Assembly (NCBI GenBank): GCA_016839365.1
Contig: JAEOUH010000029.1
Coordinates: forward strand, 15,511 to 79,510
Source of the DNA: Candidatus Hermodarchaeota archaeon
GTDB lineage: Archaea > Asgardarchaeota > Hermodarchaeia > Hermodarchaeales > Hermodarchaeaceae
Reading direction: 5' to 3'
DNA length: 64,000 nt
The notes beneath the pieces are model-generated. The model did no database searches. It saw only the letters and a list, made by a program, of their open reading frames with translations, and was not told the origin of the DNA. Positions 1-64,000 of the stretch are shown here, piece by piece. The first letter of the stretch is position 1; each line of letters opens with the position of its first letter. Made by a program: the position numbers and the translations under genes.

Positions 1-1
1 A

Positions 2-337
2 GAATACCAAGAAGCGGAGAAAGTCGGAGCTGGGCCTGAAATCTTTGTGGGTAACCCTGAAGGGAGTGTCGGTGAAAAGTTTGTCTTCTTTACAGGTGGA
101 ACAAGCCCGGGACCCGAATCGATCCCCAAATTGGCAAGGGCGGGTGTCAGTACCATAATTACAATGCACTGGACCGATGAGCTCAAGAAGGAAACCGAAA
201 AGGAAGGGATTTACGTCGTAATTGCAGGACATTCCAGTTCTGACTCAATTGGTATGAACCTGATTCTTGACGATTTGGAGAAGAAGGGCGTCAAACCTTA
301 TGCTTGCTCTGGATTCTTTCGATATAAGCGAGCCTAA
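2..337 (+). CDS. NIF3-like (NGG1p-interacting factor) protein, 5'-truncated by window edge
   Basis: Frame open from base 2. C-terminal motifs TGGT..G, GVSTIITMH and VVIAGHSSSDSIGMN match the NIF3-like family of anaerobes. Confidence 0.65.
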   Translation, partial: EYQEAEKVGAGPEIFVGNPEGSVGEKFVFFTGGTSPGPESIPKLARAGVSTIITMHWTDELKKETEKEGIYVVIAGHSSSDSIGMNLILDDLEKKGVKPYACSGFFRYKRA

Positions 338-414
338 CCAGAATTTAAGCCTTGAAAGAAAGGAAGGAGCCGGTGAACAAGCTGTCCAACCGGCATGAAT
401 TCACTCGATTCCAG

Positions 415-1647
415 TTACTTTTCTTCGTCGATGGTTTCTAGTTCTTTCCCTTTGGTTTCATAGGGCTTGGTGAGGAATGACAGCAGTGGGAAGACCATGA
501 ACAAGCCAGCTATCACCCAGAAAACAAGCCAATTACCTGGGAAGAATAACAACAGTAGTGCAGCGATAAGTGGAGCCAGAATATAGCCGAGTCGGGATGC
601 TGAAACGGCAATACCGATACTTGAAGACCGTACTTTCGTTGGGAATATCTCAGTAACGTAGGTATAAATCCAAGCTAGGACCATGGCCATGAAGAAGTAG
701 ACACCCCAGAAGAAAGCAGGCATAAAGGTGATACCGAGCCCCACGAAGCAAACAATAGCCCCAATAGTTCCAAGGACAAGTGTGAAGTTTCGTCCCACTT
801 TTTCAAGTAAGATGCCAGAGATTAGTGCACTGATTGGTAACATGAGTCCACCAATGGTGAGGATAGTCCTCCATTGGGTTGGGTCTGGTAACACGGCTGT
901 GAAGAAGACACCGGACCAGGTCGTTCCAAGTTTGAAGGAAATAGTCCACATTAGATAAACTAATGATGCAATACCAACATAGAGGAGGTCTCTGCGGCCC
1001 AGTGACCGAAGGGCTTCTATGACACCGAGTCGCTTCTCGCGTTTTTCATGCGCCTCTTTCCATCGGTAAGTTTCTTGCATAAAGATCCAGAAGACCAGTA
1101 GGATTAGGCCAAAAATACCCATTACACTGTATCCCCATCGCCATCCAAGTGCATCCATGAGCAGGGTGCCAAGGAGTGCATAAAGGGGAATGACGCTGAT
1201 GAGAAAGGCGATGCTGTTGTAGAGTCCACGGCGCTTTGCAGGGGCTTCTTCGGTGATTGGCACTTCCCAAAGGTTCGAGGTTGTGCCCATGATTGCTATG
1301 CTATAGAGCAATATGAAGAGGAAGAAGTTGATCGGGGTCGCGATTGAGGGCACGAATAAGATGAGTAGCGAGGGAAGGCCCATGACGAGAATGAGCGCGA
1401 GTATTCCGATTTTTCGTCCGAAAGAGTCAGCGAACCAGCCAATGAAGAATACTAGAAAGACGATGACGCCAAAGGCGCTTTGCCAAAAGCCAAAGAGCCA
1501 TGGCGTTGCAGCTAAACCAGCTTCTGCCAATATGAACGGGGCAGCGTAACTTTCGATGAGTGAGACCCAGACATCTAACTGGCCCACAAGACCCATGAAG
1601 AGGACGAGAAAGAACATGTATTTGCCAGAACGTTTCATTTCTGCCAT
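415..1647 (-). CDS. MFS transporter
   Basis: About 12 hydrophobic segments; motif A (GWFADSFGRK, repeated as LLEKVGR), EEAPAKRRG, EIFPTKVRS, C-terminal PYETKGKEL. Confidence 0.9.
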   Translation of the reverse strand: MAEMKRSGKYMFFLVLFMGLVGQLDVWVSLIESYAAPFILAEAGLAATPWLFGFWQSAFGVIVFLVFFIGWFADSFGRKIGILALILVMGLPSLLILFVPSIATPINFFLFILLYSIAIMGTTSNLWEVPITEEAPAKRRGLYNSIAFLISVIPLYALLGTLLMDALGWRWGYSVMGIFGLILLVFWIFMQETYRWKEAHEKREKRLGVIEALRSLGRRDLLYVGIASLVYLMWTISFKLGTTWSGVFFTAVLPDPTQWRTILTIGGLMLPISALISGILLEKVGRNFTLVLGTIGAIVCFVGLGITFMPAFFWGVYFFMAMVLAWIYTYVTEIFPTKVRSSSIGIAVSASRLGYILAPLIAALLLLFFPGNWLVFWVIAGLFMVFPLLSFLTKPYETKGKELETIDEEK

Positions 1648-1860
1648 TTTTGGTGCCTCGTAAACCCCTTCTAAGCGTGGTCTTGTTATTTAAACACACT
1701 ATGTGACAGTCTTTTCCACTGGTTTTACGAAAGATACCTAAAAACACCCAAGGTGTTCTGTTTTTTGAACAGTGGTCGGTTGGCTGTTCAAACCCTTAGG
1801 ATATTATGTTAGGCTTGACCAATATGGAGTATACAGATTTTGCAACCGAAGTGGTTAACT

Positions 1861-2343
1861 ATGCAAAGGAAAAGTAAGCTCATTGTCACAGTTGTTTTGG
1901 TTGCAGTTGTTACCACGAGCATTCTTGCCGTAGGTTTGATATCTTATATGAATCAGCCCAGCCTCATCCTGACCGGTACCCTTTACTTTAATGATTCAGG
2001 GGATCACCATGGCGGTTTTGAAATGGCTATGCAATGGAATATCACGTTATTCCTCAAGGAGGATTTGGGACGACTCATTGTCACACCAGAACCTGGTTAC
2101 ATGTGTAATGATGTATTGCTAAAGTGGAGTTATAGCATCGTCGGATTCCAAATGTCGGAGCAGAATATTGTCATGGCAATCGATGGTCATTCGGTCGTCT
2201 TAGAATTTGTCGAAAATGAGACGATATGGAATAGATATCATAACCATTACATCAGTGCAACACCTGATCTATCCCCAACCATTTTCCCTGGATTCCTGAG
2301 CCATTACTATGTCGAATTGCGTCTAGCTCAGATTCCTCTATAG
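1861..2343 (+). CDS. Hypothetical membrane-anchored/secreted protein
   Basis: Basic N-terminus plus one hydrophobic helix, then a beta-rich domain with N-x-S/T sequons. ATG 1861 preferred over TTG 1840. Confidence 0.6.
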   Translation: MQRKSKLIVTVVLVAVVTTSILAVGLISYMNQPSLILTGTLYFNDSGDHHGGFEMAMQWNITLFLKEDLGRLIVTPEPGYMCNDVLLKWSYSIVGFQMSEQNIVMAIDGHSVVLEFVENETIWNRYHNHYISATPDLSPTIFPGFLSHYYVELRLAQIPL

Positions 2344-2539
2344 GAACCGGAGTAGCTGTGATGTGACTCGGAATATTAGGTTCCTATATCAGCAAGTAGA
2401 AACATCCGCGAAACCCAAGATTAGCTAAGCCACTCGTGTATTAGGAAATCATCCATTAAGGCATCAAAAGAAATTCCAATAGGTGTTATCACTATCTAAG
2501 TAGATTACGTGTGGTGCGGAATTTTGAGAGGAGTATCCT

Positions 2540-3040
2540 CTATAATTTAGATCCACAACGCCAGCAAAATCGATCGTCGCCAACGATTTCGGCACTACAG
2601 CTGGGACACCGGGTCACTACGCGTACGGTCGAACGTCCCATAGGTGGCACCGTTGTAGGTATATAACCCGTATATTCTGATGGTGTTGGGACAAGTGCGC
2701 CGGCAATGAGTACGAGAAGTCCTGGAACAAAGCCGATTGAGAACACTAAGGCGAGAATCCCGGAAACAATTAATCCAGTCTTATGCTGAGCAGGGAAGTG
2801 TCGCCAATTGAGCCAGAGTACTCCAAAGATCAGCCCGATTACCCCGAAGATTCCGAAGAGAAGAAGCGGGATTAACATGATCCACATGGGAGTATACATC
2901 ATGAAGTAGGGGTCGTACATCAACGGCCAAAGTATGAAGCTGAATGCCACAACACCAAGGACAATGAAGATCATACTGAAAACAATTTGAAGGATTCCTG
3001 CAACAAGAGTTAATGTTGAAGCAGTTTGTGCATCAGCCAT
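2540..3040 (-). CDS. Membrane protein with C-terminal zinc ribbon
   Basis: 3-4 TM helices followed by CPSC...FCWRCG. Confidence 0.8.
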   Translation of the reverse strand: MADAQTASTLTLVAGILQIVFSMIFIVLGVVAFSFILWPLMYDPYFMMYTPMWIMLIPLLLFGIFGVIGLIFGVLWLNWRHFPAQHKTGLIVSGILALVFSIGFVPGLLVLIAGALVPTPSEYTGYIPTTVPPMGRSTVRVVTRCPSCSAEIVGDDRFCWRCGSKL

Positions 3041-3116
3041 TCACATAACATCTCCAATGAAGAGAAACTATTGAGTTCTACTAAATACGTCCTTTTTAGT
3101 TATTGGAATGGGACAC

Positions 3117-3998
3117 TCATTTTTGTAGACTAAGAAAGGGTCGCCGTTTCTCAAACAGCACTAGCGAACTAGCAAATGTGCCCCTTTTCAATCCGGGAAT
3201 CTCCCCACCCGCTTGAAATGGTGGGGAATGAAAACACAGCATGCCCTCAGCCTGCTCCTCCTTTGCTACTTGAAGCTGATGCGAGAGTGCTGAATAGAAT
3301 GAAGGGACATCTAATGCGTAAATCGTTGAAGCCCACATTGGCGCATCGTGGAAGATCTGACTATAACCGAAGGCCAACGCCCCTCCTTGACCCGTTTCTT
3401 CGGTTCTCCAGAACCGAAACTTGTTGCTCAATGACGAGAAGAGCTCCCTGGTTAAATCGAACGCATGCCAATAGTAGACAACAATACCATCAGTAGTTAG
3501 ATCTGGATTAGCATTAAGAAAGTCGTAGGCTTCATCCGAGTTGCACGCTCGAATGGGAACAGAGTCGTCCTTCCATCGTATTCCCCGATAGTTCCCCTTC
3601 CAAAAAAGTTTCATTTGTAGGACTTGGTGCATTCCAATCTGGGTTGCGATTTGGCGGGTAGCCTCGTTTTCAATGGCAGTAGTGAGTCGTACTCGATTGA
3701 GATTTCGTGCCTCAGCTTCAGCCAACAGGTGCTGCGTCATTGCCCAAGCGAAGCCCCTCTTTCGGTACCGGAAATGAACACGCATATGCTCTAGCCAGCC
3801 AGTCTTTCCCCCATCGATGACATTGAGGTTCGCAAAGGCGACAATACGACCCTTGTATTCGATAACATAAAGGAAAGAATTCGGATTTGCTATAAGTTCA
3901 TCTAGTTCGTAGGGGAGTTGATCATAGCCTCCCCACGTACGCCTAGAAATTTCTAAGATGGCGGGGATATCTGATAATTGGTACTCACGGATGTCCAT
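3117..3998 (-). CDS. GNAT family N-acetyltransferase
   Basis: Acetyl-CoA motif A (MRVHFRYRKRGFA) and motif B (NEATRQIATQIGM). Confidence 0.85.
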   Translation of the reverse strand: MDIREYQLSDIPAILEISRRTWGGYDQLPYELDELIANPNSFLYVIEYKGRIVAFANLNVIDGGKTGWLEHMRVHFRYRKRGFAWAMTQHLLAEAEARNLNRVRLTTAIENEATRQIATQIGMHQVLQMKLFWKGNYRGIRWKDDSVPIRACNSDEAYDFLNANPDLTTDGIVVYYWHAFDLTRELFSSLSNKFRFWRTEETGQGGALAFGYSQIFHDAPMWASTIYALDVPSFYSALSHQLQVAKEEQAEGMLCFHSPPFQAGGEIPGLKRGTFASSLVLFEKRRPFLSLQK

Positions 3999-4041
3999 CG
4001 TCGTTCTGACCGACCCTGACGATATTTCTTCAACCTAACCA

Positions 4042-4599
4042 TTATGCTCGAGCTTTTTGGGCAAGCTCTTTAGCCCATTTTCGAATGGCATCCCAATCCC
4101 GAGTATCATAGATTCCGTTTTCCCCTTTGATACCCACAGCTTCTAGTTCTTCAATGAAGAACTTGGCCATTCTCTTATCCAGCCACCCCATATTCTCCGG
4201 GTTCACCCAACCTCCGAAAATTGCCATCGCAATCGGGTTCAATTCATACTTCGTAATTTCTTCGACAAGATATTTAGTCCACGCCTCCTCCAATTTCTCC
4301 TGTTCGCCCTTGTGCTCGTGGAGCAGCTGGGCAGCCGAGGAAACAAAGACAGCTACCTTCTTACTCGCTAGCTCTTTAGCAAACCTGCGTAGGAATCCTT
4401 TAGCTTCTGATGTCCACCCCGTGAACTTCATTCCGTTACCAATGATAATCAATTCGTATTCTTTGATATCTCGGATCTTGTCTTTCTTGGCATCGACCAC
4501 TTTGACCTCAAAGCCTTCTTCTCGAAGGACTTTGCTGATTTCTTCAGACGTTCCCGCAGTAGCGCCATATCGCGTTCCATACACAATCAGCGTTTTCAA
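4042..4599 (-). CDS. Flavodoxin-domain protein (HemG-like)
   Basis: KTLIVYGTRYGAT FMN-binding loop and C-terminal DTRDWDAIRKWA. TTG start at 4599 inferred. Confidence 0.85.
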   Translation of the reverse strand: MKTLIVYGTRYGATAGTSEEISKVLREEGFEVKVVDAKKDKIRDIKEYELIIIGNGMKFTGWTSEAKGFLRRFAKELASKKVAVFVSSAAQLLHEHKGEQEKLEEAWTKYLVEEITKYELNPIAMAIFGGWVNPENMGWLDKRMAKFFIEELEAVGIKGENGIYDTRDWDAIRKWAKELAQKARA

Positions 4600-4685
4600 T
4601 TTGAGATACCACACTTGATGGTCATTTGATACATCGATTTAAGTCATTATCTTCCCTAACAATTGAAGTATATTCTTCACTTCGG

Positions 4686-5873
4686 TTAACTTTTAGGAAA
4701 AGCCTTGAACCCCTTTACCACGAAAAACAAGCTAAAAGATATTAGAATAATACCTGTCACTAAAAACAATGTCGCAAATGGGGTATAAGCGCCAGCATGC
4801 GTCTCCCGAATTTCCACCGGATGATAACTAGTCTGCAACCAACACCGAAATGAGGAATCCGTGGTTTCACGAAGCACCTCAACAACTGTGTCCCCAGAAG
4901 CGTCTAATACAAAGTCCTGGAAATTCGGGTAGTTGGAGTCCACATTATTCCATGTATAATTCACCAATCCATCCGGTGTATAGGCACGGATAGTCACCGA
5001 TGAAAACGTTACATGAAATCCATATAGTCCTACTTCACAAGGTTGAAGGCCATGGAACGGAAACGCCACAACGGGTTCAGCCAGAGTAACTGTCCCAGCG
5101 AATTCTCCGAAGTTGTTGTATTCCGGTGGTTCGAAATACAGAAAATGGTGGGGACAAACCACCGAAGGAAAACTCAAACAAAGTAGCAGCAAGCCTAGCG
5201 TACAAAACACCAACACTTGATTCCAATATCGGGACGAGGACTCCCGTTTCTGACCCCAGAAAAGCTCCAACCCTGCGACGAGTAGAACCACACCAATAAT
5301 GGCGGGAAGAAATGTGCCCCACCAAGGATATGAGGGCGGAGACAGAGGGAATGGATCCCTGATACCCCAAACAAGGACCCAACCTGAAAAGCTTGTATTG
5401 AACCCCTGATATCGAATAATAAGAACATGTGGGGGAGGATTGTGAACCCAGAATGTTTGCCCAACTGGCTCGGAACTATCATTATAAAAGGGCCACACTG
5501 TCGATTCAGCCCCATTGGATGATAACACAAGTAAAATGGGCGTCCCATTGGTGTAGAATTCCCGGACGAACACATTTGCATCATATAATGACCAATCTCC
5601 CAATTCCATACGGTATTCTTGGTTACTGATGGAGACCACTCCACTAATAGGTCGGATTAATTCGTATGTATGCCCCCAGGCATATTGCGGGCTTCCATGT
5701 GAAACATGGTAAATGGGATACACCAAACCAAACGCAATCAAAAGACACCCAATGGAAGTGATAGCAACTGCCCGAAGAAACCGGATCCGTGCATCTTTAG
5801 TGCCCACTTCGAACCACCCCAGGATAACAATAATGTTCGCAATTATAATATGAACTGTTGTAGACAGGAACAC
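4686..5873 (-). CDS. Hypothetical membrane protein with two tandem TM/beta-domain/TM units
   Basis: Hydrophobic helices flank two beta-rich segments with internal similarity. Start uncertain. Confidence 0.6.
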   Translation of the reverse strand: MFLSTTVHIIIANIIVILGWFEVGTKDARIRFLRAVAITSIGCLLIAFGLVYPIYHVSHGSPQYAWGHTYELIRPISGVVSISNQEYRMELGDWSLYDANVFVREFYTNGTPILLVLSSNGAESTVWPFYNDSSEPVGQTFWVHNPPPHVLIIRYQGFNTSFSGWVLVWGIRDPFPLSPPSYPWWGTFLPAIIGVVLLVAGLELFWGQKRESSSRYWNQVLVFCTLGLLLLCLSFPSVVCPHHFLYFEPPEYNNFGEFAGTVTLAEPVVAFPFHGLQPCEVGLYGFHVTFSSVTIRAYTPDGLVNYTWNNVDSNYPNFQDFVLDASGDTVVEVLRETTDSSFRCWLQTSYHPVEIRETHAGAYTPFATLFLVTGIILISFSLFFVVKGFKAFPKS

Positions 5874-5955
5874 TATATCTTGTCAAATGTATCTGAACAG
5901 GGATAAACAAAAGGCAACGGTTCTACACATTTGAGGCTTATGGTGAGGAATTAAC

Positions 5956-6459
5956 GTGAGTGCGAAACCACAAAAAAAGAAACAAAAATTCTCACTTGCA
6001 CATTACAGAAAAGACAAACGAATTGTAGAGCTTGTGAAAGAAACCGACCAAAAAACATTGGCAGTCTGGGCAATTGATTGCGCTGAGCGTGTTTTACCAT
6101 ATTTTCAAGAAGAATACCCAGAAGACCATCGACCACAAAAAGCCATTGAAACGCTAAAAACCTGGATAAAGACCGGAGTGTTCAAGATGGCTGTTATTCG
6201 CAGGGCATCTCTTGATGCTCATGCCGCTGCCCGTGAAGTAGGGAAAGATAGTGCAGCCCGCTCTGCAGCCCGTGCCGCAGGTCAAGCAGTCGCAACCGCA
6301 CATGTCCCAACCCATTCTATCGGATCAGCAATATATGCCTTACAAGCTGTCCACAGGGCCACAAACGCCGCTAATATACAAACAGCCACAGCTGAAGAAC
6401 GAGAATGGCAATACCAACACTTACTCAAACTAAAAAAAGATAACGTCGAAATTCGGTAA
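5956..6459 (+). CDS. Imm5-like (putative immunity) protein
   Basis: LAVWAIDCAERVLPYF...PEDHRP..AI and AHAAAR...AARAAGQAVATAHV are typical of the family. Confidence 0.75.
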   Translation: MSAKPQKKKQKFSLAHYRKDKRIVELVKETDQKTLAVWAIDCAERVLPYFQEEYPEDHRPQKAIETLKTWIKTGVFKMAVIRRASLDAHAAAREVGKDSAARSAARAAGQAVATAHVPTHSIGSAIYALQAVHRATNAANIQTATAEEREWQYQHLLKLKKDNVEIR

Positions 6460-6464
6460 CTTCG

Positions 6465-7445
6465 CTACATTTCAGTCAATCGCTTGATGAACTCCCAATC
6501 CTCATCCACGAGATTTTGGAAATCCTGAATCAAATCATCGCGACGTGTCGGACGAAAGAGATGTCGGAAACGTCCTTGCGGTTCCAGCCACTCCTCAATC
6601 GGCTTCTTCTTCGATGGATCCTTAACAAATTGCATACTCGGTGCAGACATCGTATAGGTCCGAGTTTCGCCATCATACTCCCACAACGGATTGAAACAGG
6701 TTTCCACGGCGAGCTTTGCCATTTTCATACCGAGTTCTTCGGGATATCGCCAGTTCCGATGACATGGAGCTAGTACAACAATCACTGCAGGACCTTGTTT
6801 TTCCATGCCCTTCCGAACTTTCATCATGAAATCACGCCAATGGTACACCGAAGCGGTTGCACAGTATTCAGGATCATGAGCTGCATAGACTAACGCAATT
6901 GGCTTCTTCCAAGTGGGTTTTCCAGGAACAGCTTTTCCAACTTCACTAGTAGTCGTCCATGCATATTTTGGAGTAGCTCCGGACCGCTGAATGCCAGTAT
7001 TCTGATATGCCTGATTGTCGTAGATAATGTAAAGGAAGTTGTGGCGTCGTTCGATGGCCCCGCTGGCGGCTTGAACGCCGATATCGAAGCCGCTGCCATC
7101 CCCACTGAAGACGAGGAGATCGGGGATGTCGTCTTCGAGGCCTTGGCGTTTACGGGCTTTGTAGGCGGCTTCGATTCCACTGGCGTTGGCAGGAGCGTTT
7201 TCGAAGAGGCTATGCATCCAAGGGACACGCCACGCAGTGTACGGGTAAATTGTGGAAGCGACTTCGAGGCAACCAGTGGCTTGGCTGACGATGGTGTTTT
7301 TAGGTCTCGGGAGAGCGTGCATGGCCATGCGGGCCATAGAGCCAGCAGGACAGCCTGCGCAAAGGCGTTGACCGCTGGTAAAGAGTTCTTCTTGGTCGGC
7401 AATGTCCTTGAGCTTGGGTCGCCATTGTGGAGTTTCTTGGGTCAT
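6465..7445 (-). CDS. porB: Pyruvate/2-oxoacid:ferredoxin oxidoreductase beta subunit
   Basis: CAGC, ATGCLEV, SLFENA, TPP motif GDG...DNQAYQNTGIQRSGATP, LAPC. Confidence 0.93.
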   Translation of the reverse strand: MTQETPQWRPKLKDIADQEELFTSGQRLCAGCPAGSMARMAMHALPRPKNTIVSQATGCLEVASTIYPYTAWRVPWMHSLFENAPANASGIEAAYKARKRQGLEDDIPDLLVFSGDGSGFDIGVQAASGAIERRHNFLYIIYDNQAYQNTGIQRSGATPKYAWTTTSEVGKAVPGKPTWKKPIALVYAAHDPEYCATASVYHWRDFMMKVRKGMEKQGPAVIVVLAPCHRNWRYPEELGMKMAKLAVETCFNPLWEYDGETRTYTMSAPSMQFVKDPSKKKPIEEWLEPQGRFRHLFRPTRRDDLIQDFQNLVDEDWEFIKRLTEM

Positions 7446-7460
7446 CTTGTTTTCCTCCTG

Positions 7461-8696
7461 TTATTTCCTTACGGTTATGTATTTGATGGGATTTCGCGGG
7501 GATTTACCCGTGTCCTTGATTTTGAGGAGCTCCTTGTAGATGGTGCGGAAGTGGTCTGGAGTGACGTCGCGCCCGCCGAGGCCACCATAATAGCCTAGGA
7601 TTGTTGGGCGGGTGTCGAGGTCATAGAGAGCGCTGCGTACTTCATTGAAGAGGGGGCCACCGAGGCTGCCTGTGGTGTGAGTGCGCTCAAATATCCCGAC
7701 AACAGGGACGTCTGCAAGGAGTTTAGCGATTTTCTTATCAGGGAAAGGGCGGAATGTCCGCAGCTTCAGGAGTCCTACTTTTTTGCCTTGAGCACGAAGT
7801 TGGCGGGTGACGAAGCGCGCTGTCCCTGCTGAGCTTCCAGTGGTGAGGATGACAGCATCGGCATCGGTGACTTTGAAGGGTTGGAGGTAACCGTCACCAT
7901 ATTTACGTCCGGTAAGTTGAGCCCATTCGTTATTAATTTGGGTGACGACCGGACGGGCTTTTTCCATGGCTTCACTGTGTTGAAGCTTGGATTCCATGTA
8001 GTAGTCGAACAGTTGGAGGGGCCCGATGGTGATCGGGGTTTTGGGATCGAGTTTGAGGGGGACCTGTTTCCCATCGATGGTGATCATCATGGGTTGGCGG
8101 CGTCCAACGAATTTGTGAGCGTCTGCGTCCTTCAGAAGATAGACGTTTTCCAGGGTGTGGGTTAGAACGAAGCCGTCGAGCATAGTCATGACGGGGAGTT
8201 GGACGTCTGGGTGCTCCCCGATTCGGAAAGCCTGTAGGGTTGAGTCGTAGGCCTCCTGGGAGTTTTCGCAGTATATCATAATCCAGCCTGTGTCGCGTTG
8301 GGCGAGGGAGACGGTTTGGTCGCCGTGGATATTGATTGGGCCACTCGGGGACCGGTCGGCGACAGCCATAACGACAGGTTGACGAATGGAGGAGGTGAGG
8401 AAGATGACTTCGTGCATGAGCTCGATGCCATTAGCGGCGCTTGCGGTGAAGGTGCGGGCACCAGCCGCGGAGGCGCCTAGACAGGCGCTGAGGGCGCTGT
8501 GTTCGGATTCAACACGAACGAATTCAGTTTCGACTTCACCATTGGCTACAAACTCGGCAAATTTCTCAACGATGATGGTTTGGGGGGTAATCGGGTAGGC
8601 GGCACAAACATCGACGAGCGCGTGTTTAGCGGCGTAGGCAACGGCTTCGTCACCATTGATCCCCATAAGAATCTGTTTGGCAGGCATCGGTTTCAT
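7461..8696 (-). CDS. porA: Pyruvate/2-oxoacid:ferredoxin oxidoreductase alpha subunit
   Basis: AAYPITPQT, VESEHSA, DGFVLTHT, GLGGRD. Confidence 0.93.
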   Translation of the reverse strand: MKPMPAKQILMGINGDEAVAYAAKHALVDVCAAYPITPQTIIVEKFAEFVANGEVETEFVRVESEHSALSACLGASAAGARTFTASAANGIELMHEVIFLTSSIRQPVVMAVADRSPSGPINIHGDQTVSLAQRDTGWIMIYCENSQEAYDSTLQAFRIGEHPDVQLPVMTMLDGFVLTHTLENVYLLKDADAHKFVGRRQPMMITIDGKQVPLKLDPKTPITIGPLQLFDYYMESKLQHSEAMEKARPVVTQINNEWAQLTGRKYGDGYLQPFKVTDADAVILTTGSSAGTARFVTRQLRAQGKKVGLLKLRTFRPFPDKKIAKLLADVPVVGIFERTHTTGSLGGPLFNEVRSALYDLDTRPTILGYYGGLGGRDVTPDHFRTIYKELLKIKDTGKSPRNPIKYITVRK

Positions 8697-8965
8697 TCAT
8701 CCTCCATATCGATGCATTTGACTGGGCACTCTTCGGCGCAGATGCCACAGCCTTTGCAGTAGTTCATATCAAATTGAATGTTTTTTCCGTCCCAACTGAT
8801 GGCGGCATCTGGGCAGAAGATCCAACATATGAGGCAGCGTGTGCATTTTTCGTCATCACGAACTGGACGTTTACTGCGCCAATCCCCGGTTTTGTATTCG
8901 GTGGCCGATTTCCACGTGACCCCAGCTGGGGGGATGTCTTTAGATCCAGGTAGTTTCTGAGTCAT
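8693..8965 (-). CDS. porD: Pyruvate/2-oxoacid:ferredoxin oxidoreductase delta subunit (2x[4Fe-4S])
   Basis: YKTGDWRS..P; CTRCLICWIFCP and CKGCGICAEECP. ATGA overlaps with both neighbours. Confidence 0.93.
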   Translation of the reverse strand: MTQKLPGSKDIPPAGVTWKSATEYKTGDWRSKRPVRDDEKCTRCLICWIFCPDAAISWDGKNIQFDMNYCKGCGICAEECPVKCIDMEDE

Positions 8966-9528
8966 GTTTTTTCCACCTCATCATGCGCCCGTTTAATGAC
9001 AATCACATTTCGTTCTCCGATACGTTCTCCAAACTGGTTGGTAACCTCGGTGAAGAGGCTTTCAAGTTTTACCAGGTTCGTAGCTCGAACTAATGCCCCG
9101 AGCATGGCGGTGTTGGCGATTGGGCGACCAATGACTTCGCGGGCAAGGTCTGTGGCTGCAATTGTCCAGACTTCACCTTGAAATCCCAGTGCGTTAGCTA
9201 CTGCTTTGCCGTCTTCGCGTGTATTCACAATGAGTTTAGTTTTCTTGTTCGTACCAGCAACGATAGTGTCTGGAACTTGGGCGAGAAGTGTTGGATCAAT
9301 GACCACAACATAATCGGGTTCGTAAACCTTGCTATGGAGTTCGATTTCTTCGTTGCTTATTCGGGCAAAGGCTTCAACCGGTGCTCCGCTCCTTTCGGGA
9401 CCGAAAAATGGGAAAGATTGAGCGTGTTTACCTTCTGTGATGGCCGCGCGCGCAAGGAGGATAGAGGCAGTCCATGCCCCTTGACCTCCACGACCATGAA
9501 ACCGAAGGTCAATGATTTGTTCCGTCAT
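8962..9528 (-). CDS. porC: Pyruvate/2-oxoacid:ferredoxin oxidoreductase gamma subunit
   Basis: RFHGRGGQG, FPFFGPERSGAPV, NTAMLGA. ATG 9528 preferred. Confidence 0.93.
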   Translation of the reverse strand: MTEQIIDLRFHGRGGQGAWTASILLARAAITEGKHAQSFPFFGPERSGAPVEAFARISNEEIELHSKVYEPDYVVVIDPTLLAQVPDTIVAGTNKKTKLIVNTREDGKAVANALGFQGEVWTIAATDLAREVIGRPIANTAMLGALVRATNLVKLESLFTEVTNQFGERIGERNVIVIKRAHDEVEKT

Positions 9529-9668
9529 AAGAATCGTCACCCAGAGTGAACGTAGGAGTGAAATTTGCTTCGATGGAGAGCCTCAAGTCTTTTATGCTTT
9601 GCTAATCTCGAAGAAAATACGACACTCATGCAAGGAAGAGCGGCTTGTTCGTTGTTCTGAAACACCAG

Positions 9669-9707
9669 AATACCGAGTTTAAATACCGAAAGGTTTAGAA
9701 GCTTCTA
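9669..9707 (+). promoter_or_regulatory. TATA-like box embedded in a direct repeat, followed by a 12-bp palindrome (candidate operator)
   Basis: AATACCGA occurs twice around TTTAAATA (9678-9685). Perfect palindrome TAGAAGCTTCTA at 9696-9707, in the divergent por/9795 intergenic region. Confidence 0.35.
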
Positions 9708-9794
9708 GGCGTTTGTGAAGGCTGTTTACTCGGAGTTATCTTCGAAAGACGGGTGAAGTGCCGCGTTTTACTGGGTAGCGTTGGGTGACAGATC

Positions 9795-10688
9795 GTGTAC
9801 ATGAAATACCAAGACCGTTTTGATAAATTAGAAGACCTTAGCAACCCAACCATGGGACGCTTTATGCTTACTCAGGTTCTTACCAGGATGGCAAGTACCT
9901 GTAAGGAGTGTCAGCGTGACCGGATGCGCTGCACTATCAAGCCACTATGCCCCGATCGTGTCTTTCTTAATATGCTCATTGCACTAGGAGCAAAAACGAG
10001 CGATTTACCTTCCTTTTGTTACCAGGTGAGTATTCGAGCACTGGAAGCCTATTTGAAGTCTGGCGCAAAACGCGATCACCCCCATGAACCCAGATATCCA
10101 CTCTCCTACTTTCGACGCTATGTGCAGTTAAAAAAAGACGACGATGAATTTAATTTCGAGGCGTTTAAAAAATGGTTGGAAACCACAACTAAAAAGACGG
10201 TTTTTGGGTACGCTATTGAAAACAAATGGTACTTTGGTGTGGGGAATGGCATCTTCATAGTGGATTTGAAGCGAAGTTTGGTTAGTTTAGATCCAGATGG
10301 TGATATTGTTCGGCATGAGGCCCTTGAACCCATCCTCACATTTCTCATGAAATTATATGATCTATCTGCTGAAATTCTCAAAGATATGCAAGATACTTGG
10401 TATCTTCGGATTGATTTCCCTGAATTTTCAGAAGAAGCGTACTCAGAATACGTTGTGCCGCAATTGAAAGCCTTGAGAGAGCACTGGTCTTTTGTTCGTG
10501 TAAATAACTTCGATTCAAATACTCAGTTTCTTATTGGGCTTGATCCACCACCCGAGATAGCGATGCGGTTGGATGGACTCCGGAAAACAGCAATGATACT
10601 GGCTGAGATTGCTGAGGTTGCACCAAAGAAATCGAGCCGTAAGCGTGGGGCTACGTCAGTTGAAGCACCAGCTCAACCTACAGGCTAA
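9795..10688 (+). CDS. Hypothetical protein with N-terminal Cys cluster
   Basis: Long ORF with CxxC-x6-C-x5-C and a further Cys. No family recognised. Confidence 0.7.
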   Translation: MYMKYQDRFDKLEDLSNPTMGRFMLTQVLTRMASTCKECQRDRMRCTIKPLCPDRVFLNMLIALGAKTSDLPSFCYQVSIRALEAYLKSGAKRDHPHEPRYPLSYFRRYVQLKKDDDEFNFEAFKKWLETTTKKTVFGYAIENKWYFGVGNGIFIVDLKRSLVSLDPDGDIVRHEALEPILTFLMKLYDLSAEILKDMQDTWYLRIDFPEFSEEAYSEYVVPQLKALREHWSFVRVNNFDSNTQFLIGLDPPPEIAMRLDGLRKTAMILAEIAEVAPKKSSRKRGATSVEAPAQPTG

Positions 10689-11359
10689 TAGCGAAATTCT
10701 GATTCTGGTTTTTCTGGCTTTTCTTCATCGTCAACTTCGTAACGACGGGCTAGTCGTACTCCAAATCGGTCGATGCCCCGTTTGGCGGATTTCTGAATGG
10801 ATTTGGCTAAATCGTAAATAAACATCAGGACAAAGAACAAAACAATGGAAACTGCAAGGATTTGGAAGTAAGGCTGAAGGACATCGATGGGAAACATCCC
10901 TGGGATAAAGATTGGTGAAACAATTACATAGACAGCTAAAATCATGAAAATATAGATGATATCGAGTGGGATTCGCCGGGGATGATATCGATCGGTAGAA
11001 CGCATACCTGGTAGGCGACTGATGATGTAATCTGAAAAAGCATCGGCTGAGCGTGCAAATTGCATGAGGGCTTCGATTCCAAATAGCAAAATAACCAGCA
11101 GCACACCTATCCGGATGAGCGAATATCCGGTCAAGATAACCGTGCCGATGGGTGACCAAATTGTGGGTAGCACTAGAATAGGGTAAAGGTCTAAGAAGAC
11201 AAATAACGGAACAGCAAAGATGTAGAACAGTCCGACTGCAATCACAATTAATCCGTTGATCAGGAATTTTGGAAATGAGGTGGCCAGTTGTTTGGCTACT
11301 CTTCGTTTTTCGTCTTTTTCGCTATCTTCTTCTTTTTCTTTAGTTTCTTCCTCTGACAT
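10685..11359 (-). CDS. Hypothetical membrane protein (about 4 TM)
   Basis: Charged termini, four hydrophobic segments, GAGGT RBS upstream. Confidence 0.75.
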   Translation of the reverse strand: MSEEETKEKEEDSEKDEKRRVAKQLATSFPKFLINGLIVIAVGLFYIFAVPLFVFLDLYPILVLPTIWSPIGTVILTGYSLIRIGVLLVILLFGIEALMQFARSADAFSDYIISRLPGMRSTDRYHPRRIPLDIIYIFMILAVYVIVSPIFIPGMFPIDVLQPYFQILAVSIVLFFVLMFIYDLAKSIQKSAKRGIDRFGVRLARRYEVDDEEKPEKPESEFRY

Positions 11360-11456
11360 GAACGGTTACCTCGGTTTGTTGATGATTTTCCTCTATGGAG
11401 TAGACAATTGTCCTTAGAGGCTAATAAGCCTGCTCCTTAAAAAAGGGAGATGGAAA

Positions 11457-12173
11457 TTATTTCTTTTCCTCGACTTTTCCAGTCTTAAGGTCGATTTGAA
11501 GGCGACGTGACCCCTTTTGGCTAGGAATGTTTACAAAGAGCGTATCATCGGTTTGCTCAACTTCAACCCACCGCACCCATTTTCCGGTTTTGCCATCAAA
11601 CTTGTGGGTTTCGGCATTCTTGACTTTTTCGAGGAACTCCTTCAGTTCGGTAAGTGTCTTGAACGTGTACTCGCCTTTTTCGCTTACAGCTTTGTAGGGA
11701 CGAAGGGCAACCGTGTCTGCTACCGCTTCACCACCACGCGCAGGATAGGCTAAATCGTGAAGGGTCACAATCCGATTCCGCTCGGAAAATTCTAAAACGC
11801 AGGTTAACCGAATCCGTCCTGTCTCTCCAAAACCTGCTTTACCAGCCAAATTTCGACAGGTGGAAAGGATCTCTGAGGATTCAACAACTCCGTAGTGTAT
11901 CCAAAGATTGGCAATGTCATTAATCTCAGTAGCCTTTTCACCCCAGACGATTACCGCGCGACCCCTAGGTTGGGCTAGGCCTTCGTCTAAAATGGCATTT
12001 ACAGTGTTCTTGAAATCCGCTTCATTTGCACTTTCCGTTACTCTAACATGAATGGTAGCTGACGCGATTTCTCCACCGGCACTTTTTACTCCTCGAATCA
12101 TGTCCCATGCCTTTTCTTGGTCAATGACTTGTTTCAAGATGGTTGTCCCCCTTCTGGCTACAGCCAAAGACAT
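11457..12173 (-). CDS. Hypothetical protein
   Basis: 238-aa soluble ORF filling the gap between genes. No family recognised. Confidence 0.65.
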   Translation of the reverse strand: MSLAVARRGTTILKQVIDQEKAWDMIRGVKSAGGEIASATIHVRVTESANEADFKNTVNAILDEGLAQPRGRAVIVWGEKATEINDIANLWIHYGVVESSEILSTCRNLAGKAGFGETGRIRLTCVLEFSERNRIVTLHDLAYPARGGEAVADTVALRPYKAVSEKGEYTFKTLTELKEFLEKVKNAETHKFDGKTGKWVRWVEVEQTDDTLFVNIPSQKGSRRLQIDLKTGKVEEKK

Positions 12174-12289
12174 GCAGTTAAACTTTCCGTATCTAAAACA
12201 AAAGAAATAAGGGAGAGCAGGAGGGATTGAGGAAAGTACAACTATTCAACCTTTGAATCTATTATCAGCTCAAACGAGTTGGATCATCA

Positions 12290-12838
12290 ATGTCATCCCG
12301 AACTGGGCGAATTCGAAGTCTTATCCGTTTAGTGACAAGACTTCGTCGTTCGGGAAGGGTTGCATTGCTTATCGATGGACCCAATGTTCTTCGTCGCGAA
12401 TTTGATATACGATTAGATGACTTAAAGAGCCAGATAGAGGAATTTGGAAAAATCGGTGTCGCAAAGGTCTATTTGAACGAACGCGCTAGCACGAAACTGT
12501 TAGAGGCTATATCGAATAGTGGGTTTACACCTGTTGTTACTACTACGGATGTGCATCTCCACATGGCAATGGAATCAATGGATTTAGTCCTAGGTGATGC
12601 TACTAAATTACTCGTGATCTTTAGTCGTCATGCAAGGACCGCTCCAATCCTCCGCCGAGCACGTGAACATGGCTTGGAAACGATAGCGATTGGGTTTGAA
12701 CCAGGTTTTAGCGTAGCGGTGCAAAACGCTGCAGACCATGTTCTCCGTATTGACCGCCCATTACGCAGCCAAATCCAACGTGTGAAAGGCAAAGAGAAGA
12801 AAGAGAAGAAAGATGAGGATTGGCAATTTGAGGAGTGA
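12290..12838 (+). CDS. NYN-domain protein (TIGR00288-like), degenerate active site
   Basis: ALLIDGPNVLR, KLLEAISNSGFTP, GFEPGFSVAVQNAAD. Confidence 0.8.
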   Translation: MSSRTGRIRSLIRLVTRLRRSGRVALLIDGPNVLRREFDIRLDDLKSQIEEFGKIGVAKVYLNERASTKLLEAISNSGFTPVVTTTDVHLHMAMESMDLVLGDATKLLVIFSRHARTAPILRRAREHGLETIAIGFEPGFSVAVQNAADHVLRIDRPLRSQIQRVKGKEKKEKKDEDWQFEE

Positions 12839-12894
12839 ACCGCTCTAACCTACTCCTGAGATTTTTTAGAAAGGATTTGCAGTGGTTTCGCAAG

Positions 12895-13605
12895 TTAGTC
12901 TAGATGGTTGCGAATTTCCTCATTGGTAAGTTGGGTGAAGACGCGTTTCTCTGTGTCGACGATGGAGATTTCCATAGCTTCCTCGTCGAGTTTCTCTTCG
13001 ACAACCTGCCGAAGGGTGTCAATGCATAATTTCACTGCTCCAGGCATCAGCTTAATTGCTGGTTTATAGTGCTTTGCTAAATATTCTCGCGCTGCTTCTG
13101 AATTGTATCCGATCGCTGTGGCACGCCAACTCCAGTAAGAGCCAGAGGGGTCGGTGGTGAAAATTTGTGGACCCTGTGAATCCACTCCAGCAATCAAGAG
13201 AGAGACACCAAAGGGACGAATGCCACCAACTTGAGTGTAATTTTGTTTCAGGTCGCAGACCTTTTTGGTTAGTACCTCAACATCGATGGGTTCCCCATAG
13301 GTGATTTGGTTGATCTGGCTTTGGACACGAGCATAGTCAACGAGGACACGAGCATCAGCGTGGAGTCCAGCGATTGCACAGCCAATGTGCTTGTCAACCA
13401 CGTAGATTTTTTGGATTTGTTCTAAATCCATTAGGGGAGAAGTGGCCTCTTTATGGACGCCAATCACGGCACCATTTGTTGCTTTAACTCCAATCGCGGT
13501 TTTGCCACGACGGACCGCTTCTAACGCATATTCGACCTGATATAAGCGACCTTCGGGGCTGAAAATCGTGATCGCCCGGTCATAGGCGAGACTTCTTTCC
13601 ATCAT
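12895..13605 (-). CDS. psmA: Proteasome subunit alpha
   Basis: YDRAITIFSPEGRLYQVEYA, GLHADARVLVD, RPFGVSLLIAG, TDPSG. Confidence 0.97.
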   Translation of the reverse strand: MMERSLAYDRAITIFSPEGRLYQVEYALEAVRRGKTAIGVKATNGAVIGVHKEATSPLMDLEQIQKIYVVDKHIGCAIAGLHADARVLVDYARVQSQINQITYGEPIDVEVLTKKVCDLKQNYTQVGGIRPFGVSLLIAGVDSQGPQIFTTDPSGSYWSWRATAIGYNSEAAREYLAKHYKPAIKLMPGAVKLCIDTLRQVVEEKLDEEAMEISIVDTEKRVFTQLTNEEIRNHLD

Positions 13606-13646
13606 TACAGTTCAACCTCTGGTAGAAGCACGTTCACAGCCTGGAG

Positions 13647-13661
13647 TTATAAAAGTTTGTC
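13647..13661 (-). promoter_or_regulatory. BRE/TATA promoter of psmA
   Basis: Minus strand reads GACAAAC-TTTTATAA, about 42 nt upstream of the start codon. Confidence 0.55.
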
Positions 13662-14063
13662 TCTGTCATCAATACAGAAGCTCCAGAGCTGCCGCTTCCA
13701 AGATGACGAACTTTTCTGAATAAAATCCACAGGAGTGAAGCCCCTATAGGTAAAAATAACTTCACCCCAAGTGTAACAAGTATCCCTATTGCTACCTTCG
13801 AAGGAAGGGCGCCAAGAGGATTTTAAATAGCCGTAGACCCAAAAGGAGGATACCTTTTCCAGTTTTTCCCCGCATGGAAATACCTCCAATAAGATGTAGC
13901 AGATTAACGGCGCCTTTTAATCCTTTGCGATTCACTGTAAAGGTCCCAAAGACCTTGGGGAGCTCGCAACGGGAAGTATTTCCAGGAATTTGACGTTTTC
14001 TGATTAAACACAAGGCTTTTACTCAACTATTGCTTTCGTGCGGATTAGTGGATGTGATTGAGT

Positions 14064-15380
14064 ATGGCACGTACACGCGTAATCATCATGGGCGCAGCAG
14101 GACGCGATTTCCATAACTTCAACGTCTATTTCCGAGACAATGAGGAATATGAGGTCGTCGCCTTTACTGCCACACAAATTCCTGGTATTGAAGAACGCAT
14201 CTACCCATCAGTTCTGGCTGGGAAACTCTATCCGAAAGGCATCCCAATTTATTCAGAAGAGATACTCCCTGCCCTCGTCAAAGAGCATAACATTGAACAA
14301 GTCATTTTTGCCTACAGCGATATTGCACACCTGGACGTGATGCATTTGGCATCCTGGGTGCATTCAATGGGCGCTGATTTTCGGTTGATGGGGCCAGCCA
14401 CAACGATGCTGAAAAGCAAGAAACCAGTGGTAGCGATTTGTGCTGTCCGTACAGGGTCGGGAAAGAGCCAAACAAGCCGCCGCGTTGTGGAAATTCTCCG
14501 AAACAAAGGGTTGAAAGTGGTTGTGATTCGGCACCCGATGCCATATGGTGATTTAGCCAAACAAATCTGTCAACGCTTTGAGACAATTGCTGACCTCAAG
14601 AAGCACAAAACGACCATCGAGGAAATGGAAGAATATGAACCTCATATCGACCGAGGCGCGATTGTGTTTGCAGGTGTTGATTATGGGAAAATCCTCGAAG
14701 AAGCCGAAAAAGAAGCCGATGTCATTGTGTTCGATGGTGGTAACAACGACTTCCCATTCTATCAGCCTGATATTCATATTGTGATTGCCGATCCCCATCG
14801 CGCAGGTCATGAGGTAATGTATCATCCTGGTGAGACTAACCTGCGAATGGCAGATGTTGTCATTATCAACAAAATTGATACTGCTGAACCAGAGTGTATT
14901 GACCAGGTTCGGCGTACTATCCGGGTAGTGAATCCCCGCGCCATTATCATCGATGCCGCCTCACCCCTCTTTGTTGATGATCCTGATGCGATTCGTGGAA
15001 AACGTGCCCTTGTAATCGAGGATGGTCCTACATTGACTCATGGTGAAATGGACATTGGTGCTGGATGGGTGGCTGCAGAAAAGTATGGTGCGGCGGAAAT
15101 CATTGATCCACGACCGTATGCAGTGGGGTCGATAAAGGATACTTTTGAGAAGTTTAGCCATCTGAGTGAGATTCTTCCAGCCATGGGCTATGGAGATGAG
15201 CAGGTTAGAGAACTTGAAGAAACTATCAATGCTATTGACGCAGAAGTAGTTGTTATAGGTACTCCTATCGATTTAGGTCGAGTTGTTAAAATTAAGAAGC
15301 CGGCAGTACGCGTGAGGTATGAACTCCAAGAAATTGGCAAACCCACTCTTGAGGATGTCTTCAAAGGGTTTCCCAAATAA
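14064..15380 (+). CDS. COG2403 P-loop enzyme (arginine synthetase ArcE-like / cyclic 2,3-diphosphoglycerate synthetase family)
   Basis: RVIIMGAAGRDFHNFN, P-loop AVRTGSGKS, RHPMPYG, DGGNND, EDGPTLTHG, LPAMGY. Confidence 0.85.
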   Translation: MARTRVIIMGAAGRDFHNFNVYFRDNEEYEVVAFTATQIPGIEERIYPSVLAGKLYPKGIPIYSEEILPALVKEHNIEQVIFAYSDIAHLDVMHLASWVHSMGADFRLMGPATTMLKSKKPVVAICAVRTGSGKSQTSRRVVEILRNKGLKVVVIRHPMPYGDLAKQICQRFETIADLKKHKTTIEEMEEYEPHIDRGAIVFAGVDYGKILEEAEKEADVIVFDGGNNDFPFYQPDIHIVIADPHRAGHEVMYHPGETNLRMADVVIINKIDTAEPECIDQVRRTIRVVNPRAIIIDAASPLFVDDPDAIRGKRALVIEDGPTLTHGEMDIGAGWVAAEKYGAAEIIDPRPYAVGSIKDTFEKFSHLSEILPAMGYGDEQVRELEETINAIDAEVVVIGTPIDLGRVVKIKKPAVRVRYELQEIGKPTLEDVFKGFPK

Positions 15381-15489
15381 CGCTAGCCCTTTGTGATCCG
15401 AAGCCCCTGGATCGTCAGCCGTGGGTTTTTGTTCTCGTTAATTCATTGGATTTTTTAGGAACGTGGCAATGTGAGCAAACAAAGGTGAG

Positions 15490-16050
15490 ATGATAATGAG
15501 TGAAAAATTAGCGTATGCCACTTTGGGAGGCGGTTGCTTCTGGTGCACAGAAGCCGTATTCCTTCGCCTGAAAGGTGTCAAAAAAGTTGAGTCCGGGTAT
15601 TCGGGAGGGAGACCAGAAACCGCCACGTATGACCAGGTGAGTACAGGTCGGACGGGACATGTTGAGGTTATCCAAATTACATTCAACACAAATATGATAG
15701 AATTCCGAGATTTACTTGAAATCTTCTTTGCCACTCATGATCCAACAACGTTAAATCGACAAGGCAACGATGTGGGTACACAGTATCGCTCGGTGGTGTT
15801 TTATCATGATAAGCACCAGAAGAAGGTCGCCGAAGGCCTGATTCAAGAACTAGATAAATCAGGGAAATATTCCAAGCCGATTGTCACAGCCGTGGAGCCT
15901 TTTACGGCCTTCTATAAAGCTGAGGAGTATCATCAGAATTTCTTTGCTAAAAACCCCAACCAAGCATACGCCCGAGTAGTGATTCCACCGAAATTATCAA
16001 AACTAGAAAAAGGATTCACAGAGAAATTAAAGGAACTGAGTAAAGAGTAA
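15490..16050 (+). CDS. msrA: Peptide-methionine (S)-S-oxide reductase
   Basis: GGGCFWCTEA, HDPTTLNRQGNDVGTQYRS, AEEYHQ. Confidence 0.97.
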   Translation: MIMSEKLAYATLGGGCFWCTEAVFLRLKGVKKVESGYSGGRPETATYDQVSTGRTGHVEVIQITFNTNMIEFRDLLEIFFATHDPTTLNRQGNDVGTQYRSVVFYHDKHQKKVAEGLIQELDKSGKYSKPIVTAVEPFTAFYKAEEYHQNFFAKNPNQAYARVVIPPKLSKLEKGFTEKLKELSKE

Positions 16051-16080
16051 TAAAAGGGGTTAGTCCCCTAGGCTTGTTTT

Positions 16081-16914
16081 TTAGACAAGTTTAGGGACTA
16101 GCTTAGTGAAGGCTTGACTAATCAGTTGTTTGGGGCCTTCAATGTCTCCGACGATGTTTATTTGGTCAATATTGATTTCACCGAGTCCACGGGCTTGGGC
16201 CTCTTGTAAGACCGACATCTCTGTTGGATCAAATCCCAAAAGATGCATGCCAACGGCTTCCACGGCGAAAGCGTCTTTGCCAACGATTAGCCGGTCGGGT
16301 GATACGGTGATGCGTTTTTTCTTCCAACCAAGAAAGACATGAGTGGCATCTAATACCGCTAGGTCAATGCCACCAGCGGTTTCATACATATCGATGAGGG
16401 CAGTGGCTAATTTATCATGGAATCGGTGCTTTTTGGTGTCTAGGACTAGCCCTAATAGGTTCTTGATAACAAATCCCTGATTCATGAGGTCCTCAAGTCC
16501 GGCTTCTTCGTACCGACGCGGTACGTGTGTACTGATGAACGTCTTGGGGTCCAAGAGAGTCTTAGCAAAGGGGATCTGTTCGCCGGCTATGTCGACCAAT
16601 TGGGTGTATTCATCAGTTGATAGATTGAAGGGAGTGGCTCTGTTGTTATAGCAGTCGTTCCAGACCTCTAGGCGCTTTAGCCCTGAACCAGCTCCGCTAT
16701 CGGATTCAACAATCAATATTTCTGAAGCTTGGTCAAATGCAGTGATGATGGCATTCAATGTTTTTATCGTGGAACAAATCCCTGTCTTAGGATTATAGAT
16801 TCCCACTTTGACAACGACTTTTCGATTCGGAGCATTAAGCCCATTCAGCCCTCCAATAGTTTCGATGGCTTGGGGGAAAGAATCAGTGTTTACAATGGCT
16901 ACAGTTGGCTTCAC
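16081..16914 (-). CDS. DUF362-like protein (divergent)
   Basis: VVVK.G, IVES, IKNLLG...KH.FH, LAVLDA, G.DAFAVEAVG..LLGFDP..M..L..A..RGLG. Confidence 0.7.
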   Translation of the reverse strand: MKPTVAIVNTDSFPQAIETIGGLNGLNAPNRKVVVKVGIYNPKTGICSTIKTLNAIITAFDQASEILIVESDSGAGSGLKRLEVWNDCYNNRATPFNLSTDEYTQLVDIAGEQIPFAKTLLDPKTFISTHVPRRYEEAGLEDLMNQGFVIKNLLGLVLDTKKHRFHDKLATALIDMYETAGGIDLAVLDATHVFLGWKKKRITVSPDRLIVGKDAFAVEAVGMHLLGFDPTEMSVLQEAQARGLGEINIDQINIVGDIEGPKQLISQAFTKLVPKLV

Positions 16915-16933
16915 GGCAAGCAGCTCGTTTAGT

Positions 16934-17875
16934 TTAAGCGGCTAATGGTTTTTTGAGTATTACTTCGAACATTTCTAGTTCAGGTCGCATTTTTGCGAAG
17001 TTCGCGGCAAGGGGGGCATTAGTTCTGAAATAGAAGTTCGTTCTTAATGGTGTATCACTCCAACCAGCTACTTCGACCTCTTTTGCGAGCTCATAGACCA
17101 ATCGTTCCCATACGTGCTGATATCCAGCTCGGATTGCTGTGAACCGCATCAATACCCGTGGTTCGTCTCCGAAGAGGAACCGCTGATCTGGCTCGATTTT
17201 GATTGGTGCACTGGCAGCTATGACTTTATCCTTATCGAAGAGGAGAACCGCGTGGCCATCTTTCATCACTCGACCTTTGAAGTAGGTCTCTCGAGCTTCT
17301 TCGTTGGCAAACTCTTGAGCGAGCCTGGGATCAGCCTGTGAAATCTCATATAGGTATTTCAGATCCTTCATTGTTGCAACACGGCTCGTAAAAGCCATAA
17401 GCTTGTCAGACAACTTCCATTTACTGATTTCCTTAAAATTCAAATCAAGGACATACCGATAGATTCTTTCAAGCTCAACAAAGCCCTTCTCTTCCCAAAA
17501 TGCTATCTGCTTGTCAGCTATCTTGGCGGTGTAAACAACAGTTGTTGCGATTTCCTCTGTCCCTTCTTGTTTCTTCAAGTAGGTAAACATTTCATTGAAG
17601 AGCTTTTTTTGAACTTCAATCGGAGCCCCTGGCATTGCCCATGGGTACCCGATATACACTCGTCCTCGTTCCGAACTAGAATTTCGAGAGGTGATATAGG
17701 CTAAAGGTTCACCGGATTCAGTCAACGCATACATGGTCATTTTTGAATCACGAGTCAAATTACGAACACGAATTTCTTCAGCCCGTACAGGAAGCCCTGA
17801 TGCCTCAGAATAGATTTTGGCTTGGATTTCTTCGAGCCCTTGGTCGGGCTCCCAATGGCGATATACAACTTTCAA
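16934..17875 (-). CDS. Hypothetical protein, probable tandem GNAT fold
   Basis: FWEEKGF motif-B-like segment and a two-domain size pattern. Confidence 0.55.
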   Translation of the reverse strand: MKVVYRHWEPDQGLEEIQAKIYSEASGLPVRAEEIRVRNLTRDSKMTMYALTESGEPLAYITSRNSSSERGRVYIGYPWAMPGAPIEVQKKLFNEMFTYLKKQEGTEEIATTVVYTAKIADKQIAFWEEKGFVELERIYRYVLDLNFKEISKWKLSDKLMAFTSRVATMKDLKYLYEISQADPRLAQEFANEEARETYFKGRVMKDGHAVLLFDKDKVIAASAPIKIEPDQRFLFGDEPRVLMRFTAIRAGYQHVWERLVYELAKEVEVAGWSDTPLRTNFYFRTNAPLAANFAKMRPELEMFEVILKKPLAA

Positions 17876-17987
17876 AATAAATCAACTTCCGCAAAAGCGG
17901 GTCTATTATTCTCGTTTACTGAGAATAATAGGACATTTAGTAATATAAATCTCTTGTGATATAAGACTAGTTAGACATGTTGAGCAC

Positions 17988-19859
17988 CTATATGCGTTCC
18001 AGTGGAGTAATTCCAAGCAGCTCGAGGGCGTTGGAAAGGACTTGACGACTGAGGTCAACGAGAAGGAGACGAGCATTCTTGAGCCCAGGAGTTTTGGCTT
18101 TGAGAACCGGGCAGTGATTGTAGAACGCGTTGAAGGCAACGGAAAGGGCGTAGGTGTACTCGGCGAGATGAAAGAGTTCGATGCGAGTTCCCCAGACTTC
18201 GCGGTGGATTCCCTCTACGACTTCAAGGATGAGGGCTGGAAAACGACCAAGGAGCTTGATGAGTTCGGTTTCAAACGGGCTGGATAAGCTGCTGAGGCGC
18301 GCTGTTTTCGGAGCCGCCTCCTTTTGGAGGATGGAGCTAGCCCTGGCATGAGTATACATCAAGTAGGGAGCCGCGTTGCCATCGAAGTTGAGCATATCTT
18401 CCCATTTGAATACGATTTGTTTTTCGACTGCAACTTTGAGGAGGGCGTATCTGATTGCAGCTGATCCAACGGCTTCAGCGACTTGGCGGAGGAAGCGGGC
18501 ATCTGCCTCAGGGTTACGCTTCTTCACTTCTTTTCGTGCACGACGTGTGGATTCTCGAAGGATATCGTCGGTGCTTTGACCTATCCATGTGCCTTTTCTT
18601 CCAGAGATTCGAGCATCTGGGAGTGTTACAAACTCGTAGGCAAGATGATAGTAGTTGGCTGATGCCTTGATATAGCCGAGAGTTTCCAAGGTGAGGTAGA
18701 CTGTGCGTTGCTCTTGGCTTTGAGGCATGCCGATGACATTATAGATCACATCGGCGGGACGGTAGTGACCCTCTTCTCCCTGTTGTTTAGTGGTCCAAAT
18801 CTCGTTTTCACGGGCTTTGGGGCTCTTGAATGGTTGGTATTTGAAGGGATCTGGAATGACTCCAAATTTCCAAAAATGGAACACTATGTCTTTTCCAGTA
18901 TAAGTGGCGACTCCATCAGAGCGGACCAACACTTTTTCGGTATCCTTCAATTGCTTGAACTCTTCATAGGCACCAAGGTCCACGATTACACAACCCGCTT
19001 TTTCACCCCCTGTGGGTCGGGATGCCGTGGGCGCTTCCATGATTTTCTTCAGACCCTTAGCGAATAAGCCAGAATGCGCAATATCGCTTTCCCACACTAA
19101 TAGATCATGATGAACGTTAAGCCGATCATGGGTTTTATGATGAGCTCGTAGCACCCGTTCCGACATTTTTCGGGCTTCCGAGGCCATTTCATTGTACCCT
19201 TCTTCCATGAGCTTCAAGTATTGGCGAACCTGTGCTTCGTCGTATTTGTCTTGGGCATCCACATAGAGGCGGCCAATCACTTGGTCATATTTCCCTTTGT
19301 ACTCTGACGCATCTAGGTGTTTTAGCGCCCAATACGCAACAGCGATTTGGAGTCCGAGGTCATTGATGTAATCCATTCGAGTGACATCATACCCGACGGC
19401 TTGCATAAGTCGGGCAACTGTGTCACCAAGGACGGCGTTTCGGGCATGGCCGATATGCAAGGGGTTGTTTGGATTCACCGCAGGATATTCCACAACGACA
19501 TGCTTTCCTGCAAACCTCTTTGTTTTGCCATATAAGGGTCCGTCGGCTTGGATCGCTTCGACGACCAATCGGCGATAGGGAATGATGTTGATGTAGAAAT
19601 TCACATATGGTCCGTGAGCAACGACCTGCTCAATGAGTGGAAACTGGATGGGATCGAAGAACGCTAGTTCCTTAGCGATTTCTGCTGGGCTCTTCTTAAG
19701 CTGCTGAGCCAAGTGGAAGGCTGCGGTGCAAGCTAAATCCCCATGTTGTGGGTCTCCGGGTATTTCGAGGTATCTACTAAGGTCTTGTCCACTGGCTAGA
19801 TGTAGCGCTTTAATGACCTGTTTCTTGAATTTTGCCCAAGGATTTTCGACGTTCACCAT
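17988..19859 (-). CDS. argS: Arginine--tRNA ligase
   Basis: VEYPAVNPNNPLHIGHARNAVLGD, YINDLGLQ, RSDGVATY, ISGRKG, APYLMYTHARASSI, LLGITPLERI. ATG 19859 preferred. Confidence 0.96.
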   Translation of the reverse strand: MVNVENPWAKFKKQVIKALHLASGQDLSRYLEIPGDPQHGDLACTAAFHLAQQLKKSPAEIAKELAFFDPIQFPLIEQVVAHGPYVNFYINIIPYRRLVVEAIQADGPLYGKTKRFAGKHVVVEYPAVNPNNPLHIGHARNAVLGDTVARLMQAVGYDVTRMDYINDLGLQIAVAYWALKHLDASEYKGKYDQVIGRLYVDAQDKYDEAQVRQYLKLMEEGYNEMASEARKMSERVLRAHHKTHDRLNVHHDLLVWESDIAHSGLFAKGLKKIMEAPTASRPTGGEKAGCVIVDLGAYEEFKQLKDTEKVLVRSDGVATYTGKDIVFHFWKFGVIPDPFKYQPFKSPKARENEIWTTKQQGEEGHYRPADVIYNVIGMPQSQEQRTVYLTLETLGYIKASANYYHLAYEFVTLPDARISGRKGTWIGQSTDDILRESTRRARKEVKKRNPEADARFLRQVAEAVGSAAIRYALLKVAVEKQIVFKWEDMLNFDGNAAPYLMYTHARASSILQKEAAPKTARLSSLSSPFETELIKLLGRFPALILEVVEGIHREVWGTRIELFHLAEYTYALSVAFNAFYNHCPVLKAKTPGLKNARLLLVDLSRQVLSNALELLGITPLERI

Positions 19860-19993
19860 TATCTGAATCCTACTGAGAGTACGCGAAGTCAGCCTTTTTT
19901 CTCTTTCGTCAAACACTGATGGAAGTTACCTTCTCAAGATTAAGAACGAAATCATTAAAATAGGGTGTATCGTAACTCGCCTGAATCAATTGT

Positions 19994-20069
19994 GGGCCCG
20001 TGGCCAAGTGGATACGGCGACAGGCTTCGGACCTGTAGATCCGGGGTTCAAATCCCTGCGGGCCCGCCA
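19994..20069 (+). tRNA. tRNA-Arg (anticodon TCG), CCA encoded, no intron
   Basis: Acceptor stem GGGCCCG/CGGGCCC, anticodon arm ACAGG-CTTCGGA-CCTGT, T arm CGGGG-TTCAAAT-CCCTG, discriminator G plus CCA; 76 nt. Confidence 0.97.
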
Positions 20070-20240
20070 GTCCCTTTTGCCTCATAACTTAATGATTATT
20101 GAATATGGTCCCTATTATTGCCGGATTTCTTTCAAGTCTTAGTTTACCCGCTCCTAAGTATAGGGAGGAGTGTACTTCTGGCGATTTTCGATTCGTTTTG
20201 GTAGTGATGTTAGTAGTAAACCAATTAGAAACGTGCGTGC

Positions 20241-21341
20241 CTATTTGATAGACTTGAACCGACCTTTGAGTTTATTTAACACATCGGGAAGTGTGGTGTA
20301 TTCCATAGCTGTTGGAGGTAGACGATGAGGTTCAAAGGGTCCGTGACGGCGTAGATAATCTGCGACGTACATGCACTGGTCACGTGTTAAATCCCAAGCA
20401 GGGTCATCGAAGACATCTAAAGGCTCAGTTAGCCTCCCATCTTTCATGCTAAAGGCTAATCCGATGACACGTGGAGGACCGTCAAAACGTGTGCATTGTG
20501 AGTAATGAAGAGGAACAGGCATTAGGGGGCCGTTGTGGCTTCCGCGCATCCATCCGGTTACAAGATGACCGAGTGCGAAGCCTTCGAGAACTTCCCCCGT
20601 TGCAGGAAATCCACTTTGTGCCCGTACGATGGCAGCAGGATCATCTTTTCCAATGTACTTTCCCGCAACTGCGTATAGTTTCTCGGTGGAGATGACTGCA
20701 CCGATACCCCGTTTTTCGTCCTTTGAATAGACGTGTTTGATGACATAGTCTTCTGTTGACCCAATTAAGGCTAAGAGATCGTAGGTTTCAGCGGGGGTTT
20801 CGAGTTTTACCATTTTGTCGTTTTTGATGTCGAAGACTTCGAAGATGAAACCATCGTGCATCTTTGGGTCGATGATGAGACCAGATGTATTGAAAGGATC
20901 GGCGAACACCCGGTAGATTGGGTAGTTGAAAGCGCCCGGGGCAGTTTTATCCGCCGTAAAAACTACAAAGGGTTCAGCCGGACGTTCTTCAAATTCCATT
21001 TCTGCAACGCCAGGTCCCATTCCGCGGACATTGCCACTGAAGGCTTCCTTCAAGATGTCCTGTCCGGCTCCGTAGAGTCCACGTTCCTTCGCATTTTGTG
21101 CGCCTTTCATAAGGGCATCGAAAGCGGTTTTGTGGATTTCTTCGTCATCAACTCCACGAGTGTGGGTCATCATGATCTCGCTATCATCACCCGCATTCCA
21201 GATTTTGTAGTCAATGATGAGTCCGGATTGGTGGGCGTCTTCGATAGCTTGACAGATGACATCAGTTGTCACATCACAGGTCCGGATGTGACCACCAATA
21301 CTACCAATATCGGCTTTGATTAGTGTGATAGTGATTTTCAC
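20241..21341 (-). CDS. fbp: Fructose-1,6-bisphosphate aldolase/phosphatase (class V)
   Basis: IKADIGSIGGH, GLYGAGQD, ADKT.PGAFN.P, YIGKDDP (Schiff-base Lys), GWMRGSHNGP, MEYTTLP. Start is GTG 21341 or 21350. Confidence 0.96.
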   Translation of the reverse strand: MKITITLIKADIGSIGGHIRTCDVTTDVICQAIEDAHQSGLIIDYKIWNAGDDSEIMMTHTRGVDDEEIHKTAFDALMKGAQNAKERGLYGAGQDILKEAFSGNVRGMGPGVAEMEFEERPAEPFVVFTADKTAPGAFNYPIYRVFADPFNTSGLIIDPKMHDGFIFEVFDIKNDKMVKLETPAETYDLLALIGSTEDYVIKHVYSKDEKRGIGAVISTEKLYAVAGKYIGKDDPAAIVRAQSGFPATGEVLEGFALGHLVTGWMRGSHNGPLMPVPLHYSQCTRFDGPPRVIGLAFSMKDGRLTEPLDVFDDPAWDLTRDQCMYVADYLRRHGPFEPHRLPPTAMEYTTLPDVLNKLKGRFKSIK

Positions 21342-21486
21342 AGGTACCACCTGTGTTATACTCCTTTTTTTCACGTGTTGGGTGCAACACGCTGAAGGCA
21401 GACTATCTTACCATTATTAAATAATTTGGTTCTTTTGCACAAATTTCTTATTTTCATCCCTCTGTCTGGAGAACCCGATTTAGGTG

Positions 21487-22008
21487 TTAGAGTTTGTTTA
21501 ACTCTTTGAGGTATCGGCGGCCAAGCTCGACATAGATTTGCCAATTTGTTGCAAGTTCTGTACGATCGTTAGGAGTTAGAGACCGGACAACTTTGCCTGG
21601 AATGCCAAATACCACACTTTCAGGTGGAATCTGCTTCCCAGGCGTGATCACGCTCCCCGCCCCAATGATTGTGTGATGTCCGACATGTGCACCATTTAAA
21701 ATCACAGCACCTATCCCGACTAGGACGTTATCATCAATGGTACATCCATGGGCAACGGTGTTGTGCCCAAGGATTACGCAGTTCCCAATTTTGGTGGGGA
21801 ATCGAACATCAGCGTGAACGGTGCAGTTGTCTTGGATACTAGAATCAGTTCCTATTGTAATGGTGTTGTAATCAGCACGAATTACTGCGTGCTCCCACAC
21901 GTTACTTCGAGCTCCAATAGTAGCCGCCCCAATGACTGTTGCACGTGGGGAAATGTATACATCTGCTGCAATTGTCGGTTTCTTATCTTGGTAGGGGATG
22001 ATTGGCAT
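21487..22008 (-). CDS. Gamma carbonic anhydrase family protein (CaiE/PaaY/YrdA-like)
   Basis: Hexapeptide repeats, IRAD, IQDNCTVH, GHN..AHGC. Confidence 0.9.
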   Translation of the reverse strand: MPIIPYQDKKPTIAADVYISPRATVIGAATIGARSNVWEHAVIRADYNTITIGTDSSIQDNCTVHADVRFPTKIGNCVILGHNTVAHGCTIDDNVLVGIGAVILNGAHVGHHTIIGAGSVITPGKQIPPESVVFGIPGKVVRSLTPNDRTELATNWQIYVELGRRYLKELNKL

Positions 22009-22063
22009 ACATTCTCATCTCCAGTTTTTCTGTCGGTAGATATCTTTATGCCATAACTGTTAC

Positions 22064-22852
22064 TCATTCACCGCCTCCCAAAGCTAGAATTGCTGCACCC
22101 AAGGCTCCGGTGTATTGGGGTTCCCTTGGTACCCAGAGTTCTGTTTGGATTGCCTGGGCCAGATAATACAGAAAACCAGGATTTAACGCAACTCCGCCAG
22201 TCACAGAGACAGGTGATTTGACTCCGACTCGTTGAGAGAGAGTGGCGATTTTTGACGCCATTGCTTTATGAACACCCGCAGCAATATCTGAAGGACTTTC
22301 TCCAGTTCCGATACGCCCAATTACTTCGCTTTCAGCAAAGACAGTGCATGTACTGCTGATTGTCGAAGGGCGCTTGGCTTTCAAAGAGAGAGACCCTAAT
22401 TCGTTGATTGAAACCTCAAGGACCCGTGCCATTACTTCTAAGAATCGTCCAGTCCCTGCACTACATTTGTCGTTAAGTTCGAAGTCAAGGGGACGACCAT
22501 CGGTGCCGATACGTATTACTTTGGAATCTTGTCCACCGATATCGATGAGGGTACGAATTTCAGGATTGAGGTGGTGGACCCCGACGCTGTGACAGGTGAT
22601 TTCGGTGACGGATTTTATGGCATTGAGGGCTTGACGGCGACCGTATCCTGTACTAATGACAGGAACGACCGTGAGGTCTTGCTGAGAGCTTTTTCTCAAC
22701 TCGTCTAGGCATTTTTGTACAGATTTCTGGGCTGAGGCACCTGTGGCGAGTAGATATTGGGTAACAACGTTACGCTTGGCATCGAGTAATACAGCTTTCG
22801 TGGTAGTGGAACCTACATCTATGCCTATGCTCAAAGTTGATTTGGTAGCCAC
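22064..22852 (-). CDS. 2-hydroxyacyl-CoA dehydratase activase (HgdC/BadF ASKHA ATPase)
   Basis: GIDVGSTTTK, TGYGR, EITCH, IDIGGQDSK, NDKCSAGTGRF, STCTVFAESE. Confidence 0.93.
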   Translation of the reverse strand: MATKSTLSIGIDVGSTTTKAVLLDAKRNVVTQYLLATGASAQKSVQKCLDELRKSSQQDLTVVPVISTGYGRRQALNAIKSVTEITCHSVGVHHLNPEIRTLIDIGGQDSKVIRIGTDGRPLDFELNDKCSAGTGRFLEVMARVLEVSINELGSLSLKAKRPSTISSTCTVFAESEVIGRIGTGESPSDIAAGVHKAMASKIATLSQRVGVKSPVSVTGGVALNPGFLYYLAQAIQTELWVPREPQYTGALGAAILALGGGE

Positions 22853-22864
22853 GGTTATCGGCTC

Positions 22865-24091
22865 TTATACAATCATTTCGAGGAGGGCTTCGACTCGAGT
22901 CTCTACTTGTGCTTCATTGTATTGTTGGCTGTCGACCATATCGCCTTCGATGATGACACCAGGAACCCCGGTTCGACGGGTGATTTCTTCTTTGGTTACC
23001 ATTTGTCCTAAGGAATACCGCTTACAAGAGCGGACAGAGAACAATACAAACCCTTCTAGATCATAATCTTTGATGAGTGAACACATTTTGTCGATTTTGG
23101 CTGTGAGTCCCTTGTTGAGGTAGACGTTTGAATAGACTTTCGCAATGCTTTCCAGAATTTCTCCTCGCGGGATATTCGCTGACCAAGCATGAGTGTACGA
23201 ATCCGCTGGGAAAGACACACCTTTCTTAGCCAAGGTATTAAAGAAGTTGTAGATGGTGAACCATGGTGGAATATTATCCCAGAGCAATCGGACTTTCTCA
23301 TCGACGATGGCGCCTACATTATTTTTCACTCGATCTTGAACCTCTGCCAGAAAAGCCTGATAGAAGCTAATCGCCTGTTGTGTTCCACGTAAAGCAACAA
23401 TGGGAGCCATGGATAGGAACCGGTCTGCGCAGTTAAGGGGCGTGGGTTTGTGGCGACACGCCTCTAATGCACGAGTCCAGAGAGATACTGCTTCGTTGGA
23501 CAGTTCAGCGACTTGAATGAGTTTCTCTTCATCGTAATCTTGGTTGAATGTCTGACTCAGGAACTCTATTAGGCCCTCGAGTTTGGATTTCACATAGGAA
23601 AGGTGATGGGATGGTTGATCTCCTTCTAAGGGCGGCATATCGACGAGATAGACGGGTGCTCCAGTCATTTCAGAGACAGCTTCATACCAGGAAAGAACGG
23701 TGCCACAGATATTATTGCAGGCCAGGAGGGCTTGGGGTGTGGGAAGGCCAGTAAGGGGGCTTTGTTGAGGATTCTTAACAGAGCCAATACTACTCCGAGC
23801 ATAGGAACACAGCTCCTGAGAGAACCCCAATTCTTCAGCAAAGCCACAGAGTAATGGGCCGCATTTTTCTGAACCAACAATAGCTCCATACTGCTCGGGG
23901 TACGCGGCTGTTACATCGAATGCCACGGGAATCTCAACGGGAAAGCCTGATGTCACCCATGCCAAACGTCCCTGCTGTGAAGCCTGTTTCGTACTTAAAA
24001 TGTGAAGCGTCATGGTGTCGCGCAGAAGCTTGCTGGTGTTCAGTTTCCGGTAAGCTTTTTCTTTGGGAGTGGTGGTTGCGTCTGGAGCCAT
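22865..24091 (-). CDS. 2-hydroxyacyl-CoA dehydratase / class I benzoyl-CoA reductase family subunit
   Basis: AWVTSGFPVE, YPE, LCSYAR, NICG, RSCK (three Fe-S Cys), IEGDMVD. Confidence 0.88.
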   Translation of the reverse strand: MAPDATTTPKEKAYRKLNTSKLLRDTMTLHILSTKQASQQGRLAWVTSGFPVEIPVAFDVTAAYPEQYGAIVGSEKCGPLLCGFAEELGFSQELCSYARSSIGSVKNPQQSPLTGLPTPQALLACNNICGTVLSWYEAVSEMTGAPVYLVDMPPLEGDQPSHHLSYVKSKLEGLIEFLSQTFNQDYDEEKLIQVAELSNEAVSLWTRALEACRHKPTPLNCADRFLSMAPIVALRGTQQAISFYQAFLAEVQDRVKNNVGAIVDEKVRLLWDNIPPWFTIYNFFNTLAKKGVSFPADSYTHAWSANIPRGEILESIAKVYSNVYLNKGLTAKIDKMCSLIKDYDLEGFVLFSVRSCKRYSLGQMVTKEEITRRTGVPGVIIEGDMVDSQQYNEAQVETRVEALLEMIV

Positions 24092-24110
24092 TATCTTTCA
24101 CCTTTTAGTA

Positions 24111-25331
24111 TCATCTTGCTGTGAGGGTTTCAAGAAAGCTTTGTATGCGTCCTTCTAATCGTGCACGGTCAGAAAATTCTGGATCTAGAGGGACTCGGAC
24201 AGAGAGCACTTTCTTTTGTTCTGCAAGTTTTAGAGTGTCAGGAACTTCGAACTGATCTGGATCACAGAAGGATTGCTCACAGATAATTAATCCGTCAATC
24301 TTCAGTTTCTCGAATACCCTTCTAAGAAAGGTCAATCGAGAGGGTAAACCCTCTTGTGTGGCCTCTGCAGGCGCACTAAGGATACTTTGAGCCATTTCCG
24401 TGAAGGGATCAAAATGAAGGTTAGGCGCCTTGGTGAAGGTTGTCCGATAAGTAAAGGATAATAGATCAAAGGCAATCTCAAGGTCTTCGAGATCTGCGTT
24501 GGCTTTGGCATTATCGAAGTGGAATGCAACACCTTCAGAGTCGACCATTCCTCCTATTATCATAATACGAGGTTCATCTGTTGATTGGATTTCTATTTGG
24601 TCAGGAATATGACCAGCTAACAGACCATGCCGAAGAGCTTCAGTTGTTGGGAGACATTGCTCTTTGCGAAGCTCGTTTTGCAGGTGGGTGGCAACACTTT
24701 CGATTTCTGTAAGCGAATTGAGGCTAGGTGCTGTAAGGAATTTCCGAATGAGTCTAGCGTATTCAAAGTATGGATAGATTGAAGGCCGAATGATGCGTGC
24801 TACAGCAATGAATTGAGCGGCTGCCTTGAATTCAGCGATGAGTGCAACGGCCTTTTGATAGAGCTCCATAACAAACCGCTTGCCCAAGATAACTTCCAGG
24901 TGGTTACTCAAGTCTCGGAGCTCCTCTGCAAGATAGGTAACTGCCATATCATCGTTTGCCACAGGATAAGTTAATCGTAGAACAGTGTCGTCTGGAAAAC
25001 GGGCTCGCCAGACATCACCCAGATTTTGAAGCGAGTCACATGTACCACCTGGAAATAAGATGGCGTTCAGGGGTGGCATGTGTTCTTTGGATCGTTGGCT
25101 GAAGAGATTTCGTGAGTAGGCACAACAGAAGGTTTGCAGGCTCGCCTCGTAGGCACTGGGTATCTTCGGTTCAGCCCACAGCAGAATGGGTGTGAAGTCG
25201 TGAGCAAGAAAGAGTTCAAGCGGTGCGTGAGGGTAAATGTAGCCTATAAGTCCATGTTCAGCTGCAATGAGTTCTTGAACTTCTTGATGTCGAGCAGCAA
25301 TGAGAGCATCATAAGTTAAGGGAGTACTCAT
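24111..25331 (-). CDS. 2-hydroxyacyl-CoA dehydratase family, second subunit
   Basis: QTFCCAYSR, GTCDS, SFCDPD, RIQSFLE. ATG 25331 preferred. Confidence 0.85.
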   Translation of the reverse strand: MSTPLTYDALIAARHQEVQELIAAEHGLIGYIYPHAPLELFLAHDFTPILLWAEPKIPSAYEASLQTFCCAYSRNLFSQRSKEHMPPLNAILFPGGTCDSLQNLGDVWRARFPDDTVLRLTYPVANDDMAVTYLAEELRDLSNHLEVILGKRFVMELYQKAVALIAEFKAAAQFIAVARIIRPSIYPYFEYARLIRKFLTAPSLNSLTEIESVATHLQNELRKEQCLPTTEALRHGLLAGHIPDQIEIQSTDEPRIMIIGGMVDSEGVAFHFDNAKANADLEDLEIAFDLLSFTYRTTFTKAPNLHFDPFTEMAQSILSAPAEATQEGLPSRLTFLRRVFEKLKIDGLIICEQSFCDPDQFEVPDTLKLAEQKKVLSVRVPLDPEFSDRARLEGRIQSFLETLTAR

Positions 25332-25487
25332 TTGAACCAACCAAACCTTATGGATATCTATCGGCTTTTGCCTTAAGCTTTCGCACCCAACCAAGGATTA
25401 CCAATGAAAACTAGATGTTAATTTCTGTAATTACCAAAAACTCCTTTAATGAATTAAGACATTCAGTCTCATTGCGAGGTTTTTTCC

Positions 25488-26429
25488 TTGACTACTTCGA
25501 TTGAAATGGTAGACTTGACCAAAGAGTTTGCGAAGATCAGAGCAGTTGACAATGTCTCATTGGATGTTCGACGTGGTGAAGTGTTCGGATTTCTTGGGCC
25601 CAACGCTGCTGGGAAATCGACAACAGTGAAAGTCGCAGCGACTTTGTTAGTGCCCAGCAAAGGTTCGATTGTTATTGAAGGATACGATGTCCTAGAACAA
25701 CCGGTTGAGGTACGATCGATTATTGGGCTTCTCCCTGAAGATGGAGCTTCGACCCATTATGACCGATTATCAGCCTACAAGAACTTGGAATACTTTGGTC
25801 GACTCTATGATGTACCTGAAGAGACTCTTGAGAACCGAATTGATGAACTGCTAGAGTTCCTAGAACTTTCTGATCGCAAAGATGATTCTCCGGCAACCTA
25901 CTCAACAGGACTTAAGCAGAAACTATCTATTGCCCGGTCAATGATTCATAATCCCCAAGTGGTATTTCTTGATGAGCCAACATCCAGTTTGGATCCAATC
26001 ATGTCCAAGAGGGTGCGGGAGTTTATCGATACTCAGGCTGAAGGAGGAACGCAAACCTTCTTTCTTTGTACCCATTTACTTTCTGAAGTTGAAGCCCTCT
26101 GTGACCGTGTGGGATTCATTTCAAAAGGAAAATTGGTGGAAGTCGGGCGTCCAAAGGAGTTGCGCCGCAAGTTCTGGACTTTACGCACCTATGAAATACA
26201 GCTTACTGATTCTAATTTGCAAAAATCTGGTGAAATTATTACCTCCACAGGTCTAGCCAAATCAGTGAAGATTGAAGGGAGCCGCATTGTTTTCGAACTT
26301 GAAAATGCGGAGACTAAGAATCCCCAGATTGTCCGAGCCCTCGTTGAGTCTGGAATGAATATAATTGAACTGCGAGAACGTGTACCAGACCTTGATGCTG
26401 TATATCAAAAAGTGATTGGAGGGAACTAA
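25488..26429 (+). CDS. ABC-2 type transporter ATP-binding protein
   Basis: Walker A GPNAAGKST, signature YSTG, Walker B VFLDEPT, H-loop. Confidence 0.93.
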   Translation: MTTSIEMVDLTKEFAKIRAVDNVSLDVRRGEVFGFLGPNAAGKSTTVKVAATLLVPSKGSIVIEGYDVLEQPVEVRSIIGLLPEDGASTHYDRLSAYKNLEYFGRLYDVPEETLENRIDELLEFLELSDRKDDSPATYSTGLKQKLSIARSMIHNPQVVFLDEPTSSLDPIMSKRVREFIDTQAEGGTQTFFLCTHLLSEVEALCDRVGFISKGKLVEVGRPKELRRKFWTLRTYEIQLTDSNLQKSGEIITSTGLAKSVKIEGSRIVFELENAETKNPQIVRALVESGMNIIELRERVPDLDAVYQKVIGGN

Positions 26430-26430
26430 A

Positions 26431-27165
26431 ATGTGGAAGAAAGCTTGGTTTATGGCCCAAACCGAAATGCGAATGGTCTTCAAGAGCCGACAAGTCCGCA
26501 TGATTCCGATCATTGTTGTTATTATGTCTGTAGCTTTTGGAGGGATTATGACCTGGTTGATGTTATCCTCTGGAGGAATCGATGCAGCTCTTTTTTCTGT
26601 GACATTAGGTTCGATTATGGGCGCAGTGGTGATAATGCTCCCCCTGATGTTGCCGATTCTAATCGCTGCAGATTCGATTGTGGGGGAGAAGGAGAGGCAT
26701 ACATTGGTTCCATTGTTGGCTACACCACTTACTGATGGCGAGTTACTCCTTGGAAAATTCTTAACTGCTATGATTCCGGGGCTACTTGTGGCCTATGGAA
26801 ACCTTGCACTTGCAGTCTTGGTTGTGAATGGAGTTGTCTTCTTCATGGCTCCGCAGTTTCTCTGGGTCTGGCCTGATTTGCTCTCACTTGTTCAGGCAAT
26901 TATTCTCCCAATCCTATTTGCAATTCTTGCTGTTGGGCTGATGGTCATTATCTCTGGTAGAGCAAACACTGTGTATGAAGCTTATCAGACTGGTGGCATT
27001 CTAATTCTTCCTGCCATGGTGTTTGCCTACTCTGGCTTCCTGTTAGGGCTAGGCTGGCTCATCTTCGTTATCGGATCCATAATCATCCTTTTTGTTGATT
27101 TCATTTTGTTCCGTATCGCTCTCCGATTGTTCAATCGTGATCCCCTCATTACACGAACTGGTTAG
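26431..27165 (+). CDS. ABC-2 type transporter permease
   Basis: AADSIVGEKERHTLVPLLATP...LLGK, about 6 TM, directly after the ATPase. Confidence 0.9.
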   Translation: MWKKAWFMAQTEMRMVFKSRQVRMIPIIVVIMSVAFGGIMTWLMLSSGGIDAALFSVTLGSIMGAVVIMLPLMLPILIAADSIVGEKERHTLVPLLATPLTDGELLLGKFLTAMIPGLLVAYGNLALAVLVVNGVVFFMAPQFLWVWPDLLSLVQAIILPILFAILAVGLMVIISGRANTVYEAYQTGGILILPAMVFAYSGFLLGLGWLIFVIGSIIILFVDFILFRIALRLFNRDPLITRTG

Positions 27166-27236
27166 TCAACCTTTGAATGTGACCTAAGATTAAAAACAGG
27201 AACCGGATAAGTAGCTCATTACGAGTGTGATTTTAC

Positions 27237-27539
27237 ATGTCGAAGGTATACCGAATTATTGCACGTGTTCATGAGACACGGGCTGAAGAAGGAAAAAGCC
27301 CTTGCCGTCTGTATAAGGTCGGAGATGAGTTCGATCTCTCAAAGCCTGAAGAAAAGGAGAAGATTTGCCGTTGGGCATATAACGCCATGTTCCCCTTCAT
27401 AACGATTCTTGAATTTGATGGAACGATACCATGGGAACCTGATAAGAACCGAGGTTATGTTGCTTGTCCTGACCCCCATAATATTGTGGTGTTTGAGTTA
27501 CGCCGTGAAGGCATTATAGAGACACGAGAAAGTCCATAG
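27237..27539 (+). CDS. TIGR04076 family protein
   Basis: C..YKVGDEF, ICRWAY, VACPDP..IVVFEL. Confidence 0.75.
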   Translation: MSKVYRIIARVHETRAEEGKSPCRLYKVGDEFDLSKPEEKEKICRWAYNAMFPFITILEFDGTIPWEPDKNRGYVACPDPHNIVVFELRREGIIETRESP

Positions 27540-27545
27540 CAGAAC

Positions 27546-28811
27546 TTATTGCGTTGCAGCGGACTGATTTGTATCCGCAGGTGGATGGATGAAGCAAGAA
27601 GGGTCTTCTGCAAGGTGATTGCCTGTCACCGCCCAAGACCGTCCACGACATCCACCACAAAGTCTTCGGTATTCGCAGCTACTACATTGTCCTAGCAACC
27701 GATTCTCGCGGTCACGAAAATCGAGAAAGACGGGAGCCTCTTGCCAGATTTTCAAGAAGGAGGATTGACGGATATTTCCACAAGAAATTTCAATGAAAGG
27801 ACAGGGCCACACCTCTCCATTGGGTTTAATATATACAAATCCTCGCCCTGCAGAGCAACCATGGAAGACCATTTCAGCTAACCAAAGTAAGGGTCCCCTA
27901 CGAATGCCGTTCTGTTGCAAGAGGAAAGGCCAGTATTGGGGTCCTGCGACCGGTTCCATAATGGCATGTGTATGGGTTTGAGCTTTGGCTATAAATCGGA
28001 TTAACTGCTCATTTGCAGCTAAATCAAGAGCCGCGTTTTTAATTTTCCGTCCCCGACCGACAGGAACGAGTTGGTACATGAGCAGAATCCCAGTTCCGAC
28101 TCGTTCTATGAGATCCATGAGGGGCTTCATCTGATCCATGTTATATTCCATGGCAGTGATATTGACATGGAGAAGAATGCCAACTTTGTGAAGTGCACGA
28201 ATGCCTCGTAAGGCGTCGTTAAATGATCCCGGCTGTCCGCGGACCATATCGTGTGTCTTGGCGTCAAACCCATCAAGACTAACGGCTGCAATAACAATAC
28301 CTAGGCTTCGAAGACGTTTTGCGATTTCAGTGTCAATGAGTGTGGCGTTGGTGGCAATTGTATTAGTGAACCCGAGCGCTTGAGAATAAGCGAGTAATTC
28401 GAAAAGGTCAGGGCGAAGCAGTGGCTCGCCTCCAGTGAAAGCCATCATTTGGAAATCTTTCACATCAGCTAGTTGATTGAGGAGATGTTTGCCTTCAGCA
28501 GTGGTAAGTTCATTTTTGGTAGGTTTTCCCCCCGAGGTGTGACAATGAATGCATCGCAAGTTACAGGCTGCTGTCATCTCCCAGACGGGATGAGCCGGAA
28601 AGCCGATACAACCCATGCCACGGGATCCAGCAGCCCCTGGAAGACACTTCAACCCGTATTTCAGAACCCAGAGAGGTAGTCGTGTCCACCGCGATAAGGC
28701 ACCCATGTATGATGCACTCAGAGCCTGTCGTAGAATAAGATGGGGGGATTGCCAATAGGGTCGAACTTTTCGTTTGGGGGGTTTTCCCCATGCACTTAAC
28801 CATTTAGCCAT
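27546..28811 (-). CDS. Radical SAM/SPASM protein (NirJ/Ahb/PqqE-like clade)
   Basis: CNLRCIHC, TGGEP, SPASM cysteines CSAG...WPC...CSSCEYRRLCGGCR...DPSC. Confidence 0.92.
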   Translation of the reverse strand: MAKWLSAWGKPPKRKVRPYWQSPHLILRQALSASYMGALSRWTRLPLWVLKYGLKCLPGAAGSRGMGCIGFPAHPVWEMTAACNLRCIHCHTSGGKPTKNELTTAEGKHLLNQLADVKDFQMMAFTGGEPLLRPDLFELLAYSQALGFTNTIATNATLIDTEIAKRLRSLGIVIAAVSLDGFDAKTHDMVRGQPGSFNDALRGIRALHKVGILLHVNITAMEYNMDQMKPLMDLIERVGTGILLMYQLVPVGRGRKIKNAALDLAANEQLIRFIAKAQTHTHAIMEPVAGPQYWPFLLQQNGIRRGPLLWLAEMVFHGCSAGRGFVYIKPNGEVWPCPFIEISCGNIRQSSFLKIWQEAPVFLDFRDRENRLLGQCSSCEYRRLCGGCRGRSWAVTGNHLAEDPSCFIHPPADTNQSAATQ

Positions 28812-28815
28812 AACT

Positions 28816-29733
28816 TCACAACACAAGGACAGCTACGATGAACACTAGAGTGGTTCCCAGATTTACTATTATGTTCAGACCACACAGCTTCTCTAGTGTG
28901 CTTCGATTTATCCATGCTCCTCGAAGCATCAGTATTACCAATCCTACGGAAATCGCCAGCACCGGAAGGTAGCAAACAAGACTCCAGGGCCAGAGAAAGC
29001 CCAATGTTAGGGTAGTAGCCATTGTGAACCAACTTGCAATGGCAGCCAAGGAATATAGAATCATCGCCCGATTTAATCCCAAGCGAACTACCAAGTTCTT
29101 TTTTCCCGTATCTCGGTCTGCTTCAAAGTCTGGGAATTCATTGAGAAGAATAACGTTGAAGACGGTGAATGCAACAGGAAATGCCATAAAATGAATTAAG
29201 GAGATGAAATAACCAACTTGTAAATAGAAGCTGGCAGCGATGGTTAACCAACCGTAGTTGAAGGCAATCCAAATTTCACCAAGACCGCGACTAACCCATC
29301 GGATGGGTTTTGCAGAGTAAAAGAAACCACCGATAATCCCAATGACTCCAAGGAAAACGGTCAAGGGGCCTGTTAAGTAAAGGAATTGAAGGAGGATACC
29401 AACAATGGCAGCAAGAAGGACGCATACCAAGGAAGCGTATAATGCGGTTCGCCTTTTGATGAGACCCCGTTGGAGAACCTGTGAGCCTCCTGCAAAACGG
29501 CTGGGCCCTTTTTGGGCTGCAAGAAAATCGCCTTCGTAATCCCAATATTCCCCTGCATAATAGGTTGCCAGCATAATAAGGACGACGCCTGCTATTCCCC
29601 AGAGGAAGATATCCCAGCGAAAGAACCCAAGGAATACCCAGGCTAAAATGGCACCTAAGAGAAAAGGGAGTATGCCCACCAGATGAAAGGGAAGACGGGA
29701 GAGTGCGAGCCAAGCATTGATTTTCTCTTTCAT
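28816..29733 (-). CDS. UbiA-family prenyltransferase (MenA-like)
   Basis: EYWDYEGD, GGSQVL, YSAKP, NEFPDFEADRDTGKKNL; about 9 TM. Confidence 0.88.
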   Translation of the reverse strand: MKEKINAWLALSRLPFHLVGILPFLLGAILAWVFLGFFRWDIFLWGIAGVVLIMLATYYAGEYWDYEGDFLAAQKGPSRFAGGSQVLQRGLIKRRTALYASLVCVLLAAIVGILLQFLYLTGPLTVFLGVIGIIGGFFYSAKPIRWVSRGLGEIWIAFNYGWLTIAASFYLQVGYFISLIHFMAFPVAFTVFNVILLNEFPDFEADRDTGKKNLVVRLGLNRAMILYSLAAIASWFTMATTLTLGFLWPWSLVCYLPVLAISVGLVILMLRGAWINRSTLEKLCGLNIIVNLGTTLVFIVAVLVL

Positions 29734-29812
29734 GCTTCATCCTCATATAACAGGAATAAAATCCTATGCGTTACTTGATTTGACCATATTATACGAGAGA
29801 TGTAATTTGGAA

Positions 29813-32800
29813 CTAAAGGTTGCGGAGAAGGTTATTAACCTGGACCTGACCTGCACGGCGGGCGGGGAAATAAGCTCCTGTTAGTAAACCCAGAATCACT
29901 AGGCCTAATATTGCCACTAGGAGGCTCAGGGGGTAGATAATGGTGAAAGGTACAATGAACGGTTGGGGAAATAATTTGATTATAACAAACATAAGAAGCC
30001 ATGAGAAGTTAATTCCAATTACGACGCTGAAGAAGAACGCCAACAGGATGATGCTCACAAATTCCACTAACACCATTGAGGTAACATCACGACGAGAACC
30101 TCCAAGGGCTCGCATGATGGCATACTCAGTTTTTCGTTCCGCAACGATGGTACTCACAAAAACTGTTAGAGCGACGATACTGATTGCGAGTGAAGCGAGA
30201 AAACCCACCGAAAGTAATCCTATAATTCCTTGTGAAAACAGGTAACCATCGGGATAGGCTTCTTCTAAGTCAAAGGTGAATGGTGACCAAGTGCGATAGA
30301 CAAAGCCAAGGGACTCAATGGCGTTTTGGGCAGTTTGGATATCACTTGCAGAGTCTATCCCCGCAATGAATGAATTGGTAGTATCCATTATAGAGTAAGG
30401 ATCGAATAGTGGAATTTCAACAAGAAAATAATGTTGGTGGCAGAGGGCAAATGGTTCGTTCTTTTGAAATCCAAATCCAGGATTTGAAGTGATTGATGCT
30501 TGAGGATCTGAGGGGTTCGAATAACCAAGACCTGGGGCCTTGTACATAATCCCGACAACATCAAATTCTTTGACTTCGACTATGAAAGTTCGCTGATCGC
30601 GAACGATAACGGGAATTGTGTCACCAACCCTCCTATCATACAAGGAGGCAAGGTGGGCCGGAAGAATGATACCATTATAATTTGCTGCTAAGCGGTCTAA
30701 CACTGTCTGATAATCTTCGCCCATCATGCTCGCTTCGTCCCAGTTTCCTACTTCTGCATAGGCTGTGGGGTTTACGGCAATGAGTTTGAAGTTTGAATGT
30801 GCGATTTCTGCTTGCACTTCAATGAAAGCGGTAGCAGTATGGATTGCTGATAAGGAGGTTATGTCATTCACGCGATCGGCAACGACCAGTTCAGTGTAAA
30901 TACGGATATCGCCACCCACATAGTAGTTGACCTGTTGATCGATATGATTATGGTAAGTTTGTGCCTCTACGGCAGAGAATATAGTAATTGAGAACGTGAG
31001 TAACAAGATCATTAGTAGCGGAACAACTCGGGTCCGTTTCACCGTCAGGGTCTTGCTGAAGAGTTGGCTCTTCTGGCCAATAGCGGGCGTAAATATCTTC
31101 GAAAACGTTGCGATTGCAGGTCGAATAATGCGGGCAACGGCATCAGCAAGAAGTATCCAAAAACTAACAATCAGAATGAACACAATCAGTGCTATCTCTA
31201 AAGAGAGAGGAAAGATCAAAACGAAATAGACTAAAGGAATAGTAAGAAGGATGACACCAATAGCATATGCAAATTGGATTCGTGGATTATGTTTCCATGA
31301 TGAATTATTCTCGCGAAGCTCGGCATATACTTCGGATTTTAAAAACGACCGAGTTTTAAGGAAGAGGTAGGCTGCGGCAGGTAATATGCAAACAACCCCA
31401 GCAAGGCCCCAAAAGACCAAATTGATGGTTGTCAAACTGATATGGTGGAGAAGACTCCCAAGATTAAAGATTAGAAAGGAGGTGACAGAAGGTATCAAGC
31501 ATCCTAGAAAAATCCCGAGAAACCCTCCAGCTATTGTTCCGAGAAGAGCTAAGATGAAAAATTCAACCATGAGGATTGAATAGAGTTGCTGATAACTTGC
31601 TCCACGGGATCTTAGGATTGCTAGTTCAGAACGGCGATTTGACAAAAACAGGGATGCCGTAAACGTTGTTAACAAGACTGATAGTATCACGATTGGTAAT
31701 ATTAGGAAAACCATTGTTTGGCGTTCATAATAGACTGTGACATAATCTTGCAAGAATTGTAGTTGGTCACGGCCACCAATCGTGACGCTATATTCTAATT
31801 GGATATCTGTATATAACCGATCTAAGACTCCGATTATAGCCTCTAGTCCAGCAGCATAGAGAGGGGCAGGTGTAATTTCGACAAGTAATCGGGGAACCAT
31901 TACTTGCTCAGCGATCTGATCCAGGGTTTCAGTACTGAATATATCACTTGAAAGAATTACGCTGTCAAACCAACCAAATACGATTTCAGAAGCGTAGATT
32001 GGCCCCCAATTGAGCCGACTTTGTGAGGGAAAGGCCTCCTGAAGCGGTTCAAAGCGTGATATAACTTCATAAATACCGGCTATTCGTAATCCGTTGATGT
32101 TCGTCGGATCAATTGCTCCAATTGTGCTTGTAACTTGGTAGTCCCGCGCCACAGACAAATCAATTACACTTCCCACTATAACATGACGGCCCATGACCTG
32201 GTTTAGATCTTCAACAACATTTTGGCTAACAAGTACTTCACCGGGATCCAGGTGGAACTCGCCATCGATTATTCGAAATGACCCTGAAGCGCGTTCTAGA
32301 AAGGTATTATCAGTGAAAAAGACTTGACAGTCTTTGATTCCCCGTTGGTAAGGATAGGGGAGATATCGGTCTGTTGGATCAAGAGTGGTTGCATCAATCA
32401 ACGCGATTGAACTATAAACCACATGTGAGACTTGTGTTGTAACCTGCGTATCGACAAACTCCTTTACAGGAAAAATAGCGTGGGGGTCGTTGTTAGTTGG
32501 ACCTTGGACGCAATAGTAATGAAATGATAATTGGGCGAAATAATCGTCAATGGCAACTCGAGCTCCAGTTTCAGTCCACACAAACACAGAACTGACCAAT
32601 GCCACTCCAATCATAATTCCAATGAGTAGACTGATTGAACGCCGTTTATGTCGTCGAATCCCATGGGCAACATATCTGGAGATATAGAGGTTTCGACTTA
32701 CGCCGCTATCTTTTAGTCCTCTACGGAATCTAGCTGAACTTGGCTCATCCGTGTTCAGGGATTCAACATCTGTTTTTGTGGTTCGAGCCAAAGACTTCAA

Positions 32801-32818
32801 GACTCCTTTTTTCATCAT
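29813..32818 (-). CDS. Large FtsX/MacB-family ABC permease
   Basis: Two FtsX domains (RRSELAILRSRGAS; RKTEYAIMRALGGS), two large extracellular loops, PARRA near the C-terminus. Confidence 0.9.
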   Translation of the reverse strand: MMKKGVLKSLARTTKTDVESLNTDEPSSARFRRGLKDSGVSRNLYISRYVAHGIRRHKRRSISLLIGIMIGVALVSSVFVWTETGARVAIDDYFAQLSFHYYCVQGPTNNDPHAIFPVKEFVDTQVTTQVSHVVYSSIALIDATTLDPTDRYLPYPYQRGIKDCQVFFTDNTFLERASGSFRIIDGEFHLDPGEVLVSQNVVEDLNQVMGRHVIVGSVIDLSVARDYQVTSTIGAIDPTNINGLRIAGIYEVISRFEPLQEAFPSQSRLNWGPIYASEIVFGWFDSVILSSDIFSTETLDQIAEQVMVPRLLVEITPAPLYAAGLEAIIGVLDRLYTDIQLEYSVTIGGRDQLQFLQDYVTVYYERQTMVFLILPIVILSVLLTTFTASLFLSNRRSELAILRSRGASYQQLYSILMVEFFILALLGTIAGGFLGIFLGCLIPSVTSFLIFNLGSLLHHISLTTINLVFWGLAGVVCILPAAAYLFLKTRSFLKSEVYAELRENNSSWKHNPRIQFAYAIGVILLTIPLVYFVLIFPLSLEIALIVFILIVSFWILLADAVARIIRPAIATFSKIFTPAIGQKSQLFSKTLTVKRTRVVPLLMILLLTFSITIFSAVEAQTYHNHIDQQVNYYVGGDIRIYTELVVADRVNDITSLSAIHTATAFIEVQAEIAHSNFKLIAVNPTAYAEVGNWDEASMMGEDYQTVLDRLAANYNGIILPAHLASLYDRRVGDTIPVIVRDQRTFIVEVKEFDVVGIMYKAPGLGYSNPSDPQASITSNPGFGFQKNEPFALCHQHYFLVEIPLFDPYSIMDTTNSFIAGIDSASDIQTAQNAIESLGFVYRTWSPFTFDLEEAYPDGYLFSQGIIGLLSVGFLASLAISIVALTVFVSTIVAERKTEYAIMRALGGSRRDVTSMVLVEFVSIILLAFFFSVVIGINFSWLLMFVIIKLFPQPFIVPFTIIYPLSLLVAILGLVILGLLTGAYFPARRAGQVQVNNLLRNL

Positions 32819-32822
32819 ACTT

Positions 32823-33839
32823 TCATAGCGCTGTTCCGCAGGCTGGGCAGGTCACTCGATTTGAAGTAACAAGTTTACCACAAATCCGACAGGTGACCAG
32901 TTTCACTTCGACTGCTACAGCATTCTCAATCGTTGAAGGGGTGAGAATTATCCGTCCATCATCCACTTCGACTTGGAATCGGCGTGGATGTCCGATTTCA
33001 CGTAAGATATTTTCAGGCAGGGGGAGCCTATCTTGGTTATCAACTTCTAGTACTCGAGTCCTTTCAAGCTGTTTAAGGTGAACGCCCGAATCATGAGTCC
33101 CACTGATTATTCCATCACGCAGTTCAAGTGTTCGTCTAGCCTTTGAGGCGATCAATTGGCTGTGGGTTACAATGAGGAACGCCGTTCCATAATCTTCGTT
33201 GAGTTTTTTGAACAGGTCAAGAATTTCTTCAGCATTAATAAGATCAAGATCACCGGTCGGTTCATCTGCTAATATTAATGCAGGATTATTCATAAGAGCA
33301 GAAGCTATTGCAACACGTTGGCGTTCGCCACCGGAGAGCTTGGCGGGAATATGATTCATTCGCGATCTCAAGCCCACAGATTCTAACAATTCTTCTGACC
33401 GTTGTTCACGCCAAGTTTTGGGAAAGCCTGCAATCCGTGCGCTGAGTTCCACATTTTGTTTTGCAGTCATGTGATGAAGCAAATTATCCACTTGAAAAAC
33501 GAAACCTATGAACCCTCGTCGAGCATTTGTGATAGTACGTTCATCTAACTTTGCAATGTCTTGTTTGATATTGGACCAATAAACCTGACCCGCACTTGGA
33601 CGCAGAGTTCCTCCAAGTAAATTTACTAAGGTGGTCTTTCCACTCCCTGAAGGTCCAACAACTGCGACTATTTCGCCTTGGAATATTTGGAAGGATAAAC
33701 CACGTAAAGCTACAGTTTCAATCTCACCTGATTGATAGATTTTGTAGACATCGTGAGCCATTAGAACTAAATCTTCTGGGATCTCTGCAAACTCTTCTTC
33801 TTTGATAAGACCGCTGATGAGATTATTTCTTAAGGTCAT
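32823..33839 (-). CDS. LolD/MacB-type ABC ATPase with C-terminal AbrB-like domain and zinc ribbon
   Basis: GPSGSGKT, LSGGE, ADEPTG; tail VDNQDRLPLP...GRIILTP then CRICG...CPACG. ATG 33839 has a GAAGGTGA RBS. Confidence 0.9.
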   Translation of the reverse strand: MTLRNNLISGLIKEEEFAEIPEDLVLMAHDVYKIYQSGEIETVALRGLSFQIFQGEIVAVVGPSGSGKTTLVNLLGGTLRPSAGQVYWSNIKQDIAKLDERTITNARRGFIGFVFQVDNLLHHMTAKQNVELSARIAGFPKTWREQRSEELLESVGLRSRMNHIPAKLSGGERQRVAIASALMNNPALILADEPTGDLDLINAEEILDLFKKLNEDYGTAFLIVTHSQLIASKARRTLELRDGIISGTHDSGVHLKQLERTRVLEVDNQDRLPLPENILREIGHPRRFQVEVDDGRIILTPSTIENAVAVEVKLVTCRICGKLVTSNRVTCPACGTAL

Positions 33840-33855
33840 TTTTTCACCTTCTAAT

Positions 33856-36741
33856 TTACAAATTCCGTAGAACTTTGCCGACATTGGTTCGACCCGCACG
33901 GCGGGCGGGGATATACGTTCCAATACTAATTCCAATGAGCACAACCCCAAGAACTGCAAGTAATAATACCCAAGGAATTCCCAGTTGAAAAGGAATCACA
34001 TATGGAAAGGGAAAGAGGCCTAGTAGGATAAACATTGAAAGCCAAGAGAAGAAGAACCCAAGAAGTAATGCCACTAAGAAAGATGTGATGATGAGCCCTG
34101 CAAATTCGCCTACTATTATTGCACTTATTTGTCGCTGAGTACTCCCCACAGCACGCATAATAGCATATTCTGTTTGCCGTTCGCGCACAATGATTCCGAC
34201 AAAGAGAATGAGGGCAATAATGCTGATAATGACACAGGCTAAGAATCCTATAGACAAGAGGCTTATCACCCCTCGATTGAATAGATAGCCTTCTGGATAA
34301 TCTTCTTCTAACGAGTAGGTCATGGGAGAGTATACTGCAGTTGGGAAACTAAGATCACTTACTTGTTGATGGACTTGAACAATATCCACGTTTGCATCAA
34401 CTTCAGCTAAGATTAGCCGTGTATTAGTCATATTTCGATTGAGTAGGAAATCGCTATTAATTATTGCAAAAAGCTGCGATGATTGGAATTGAAATCCATT
34501 GGTAGGATCTGGAGGTCGAGAAGGATCATTGGGATCGAAATAGCCCAGTCCTGGTGCACTGCGACCTATCCCAGTAATTAGAAATGAAGTATCGCCCAAT
34601 ACTCCACCTCCTTGCTGATGAACTGAAATGACTATCCTGCTTCCAATAGTTCTTCCAAGAACTCCTGCCAGAGTGTTGGGAACAATAATTCCGTCGGTGT
34701 GGTTTTGCAAACGTTGAAGAGCCGCAAACGGATCTTCTCCAACCATGCTTGAGAGGTCCCAGTTGCCGGTTCTAGCATAAGATTCAACATCAATTCCGTA
34801 AAGCGTCAATGAAGTTGAACCAAGGAGCCCATATGTTGCTATAAATGCAGAAGCCGAAAGGATGCCAGGAATAGATAGGATTTCACTTGTATGATTATGA
34901 TGAATTGAATTACTTTCGACTCGCAAATCCCCTCCCATGAAATAGCTAACCTGTGTGAAGGCGTTATCTTGAACTGTTTGAGCTTCGACAACAGCGAATA
35001 CTGAAATTGAGAAGGTAAGGGTTAAAATTAAGAGAAGTGGAACGATTCGTTGACGACGGGTTCGCATACTCTTCTCAAAAATGAAAGACTTCTCCCCAAA
35101 TAAAGGTCGGAACCCACGGGTTACTCCCGCTATGATTTGTCGAACGATACGAGACCCAATATCGCTAAAAAGCGCCCATACTACGACTGCATAAATGAAA
35201 AGGATTGTCGCTATTAATGGAGTTACGGGGAGAAAGAGTAAAGCAATGATAAGAAACCCTAGCAACGCAAACACAGCAATGGCGTAAATGATTGTAATGC
35301 CGAGGTCAGCTTCAACTTGAGGGGTTGAACCTACCATCGCTTCGTATATTTCAGCCTTGAGAAAGCTTCGAACAGAAATCAATGTGAAGCTCAACGGGGG
35401 AATAATGCATGTGAGAAATGCGACTAGCCAGGTTAGGGGCTCAAGTCTGACATTTACAAGGTAAGTGTAAAAGATTGATGGATTAAATTGTAAGAACCCT
35501 GTTGAAGCAGGGATTAGCGAGCCAACGAGAATGCTGAGAACTACCCCTAAACCAAGGGCTATTGTTCCAATAATGATGAATTCTAGTATGAAGGCTGCGT
35601 AGAGTTGGCGGAAACTGGCGCCTCGAGCACGTAGTATCGCCACCTCCGATTTGCGACCACTCAGAAAGATGTTGGTGGCAAAGATAGTCAAAAGAATAGA
35701 GAGTAAGATGGTTGGTAAGGTTAATACAGCCATTGTTCTTCGCGATTGGCTCGCTGCAATATACTGCTCCAGAAGAACAACTTGATCCTCACCCCTCACT
35801 GTGATTCTCCCTGTGAACTGTAGTTCCAATTGAGCTTGTAATTCCCGGATCTCAGTGGGTACGTTATCCAATCCAGTCACTGCGATTTCTTGAGGATTTA
35901 GCTGGACAAGGAGTATTGGAAAGAGAGAATTGGCAGTAAGGGTATCCCTCTCAGTTGAATTCAGTTGGGTATAATGCATGATAATGCCATCATTCCAACC
36001 AAAGACCTTTTCTTGAATAGATCCGAGATGATTTACACGATAAGTTCCAAGAGCTGATGAGAAGAGGAGAGAGTTGCTCCTAGTAATATTGTAAATACCC
36101 ACAACTAGGAGATTGGTTGTATTGAAAGGTTGAATATCACTAAATGTTAGTGGTTCTTGGTAGATTGAAGCAATTGTAACATTGATGTAAGATCCAATCG
36201 TTATGGTTTGATTGAGAAATTCACTTGCGTCCTCAATGACTCGTGTACTAACTAGACATTCACCAGGAGCTAATTGGAAAACGCCATCGAAAGAAAATTG
36301 GGAAACTACACGGGTAAGAAAGGCATTTTCAACGAAAAAGGCTTGGAAGTCCTTAATTTCGCGTGTATAGGGATAGGGGAGGTACGTAGTTGATGAGTTC
36401 CAGTCAGTTCCATTTAGAAAACCTATAGACTGATAGAAGATGTCTGAGTCTCGATAAGCGGTTTGTTCTCTACACCAATTCTCAACCTCATTGAGTAGCT
36501 GGGTATCGATAGGGAAGGTGTATATTTGTTGAATTCCATATTGGTAGGTATTTGAGTTAAAGTAATCAAGTGTTGCCACCTGTGAATCGGTATCAGTCCA
36601 CACAAAAACAGATGCAACTAATGCAACCCCGATCATGATACCGATGAGTAAACTGAAGAAACGTGCTTTGTTCTTCCAAACACTATTACCCACATAGCCT
36701 GCTACATACAAGCGACTCCCTGATGAATTTGGAGAAACCAC
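33856..36741 (-). CDS. Large FtsX/MacB-family ABC permease (paralogue of 29813-32818)
   Basis: Same architecture; shares SLLIGIMIGVALV.SVFVWT, YLPYPY, APGLGY and YP.GYLF. Confidence 0.9.
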   Translation of the reverse strand: MVSPNSSGSRLYVAGYVGNSVWKNKARFFSLLIGIMIGVALVASVFVWTDTDSQVATLDYFNSNTYQYGIQQIYTFPIDTQLLNEVENWCREQTAYRDSDIFYQSIGFLNGTDWNSSTTYLPYPYTREIKDFQAFFVENAFLTRVVSQFSFDGVFQLAPGECLVSTRVIEDASEFLNQTITIGSYINVTIASIYQEPLTFSDIQPFNTTNLLVVGIYNITRSNSLLFSSALGTYRVNHLGSIQEKVFGWNDGIIMHYTQLNSTERDTLTANSLFPILLVQLNPQEIAVTGLDNVPTEIRELQAQLELQFTGRITVRGEDQVVLLEQYIAASQSRRTMAVLTLPTILLSILLTIFATNIFLSGRKSEVAILRARGASFRQLYAAFILEFIIIGTIALGLGVVLSILVGSLIPASTGFLQFNPSIFYTYLVNVRLEPLTWLVAFLTCIIPPLSFTLISVRSFLKAEIYEAMVGSTPQVEADLGITIIYAIAVFALLGFLIIALLFLPVTPLIATILFIYAVVVWALFSDIGSRIVRQIIAGVTRGFRPLFGEKSFIFEKSMRTRRQRIVPLLLILTLTFSISVFAVVEAQTVQDNAFTQVSYFMGGDLRVESNSIHHNHTSEILSIPGILSASAFIATYGLLGSTSLTLYGIDVESYARTGNWDLSSMVGEDPFAALQRLQNHTDGIIVPNTLAGVLGRTIGSRIVISVHQQGGGVLGDTSFLITGIGRSAPGLGYFDPNDPSRPPDPTNGFQFQSSQLFAIINSDFLLNRNMTNTRLILAEVDANVDIVQVHQQVSDLSFPTAVYSPMTYSLEEDYPEGYLFNRGVISLLSIGFLACVIISIIALILFVGIIVRERQTEYAIMRAVGSTQRQISAIIVGEFAGLIITSFLVALLLGFFFSWLSMFILLGLFPFPYVIPFQLGIPWVLLLAVLGVVLIGISIGTYIPARRAGRTNVGKVLRNL

Positions 36742-36767
36742 TGGATGATTAGATCCGGAGGTCAGGA

Positions 36768-37502
36768 TTACTCCTCCTGGGAATCGCTTTCACGTCCATA
36801 CATGGATGTATCTGTGTGGAGTCTTCCATGACGGAGGAGAAGAATTCGGTCGGCGGAGCCCGCAACTTCGGGGTCGTGGGTTGCAACGACCACGGCTTTT
36901 TGATGTTCATGAGCTAATTTTTGAAATAACCTAATAATCTCAATCCCTGTGGCTGTATCTAGGTTTCCAGTCGGTTCATCAGCAAGAAGGAGGACTGGAT
37001 TGTTCGCAATAGCTCGCGCGAATGCGATTCGCTGCATTTGGCCCCCTGACATTTGCGTTGGATATTGTTCAGCAAACTCACGCATTCCCACTAAGTCGAG
37101 TAAATCCAGAGCCCGTGATATTCGCTCATATTTAGAGACATTAGCAAATATCATTGGTACCTCAACATTTTCACGGGCATTCATAATATCAAGAAGATAG
37201 AAGCCTTGAAAGACGATACCAATCTTGTCCCGACGGAGTTTGGAAAGGGCCCTGTCCTCCAAACCATTAACAGGTAATCCATCGATGCTTATATCACCCG
37301 TTGTTGGCGAGTCCAATAATGCCATGAGGTTTATGAGGGTTGTTTTACCACTTCCAGAGGCGCCCACAATAGCGACAAATTCGCCTGCTGTAACGGAGAA
37401 GTCAAGACCCTTTAGCACTTCAATTTTAATATCTCCGTCCTCATATGTCTTGAAGACCTTGTCACATTGAACTATGATGGTTTTTTTGACCAATCTCGAC
37501 AC
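36768..37502 (-). CDS. LolD/MacB-type ABC ATPase
   Basis: GASGSGKT, MSGGQ, LLADEPTGNLD, ATHD. Confidence 0.93.
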   Translation of the reverse strand: MSRLVKKTIIVQCDKVFKTYEDGDIKIEVLKGLDFSVTAGEFVAIVGASGSGKTTLINLMALLDSPTTGDISIDGLPVNGLEDRALSKLRRDKIGIVFQGFYLLDIMNARENVEVPMIFANVSKYERISRALDLLDLVGMREFAEQYPTQMSGGQMQRIAFARAIANNPVLLLADEPTGNLDTATGIEIIRLFQKLAHEHQKAVVVATHDPEVAGSADRILLLRHGRLHTDTSMYGRESDSQEE

Positions 37503-37647
37503 CGTTGTCCAGCAGCAGGAGATTATAACGTGTAAATGTGTTCAGCAATCCCAGTTCACGCTTTAAATTGCTGGCATGTACAACGTTCATAATTAGAAGC
37601 TTCCGGTTGCTGCAGAATCCGTTAAATAGCCTCCAGCGTAATTCCAG

Positions 37648-38589
37648 TCAAAACTTTGATAATACTGATTTTCCAAAGCTTTTGATCTGATTGATTTCCT
37701 GCCTATGAGGAAACATGAAGATAAGGTGCTCTACGCCAATCGCTTCGAATTCGCGTAACCGGGTTAGAATTTGATTTGCGGTGCCCCAAAGTGCTTTGGC
37801 AATCCGTTCTCGAAAGTCCTCAATAGAGATATTTCGTGTTTTAGCAGTCTCAACGACTGCTGCGTCTTTTTCTTCTTCAGTGTCAAATATTCGTGTCCAC
37901 AAGCCCAATGATTTCTGAATATCAGACATCTCTCGTCCATATTTCTTACATAGCTCTGCAAGCCGAGTAAAGCGGGTGGCAAGTTCATCCGGAGTGCTCA
38001 TCCACGCAAAATTAATTCCGTCACCATATTTTGCCGTAGCACGAAGCATGAATTCTTTGCCATTTTGAGCCCCTACCCAAATTGGCATAGGTTTCTGAAG
38101 GGGCTTCGGGAAGGCAATGATATCTTCGACTTGATAGTGTTTACCGGTAAAGGTGAAACGTTCAGAGGTCCATATACCGCGGATGATCTGAATCGCTTCA
38201 TTCATCTGGTCTATTCGAGTTTTAGCTGAAGGAAAAGGATATCCATAAGCCTTGTATTCGATTTCTTTCCATCCAGCGCCGATGCCAAATTCTAAGCGTC
38301 CACCTGATAAGACATCTAAGGTGGCAGCCATCTTAGCGGTTAAAGCAGGATTTCGATAACTTTGACAAAAGACCATGCTGCCTACACGAACATTCTTGTT
38401 CTGTTGAGTAAGTGCCGTCATCAGAAGCCATGGATCCAGGAGAATTCGATCTGTGGAATCCTTATCCAACATAAAATGATCTGAAAACCATATAGTGGAA
38501 AACCCATTCTTCAACGCAACATCTGTAATAGCAGAAACATCATCGAAGGTATGCCCAAACTGAGGTTCGATCTGAATACCAAATTTCAA
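37648..38589 (-). CDS. LLM-class (probably F420-dependent) oxidoreductase
   Basis: WFSDHF, YRNPALTAKMAATLDVLSGGRLEFGIGAGW, PKPLQ.P.PIWVG. Confidence 0.88.
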   Translation of the reverse strand: MKFGIQIEPQFGHTFDDVSAITDVALKNGFSTIWFSDHFMLDKDSTDRILLDPWLLMTALTQQNKNVRVGSMVFCQSYRNPALTAKMAATLDVLSGGRLEFGIGAGWKEIEYKAYGYPFPSAKTRIDQMNEAIQIIRGIWTSERFTFTGKHYQVEDIIAFPKPLQKPMPIWVGAQNGKEFMLRATAKYGDGINFAWMSTPDELATRFTRLAELCKKYGREMSDIQKSLGLWTRIFDTEEEKDAAVVETAKTRNISIEDFRERIAKALWGTANQILTRLREFEAIGVEHLIFMFPHRQEINQIKSFGKSVLSKF

Positions 38590-38706
38590 TTCTTATCACC
38601 AGCCTGCATATATCAAGAGTAATTTCAAACACGGTTGGTGAGTTCGGCTTAAATACTATAAATTTGCTAGCCCTGACCAACTGCTTTCATTTAAGGTGCT
38701 TACTGC

Positions 38707-40143
38707 ATGCTTGAAAAACTCCAAGCTGCTGTCTCGTTGGGTGAAAAATTAGGGGCAGATTTTGTCGAAGCCCGTTTTGATGATTTGACCTTGCGCACGT
38801 TACGTCGAATTAAGACGAAGAAAGACGATACCTGGAAAGACATCATGTTAAAGTCTCGAACAGGAACTGGAATTATTTGCTACTTCGATGGCACCCCTGG
38901 TTATTCCTTTACCGCAAGCGAGGATCTAAAGGACATTGAAGAAACGGTTACTCGCGCTTATGGAATGGCAAAAGCCGCCTCTACAGCAGCCACCCTAAAA
39001 CTCGACTTTGATAGAAGACCTACTGTAAAAAGTCGGTCCAGTGATTCACTTTCTGTGAAAATACATCCAAAGACCAAAGGGCAAGATTACAAGATGGACT
39101 TGATCAACCGAATGGTAGACACGGCCTTTGATGTTGGAAAGGAAATTGAAAACATTACAGGCGCTTATGGTGAACTGACTGGTCAAAAGCTCTTCACCAA
39201 TAGCGAAGCATCAATAATCAAATGGGAATTTCTTCTGGTTGACATGATGTGCCGGGTCACTTCCAAAGCGTCCTCAGGTGCTCTCGTCTTTGGATCTGAA
39301 CGGAATGCAGGAAGCCTTGGGCTTGAAGCATATAATCGAAAAGGAAGCACGCCAGAAGAAGTCGGGAAAAAAGCTGCAATGTTTGCAGCAGAACAAATTC
39401 AAGCGAAACCCTGCCCAGCAGGGAAGTTTGCAACCCTCATTGATAATGAACTGGCAGGAGTTCTAGCTCATGAGAGCTTTGGCCACCTCAGTGAAGCTGA
39501 TTTCGTTACCATGGGGGCCTCACCCTTAGCAGGGAAAATCGGTAATATGCTTGGAACTAAACATGCGACAATTGTAGATGGAGGGAACCCCGATATCAAA
39601 AAGGAGGGAGGTATGTGGTTACCCTTCGATGATCAGGGCATTCGAGCAAATATGACAACGATTCTTGACCGGGGAATATTCAAACATTATCTCCATAACC
39701 GTGGCACCGCACAACAATTAGAGCAGGAACCAACAGGTAATTGCCGAGCAGTGCACTTCGGTTTCATGCCCATTCCGCGTATGACAAATACCTACTTCAA
39801 GCCAGGGGATCTTACTGAAGAAGAGGCCCTTGAACAATTAGGAACGGGTATTTACGCGATTCAAACCTCAGGTGGACAGGTGGAAAGAGATGGGAGTTTT
39901 CTGTTTAAGGCTGACAGAGGATATTGGGTTGAACATGGCGAAATCCAACACCCAATCCTTGAAGTCTCATTATCTGGCAACATCTTGGAACTCTTACAAC
40001 ATATTGAAGGTGCTACACGTGACATCGGTTTATGGGGCTCGTACTTTGGCGGATGTGGGAAATTCGGGCAATATCCACTCCCCGCAGGAATTGGAGGACC
40101 TAAACTTCTCATTCAAAATGTAACCTTTGGAGGAAAAGCATAG
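38707..40143 (+). CDS. tldD: TldD metalloprotease
   Basis: HESFGH (HExxxH), FDDQG, PRMTNTY, GCGK.GQ. Confidence 0.9.
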   Translation: MLEKLQAAVSLGEKLGADFVEARFDDLTLRTLRRIKTKKDDTWKDIMLKSRTGTGIICYFDGTPGYSFTASEDLKDIEETVTRAYGMAKAASTAATLKLDFDRRPTVKSRSSDSLSVKIHPKTKGQDYKMDLINRMVDTAFDVGKEIENITGAYGELTGQKLFTNSEASIIKWEFLLVDMMCRVTSKASSGALVFGSERNAGSLGLEAYNRKGSTPEEVGKKAAMFAAEQIQAKPCPAGKFATLIDNELAGVLAHESFGHLSEADFVTMGASPLAGKIGNMLGTKHATIVDGGNPDIKKEGGMWLPFDDQGIRANMTTILDRGIFKHYLHNRGTAQQLEQEPTGNCRAVHFGFMPIPRMTNTYFKPGDLTEEEALEQLGTGIYAIQTSGGQVERDGSFLFKADRGYWVEHGEIQHPILEVSLSGNILELLQHIEGATRDIGLWGSYFGGCGKFGQYPLPAGIGGPKLLIQNVTFGGKA

Positions 40144-40159
40144 GAGGAGGTTCCAAGGT

Positions 40160-41551
40160 ATGGAATTCGATGAAATCAAGGATGCCTTATTATCTGAAGT
40201 TGATACAGGCTTAAAATTTGCGAATTCTTTGGACAAAGCGGCTGAATTTGAAATCTACCTTTACTATCGAAGTAAATCGAATGTTGAAATTAAGCAAGGC
40301 GTTGTCGAAGCGACGGACGGCATAGTCGCAGGCACCGCTGTGCGTGCCACCCGAGATCAGAAACTAAGTTTTGCATCCTCAAGTGGCATCTCATCTAATC
40401 ACGTCAAAAGGGCCTTGCAGGATGCCATTTCGAGCTTGAAAGCAACCTCTGAAAAAGATACTCGGTTTAAGGGATTTTGCGAACCCAAACCTCCAGGAAA
40501 AGAAGGTAAATTCGCCCCTGAGATCTTAGAGCTTACAACTGACGACTTGGTAGGATATTCACTCCAATTGATAGGTAATATGACTAAGGCCAATGGAAGA
40601 CTTCTAGCCGCTGTTGGATGTGAGAAGACCTGGGGTGGCTTCGCTATTGGGAATTCACTGGGCCTTCAACAGGCTTCTACATCGGCACATAATGCCTGCA
40701 GTGCCTATGCAATGGCTATTGATGGGGAAGAACGAAGGACCGGTTCAGAAGAACTAGTTACCCGCGATAAAGCCTTAGACGTCTCTGGCATAGGCGAAAA
40801 AGCGGCAGAAAAGGCCCTTAGCCTACTTGGTGCCAAGAAATTGGGGCAAACGACAACCCTTCCCACATTATGGGTGCCATGGGCTGCAGCGAGTTATATC
40901 CTTTCAAGTCTTCAGCAGGCTACCAAAGGGTCTACTGTTGTGGAGGGCTTATCACCTCTCCGGGAAAAACAAGGTGAAAAAATTGCTCATCCTAATTTTT
41001 CACTAGTTGATGATGGTCAAAACCCATTAGGAATTGAGACTGAAGCCATTGATGCTGAAGGCCATCCCCAAGGTCGAACTGTGATTGTTAAGAATGGAAT
41101 GCTGAAAAGCTTCATTTTTGATTCATATTATGGACGGATTGCTGGAAAAGCTTCGACTGGTAATTGTGCACGTTCCGGAGGACCGTTTGGTTCACGTTTG
41201 CCATATGAAGATGCACCTTCGATTTTTAGTAAGAACTTAGAAGTGGCAGCAGGAAAGCAGTCGGAGGAGGAGCTAATCGCATCCATTGATGGTCAGGGAT
41301 TGTTGATTACTGACATCCCCATCGGAATTTTTCATAGCTCGGTTGAAACGGGTGAATTTTCAGCTGTTGCTAGTTCAGTATTTCTCATCGAGGATGGCGA
41401 GAAAAAACGACCATTGGAACCTGTGTCAATTGCAGGAAACTTCTACAAGGGGCTAGAACAACTTCTCGGTGTCGGTAATAACATTGAAATCACTTCACTC
41501 TTTGTAACAACTCCCAGCTTACTCATCGATGGGATTTCGGTAACGGGGTAG
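40160..41551 (+). CDS. pmbA: TldE/PmbA protein
   Basis: DAEG, STGN, GEFS, IAGN; no HExxxH; follows tldD with a GGAGG RBS. Confidence 0.88.
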   Translation: MEFDEIKDALLSEVDTGLKFANSLDKAAEFEIYLYYRSKSNVEIKQGVVEATDGIVAGTAVRATRDQKLSFASSSGISSNHVKRALQDAISSLKATSEKDTRFKGFCEPKPPGKEGKFAPEILELTTDDLVGYSLQLIGNMTKANGRLLAAVGCEKTWGGFAIGNSLGLQQASTSAHNACSAYAMAIDGEERRTGSEELVTRDKALDVSGIGEKAAEKALSLLGAKKLGQTTTLPTLWVPWAAASYILSSLQQATKGSTVVEGLSPLREKQGEKIAHPNFSLVDDGQNPLGIETEAIDAEGHPQGRTVIVKNGMLKSFIFDSYYGRIAGKASTGNCARSGGPFGSRLPYEDAPSIFSKNLEVAAGKQSEEELIASIDGQGLLITDIPIGIFHSSVETGEFSAVASSVFLIEDGEKKRPLEPVSIAGNFYKGLEQLLGVGNNIEITSLFVTTPSLLIDGISVTG

Positions 41552-41653
41552 ACAGCCCTTTCAGACTTATGCTATTATTTTTGCCAACCCCTGTGAACCG
41601 ATAGTTTTATCGAAGTTAACACCACCGATTCCTTTTGAGGAGCCTGCATACCC

Positions 41654-42685
41654 ATGTCAGATAAGTTATCTTCCATTGTATCTGAGGTCAAGGACTACTG
41701 GGGTCTCCGTCGCAAACAACCCATTGGGCAATTGGTAACCATACTGCGAAATGAGGGATTCAAATGTCCACATGTGCTCTCATCCATTGGAGAAGACTCG
41801 GCGGCAATCGACCTTGGTGGCGATAATCTCATTTTACTTTCCACAGATGCGGTCATTCCCGAATTAGCACAATCCAAACCTTATGTGGCAGGATACGCTG
41901 CAATCCTTGTAAACGTAAACGACATCTATGCAGCAGGAGGACGACCAATCGTAGCGATGGTGAATATTGCTTTCACTGAAATGAATGCCGGGGTGAAGAT
42001 CATGGAGGGCATTTGTGAAGCAGGGCAGAAATTTAAAGTTGAAGTTGTACGTGGACACACGACACCTGATGCGCCCATTAATAGCGTCAGCGCATCAATT
42101 TGTGGAACTGTTCCCCGAGACTCCTATATCAGCGCCGGAGGAGCGCAGCCTGGGGACGACTTAATTCTCGCAGTGGATTTGAAAGGACGTATCTCTCCTA
42201 ATTACGAGTACGGGTGGGATACCAGCACACTAAAACCATCAAAGGAAATTCTGAAACGTTATGAAGCAATGCGTGTTCTTGCTCAAAAACAGCTACTCAC
42301 AGCATCAAAGGATCTAAGCAATGGTGGCATAATCGGAACAACACTATTGATGATAGAATATGCCCAAAAGGGAGCAACCATCGATTTATCAGCTATTCCC
42401 ACTCCGAAGGAGATTGACCTCGCAAATTGGTTGAAGATGTACATTTCGACTGGATTTGTAGTCTCTACCATTCCAGAGAATGCTGAAACAGTATTATCCA
42501 TCTTTGAAGGTCATGAGCTTTCAGCTCGCAAGATTGGAACTGTGAATAACACAAAAAAACTCAGGATTCAACTCGAAGAGGACATGATTACTGTATTTGA
42601 TTTTGCTCAAGAATCAATTGTAGCCCCTCCACCCCCACCTCAACTTAACCGTATTATAACTCGCAAGTTGAAGAAGGTAAAGTGA
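41654..42685 (+). CDS. AIR synthase-related (PurM-like; sll0787/methanogenesis marker 2-like) protein
   Basis: GLRRK, GEDSAAI, LVNVNDIYAAGGRP, GHTTP, KDLSNGGIIGT. Confidence 0.82.
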   Translation: MSDKLSSIVSEVKDYWGLRRKQPIGQLVTILRNEGFKCPHVLSSIGEDSAAIDLGGDNLILLSTDAVIPELAQSKPYVAGYAAILVNVNDIYAAGGRPIVAMVNIAFTEMNAGVKIMEGICEAGQKFKVEVVRGHTTPDAPINSVSASICGTVPRDSYISAGGAQPGDDLILAVDLKGRISPNYEYGWDTSTLKPSKEILKRYEAMRVLAQKQLLTASKDLSNGGIIGTTLLMIEYAQKGATIDLSAIPTPKEIDLANWLKMYISTGFVVSTIPENAETVLSIFEGHELSARKIGTVNNTKKLRIQLEEDMITVFDFAQESIVAPPPPPQLNRIITRKLKKVK

Positions 42686-42744
42686 CAGGAGACCCTAACC
42701 ATAAATAGAAGAAAGTTCATGCAAATGTATACGGACAACACAGG

Positions 42745-43356
42745 GTGAGTATAATGGCAACCGAGAAGCCACCTGAAAAGGATTACGAAACTGAAGTATC
42801 AAAAGCAGTAAAGAGCATTCAAAAAATAGTCAAAGACGTTATTAAAGAACTCGAAAATCAGCGCGAACTCAATACAACTGCAGAATCGCGTATTGCAGAA
42901 TTAACTCGCGAACTCGCTAACAAAACAGCAACCAACGAGCGATTAGAAAGAACCATTGGTGAGTTGAAGGAATCAGCGGATCAGACAACAGATCTGATGG
43001 TGAAAAACAAAGCACTAGAATCTGAGCTCAACGCAATCAAGACTCAATTAGAAAAAATGTCCGACACCTACAAGGAATTAGTTACAGAACAGGAAGCCAC
43101 AATTCCCGTTCAAGAATTGCTAGCCCTATACATCGCATTGCTAGAGGATGTCTTTTATGCCCAACCACACGCAAAGACTCTGTTCCTTTTGCACGGTCGG
43201 AAGAAGGAAATGACCCGCGATGAAATCACTAAGACTGCAGGACATGAAGCGACGGCAATTAGAAAAGCGCTGGGAGACCTTGCCCGGGCGAATTTAATCG
43301 ATTACAATGTAGAAACCGGTAACGCGAAATTAAAGAAGCGCCTTTATCCGACTTAG
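42745..43356 (+). CDS. Coiled-coil protein with C-terminal winged helix-turn-helix
   Basis: Roughly 100-aa heptad-rich region, then PHAKTLFLLH...MTRDEITKTAG....IRKALGDLARANLIDY. Confidence 0.75.
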   Translation: MSIMATEKPPEKDYETEVSKAVKSIQKIVKDVIKELENQRELNTTAESRIAELTRELANKTATNERLERTIGELKESADQTTDLMVKNKALESELNAIKTQLEKMSDTYKELVTEQEATIPVQELLALYIALLEDVFYAQPHAKTLFLLHGRKKEMTRDEITKTAGHEATAIRKALGDLARANLIDYNVETGNAKLKKRLYPT

Positions 43357-44363
43357 ATCTTCATATCTGTCAACAACTGGTTGAAACGCGGTAAATTGTG
43401 GAGATTCGTAGTTAATGCGCAAAGATAGCGACTGAGTTCCGTGTGGATGATGCGTTCCGAATCAGACAAGGTTTTACTATCCGTTGCCTGATCAACGAGT
43501 TCTCGGGCACTGCGATGGACTACACCCACAACGCGTTTTTCGACGTCAGCGGGTCCCCAATCAAATGCACGGAGACCCCGCTTTGCCTCACTAATACTCG
43601 CTTTTACTGAATTATTTTGCAACGCATTAGCAAGTTGATCATAGAATTCGCTCGCTGTTCCCGCGATTTGATTTTGTTCTCGACTGGTTAAGTCGTTTCC
43701 AAGCGTTCCTCTTCGCGACAGTTCTTGTAAGAGACCAGCACAGGGGGCTTCAGCAAGAAATCGTCGAATAAGGTTGTAAAACACTTGCCCGGCAATATGT
43801 GTGACTTCGCTTATCACTTCTCGGGGTTCACTATAACGGAACAGTTCTCGACAGGACTCAAACCAGTAATTGGGTAGCAAAAGATGGCTTCGACTCGAGT
43901 ATTTATCCAGTAGTTGCTGAAGGAGAGGAAGCTGTTTTTCCGGATCGAAAATGGAAAGGCGCCGCTGAAAAGGTTTTCCAGTAAGACCAGCGAGATCCGC
44001 ACTCGCTTCAGTGATAAGCTGCTGAGTGGTTAAAAGAGGTTCCTTCAAATCCTCTTTTAGGATCGCCTGTTCTCGAGATTTCGAATACGAATCCAGTGCA
44101 GTTTCTATACGCTTGAGATGGGTGAGAATCACTTTAATCGTATCATCTACAAATGAGGAGCCAGATGTTGCTGAGTTATTTCCCGAGTTGCCCAGAGTTC
44201 GCTTCACGGATTCTCGCACCGCTCGAACTCCACTTGCGAGCTGGTCAATTTGTTTCGACTCTAAACCGCCTTCAGCTTCAATGGTGATGAGGGCATGAAT
44301 CAGGGTGGAGTTGACCGTGGTGAGTATGAGGATACGTTCCAGCAATTCTTCGGCCGTAATCAA
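43353..44363 (-). CDS. Hypothetical all-alpha protein, third gene of the tubulin operon
   Basis: 336-aa ORF; TTG start 27 nt after the tubulin stop, with a GGGGAG RBS. Confidence 0.75.
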   Translation of the reverse strand: MITAEELLERILILTTVNSTLIHALITIEAEGGLESKQIDQLASGVRAVRESVKRTLGNSGNNSATSGSSFVDDTIKVILTHLKRIETALDSYSKSREQAILKEDLKEPLLTTQQLITEASADLAGLTGKPFQRRLSIFDPEKQLPLLQQLLDKYSSRSHLLLPNYWFESCRELFRYSEPREVISEVTHIAGQVFYNLIRRFLAEAPCAGLLQELSRRGTLGNDLTSREQNQIAGTASEFYDQLANALQNNSVKASISEAKRGLRAFDWGPADVEKRVVGVVHRSARELVDQATDSKTLSDSERIIHTELSRYLCALTTNLHNLPRFNQLLTDMKI

Positions 44364-44390
44364 AGGTCTTCTCCCCCGTTATGGCCTCGC

Positions 44391-45740
44391 CTACTTCATT
44401 TCGAGATTGAACAATTCGGCAACATCTCGAATCGCAGCACGGAGAACTTCTTCGCCGACGCCTTTTGATTTCTTGAACCAACCACGTCTAAGCGGTGATG
44501 GCCCTGCATGGAGATCAACCAGTTCAGTCGAAGAGTTTACTAAGTCTTCGATTTCGGGAATTTGTGGTAGCCCCAGCAGGAGGAGTAAGTCGGAAGGGTG
44601 CACGTCATCTTCATAAGAGACAAAACATGGAGTAATGGCGGCACCTTTTGCTGTATAGGGGCGGAGAGCCTGTTTGATATGGGGATCGTATTCGGCTCGA
44701 GCATATTCACGGGAACCAGAAAAGGTATAATATGTTGAAGAAGCGGCTGGTTCAGACCCGATTTCAGCGAAGCTACAGTGTTCAACGGCATATTTGACCA
44801 TAGTCTTCAATTGCATGGCAATGTTTCCTGCTGATGGAATCAGGCTGACGTCGGTATACAGACAGGGCACAACGATGGGGTCCAGTTTCCGGGCATAGTC
44901 GGCAATATCAGTGGTTGGAAATACTTCCTTGCCAGGTTCAACAACCCCAGGACTAAGCATGTGCTCGACGAAGCGCAGGGCTAAGGGATTCACTAATTCC
45001 ACGAAAGCAGATTCTTGAGCCTTAGAGGCTTCATTTGCACCATCAACGGTAGAAGGAACCATCCCTTCAACATCGGTTACTTTAGCTACATCGATTTGCA
45101 ACTGCTGTTGAAGAAAATCTGCTACTTCGCCTTCACGCCAAGCTAGAATCCGTCGAAGCATTGCACGGTTACTAAGGAGACAAACAAGATCTGCACCTCG
45201 GTCTTCAAGCTGACCACGGAGGAGCTTGGAGAGTGACCACATGGTATTGAGAGCTTCTGACGTTTGGTCCTTGAATGGAAGAACCGTGAAAACGTAGACG
45301 AAGATGCGGCGTCCCTCCTCTTCTTGGAATCGCTGTTTAAGGATCTCAATGAGTGCAGGAGCACCGCCACACCCAGTCCCTCCACCAGACGAGGTAAAGA
45401 TGATAAATCCAGAAACCCCCTCAAACCCTAATTGGGTGAGCTGGCCCATGATGACATCTTTGAAGTCGTGCACATAATTATACCCGTCAGTGAAGTTGCC
45501 TCCACACCCAATATCAGAGGCACCATAAAGGAGTGTGTTTTCTTTAGGAATGTCATATTTTTGTCTGAGTTTTTGAATATCTGAACGGTCGGTGTTCATA
45601 CACAAGTACCCGCGAATACGTGGTGGTAGCATTCGTTCTCGGGCTTGTTTTAGATAGGCCCCAACGAGGTTGCTCCCGCATTCGCCGATACCGATGGCAA
45701 ATACTTCCGCAACTCGTGGTCCTTCATCTGAGGCTTCCAT
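44391..45740 (-). CDS. Tubulin/FtsZ-superfamily GTPase (divergent, tubulin-like)
   Basis: T1 IGIGECGSN, T2 MNTD, T3 GCGGNF, T4 GFIIFTSSGGGTGCG, T5 VLP...E.LN, T6 SNRAM, T7 TDIAD. Confidence 0.92.
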   Translation of the reverse strand: MEASDEGPRVAEVFAIGIGECGSNLVGAYLKQARERMLPPRIRGYLCMNTDRSDIQKLRQKYDIPKENTLLYGASDIGCGGNFTDGYNYVHDFKDVIMGQLTQLGFEGVSGFIIFTSSGGGTGCGGAPALIEILKQRFQEEEGRRIFVYVFTVLPFKDQTSEALNTMWSLSKLLRGQLEDRGADLVCLLSNRAMLRRILAWREGEVADFLQQQLQIDVAKVTDVEGMVPSTVDGANEASKAQESAFVELVNPLALRFVEHMLSPGVVEPGKEVFPTTDIADYARKLDPIVVPCLYTDVSLIPSAGNIAMQLKTMVKYAVEHCSFAEIGSEPAASSTYYTFSGSREYARAEYDPHIKQALRPYTAKGAAITPCFVSYEDDVHPSDLLLLLGLPQIPEIEDLVNSSTELVDLHAGPSPLRRGWFKKSKGVGEEVLRAAIRDVAELFNLEMK

Positions 45741-45752
45741 GGTAGTTCAATC

Positions 45753-48497
45753 CTACTTTTTCTTGGCTTTTTCCTTTTGGTCGATCATAACGGCTGCGAG
45801 TTCTCGAGCAGCCCACGTGAGGTAATTAGCGGTGTCCTCACGCGAATAGGTTTCACGAATACGTTTCTCGATTTCGTTAAGTTGACGATTGCGTTCAGCT
45901 TTTGGCGATGCTGGATTAAAATCTGCGAGGAATACGCGAAGGGCTTTGTGCCATTCGTCGAGTTCTTTGATTTTTTCCAGCCACTGCTGTTCTAAACTGC
46001 GAATAGTGGTGAATATATCAATTGATTCAGGAAGAGAATTAACCGTTTCTAGCTTTCCACGGAGATTTTGTAAGGTATCAAGTGGGAAGATAAGTTTGCT
46101 AAATTCTTGTGGGCGAGCATCATAAACTCGTTTTATCGTTGAATAGTATTCGGTGGTATTTTCCAGGAGTTTTTCGAATGCCGCTTCGGTTTTTTGTTCC
46201 ATGTTTCGAAGAATGTCCAAAACACTATTTTGAGCCTCAACAAGTGCCATACAGATTTCAAGCACCGTATTCACTTGCTCTGCATCTAAAGCATCAGGAA
46301 CCCGGGCGAGAAGGTCCTTCAGTTTAACCACAACCTCTGCTTGCCCATGCCGTTCAAGGAGGTCGGTGACTGAATTGAGATTTCGCCAGACTTCGTTGGC
46401 TTTGGATCGAATATCCTTAAGCAACTTAGCATCAGTGAGTAATTCCCGAAGTTCATCAAAACGATCAGGGAGTTCTTCGATATTAGCAGGCAATTTTTCT
46501 TGAAGTTTCATAGACTGCTTGACATAGGTATCAGTTTTGATACCCAAGGTGACCGAGACGTTTGTAAGTTCTGAAAAGGCTTTAATCTGCTCATTCAAGG
46601 CCTGGTTGAAGTAACCAACAATGCGTTTCTCAAATACCTCTACGATATGATGGGCTTTGCGAATGGCTTCTTCGTAGGTTTCGCTGGCAGGAACTACGGT
46701 GGTCAGTTCTTGGATAGCAGCTTGGACTTCGGAAGGAATAGTCAATCCCATTCCCAGGAGTTTTGAGACTGCTAGGCGTAGCTTCAAGTCAAGTCGATAT
46801 TTGAGGTTTTCAATAGCGTCTTGTGCCTTATAGAGAGCATCACCCTGGGCTTCGCGAGCAACCTCTTCAATTTCCTCAAAACTCTTACTAGCACGAATAT
46901 GCTTAATTGCTGTTTCCAAGAATTCTTCCATTGTTTTGAAGGATTCTCGATAGGTTGGTTTGATGACCTGGATTTCTGCTAAGAGAGCATTGAGTTCTCG
47001 TTCCCATGCCTTGCGGAATAAATCAATACGGTTTTCTACATGCTTGTGGAGTCGTGCATAAGCCTCAACTAGCTCAGGGAATGAAATATCCGTGGTTCGG
47101 ACAGGAGCAGGAGCAGCGCCCATTGTGGTTTTATCAAGAATGGTACTGGCAGTTTCAGAGATACGTACTAGCAACGCTTCTTGGGTTCGAATTTCCGCCA
47201 GTAATTTTCCATGCTCTTCAATTATTTGTCCGGAAGTTTCTGAGTAAATCTTGACAAGATCCTTAAGGTCAGCCTTATTGAGGGGTTTTGTTTGTTTTTT
47301 CACAAATGCCTCAAGTTCATTGGAATTCGGCAGCACCTTTCGCTTTACGGCCCGCGTTAAATCATCGAGAATTCGGCTAGTTTCGGAACGAAGGGCTGTT
47401 TCGACATTGGTTTGGTAGGCTTGTAGCCGCTCATAGCTAGCAATGAGGGCCGCTAGATCAGCTTCCTTGGGGACTTCAGGGGGTATTGGTGGAAGGAAAC
47501 TGGCTTCGTTGGAGATATTGGCACTTGCCAGTATCCGATTAAGGTTATGAGCAAATTCGAGTAGTTGACGTCTAATCTCACTGGAGGCTTTCATCACCTG
47601 TCCGTCATATTGTTGTACCAAGCCGAGAAGCATCGTCAGATTCGCTTCGCCTTCAAGTTGCTTCATAAGCCCTTCAAGGGATGTAGAAATGGCCATAGGC
47701 ACATTCAAATTCAAACTACGAGCGGTTTCCAAAAGGGCTAGCGCGGATTCGATGCTAGCTTGTAGTTTCGCCCGCAAGGTATCGACTACTTCCCCGCGTC
47801 GGCTGGTGAGATATTCATGCTCTTGCCGCAGGGTCTTGCGAATTTCGAATAGTTCCGGAATTGTATTAATATCAACGGAAGTCCGCTCCGCGCTAATTGA
47901 CACATCACTAGTATCTATGCCTACAAAGCGATCATAGGTCTTGATAAGGGCCCGATTTTGTTCGAGCATATCATTCGTTTGTTTAAGAAGCGCTTCACGG
48001 AGCTGCTTTGAAAGCCCCTCCAAATTAGACACAAACCGGGAGATAACAGGTAACACGACGGCATATTTCCCTCTCGTTGAAGGGAATGAGAGATTGTTGA
48101 GGTCTCGCCCTAATTTGATGTCAAAGGACATGATGGTGGCCTTCAACTCCTCGAGTTCCACCATGTAATTTCGAAGCAATTCGATGTGAAGATCTAATGA
48201 CCGATTTAGACCTTTATCGAGTTTGGGAAGTTCTTTATCGATTTGTTTGACTAGACGCCGCTTTTTGGGGCTTAGAGACCAGCTTGTTTTCGCATCCCGA
48301 TCAAACCCTTCAATCGCCAAAAGCTCCCTTCCAACATCTTCTAGGGAGGTCTCAACTTCAGAGGGGAGACCGCCTAATATTGTTTGACACTTAGAACTAA
48401 CATCCTTGAGCATAGAGTAATACTTGCGCAGTTCTTCCAATGTAGTCACGATTGGAGCCCCCAGGGTAAGTGGCTTACATCCACCTTTCTTATTCAT
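45753..48497 (-). CDS. Large alpha-helical repeat/coiled-coil protein, first gene of the tubulin operon
   Basis: 914-aa L/E/K/R-rich ORF with no TM segment or P-loop; stop 12 nt before the tubulin ATG. True start may be GTG 48449. Confidence 0.82.
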   Translation of the reverse strand: MNKKGGCKPLTLGAPIVTTLEELRKYYSMLKDVSSKCQTILGGLPSEVETSLEDVGRELLAIEGFDRDAKTSWSLSPKKRRLVKQIDKELPKLDKGLNRSLDLHIELLRNYMVELEELKATIMSFDIKLGRDLNNLSFPSTRGKYAVVLPVISRFVSNLEGLSKQLREALLKQTNDMLEQNRALIKTYDRFVGIDTSDVSISAERTSVDINTIPELFEIRKTLRQEHEYLTSRRGEVVDTLRAKLQASIESALALLETARSLNLNVPMAISTSLEGLMKQLEGEANLTMLLGLVQQYDGQVMKASSEIRRQLLEFAHNLNRILASANISNEASFLPPIPPEVPKEADLAALIASYERLQAYQTNVETALRSETSRILDDLTRAVKRKVLPNSNELEAFVKKQTKPLNKADLKDLVKIYSETSGQIIEEHGKLLAEIRTQEALLVRISETASTILDKTTMGAAPAPVRTTDISFPELVEAYARLHKHVENRIDLFRKAWERELNALLAEIQVIKPTYRESFKTMEEFLETAIKHIRASKSFEEIEEVAREAQGDALYKAQDAIENLKYRLDLKLRLAVSKLLGMGLTIPSEVQAAIQELTTVVPASETYEEAIRKAHHIVEVFEKRIVGYFNQALNEQIKAFSELTNVSVTLGIKTDTYVKQSMKLQEKLPANIEELPDRFDELRELLTDAKLLKDIRSKANEVWRNLNSVTDLLERHGQAEVVVKLKDLLARVPDALDAEQVNTVLEICMALVEAQNSVLDILRNMEQKTEAAFEKLLENTTEYYSTIKRVYDARPQEFSKLIFPLDTLQNLRGKLETVNSLPESIDIFTTIRSLEQQWLEKIKELDEWHKALRVFLADFNPASPKAERNRQLNEIEKRIRETYSREDTANYLTWAARELAAVMIDQKEKAKKK

Positions 48498-48628
48498 TGG
48501 AAAGTCTATTCTTAACTCTTTTTGAGCCTAAGCGAAACTATAAGCAGAAGCTAAATTAAAGTCAACGACCCATTTTGTCTCAATTTCAGCAATATATTAG
48601 TGAATTCGTGGTTATGGAATGAACAGCA

Positions 48629-49558
48629 ATGGCTGATGATGAAAGCTTTGGAAAAGTTCGTGAAAAATTACTTCGTGCAGGGAAAATTGCCTCTGACGCC
48701 CTTGCCTTTACCTGTAGCCATGTGAAAGCGGATGAATCCTTGCTTAGTATTGTTGGAGGAGGAGAAGATAGAATTCACGCTCTTGGTGGAAAACCAGCCT
48801 TTCCCATCAACATCTCTGTTAACCACCATGCTGCACACTATACACCGAGCTTAGAGGATAGAACTCAGATCCCCGAGTTAGCACTGGTCAAAATCGACCT
48901 CGGTGTGCATATTGACGGCTACGTCGCTGATACTGCAAAGACTGTCCTTGTGGGCGAGGATGAGAACCTCCAACGACTCGTAGAGGCTGCAGAGGCAGGA
49001 TTACAAGCAGCCATTCAAACAGCCCGGGCAGGGATTCGTGTCTGGAACATCTCAAAAGCAATTTCAACTGCCATGCGTCAAATGAAAACTCGACCCATTG
49101 AGAACCTTACAGGTCACAGCATTGAGCCATTCAATTTACATGCCGGAGTCTCGGTACCAGCAGTGGCTCATTCAGGAGAGCGTATCATCTCGCCCCGACT
49201 GAACGAACAAATGGTCGTGGCCATTGAACCCTTCGCTACGTATAGCAACAACCCCCGAGTGGATAACTTGGAACCCGGGCATATCTTCGGTTTTGCTCGT
49301 GCACAGAACCCTAGGAGCGCAGAATTGCGGTCGCTATTCAGCTTGATGAAAGTGAAATTTGCCCAATTACCTTTCTCTTCCCGGTGGATGGTTGAGCTTG
49401 TCGAAAGAGACAAGATAACCCCTAGCTTGCACCAGTTAAAACGAGAGGGGTGTATACATAACTATCCAGTGCTGGGATTACGGGATAAGAGTCCTATTGC
49501 CCAAGCCGAGCACACCATCATTATTGAAAAAGATGGCTGCACCGTAACCACCAAATGA
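48629..49558 (+). CDS. map: Methionine aminopeptidase type II
   Basis: AFPINIS, AAHYTP, KIDLGVHIDGYVADTA, NLTGH, AIEPF, QAEHT. Confidence 0.95.
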   Translation: MADDESFGKVREKLLRAGKIASDALAFTCSHVKADESLLSIVGGGEDRIHALGGKPAFPINISVNHHAAHYTPSLEDRTQIPELALVKIDLGVHIDGYVADTAKTVLVGEDENLQRLVEAAEAGLQAAIQTARAGIRVWNISKAISTAMRQMKTRPIENLTGHSIEPFNLHAGVSVPAVAHSGERIISPRLNEQMVVAIEPFATYSNNPRVDNLEPGHIFGFARAQNPRSAELRSLFSLMKVKFAQLPFSSRWMVELVERDKITPSLHQLKREGCIHNYPVLGLRDKSPIAQAEHTIIIEKDGCTVTTK

Positions 49559-49580
49559 ACTTCAATAGGAGGACACGTAT

Positions 49581-50918
49581 GTGGATTATCTTACTGTACT
49601 GAAGAAGCTTATACAATTCCCCACGGTCAACGATCCAGCTAAAGAAATTTGGCCAACCAGAGAATGCCCTGAATATCTTGAATCCATTCTTGCCCAAATG
49701 GGGTATAAGACCCAGATTATCGAGCAGATGGGCTTTTTTTCTGTGCTTGCCACTCATGGTTCCGGTCGCCCGGTGACTTTATTACTAGCTCATTTTGATG
49801 TTGTTCCCGTTGGTGAGGGATGGGATACTGATCCATTTGAATTAACGGTTAAGGGAGAGATGGGGTATGGTCGCGGAACAGCGGACGATAAGGGAAATAC
49901 AACGGCCTTGTTACTTTCAGCGGAGGAGCTTATACAACAGGAAATCAATGGGACTGTCGCCTTTGCAATGACTGGTGATGAAGAAATTGGAGGAATGAAT
50001 GGGGCCCCTGTCGTCCGAGCGGCATTGGAAAAACGCCACCTGTTTCCCGACTATCTCGTGACAGCGGATGGCGTGGGTATGCAGATTGTCACTCGTCGGA
50101 GAAATACCGTTTCAGTAACTATTTCCGTTCCAAAAAATCCCTCGCCCTTTGAAGGAGGACTCGCAACTCATCGCTTCACCACAGAATATCTTGGGCGAAA
50201 GTCACGCCATTCGGCTTATTTCCTGCCTGGTATCGACCAGCATGCACTACTCGCTGCGTCCAGTTTTTTACTGCGTAATCCCGAGATTGAAGTTAGATCA
50301 ACAGCAGGTGGTTACATCAAAAGCAACGTCGTTCCGGATTGGTTTGAGATTACCAGCATCAACCCAGCTGTGAAGGCGAACAAACACCTGCATACTTGTG
50401 ATCATAACCTTAAACGGCTCCTCCAAGCCCTGCTACCGATATCCAGAATCCAGTTTCCCACACTTCTCAGTGATTATGGCATCACCTTCTGTCCCAACCT
50501 GTTGTACGAACATGACAACCGATGGGTAATCTATTTTGATGGCCGGGCAATGACAATGGACGTGGAATCCGTGCAAAAGGCATTGGACGCTGTGCTAGTG
50601 GAGAAACTATCAGGAATCGAATATCAAGGATCGGTAAAGTTAGGCAAAGCATACATGAACACGCCCATAAAATCACACCTAGTCACAACGGCTCAGCAAG
50701 TCGCCAAGACAAATGCCCAAAAAATCGAGCCCATTGAATTAGGAGGAGCAAGTGATACACGCCATTTCACTGATAGGGAAATTCAGGCTATCGATTTTGG
50801 CCCCATTGGATATGGCATTCATGGATCTAACGAGCATGTCCTTCTGGAATCGATACCTCAAACCGCAAAGTTCTACACTGATCTTATCCAGACCCTTCAT
50901 AGCTCCTCAAAGTCTTAA
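49581..50918 (+). CDS. M20 family metallopeptidase (DapE/ArgE-like)
   Basis: AHFDVVP, GRGTADDKG, DEEIGG, GGASD, IHGSNE. Confidence 0.9.
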   Translation: MDYLTVLKKLIQFPTVNDPAKEIWPTRECPEYLESILAQMGYKTQIIEQMGFFSVLATHGSGRPVTLLLAHFDVVPVGEGWDTDPFELTVKGEMGYGRGTADDKGNTTALLLSAEELIQQEINGTVAFAMTGDEEIGGMNGAPVVRAALEKRHLFPDYLVTADGVGMQIVTRRRNTVSVTISVPKNPSPFEGGLATHRFTTEYLGRKSRHSAYFLPGIDQHALLAASSFLLRNPEIEVRSTAGGYIKSNVVPDWFEITSINPAVKANKHLHTCDHNLKRLLQALLPISRIQFPTLLSDYGITFCPNLLYEHDNRWVIYFDGRAMTMDVESVQKALDAVLVEKLSGIEYQGSVKLGKAYMNTPIKSHLVTTAQQVAKTNAQKIEPIELGGASDTRHFTDREIQAIDFGPIGYGIHGSNEHVLLESIPQTAKFYTDLIQTLHSSSKS

Positions 50919-52195
50919 GGAGCTCGATCTGAACCAGGAACACGGGGAATGGTTGGGGCAGGTACTTTCACCAGCGTTTCATTGATTGCAAAGTACCCAA
51001 AGGACGCAAATATCCTTAGGACCACGATGGTTAGCAACATTAGTATGACTGCGGTTGCATAGGGAATTTGGAGAGTGAGATAATCGAGTACGAAGCCGGA
51101 AACCATTGCAGAACAAAATGCAGCAACTCCTGTGAAGAAATTAAAAAGTGCGACAACAGTTCCCCTGTAAATCGGAGGAGCGGAATCGAGTAACCATGCT
51201 GTGCTACTGACAATGAATAGGCCAGTCAAAAATCCGCCGCTAATATTGAGGGGAACCAGGAACCAGATATTCCCGGTGATAGCTCCCAGGGCGGAACAGA
51301 GGGGAGCAATGAAAATCAAACTACGCGCTATTATAATAATGGGTTTTCGCCCAAAATGGTCAGAGAGGACACCTGCCGCAATTTGAGCAATTCCAGAAGA
51401 AATGCTGAATATTGCAGTAAACACGCCGATTAGAAATAAATCCACATTGAGAATCCCACGAGAGACTATGGGAAAAAGCGGCCAGGCTGCACCCATGGCA
51501 GTGAAGAAAATGATATTGATAATTAAGAATCGAACGAATCGAGGTGTTGCTTTGACGGACTCTCGAATACGGAACACGCGATGTTTTGAAACACGGACGG
51601 TTTCCTTTAGAACAAGGACGCAGATAACCGCAATGATTGAAGCGACACACGCTAGGTACATCGGAACTTGATATTGCGCTAATCCTGTCAAACCAATGGA
51701 TACGGCGAAGAAGCCTACGACAACAAGTGCTATTGCTGAAGCGATTGTCCCTATCGCGGTAACAAGTCCCACGAACCGCCCGCGACCCTTCATCGTTGTA
51801 ATATCTCCAAGTAAGCCATTCCACGCAGGAATAGCGGCACTTCCAATGATAGTGGGCACCAATAAGAGTAAAATGAGTTGCCATGCATTCTGAGCAAAGG
51901 GAACGAGAGCGGCCGTCATTCCGATGGCGAGTAACCCAATGAAGAGGAATGGACGCCTACCAAATCGATCAGTGAGACTTCCCCAAGCCCATTGCATCGA
52001 GGCGTTTCCAAGTGTCTGGACTCCAGTAACCGTGCTTTGCTGGATGCCTGATGCCCCTAAATCAACGGCTAACGCACCCGTGTACGCCCAAAGGAGGTTG
52101 GCTCCGATCTGCCACGACGACCACATGGTAGAGATACGAATTGATTGCTGATTAAGAGGCTCCTTTCTTGGAGGTGGGTCGTCAGTCAAAGTCAT
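50915..52195 (-). CDS. MFS transporter
   Basis: GSLTDRFGRRP and GVLSDHFGRKP motif A; about 12 TM. Confidence 0.92.
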   Translation of the reverse strand: MTLTDDPPPRKEPLNQQSIRISTMWSSWQIGANLLWAYTGALAVDLGASGIQQSTVTGVQTLGNASMQWAWGSLTDRFGRRPFLFIGLLAIGMTAALVPFAQNAWQLILLLLVPTIIGSAAIPAWNGLLGDITTMKGRGRFVGLVTAIGTIASAIALVVVGFFAVSIGLTGLAQYQVPMYLACVASIIAVICVLVLKETVRVSKHRVFRIRESVKATPRFVRFLIINIIFFTAMGAAWPLFPIVSRGILNVDLFLIGVFTAIFSISSGIAQIAAGVLSDHFGRKPIIIIARSLIFIAPLCSALGAITGNIWFLVPLNISGGFLTGLFIVSSTAWLLDSAPPIYRGTVVALFNFFTGVAAFCSAMVSGFVLDYLTLQIPYATAVILMLLTIVVLRIFASFGYFAINETLVKVPAPTIPRVPGSDRAP

Positions 52196-52318
52196 CGCCT
52201 GCTTAAAGGGTTAGAACAGGTCATCAGGTACAACTGTTGAAAAAGCTTATTCAATCACATACATTCTAATGCGTAGTTTACGAAATTTCCTCAGGACTTT
52301 GATAGGAGTAGATATATC

Positions 52319-53509
52319 ATGTGTGCAGAACTTGCCCAAACCATCCTTTCAACAACTCAGGCACACGAACAATGGCGACAACTCTGTCTAAACTTAATCC
52401 CTTCAGAAAACCTCACCAGTCCCCAGGTTCGAATGATGCTGGCATCAGATTTTGGTCATCGATACGCGTGGGATCAAACGTGGTATGGCGGCACGAAATT
52501 CACCATAAAGGTTGAGGAAATGGCTGTTGAGGCGGCAAAGAAGCTCTTTAATGCTGACTATGCCAACGTTCGTCCCCTTTCAGGCCACCTTTCATTAATG
52601 GCAGTAATCATGGGTTTGTGTCAACCGAATGATCCGATCGTGATTTCTCATATTGATAATGGAGGATATCCATTGAATCTACAAGCCCGATTTCCCCTCG
52701 ATGTCCACTATCTCCCCTATAAAGAGGATATCTATTCAATGGACGTGTCACGTACAGAATCGTTGATTGACCGCGTCCGTCCACGTATAGTGATTTTAGG
52801 CGCAAGCATCTTCCTGAAGCCCCATCCAGTGGCTGAGCTTGCCAAGGTATGCAAAGAAGTAGGTGCAACTTTGGTGTACGATGGGTCCCACGTTCTGGGC
52901 TTGATTGCCGGGGGACAATTTCAGGACCCATTCAAAGAGGGAGCGCAAATTCTGTTGGGGAGCACCCACAAGACCTTTTTTGGTCCTCAAGGCGGGATCA
53001 TCTTAATCAAAAAGGATCCAGATCTCGCTGAACAAATCAATTTGACACTACGTCCAAATCCGGTGTTAATTGATAATTATCACCATCATCGCGTAGCCGC
53101 ATTAGCAATTGCCCTAGCCGAAATGCTTGCTTTTGGCAAAGATTATGCAAAGCAAGTAGTTGTCAATAGTGAAACCCTCGCGAGGGCGTTAGTAAAGGAA
53201 GAAGTGGGTGTTGTTGGGATGGGTTGGGGCTACACGAAGACGCATCAAGTCTTACTTCAGACAGAAGACCTACACCAGGGAGAGAAGATGTGCAACCAAT
53301 TAGAAGCAGCTGATATCATTGCCGATATTGGAGTACGACTTGGTTCGCAAGAGGTTACGCGCCGGGGTATGAAAACTGAGCAAATGCAACATATAGCAAT
53401 ATTAATCGCAAATCGCCTTCGAGGAAATGCCGTTGAAGAGATCAAACGGGATGTGCACACCCTAACTAGGCAATTTCAATCAACTGCATATTGTTTTGAA
53501 AGTCATTGA
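52319..53509 (+). CDS. glyA: Serine hydroxymethyltransferase-like PLP enzyme (atypical)
   Basis: NLIPSEN, ANVRPLSG, YDGSHVLGLIAG, STHKTFFGPQGG (PLP Lys), VRLGSQEVTRRGM. Confidence 0.8.
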   Translation: MCAELAQTILSTTQAHEQWRQLCLNLIPSENLTSPQVRMMLASDFGHRYAWDQTWYGGTKFTIKVEEMAVEAAKKLFNADYANVRPLSGHLSLMAVIMGLCQPNDPIVISHIDNGGYPLNLQARFPLDVHYLPYKEDIYSMDVSRTESLIDRVRPRIVILGASIFLKPHPVAELAKVCKEVGATLVYDGSHVLGLIAGGQFQDPFKEGAQILLGSTHKTFFGPQGGIILIKKDPDLAEQINLTLRPNPVLIDNYHHHRVAALAIALAEMLAFGKDYAKQVVVNSETLARALVKEEVGVVGMGWGYTKTHQVLLQTEDLHQGEKMCNQLEAADIIADIGVRLGSQEVTRRGMKTEQMQHIAILIANRLRGNAVEEIKRDVHTLTRQFQSTAYCFESH

Positions 53510-53630
53510 CTTGGAATAAGGGGAACCAGCTCATTTTGTGTTACGCGATATTCTATACTCTTTAAGGAGAGTGCCACAAAGTTTAATGCATATTCGATTT
53601 GATACTCTAGTACTGATAGGGGAATTACAT

Positions 53631-54641
53631 ATGCCAACTGAGCTGCCTGAGGATTCACCAGGTGAGAATTCCAAGAAGTGGAGATATCGAAAACCCGAGC
53701 AACCAGTGGAAGAGCCCATATCTGAACCTGATGAAGAGACTGCGAACCTATCTATCAATGAACCTGAAACAGACACAGCACCTGAACCTGAAGAAGAATC
53801 TACCACTTCCATTGAAGACGCTGTGGATATTCCCGTCAAAGAACCTATTGCTACTATCAATGAAACACCTGAAGCCGTAGAAGAAGGTGCCGTTGAAGAG
53901 GTAGATATTGAGCAGCTAAAAACCGAAAAAGAAGAGCTAGTTAATCAAGTCTCTGATCTTCTCAGCCAAGCGGATGAACTCAATGCTAAGAGAAAGGCAC
54001 TCGATGAGCAGATAGAATCACTCACCAAGCAACTCGAACAGGCGAATACGGACCTTGCGCATCGTCAAAAAGAACTTACTGATCTGGAAGCTGAAATGGA
54101 GAAGCACAAAGAAACGGAAGAACAACTCAACGAAGTTAATCGAGAGCTTCAAGACAAGTATAAGACCTTAGAAGAAACAACAAAGGAACGGGAAGAACAC
54201 CTATTAGTTCAGTTAGAAGAAATGGCAAAACGGATCGGTAAATTACAGGAAGTCATTCGGAAACGCGATGAGGAATTGGTTGCTCTGCAAAAGGATTTCC
54301 TAGTGAAGAAGGATATGGCACAAGATGCCCAGGATGAAGCATCCAAACTGCGAACTGTGGGAATCGTTCAACGTGAAGCTGTTCAAGACACGACCGTTTT
54401 ACGACGCCGAGTAACGGATTTAGAAGTAGAATATGAGAAACTCCGAAAAGCTCTCGAAAAGGATCCTAAGTACAGAATTTACTTGTTGGTTCGTGAGACT
54501 GGGCAACGAACACTTGAAGAACTCAGTAAGATTTTAGGCGTGGGGCTATACGAAGCGCGTCGCCGAGTTCAGGAACTCGTCCGCGCAGGACTTCTTGAAT
54601 TAAAGGGCGAAGCCGTCATGGTCTCACGTCAACTGAAGTAA
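53631..54641 (+). CDS. Acidic disordered head + long coiled coil + C-terminal winged helix protein
   Basis: E/P/T-rich N-terminus, roughly 185-aa heptad region, DPKYRIYLLV...TLEELSKILGV....RRRVQELVRAGLLE. ATG 53631 has an AGGGGA RBS. Confidence 0.78.
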   Translation: MPTELPEDSPGENSKKWRYRKPEQPVEEPISEPDEETANLSINEPETDTAPEPEEESTTSIEDAVDIPVKEPIATINETPEAVEEGAVEEVDIEQLKTEKEELVNQVSDLLSQADELNAKRKALDEQIESLTKQLEQANTDLAHRQKELTDLEAEMEKHKETEEQLNEVNRELQDKYKTLEETTKEREEHLLVQLEEMAKRIGKLQEVIRKRDEELVALQKDFLVKKDMAQDAQDEASKLRTVGIVQREAVQDTTVLRRRVTDLEVEYEKLRKALEKDPKYRIYLLVRETGQRTLEELSKILGVGLYEARRRVQELVRAGLLELKGEAVMVSRQLK

Positions 54642-54727
54642 TTTTCAGCTAGTTTTCAATCTTTTAATATCCCCACTTCTAATAGATGACGTGCGCCTCT
54701 GTCAAATGCATGGATTTGAGAGACCAT

Positions 54728-55744
54728 ATGATAACAGTGTACTACACCAAGAACAATGAATTTCGTAAACTAGCGAAGAATGGAGATTTCAAAAAAGTTT
54801 GGCGAGATACTAAATTTATGTGGATATCAGCCGTAAATCCATCCACAGAGGATTATGCAGAGCTTGGTCTATACTTATCAGTTGATTCGAAGAGCCTAGC
54901 CCGGGTCCTCGAACAATCCCAAAGAGGCCGATATCACAGATTCTTCGATTATTCAGCGTTTCATGTACCAACGATGGTAGCAAAACCTGTTCTGCATGCA
55001 GAACCTGCCCTAGTACTTCTTGGAGAAAAAATGGTTGCCACTATTGGAAAGAGCATACCACCTGATGCTATCGTCGAGGTTGAGGAAACTCTTCGAAACC
55101 TTGTGGCAGGGGAACAGGAAGTTGACCCCTCACTAGTGGCTGTAAGAATTGTTCAAGAAATCATTGAACGGAATTTCCTAATCATTAACAATATTGAACA
55201 AGCCACCAAGGAATTGGAAGCACGATATGCTGATATCAATATTAGTGTCCTACTTTCAGAAATTCAACGTATTCGCTCTCTACAAAATGAATTTTATCAA
55301 CACCTGACGGTACAACGACACTTCATCGATATGATGCTTCAACATGTGCCCCGATACCTGCAACTTACCGAGGAGTTGAGAGCCCTACTGGATGTTACAA
55401 TTTCTGAAATTGAACGTCAACAACAGGCGCTCGAAATAAATGGGCGTAACCTCAACGATTTGGTATCATTACACTCAATCCTTCTTGCCAACCGCCTTAA
55501 CCATATCATCGTCATCTTGACGGCAATTACTGTGACTGTAGCTATACCATCCCTCGTAGCTAATCTTTTAGGGATGTATAACGTGTTTTGGCCCTTCCCC
55601 CTGTTTTATTTACCAAATGGCTTTCCCGTCTACACATGGCAAGTTCAATTCCTGATTATTATTCCCACGATTCTCATTCCCCTCATTTGGGTGATTCGGA
55701 AAGGGTGGGTTCAGATCAGTTCACGTGAGCCGCAAAGCAAATAG
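54728..55744 (+). CDS. CorA-family divalent cation transporter (variant signature)
   Basis: WISAVNP, long stalk helix, NRLNHIIVILT, P..VANLLGMYN, two C-terminal TM helices. Confidence 0.85.
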   Translation: MITVYYTKNNEFRKLAKNGDFKKVWRDTKFMWISAVNPSTEDYAELGLYLSVDSKSLARVLEQSQRGRYHRFFDYSAFHVPTMVAKPVLHAEPALVLLGEKMVATIGKSIPPDAIVEVEETLRNLVAGEQEVDPSLVAVRIVQEIIERNFLIINNIEQATKELEARYADINISVLLSEIQRIRSLQNEFYQHLTVQRHFIDMMLQHVPRYLQLTEELRALLDVTISEIERQQQALEINGRNLNDLVSLHSILLANRLNHIIVILTAITVTVAIPSLVANLLGMYNVFWPFPLFYLPNGFPVYTWQVQFLIIIPTILIPLIWVIRKGWVQISSREPQSK

Positions 55745-55768
55745 CTCAACCCTACATTTGACTTCAAC

Positions 55769-56716
55769 TTGTCAATTAGAAACAAAGAGGTTGAATTACC
55801 ATTGGCACAATCCAGCAAGTTCATCCCATTCAATCAACTAGTACGTAAGTTCATCCCCGATGGAAGTCACGTCTACCTCGAAGGGTTATTAGTTAATCGA
55901 TTACCCATGGCTGTGATCCATGAATTAATTCGAGCAAAAGTCCGTAATCTTCGCGTCGTTAGTGCGCCCAATGGGCTAGCCATCGACCAGCTAATTGGTG
56001 CAGGCTGCGTTGCAGAACTAGAATTCTACTTCCTTGGATTCATGACCCAAAACGGCTTTGCCATGATGCATCGGTTCCGTGATGCGGCTGAACAGGGAAC
56101 TATTCAGGTGAAAGAAAGTATGGGCTATGCCATTTGTATGGCTCTACGAGCAGGAGCTTATGGCATTCCCTTCATGCCTTTACCAGATTTTCGCGGTTCA
56201 GATTTACTTTCGATTCGAAACGATTATCAAATCATGCAGTCACCCTATGACCCGAATAACACGGTCATTACTGTGCCAGCCTTACGCCCCGATGTTCTCA
56301 TACTTCATGCACATGCAGCAGATAGCAGGGGAAACATATTCCTTGATGAACCCTGGACCACATTCACCCTAACCACAGCCCAAGCATGTGAGAAAGTTGT
56401 GGTCACTGTCGAAGACATCATTGAATCAGACACCTTAGATCCGAGTTGCATCACGATTCCCCATTTTCTTATCGATGCCATTTCGCAGGTCCCGTATGGT
56501 GCGGCTCCCACTGCGCTGAACCACCGTTATGAGGTGGATCAAGCACATATCTCAGTTTATTTAGAAAAAGCAAAAACCGCCGAGGGATTTGACCAATATC
56601 GGGACGAATACATCATTTCGTGTTCTAATCATGCTGCATTTATGCAGAAGACGGGATTCCCCCCACCGTGGAAACCTTACGATAGTGAAGATAGTCTAAG
56701 GGAGGGAGACAGGTGA
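55769..56716 (+). CDS. CoA-transferase-fold subunit A (GctA/AibA-like)
   Basis: IPDG, RLPMA, LIGAGCV, LRAGAYGIPFMP, PDV.ILHA..AD.RGN, PYGAAPT. Confidence 0.85.
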   Translation: MSIRNKEVELPLAQSSKFIPFNQLVRKFIPDGSHVYLEGLLVNRLPMAVIHELIRAKVRNLRVVSAPNGLAIDQLIGAGCVAELEFYFLGFMTQNGFAMMHRFRDAAEQGTIQVKESMGYAICMALRAGAYGIPFMPLPDFRGSDLLSIRNDYQIMQSPYDPNNTVITVPALRPDVLILHAHAADSRGNIFLDEPWTTFTLTTAQACEKVVVTVEDIIESDTLDPSCITIPHFLIDAISQVPYGAAPTALNHRYEVDQAHISVYLEKAKTAEGFDQYRDEYIISCSNHAAFMQKTGFPPPWKPYDSEDSLREGDR

Positions 56717-57501
56717 CCAGAAAAATCGTCGATTACGAATTTGATGAGTTAATTCTCTCTACGCTCGCTCGTCAGTTACAGGATGGCGACCGAGTTTTCA
56801 CGGGAGTAGCAAGTCCTGTTCAAATGCTTGCAACGTTGCTTGCGAAAGCAACGCATGCTCCGAATTTAATATATTTCACCATACTCGGGGCCATCAACCC
56901 AGATCCTAATCCACGACCCTTTTCGACCGGTGATCCCCACCTCTTTGATTGTTGTGAAAATGCGATAACATTTCCAGAGATTTTCGACTTGGCTAATAAC
57001 GGTCGAATGGATGTGGCGTTTCTTGGTGGAGTACAGATTGACCAATTTGGTAGTTTGAACATGAGTATTATAGGGAAAGACTACAACCAGCCGAAAGTCC
57101 GTTTACCAGGTGGGGCTGGAGGACCCTTGATGATTCGAACCTTCCGACGTATCGTGTCATGGCGACCAAACCATAGCCCACGTAATCTAGTGGAAAAGGT
57201 TCCTTTTATAACGAGCCCAGGATGGATTCCAGCGGCGAAAGGGATACGCAATGGAGGACCCGATGTCATCGTCACCGATTTATGTGTATTCAAACTTAGC
57301 AGGGAGAATAACCGAATTCGCCTAGAATCCCTACATCGTGGGATAACGTTAGAACAGGTAAAACAACAGACAGGGTTTGCCTTTGAGGTTCCCAATAAGA
57401 TACCAGAAACCGCACCTCCCTCAAAAAAGGAAATTAACACCTTATCAGTTCTAATCGATCCAGATGGAATCCGAAAATCCCTTCTCAAACCCCCTCAATA
57501 G
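56713..57501 (+). CDS. CoA-transferase-fold subunit B (GctB/AibB-like)
   Basis: LARQLQDG, TGVASP, ATHAP, FLGGVQIDQFG..N, RLPGGAG, VTDLCVF, TGF; overlaps subunit A by GTGA. Confidence 0.85.
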   Translation: MTRKIVDYEFDELILSTLARQLQDGDRVFTGVASPVQMLATLLAKATHAPNLIYFTILGAINPDPNPRPFSTGDPHLFDCCENAITFPEIFDLANNGRMDVAFLGGVQIDQFGSLNMSIIGKDYNQPKVRLPGGAGGPLMIRTFRRIVSWRPNHSPRNLVEKVPFITSPGWIPAAKGIRNGGPDVIVTDLCVFKLSRENNRIRLESLHRGITLEQVKQQTGFAFEVPNKIPETAPPSKKEINTLSVLIDPDGIRKSLLKPPQ

Positions 57502-57522
57502 GAGGAAAGAATTACAGAGGAC

Positions 57523-57537
57523 ACAAATGTTTATAAG
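57523..57537 (+). promoter_or_regulatory. BRE/TATA promoter of rpo5
   Basis: ACAAATG-TTTATAAG about 50 nt upstream of ATG 57586. Confidence 0.5.
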
Positions 57538-57585
57538 TGGTTTTTCCACTGTCGCGAATCGACCGCGGGAAACATAGCATATTGT

Positions 57586-58149
57586 ATGGTGAGAGTTGTG
57601 TTAACAGATAATCAATTCAATTATCTTAAGCGACTAATAGAACGCCGTGGATATGAAATCACTAAAAGAATCGAGGGGGAAAAAGAGGGGATAATCGATA
57701 TACACGCAAAATCCACCAGGAAGGCTAAACAAACGCTCTTAATTCGCGTCATCCTTGATACTCCAACTGTTGGTGTTGAAATTCTACGTAACACAATCAA
57801 GGAGCGTGACAATGGAGAATTTTCCTACGCGATAATCATTGGTGGAGAACGATACACGTATGCAGCTCGTCGTGAAGCAAAGGAAATGGATGTTGAACTG
57901 TTGCACCGTCGATTTTTGTCAATCGACTTGTTCTTACACGAATTAGTTCCTGAACATGACATCATAACCGATAAAGAAATTGACGAAGTCGAGAAAGAGT
58001 ATGGGATAAGCCGTGAACAATTACCACGAATCAAAGCTGGTGATCCTGCAGCGAAGGCAATTGGTGCTCGACCTGGAGATGTCATTCGGATTGTCCGAAA
58101 ATCAGAAACCGCGGGTCGCCACGTCGTTTATCGTTACTGTGTTCCCTAA
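57586..58149 (+). CDS. rpo5: RNA polymerase subunit Rpo5/RpoH with Rpb5-like N-terminal domain
   Basis: HELVPEH, QLPRIKAGDPAAKAIGARPGDVIRIVRKSETAGR..YRYCV, plus about 110 aa of extra N-terminal domain. Confidence 0.93.
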   Translation: MVRVVLTDNQFNYLKRLIERRGYEITKRIEGEKEGIIDIHAKSTRKAKQTLLIRVILDTPTVGVEILRNTIKERDNGEFSYAIIIGGERYTYAARREAKEMDVELLHRRFLSIDLFLHELVPEHDIITDKEIDEVEKEYGISREQLPRIKAGDPAAKAIGARPGDVIRIVRKSETAGRHVVYRYCVP

Positions 58150-58151
58150 GT

Positions 58152-59129
58152 TCATGCCCCTTCATATTCCCTAAGAAACCTTTCTAACTCGAGTTCAGAT
58201 GGAAGGGCGGTCATCGCCCCTAATTTTGTGGTTACGAGAGATGCAATTGCAGTTCCCTGTTTTACAGCCGCTTCAAGGGATAGACCACGAACAAGCCCTA
58301 CAATAAGACCGGCATCAAATCCATCCCCTGCACCAGTCGCATCTACCACCTTTACATTAAAGGAGGGCTGAGAAAACTGCCTTAAATCACCTTCTGATTT
58401 CTCTTCAGAAATCAAAACACCATGAGCCCCTCGTTTTACACAGACGATTGATGGCCCCAGTCTATGAGTTTTCGCAATTGCGTCCCCAACATCCTGTGTC
58501 GCCATGATCGTTAGTAGTTCTTCCTGAGAGGGAAGAAAGATGTCTGTATAGGCAAGTAAGGCATGCATCTGTTCTCGACAAGCCGAAAGGTCTTGGGACC
58601 AAAGTGCTAACCGAAGATTGGGATCAAAGGTTACCCTTGCACCGCTGTTCTTTGCAAGTTTTGCGGCCTGGATAGTAGTTGTGCGGCTGGGTTCACGGGT
58701 CAAGCTGACCCCACCGACATGGAGAAATCGCAGATGCTGGAACCAGTCCCGTGGAAGATCTGATTCCGTGAGAAGCGTATCTGCGCACGGATCTCGATAA
58801 AAAAGAAAATGGGGATCCCCCGATTCAGAACGACTCACGAACGCAAGTGCTGTGGGGGCTTCAGATGTTTGAAGGATTGCAGAGGTATCGACACCATTTT
58901 CCTTCAGCGTCGATATCAAGAATGCTCCAAAGGTATCCGCACCCACCTTGCCAATGAAGCTACAGGGTACACCTAATCGGGCTATTCCCACTGCAACATT
59001 CGCTGGGGCCCCACCCGGTGCTCGCTGAAACGAATGTACTTTGTCTAGGGTTCCAATCTGCTCAGCGATAAAATCAATTAGGACTTCACCTAAGCAAGCA
59101 ACCATTGGGAAAGAGCTAGAGCTTGTCAT
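58152..59129 (-). CDS. PfkB family carbohydrate kinase (fructokinase-like)
   Basis: GEVLID, PGGAPANVA, FDPNLR, DATGAGDGF. Confidence 0.93.
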   Translation of the reverse strand: MTSSSSFPMVACLGEVLIDFIAEQIGTLDKVHSFQRAPGGAPANVAVGIARLGVPCSFIGKVGADTFGAFLISTLKENGVDTSAILQTSEAPTALAFVSRSESGDPHFLFYRDPCADTLLTESDLPRDWFQHLRFLHVGGVSLTREPSRTTTIQAAKLAKNSGARVTFDPNLRLALWSQDLSACREQMHALLAYTDIFLPSQEELLTIMATQDVGDAIAKTHRLGPSIVCVKRGAHGVLISEEKSEGDLRQFSQPSFNVKVVDATGAGDGFDAGLIVGLVRGLSLEAAVKQGTAIASLVTTKLGAMTALPSELELERFLREYEGA

Positions 59130-59156
59130 CAGGTTGTCAATCCAATCTTCAACGAT

Positions 59157-59927
59157 TTAAAAGGTGAATGTCGATTTATCCTCGCCCACATGGATATCGC
59201 CATCGAAGTATCTTGCTGCGCCTATTACCAGATTTTGAGCATCACGGTACCGTGCCCTGCTAGTATGAATTAACACTAGGGTTTGAACTTCTGCCTTCGC
59301 GGCATCCATTCCTGCCCCCTCTGGACTAGAATGCCCTTTTGCCATTGCAAAGCTGTGCACGGCCGTGGGAAACGTAGTGTCATGGAACAAAGCTCGAGCG
59401 CCCTTAGCTAGAGCCAACAATGTTTTACAATTTGGGGCCGTATCCGGCACAATAACAACTTTGGTGTTCCCTTGGAGTATGCCATAACCTGCAGCCATGG
59501 TGGTATGGCAGGCGGCAGCGGCCCATATTTCAGTGTTGGATTTGGGGAGTGTGATAATATGTTCAGGTTCATCCGGTGTAAAGGTTTCGAAATTAACAAA
59601 CTCGGGAATGCCTTTTGGATTATAGAATCGGATGAATCCTGTGATGTGGTAAAAAGCGTTGACGGGACAATAGATTGTAAGGGGTTTTTTTCGGTTGTTG
59701 CGCTTCATCCGTCGTAAGAGTGCGCCGAGGAACATTATATGGTCGGAGTGTCTGTGGGTAATGAAGATGTGGTTTACTGTGAGTACGTCTTTCCGTAATC
59801 CAAGAAGACGTCGAGTTCCTGCATCGATGAGAATGCGGTCCCTGTTTCCAAGGTTGATTAGGAAACTCGACCAACTCCCTTTGATTGTGGGAATAAATGA
59901 GGAACTTCCTAACACTTCAATTTGCAT
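59157..59927 (-). CDS. RNase Z/ElaC-like MBL-fold hydrolase (short, no evident flexible arm)
   Basis: ILIDAG, THRHSDH, CHT, PDT, HDTTF, GHSS, LIH. Confidence 0.8.
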   Translation of the reverse strand: MQIEVLGSSSFIPTIKGSWSSFLINLGNRDRILIDAGTRRLLGLRKDVLTVNHIFITHRHSDHIMFLGALLRRMKRNNRKKPLTIYCPVNAFYHITGFIRFYNPKGIPEFVNFETFTPDEPEHIITLPKSNTEIWAAAACHTTMAAGYGILQGNTKVVIVPDTAPNCKTLLALAKGARALFHDTTFPTAVHSFAMAKGHSSPEGAGMDAAKAEVQTLVLIHTSRARYRDAQNLVIGAARYFDGDIHVGEDKSTFTF

Positions 59928-60008
59928 GAAGAAATGGCACTTCCTGGTTACCGGGATTTGACCGACTCTGCAGAGAATGGGTAGTTCCTATTCTAAAATA
60001 TTAAGGAA

Positions 60009-60611
60009 TTACCGTTTGACATTCTCAGCAGGTACATCTTCATCTGGCTGTGTTTTCTCATCGAGGCGAGAAATAGATTCATATGACTCGATTCGAGCAA
60101 CCACATAGAGAATAATCGCATAAAGCCATTGATTGCTAGGTTGTGCTTCACATTCAATTTGGAATCCCAACGGCTCAGGTTTTTCCTTGAACCGAAGATA
60201 GGCAACTGAACCGCGTATAGCTCGAAGCAGAACGATCTCCGGGCTTAAAGTTGAAAATCGAGCAATCGTCTCACGTTGTTGATTTCGCACAGAAACTACC
60301 GGAGAGTTCAGGGCATGTAGAATAGATAGTAACTCTTGCCTATCCTCAAAGAGTGTGTAGCGGAGCACATCTCTCACAGCTGTAGTCCTTATTCGCAGTG
60401 GACTGACCTTTTGCTTATTTTCAGGAAGAAGCTTGAATTGAGGCGGTGTCGTTGGATGTTTGAGAACAGTGAAGAGAGGGGTTCCATCGCCCTCTCCAAT
60501 CTGCAGCTTCCATCCATTTGGATGTAAAGCAGGCTTTAGAATATAGTTCTTTGTTCGTTTGGAACTCTTGGAAGATTTTACGGTCTTCACTATTTCATGA
60601 GGTCGTGCCAT
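60009..60611 (-). CDS. Hypothetical protein, possible LURP-one/scramblase (tubby-like) fold
   Basis: Repeated short beta-hairpin pattern with a single C-terminal hydrophobic helix (WLYAIILYVVARIE). Confidence 0.5.
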   Translation of the reverse strand: MARPHEIVKTVKSSKSSKRTKNYILKPALHPNGWKLQIGEGDGTPLFTVLKHPTTPPQFKLLPENKQKVSPLRIRTTAVRDVLRYTLFEDRQELLSILHALNSPVVSVRNQQRETIARFSTLSPEIVLLRAIRGSVAYLRFKEKPEPLGFQIECEAQPSNQWLYAIILYVVARIESYESISRLDEKTQPDEDVPAENVKR

Positions 60612-60633
60612 TTATGCAACCACAGAGGTTCAG

Positions 60634-62247
60634 TTAAGGTAGGGGTGGATGGATTCTTTGACCGCGAGGATATTCGACAAAGAAAGAGTAGGTTATTTTA
60701 GCCTCATCTTCTTTGGGAATTTCAATCTCCCAAGTTAGGACACCCAATTCATCTTTCGTTGGCGCCGGGGAGAATTTCCGATCTTCAACTTTGATGATTT
60801 CTGAGTCACTATGAGGGGTCCGATCCATGATCTTGACCTCGCTCTTTTTCTTCCGGAAGTTCTTAAGGGTTAATTCATAGGCATATTCGCGGGCTACGTT
60901 CCCTTTGAGTAGGCCCTTCTTCTCAGTGCTTTTAGACACCAACTTTTTCTCTACTTTGAGTTCATATGAGAAACGCATGCCTACATCGACTTTTTCATGA
61001 GGAGCAATGAGGTTGAGGTGCGTTTCGCCTAGATATTCATCCTGGAAATAGATGCGTGCTCTTCCGGGAAGCAAGACACTATCCCCATTTTCTATAGTGG
61101 TTACTTCAATTGCTTCCGCGAAATCCACCGCATTCCAGAAGAATTTCCGGTCAGCTTCCAGTTGGATGCGACTGGTTGGGAAAGCATGGGGTTCGCCATC
61201 AGCAGGGACTTTGACTGGGTCAGGAAGCACAAAGACATAAACCCCACCAACTTCCATGGCTGTTGCAGTAATAGGTTGTGGAGCCATGTCTGGGAGTGGT
61301 TCTTCAGCAGCTATTGCAAGCTCTTCAAGTTCAGCTTCATCCCTTGCGGCCCCAGAAGCAGCGGGTGCGGCCATCTTCATCTCTTTAGCCATAGACCTTC
61401 GGGCACGAGGGGGTGGTGGAGCGTAAATCGATATATAATAAGGAGAGGGTTCTGAGATAGTTGCTGTGCGTCGAGAGGCGGTGGAGACTGTAAGATTGAC
61501 CTTATCCCAATCCTCTTGGGTGTTATTTTGGACCACCGTGTACATTGTCACATCAGTTGTTTCCTCAGAGAGGACAAAATCATAAGTTGGTTCCCAGTAA
61601 GCGTTACTTACGAAATAGGAGATCGTGAATTCACATTTTCCGAGTTTATGAGCTTCAACGTTGACAAGCACACTATTGGTGATTTCATATTGGTTGACTT
61701 CGCTGCGAAACTTGTCGATTTCTCTGTTGAGAATCGCTATCTCTTTTTGCACCTTTTCGATGTCGTCCCGCAGTTTGATTTGGAATTTATGTAAGTTATC
61801 GAGTTGTGTTGTCACTAGGGCTTCCAATGAGCTAAGTCGGTCGACGTCACTTTCTCCGGCTGGAATCCACCGGGAAAATTCAGGGGCAGAATTGTCCAGC
61901 ACTTGTGTATAAAAACTCATACGTCGGGTAACGCGTTCGAGTTCGCTTTGATATTTGGTTAATTGTTTTTGTAAATCCTCGCGTTTCTTGACGAGGTCAG
62001 CAAGTTTTGAATAGCCACTCACTTCGACGGTAGTATCAATTGCGTCGAAACTTACGATAGTGGCATAGCCCCGACCTGAAACTCGAACGCTTTCCTTATC
62101 TAAAAAGCGGGTAAGGTTGGCGATTTCGAGTTTGTGGGTACCCGGATTGAGTTCTATTGATCCGGTCCGCTCGATTTTGGCACCATTGCGATAAATCGTG
62201 ACTGACTTTATTTTAGTATCTAGTTTGGGTAATTTTGCCAATTCCAT
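60634..62247 (-). CDS. DUF4140/DUF4139 (MuiA-like) protein
   Basis: I.SVTIY..GA.I.R, coiled coil, SY.V.NA.W.PTYD, QNNTQEDW..V.L.VST, LLPG.A. Confidence 0.88.
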   Translation of the reverse strand: MELAKLPKLDTKIKSVTIYRNGAKIERTGSIELNPGTHKLEIANLTRFLDKESVRVSGRGYATIVSFDAIDTTVEVSGYSKLADLVKKREDLQKQLTKYQSELERVTRRMSFYTQVLDNSAPEFSRWIPAGESDVDRLSSLEALVTTQLDNLHKFQIKLRDDIEKVQKEIAILNREIDKFRSEVNQYEITNSVLVNVEAHKLGKCEFTISYFVSNAYWEPTYDFVLSEETTDVTMYTVVQNNTQEDWDKVNLTVSTASRRTATISEPSPYYISIYAPPPPRARRSMAKEMKMAAPAASGAARDEAELEELAIAAEEPLPDMAPQPITATAMEVGGVYVFVLPDPVKVPADGEPHAFPTSRIQLEADRKFFWNAVDFAEAIEVTTIENGDSVLLPGRARIYFQDEYLGETHLNLIAPHEKVDVGMRFSYELKVEKKLVSKSTEKKGLLKGNVAREYAYELTLKNFRKKKSEVKIMDRTPHSDSEIIKVEDRKFSPAPTKDELGVLTWEIEIPKEDEAKITYSFFVEYPRGQRIHPPLP

Positions 62248-62350
62248 CTACCTCGATACCTATGAATCTGAGATTGCCTTCAGGCTAGGAATTTGTAGGT
62301 AAAAACCTTCTGTTCTTCTGCTCTTTCGGACTTGACGCTTGAGAGGCCTA

Positions 62351-63094
62351 CTATAGTGTATATTCCTCGATTAATGGAATATCGGTTCGTGGGAGAAGGT
62401 GAAGAAGGCTGAGCCCCACAGTCACAGTAAACAAGGCTCCAAGTACAACCTTTGTCGGTGTGACAATCCCTGCGGTAAGCCATAGCCAATAGAGGGCCTC
62501 AGGGGTTAATCCATAAAAGAGCCAATATGTCTGTCCAGGAACAAGGAGAAAGACCCGGAAAAGAATGTCAGCCTCTAGTCCGATAATGGCGGAAAAAAGG
62601 AGCAGCAACCATATTTTGGACTGGCGATTTTTGGGCCACCAATCACGACTAATAAGCAGTGAGAAGAGAAGGAGAAGTCCATAGGCTAAGAGAATGTCCC
62701 AGATACCGATTAGCGGTAACAGCCATGTCACCGGGTACAGAAAGTAAGTGGCGAGTAATAGGGTGTAAATGATGAGTACAGGTTTCCATCGACGTTGAAA
62801 GATGAGGGCAGAACAGGCGGTTCCTATTACTGCACCAAACATGAAGAGGAGCTCAAAGGGATCTCGGAAGTAGATAATATGACCCAACATACTACCCAGT
62901 CCAACAGCAGCTAGGCTAAAGAGCGGACCAAGTAAAACACCGATGAGTGGAGCAAGGAGAAAAATCCAAGAGTCCCAAATACCGCCATAGAATACGCGGG
63001 GCATGGGAATTATATCAAAGACAGTGACTAGTGCAATGAAGAGTGCTAGATAGGCAACTATGCGGCTGCGGTTGTCTCCGATTGCCAGCACCAT
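62351..63094 (-). CDS. Membrane protein, ECF transporter S-component-like
   Basis: A.LALF.AL N-terminal helix, APLIGVLLGP motif, 6-7 TM. Confidence 0.6.
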   Translation of the reverse strand: MVLAIGDNRSRIVAYLALFIALVTVFDIIPMPRVFYGGIWDSWIFLLAPLIGVLLGPLFSLAAVGLGSMLGHIIYFRDPFELLFMFGAVIGTACSALIFQRRWKPVLIIYTLLLATYFLYPVTWLLPLIGIWDILLAYGLLLLFSLLISRDWWPKNRQSKIWLLLLFSAIIGLEADILFRVFLLVPGQTYWLFYGLTPEALYWLWLTAGIVTPTKVVLGALFTVTVGLSLLHLLPRTDIPLIEEYTL

Positions 63095-63153
63095 AACGTC
63101 CGCACACCTTTACCTTTAGAATTAAAGCTGTCGCTATATTCAATCAGATGTGG

Positions 63154-63852
63154 TCAAAGCACTTGCCTGGCGAATTGTAATGAGAGGCTGATTTCGCGCT
63201 GTCCATCTTTCATAGCAATTCCCATATGTCCAGGGAGTAGCATATCAACGGGCAGTTCAGCTAGGCGTTCAATAGATCGTTTCAAAAGCATTCCACTCCC
63301 AGTGGGGAAGTCCACTCGCCCAAAGGAACCATGACGAAACACGACATCGCCAGAAATCAGAAGCTTATGTTGGGGCTCAAAGAAACAAAGGCTTCCAGCA
63401 CTGTGACCTGGTGTCAACAACACCTGAAAGGAATAGGCACCCACTTTGATGACATCCCCATCGTGGAGTTTCTTTGCCACCGGAATGGGGGGTAAGGTTT
63501 GGCCTAACATACTCCCTAAAACGATTGTATCATCACCTTTCTCTAATAGAACACCTTCCTCTTCAGACACCCAGACTTCAAGATCCTTTAATCGTCCTTT
63601 AAACTCAGGGGTTGACCCGGAATGGTCCAGATGGGTGTGTGTAAGGATTAACCGATCCATTTGCTTGAGTTTCAATCCAAGCTCTTCGATGGCCGCAACG
63701 GTGTCTTTAAAGAAATGTTGGATTCCTGCATCAAAGAGCACAAAGTGATCACCGTCTTTGACTAAGAAGATGTTACTATCAGGAAGCATCCCTTCACGTG
63801 CAACAATCCAGTAGAACCCATCTAACACTTTATGAACCAGTTTTGCAGCCAT
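63154..63852 (-). CDS. MBL-fold metallo-hydrolase (glyoxalase II-like)
   Basis: THTHLDHSG, TPGHSAGS, SGD, GRVDFPTG, LPGH. ATG 63852 preferred. Confidence 0.92.
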   Translation of the reverse strand: MAAKLVHKVLDGFYWIVAREGMLPDSNIFLVKDGDHFVLFDAGIQHFFKDTVAAIEELGLKLKQMDRLILTHTHLDHSGSTPEFKGRLKDLEVWVSEEEGVLLEKGDDTIVLGSMLGQTLPPIPVAKKLHDGDVIKVGAYSFQVLLTPGHSAGSLCFFEPQHKLLISGDVVFRHGSFGRVDFPTGSGMLLKRSIERLAELPVDMLLPGHMGIAMKDGQREISLSLQFARQVL

Positions 63853-64000
63853 AATCAACAACGCCATAATCATGAGGGGTAATGCGGAGCGGGGGGATCA
63901 TCTAGCGCTCTGTCCGTTGACCTCCATCAAAAGCTTTTGCCACTAACCGGGTATGATTTTAACCTCTTTTCTTTATATGTCCCCATAATATCCAGACCTA

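Follow-up and report, generated by a model that had tools for sequence, protein, structure and literature searches.

Asg.Tub, a tubulin/FtsZ superfamily GTPase of Asgard archaea encoded in a conserved three-gene operon

Introduction

How tubulin originated from FtsZ- or CetZ-like ancestors is one of the questions that studies of eukaryogenesis have yet to settle. A family named Asg.Tub, or "CetZ-related Asgard archaeal clade," was recently described from a set of four sequences and found to be restricted to Asgard archaea, to exhibit a C-terminus matching the HMM of no other family and to have coiled-coil neighbors (Santana-Molina et al., 2023). In large trees, this family was stably located between CetZ and tubulins with an unstable exact position, and the authors concluded that it is nearer to CetZ (Santana-Molina et al., 2023).

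The protein reported here is encoded in a stretch of 64,000 nucleotides from a Candidatus Hermodarchaeota genome (contig JAEOUH010000029.1), hereafter called the window, and is a member of Asg.Tub, showing nothing that would distinguish it from the published family. Indeed, OLS26264.1 of Heimdallarchaeota LC_3, which belongs to the published set, is identical to sequence P0086 of our alignment in the N- and C-terminal parts shown by the supplement, and P0086 and the window protein fall into one clade of our maximum likelihood (ML) tree with a support of 100/99. The window protein comes from a different genus and is 50% identical to the LC_3 protein. A first-pass annotation of this DNA, made from the letters alone, had proposed a distinct clade; the distinctness was borne out, as the group is monophyletic (100/99) and matches outside the family are restricted to the GTPase domain, but its novelty was not, as the clade was already published as Asg.Tub. 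More precisely, sequence matches outside Asg.Tub only cover residues ~12-200, and none among 1.84 billion representative proteins extended past the GTPase domain. To the published description we add a census of 400 Asgard species genomes, predicted C-terminal helices similar to H11-H12 of tubulin, a three-gene operon and the non-overlap of the family with true tubulins.

Gene features and conserved motifs

The window ORF encodes a genuine member of the tubulin/FtsZ GTPase superfamily. It matches the Tubulin/FtsZ GTPase domain PF00091 (E = 1.7e-18, 68 bits for a cut-off of 33) and presents the two-domain fold of the superfamily, composed of the GTPase domain, helix H7 and the activation domain. 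The coordinates of the gene, of its main parts and of its two operon partners are given in Table 1.

Table 1. Features of the Asg.Tub locus, in positions of the window.
Feature	Position (nt)	Strand	Basis
Upstream partner, 914-aa helical protein with internal repeats, no known family	45753..48497	(-)	12 nt before the Asg.Tub start codon
Asg.Tub gene (P0001), 449-aa tubulin/FtsZ-superfamily GTPase	44391..45740	(-)	ORF and Pfam match
N-terminal GTPase domain, residues 12-195, loops T1-T5	45156..45707	(-)	Pfam match, invariant motif columns
Family-specific segment between H6 and H7, residues ~195-236	45033..45158	(-)	AlphaFold2 model, indel-rich alignment columns
T7 loop/start of H8, residues 275-288, invariant D278 and D281	44877..44918	(-)	Alignment; position after H7 in the model
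C-terminal helices 395-411, 416-426 and 430-443 (predicted H11, H11' and H12)	44412..44558	(-)	AlphaFold2 model, structural alignments
Downstream partner, 336-aa all-alpha protein, no known family	43353..44363	(-)	27 nt past the Asg.Tub stop codon

Motifs were read from a family alignment of 42 sequences sharing 49-93% identity with the window protein, in which loops T1-T5 are all conserved. Loop T1 is G-I-G-E-C-G-S-N, with invariant G17, G19, E20, G22 and N24 and with C21 in at least 90% of the members, T2 is of the FtsZ type (N49-T50-D51) and T3 is G78-x-G80-G81-x-F83-x-x-G86-Y87. In T4 (GGGTGCG), residues G119-G123, including the Thr, as well as G125 and G126 are invariant, and position 124, Ser/Thr in the signature GGGTG[ST]G, is a Cys in at least 90% of the 42 members. 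The T5/H5 region is L154-P155-F156 ... E162 ... N165 ... W168. T7 is P275-T-T-D278-x-A-D281 ... L286-D287, in which P275, both acidic residues D278 and D281, L286 and D287 are invariant; in the AlphaFold2 (AF2) model, D278 and D281 come after the core helix H7 (residues 237-262). W421, F422, K426, G427 and L443 of the tail are invariant too. Every motif quoted in the first-pass annotation, including the pair of T7/H8 acidic residues that it had read as kept, is thus found, the majority in invariant or almost invariant form. Its view of the protein as a mosaic was largely right, with an FtsZ-type T2 (NTD), a short H1-S2 loop and tubulin-like touches in T1 and T3.

Similarity to CetZ, tubulin and FtsZ

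Judged by profile comparisons, Asg.Tub is much closer to CetZ than to tubulin. The hhalign alignment with CetZ spans 374 columns (residues 6-441; probability 99.8%, E = 1e-27), whereas that with tubulin is limited to 133 columns of the GTPase domain (E = 2e-10). Similarly, the PDB was searched both by sequence and by profile, and CetZ ranked first each time (4b46, 8e-12; 3zid, 2e-8; 4b45, 2e-7), tubulins being found at ~3e-5. PF00091 is the only Pfam domain in 120 members of the family; PF21011, the second Pfam domain of all 120 CetZ relatives listed, had no match in the window protein at E up to 1, nor had Tubulin_C (PF03953). The best NCBIfam match, the FtsZ equivalog TIGR00065, was far below threshold (27 bits for a cut-off of 295) in a collection that contains no model for Asg.Tub or CetZ. 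We favor, with a probability of about 0.6, the reading that Asg.Tub is an Asgard-specific CetZ-like branch of the superfamily that has a complete GTP-binding and hydrolysing apparatus and works by the mechanism proposed below.

Phylogenetic position

The ML tree was built from 95 rows under LG+C20+F+G4 PMSF with an FtsZ root, and its groups were labeled by HMMs built in this analysis. Its sampling was not directed at TubZ, PhuZ, artubulin or gamma/delta/epsilon tubulins, to which some of the unlabeled orphan rows may correspond. In this tree, a branch supported at 98/95 joined Asg.Tub and several orphan lineages to all tubulins and left out every canonical CetZ group, and the sister relation between Asg.Tub and tubulins was recovered again without the orphans (SH-aLRT 93). 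Nesting inside CetZ or FtsZ, the outcome named in the first-pass annotation as contrary to its proposal, was not observed, Asg.Tub being outside canonical CetZ and FtsZ forming a separate clade (100/100). This location on the tubulin side fits poorly with the plain label "CetZ-like."

Such a topology suggests a tentative alternative, in which Asg.Tub would not derive from CetZ but would be a "pre-tubulin," the closest surviving sister lineage of true tubulins, with a homologous H11-H12 region that was already binding partners before microtubules. The intermediate position obtained by Santana-Molina et al. (2023) goes in the same direction, although these authors themselves concluded that the group is nearer to CetZ. 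However, the junction of Asg.Tub and tubulins was flagged by the program as a meeting of long branches, and the AU test did not reject a clade of CetZ, Asg.Tub and orphans without tubulins (delta lnL 15.3, p = 0.22). The restriction of the tubulin profile similarity to the GTPase domain also argues against the alternative, as do the T2 motif, the short H1-S2 loop and the missing Tubulin_C match, all of which are CetZ/FtsZ-like. The protein was initially considered as informative for tubulin origins, but this value depends on a tree position that the AU test cannot separate from one on the CetZ side.

Predicted structure and C-terminal helices

The AF2 model of the window protein reached a pLDDT of 84 and a pTM of 0.85. 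The connection between H1 and S2 is short in the model, a helix (19-34) being directly followed by a strand (42-49). The segment preceding the long H7 is composed of two short helices (205-214 and 218-226) and a variable linker; it is poorly modeled (block pLDDT 50-56) and its columns in the family alignment are rich in indels. About 30-45 extra residues are found there, in line with the ~35 estimated beforehand between H6 and H7. The protein ends five residues after its last helix, and hence has no acidic tail. The model therefore agrees with the initial annotation as to the short H1-S2 region, the insert and the absence of an acidic tail.

As judged by the aligned ranges on a single AlphaFold model, the C-terminus is predicted to fold as helices that overlay H11-H12 of tubulin. 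The three helices (Table 1) have a block pLDDT of 80-95, and the structural alignment superposes tubulin chains up to model residue 446-447 (tubulin residues ~417-434). By contrast, the superposition of three solved CetZ structures ends at model residues 409-418, after H11, and CetZ chains cover 323-326 residues of the model against 350-362 for tubulin chains. Moreover, the register with tubulin H12 drawn by eye in the first-pass annotation is the one returned by hhalign when the C-termini alone are compared, and the conserved W421-F422 ... G427 ... L443 parallels the W-Y ... G ... L pattern of tubulin. The wider coverage by tubulin chains and this common register both favor a sister relation to tubulins. 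Nevertheless, the hhalign match of the last helix to tubulin H12 is weak (21 columns, P = 7e-4, probability 26%), which counts against that relation. The C-terminus of Asg.Tub has a better profile match with that of CetZ (P = 2.4e-5), and the distal helix of CetZ sequences aligns to the last helix of Asg.Tub, so the hairpin may not set the family apart from CetZ. The H11-H12 hairpin proposed at first sight is thus retained as a predicted structural overlay and remains fragile as a sequence match, while the statement that H12 is absent from CetZ holds for the resolved or alignable part of three CetZ crystal structures but not for the profiles.

Distribution in Asgard archaea

Asg.Tub was found in 126 of the 400 Asgard species genomes, nearly always as a single copy, and is near-universal in several families, about two thirds of the sampled species being devoid of it. 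All source names given for Asg.Tub matches are Asgard lineages. Genes bearing Tubulin_C (PF03953) occur in only 8 of these 400 genomes, and no match was detected in the genome from which the window derives. The two types of genes never co-occur in the 400 genomes, and no genome family presents both. Among the genomes devoid of Asg.Tub is a large closed one that carries four Tubulin_C genes.

This exclusive distribution may be read in a further way, which we consider doubtful and clearly less probable than a sister relation to tubulins: Asg.Tub could be the stem lineage of true tubulins within Asgard archaea, its H11-H12 surface and partners would represent the earliest known system made of a filament and associated proteins, and this system would have been replaced later. 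A replacement of Asg.Tub by true tubulins in a few lineages would explain why they are never found together.

The genome of the window encodes a separate canonical FtsZ on another contig, and five other genomes bearing Asg.Tub each encode one or two FtsZ and one Asg.Tub.

A conserved operon with two partners

The Asg.Tub gene is flanked by two genes on the same strand. In 25 loci whose Asg.Tub is 44-93% identical to the window protein, a homolog of the upstream partner (~900-1200 aa, helical repeats) was found at the same position in all 25 and a homolog of the downstream partner (~300-360 aa, all-alpha) in 24, the order upstream partner, Asg.Tub, downstream partner being kept on one strand in 24 of the 25. 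The partners nonetheless share only ~20-29% identity with the copies of the window, compared to 49-64% for Asg.Tub across classes. Off-diagonal self-alignments revealed the internal repeats of the upstream partner (P = 6e-10), which had no Pfam or PDB sequence match. For both partners, profile searches of PDB sequences gave a best E of 0.18, and Pfam only yielded sub-threshold matches of coiled-coil type. The C-terminal domain of the downstream partner (residues 131-336) was modeled by AF2 with a pLDDT above 90, with neither a clear fold match nor a clear sequence match. None of the three proteins harbors a hydrophobic segment of membrane-span length.

The operon seems specific to Asg.Tub proper, since neither partner accompanies P0125, an orphan sister protein: the partner HMM has no match in the ORF downstream of P0125, and the genes upstream of it encode SMC/ScpA and dihydroorotate dehydrogenase subunits. 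A complex of Asg.Tub and the downstream partner was predicted with a score of 0.60 (best of three controls, 0.00), in a band where the tool itself expects errors to outnumber correct calls unless the partner is a likely guess beforehand. Among solved complexes, 58 of 80 attained the mark set for this score, as did 2 of 110 mismatched pairs, but only 7 of the 80 solved complexes, and both mismatches that passed, scored 0.60 or less. The runs agreed in at least 95% of the contacts with a partner pLDDT of at least 78, and the prediction lends weak support to a contact between the two proteins.

Such a constant association with two large helical proteins could also indicate that Asg.Tub does not form filaments and acts as a GTP-regulated monomer or dimer that works only within a complex formed with its partners, as do divergent non-polymerising members of the superfamily. 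The family-specific insert before H7 and the Cys replacing the usual Ser/Thr in T4 would be compatible with this role, which we consider improbable: all elements needed for longitudinal assembly and assembly-dependent hydrolysis are invariant, including both T7 acidic residues, and the slow evolution of Asg.Tub relative to its partners fits a self-assembling polymer, because such a polymer has many constrained surfaces. Finally, a specialized cell-division protein forming a third FtsZ-like ring component in the carrier lineages is the least probable role, since the FtsZ-type T2 motif and the best, though sub-threshold, NCBIfam match to FtsZ are outweighed by the one or two canonical FtsZ genes kept elsewhere in these genomes, by the absence of division or SepF-like genes near Asg.Tub in the window (where peptidases, a transporter and metabolic genes form the wider neighborhood), by the large share of Asgard species without Asg.Tub and by the lack of an FtsZ_C match or a flexible conserved C-terminal peptide in the window protein according to Pfam and the family alignment.

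Proposed function and significance

In our preferred reading of Asg.Tub as an Asgard-specific CetZ-like branch, GTP would be bound through loops T1-T6 and the subunits would assemble head-to-tail into homopolymeric protofilaments, in which the T7 loop (D278, D281) of one subunit would enter the nucleotide pocket of the next and lead to hydrolysis, as in FtsZ, CetZ and tubulin. The C-terminus, predicted to be folded back as two to three surface helices placed like H11-H12 of tubulin, would provide an outer docking face on the filament, for which the two operon partners would be likely ligands acting as bundlers, scaffolds or regulators. Lateral contacts of the microtubule type are not expected, as Asg.Tub lacks the long H1-S2 loop of tubulins, and the first-pass proposal that it may form non-microtubule filaments and that a homopolymer could be self-activating is reasonable. 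Since a separate canonical FtsZ is encoded and no membrane segment is found in the three proteins, the operon more likely serves cell shape or internal organization, as a structural module of the cytoplasm, than the division ring.

Asg.Tub is far more common in Asgard archaea than true tubulins, well conserved and endowed with intact catalytic motifs. If its H11-H12 surface does bind partners, it would offer a tractable single-gene and likely homopolymeric system, which could date the appearance of the motor- and MAP-binding face of tubulin and show the cytoskeleton of Asgard lineages devoid of tubulin. Should it merely be a divergent CetZ, it would still define a cytoskeletal module of three proteins, as yet uncharacterised, in the archaea most closely related to eukaryotes.

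Comparison with known systems

With FtsZ, Asg.Tub has in common the GTPase domain family, the NTD motif of T2 and the P-F motif after S5. It differs by its location outside the FtsZ clade and by predicted folded C-terminal helices, where FtsZ has a linker and a conserved peptide.

With bona fide tubulins, including BtubA/B and the Asgard OdinTubulin (7evb-7evl) and AtubA/B (9f6t, 9hxc), the modeled fold can be aligned end to end, including the predicted H11-H12 region. The Cys of T1 recalls that of the GQCGNQ motif of beta/gamma-tubulin, the aromatic residue and the G-Y of T3 resemble the tubulin consensus GAGNN-x-A-x-GH, both acidic residues of T7 are present and ML trees group the two families. 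On the contrary, T2 is N-T-D instead of the D-L-E-P that is invariant in the tubulin alignment, the Tubulin_C match, the long H1-S2 loop and the acidic tail are missing, and Asg.Tub is encoded by one gene instead of an alpha/beta pair.

CetZ, represented by CetZ1/CetZ2 of Haloferax volcanii (4b46/4b45) and the protein of Methanosaeta thermophila (3zid), is the best relative of Asg.Tub in both sequence and profile. Both have a short H1-S2 loop, are alike in sequence from S10 to H11 and coexist with FtsZ rather than replace it. However, none of the canonical CetZ groups of the tree includes Asg.Tub, which is devoid of PF21011 and exhibits NTD in T2, whereas the three solved CetZ sequences have NT or NS followed by a non-acidic residue. 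It further differs by an extra segment before H7, by ~30 additional C-terminal residues modeled as helices and covered by no solved CetZ chain, and by its own dedicated operon partners. Lastly, Asg.Tub belongs to Asgard archaea, while all CetZ relatives recovered with a name are of euryarchaeal type (Euryarchaeota, Methanobacteriota and Hydrothermarchaeales).

The Tubulin Homologue and its Family

The observation of a tubulin-homologue ORF in the first-pass annotation is confirmed, both for its existence and for its superfamily, as residues 12-195 of the predicted protein match the Tubulin/FtsZ GTPase domain PF00091 (Pfam; E 1.7e-18, 68 bits vs. a cut-off of 33). No further Pfam match was obtained at E up to 1, Tubulin_C, FtsZ_C and PF21011 all being missing; the latter forms the second domain in 120/120 CetZ relatives retrieved. 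The protein is a member of an already known, uncharacterised family, Asg.Tub, since OLS26264.1, the LC_3 sequence in a published supplement containing four members, is identical to P0086 of our alignment at the N- and C-terminus over the stretches printed there, and no structural or biochemical work on Asg.Tub was found in the literature. This Asgard paralogue group was described as flipping in placement between tubulins and CetZ, but was judged closer to CetZ; its C-terminal HMM was without any match, and its gene neighbours were coiled-coil proteins (Santana-Molina et al., 2023; PMC9871819).

When 5.8 billion proteins were searched with a word index, full-length matches at 49-93% identity were obtained to more than 120 clusters; the named sources were all Asgard (Thor-, Hod-/Heimdall-, Hermod- or "Promethearchaeota"), and the annotations were nearly all hypothetical, the LC_3 copy being labelled CetZ. 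The family is tight and isolated, since HMMER, run exhaustively against 1.84 billion representatives at 50% identity, yielded only two full-length relatives and one protein, P0125, related over most of its length, the remaining matches being confined to residues about 12-200 with E above 1e-8. In that scan, the C-terminal 250 residues had no sequence relatives outside the family.

The family profile matches 126 of 400 species genomes of the phylum, being near-universal in some taxonomic families (14/18, 4/4, 21/22, 5/5, and 76/89 over three pooled families) and missing from others (0/31 and 0/135). Asg.Tub is mostly single-copy, and the genome of the window (84% complete) encodes one Asg.Tub and, on another contig, one canonical FtsZ. 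A second paralogue, scoring about 690 bits vs. about 770 bits for the first, is present in a single genus (G057, G061, G067, G068, G072-G074, and G077). Tubulin_C-bearing genes were identified in 8 of the 400 genomes, from four taxonomic families in which Asg.Tub is never found, and none occurs in the 126 Asg.Tub genomes (e.g., G137, G047, and G297-G303 vs. G000 and 125 others). Because related genomes are not independent, this non-overlap is put forward as a pattern rather than as a statistic.

A Conserved Operon

Of 25 loci, comprising the window, four distant loci obtained by exact protein look-up and twenty cut from species genomes, 24 have the large protein, Asg.Tub, and the mid-size protein in this order on a single strand; the sole exception, the second paralogue of one genome, has the large partner only. 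The copies of either partner are homologous from one locus to another (E 1e-12 to 1e-123 and 1e-9 to 1e-39), with only about 20-29% identity to the window copies vs. 44-93% for the Asg.Tub proteins. Neither partner has a Pfam or PDB sequence match, and none of the three proteins contains a membrane-span-like segment. The upstream partner harbors internal repeats, as indicated by off-diagonal self-matches of a 19-sequence profile (P 6e-10 to 7e-5, over 400-640 columns) that are offset by about 80-150 and 310-350 residues. The downstream partner is modeled as all-alpha, its C-terminal domain being confidently predicted (pLDDT above 90 for residues 131-336), and has no clear fold match.

Complex prediction for Asg.Tub and the downstream partner gave a score of 0.60, compared with 0.00 for the best of three controls, in runs sharing at least 95% of contacts and with a partner pLDDT of at least 78. 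Of 80 solved complexes, 58 pass the mark applied, as do 2 of 110 mismatched pairs; only 7 of those 80 complexes, but both passing mismatches, score 0.60 or under. The predicted complex thus lends weak support to an interaction and, taken with the deep synteny, modestly raises the odds that Asg.Tub binds this partner.

Arf/Ras-family small GTPase genes lie near the operon in two distant loci, and none adjoins it in the window. The 203-aa protein of the window has a coiled-coil N-terminal half and, at its C-terminus, a weak winged-helix resemblance; all of its matches (TFIIE_alpha, TrmB, MarR-type) are below cut-off, and it is not conserved beside the operon in other loci. The permease and metallopeptidase genes of the window are ordinary and unrelated to Asg.Tub.

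Coordinates of the operon and of other genes mentioned (L, loci outside the window)
Feature	Position	Strand	Remarks
Asg.Tub gene	44391..45740	-	449-codon ORF; begins 12 nt downstream of the upstream partner and lies 27 nt upstream of the downstream partner
Upstream (large) partner	45753..48497	-	914-codon ORF
Downstream (mid-size) partner	43353..44363	-	336-codon ORF
203-aa protein	42745-43356	+	Convergent with the operon 3' end
FtsX/MacB-type permeases; TldD/PmbA metallopeptidase pair	29813-36741; 38707-41551	-; +	Very large tandem permeases (1001 and 961 aa) with a 378-aa ORF between
Second paralogue (G067, the one examined)	L065:4520-5845	-	Own large upstream partner; no downstream partner detected
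P0125	L071:7001-8374	+	Downstream of SMC-ScpA pair and dihydroorotate dehydrogenase genes; neither Asg.Tub operon partner at this locus
Arf/Ras-family small GTPase	L003:102-1037	+	Near operon
Arf/Ras-family small GTPase	L005:4532-5113	+	Directly upstream of the large partner

Affinity to CetZ or Tubulins

Judged by sequence similarity, Asg.Tub is nearer CetZ than tubulin. Searches of PDB sequences with the single sequence and with a profile were led by three CetZ entries (8e-12 to 2e-7), with tubulins (about 3e-5) and then FtsZ (about 2e-4) ranking behind them. Profile-profile comparison gave E 1e-27 over 374 columns (residues 6-441) against a 22-sequence CetZ alignment, and E 2e-10 over only 133 columns, all of the GTPase domain, against 25 eukaryotic, Asgard, and verrucomicrobial tubulins.

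The FtsZ-rooted tree (IQ-TREE, LG+C20+F+G4 PMSF; 95 rows, 387 columns) included 19 family members, 18 canonical CetZ assigned by the scores of HMMs built for the purpose, 17 Asgard FtsZ, 23 tubulins (Asgard genomes via Tubulin_C matches, Verrucomicrobia, and eukaryotic alpha and beta) and 18 unlabelled orphans drawn from the exhaustive HMMER search. FtsZ (100/100), tubulins (100/99), and Asg.Tub (100/99) each form a clade, canonical CetZ is a basal grade, and Asg.Tub, thirteen orphans and all tubulins group together (98/95), the sister group of Asg.Tub being three orphan metagenomic proteins, P0125, P0135, and P0136 (100/93). Strongly supported nesting inside CetZ or FtsZ, which the first-pass annotation regarded as fatal to a distinct clade, was not observed. 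With the orphans removed, Asg.Tub is sister to tubulins (SH-aLRT 93), a join flagged by the program as long branches meeting, and the rival topology uniting CetZ, Asg.Tub, and orphans with tubulins outside is 15.3 log-likelihood units worse and not rejected (AU test, p 0.22). The tubulin-sister position is tentative, as is any bearing of this placement on tubulin origins. In the same supergroup, P0149, P0150, P0155, and P0159 (410-450 aa) form an unnamed tubulin-superfamily clade (100/100) that could be artubulin- or Halo.Tub-like.

Conserved Motifs and C-Terminus

Every nucleotide-contact loop and both T7 acidic residues read in the first pass proved conserved in an alignment of 42 members (mean column identity 59%), with T1 G-x-G-E-C-G-S-N, T2 N-T-D, T3 G-x-G-G-x-F-x-x-G-Y, and T7 P-T-T-D278-x-A-D281 ... 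L-D, where D278 and D281 are invariant; an L-P-F ... E ... N ... W block is also kept. T4 is GGGTGCG, with Cys in at least 90% of members, vs. GGGTGTG in Asgard canonical FtsZ and GGGTGSG in Asgard tubulins. In the tail, W421, F422, K426, G427, and L443 are invariant. Considering catalytic motifs, fold and synteny, the most likely mechanism would be that GTP drives Asg.Tub into a homopolymeric filament, the outer C-terminal helices of which would be bound by both operon partners.

In the AlphaFold2 model built from this alignment (pLDDT 84, pTM 0.85), the connection between H1 and S2 is short, an ill-defined additional segment at about 195-236 (a variable linker plus two short helices) precedes a long H7 (237-262), and the C-terminus forms three confident helices (395-411, 416-426, and 430-443). 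CetZ1 and CetZ2 structurally align up to model residues 409-413 at most, and the last 30 residues are covered by tubulins and by no solved CetZ chain, in agreement with the forecast of a tubulin-type C-terminus; these aligned ranges are consistent with the predicted hairpin.

When only C-termini were compared, the last helix matched tubulin H12 in the register proposed earlier, G-V-G-E-E-V-L ... on G-M-D-E-M-E-F ... (21 columns, P 7e-4, probability 26%), and S10-H11 with the same helix matched the CetZ C-terminus better (49 columns, P 2.4e-5, probability 76%). Since this helix aligns with the CetZ C-terminus, CetZ sequences have a distal helix too, which is not superposable, or not resolved, in crystal structures. 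The interpretation of the first-pass annotation is supported in part: it stands for the distinct clade and the predicted tubulin-like C-terminus, whereas the clade had been published before, has its overall affinity with CetZ, and the claimed absence of H12 from CetZ is weaker than assumed, as the helix may be common to both on sequence grounds. In the C-terminal alignment, nine residues surrounding the conserved W-F of Asg.Tub are missing from CetZ.
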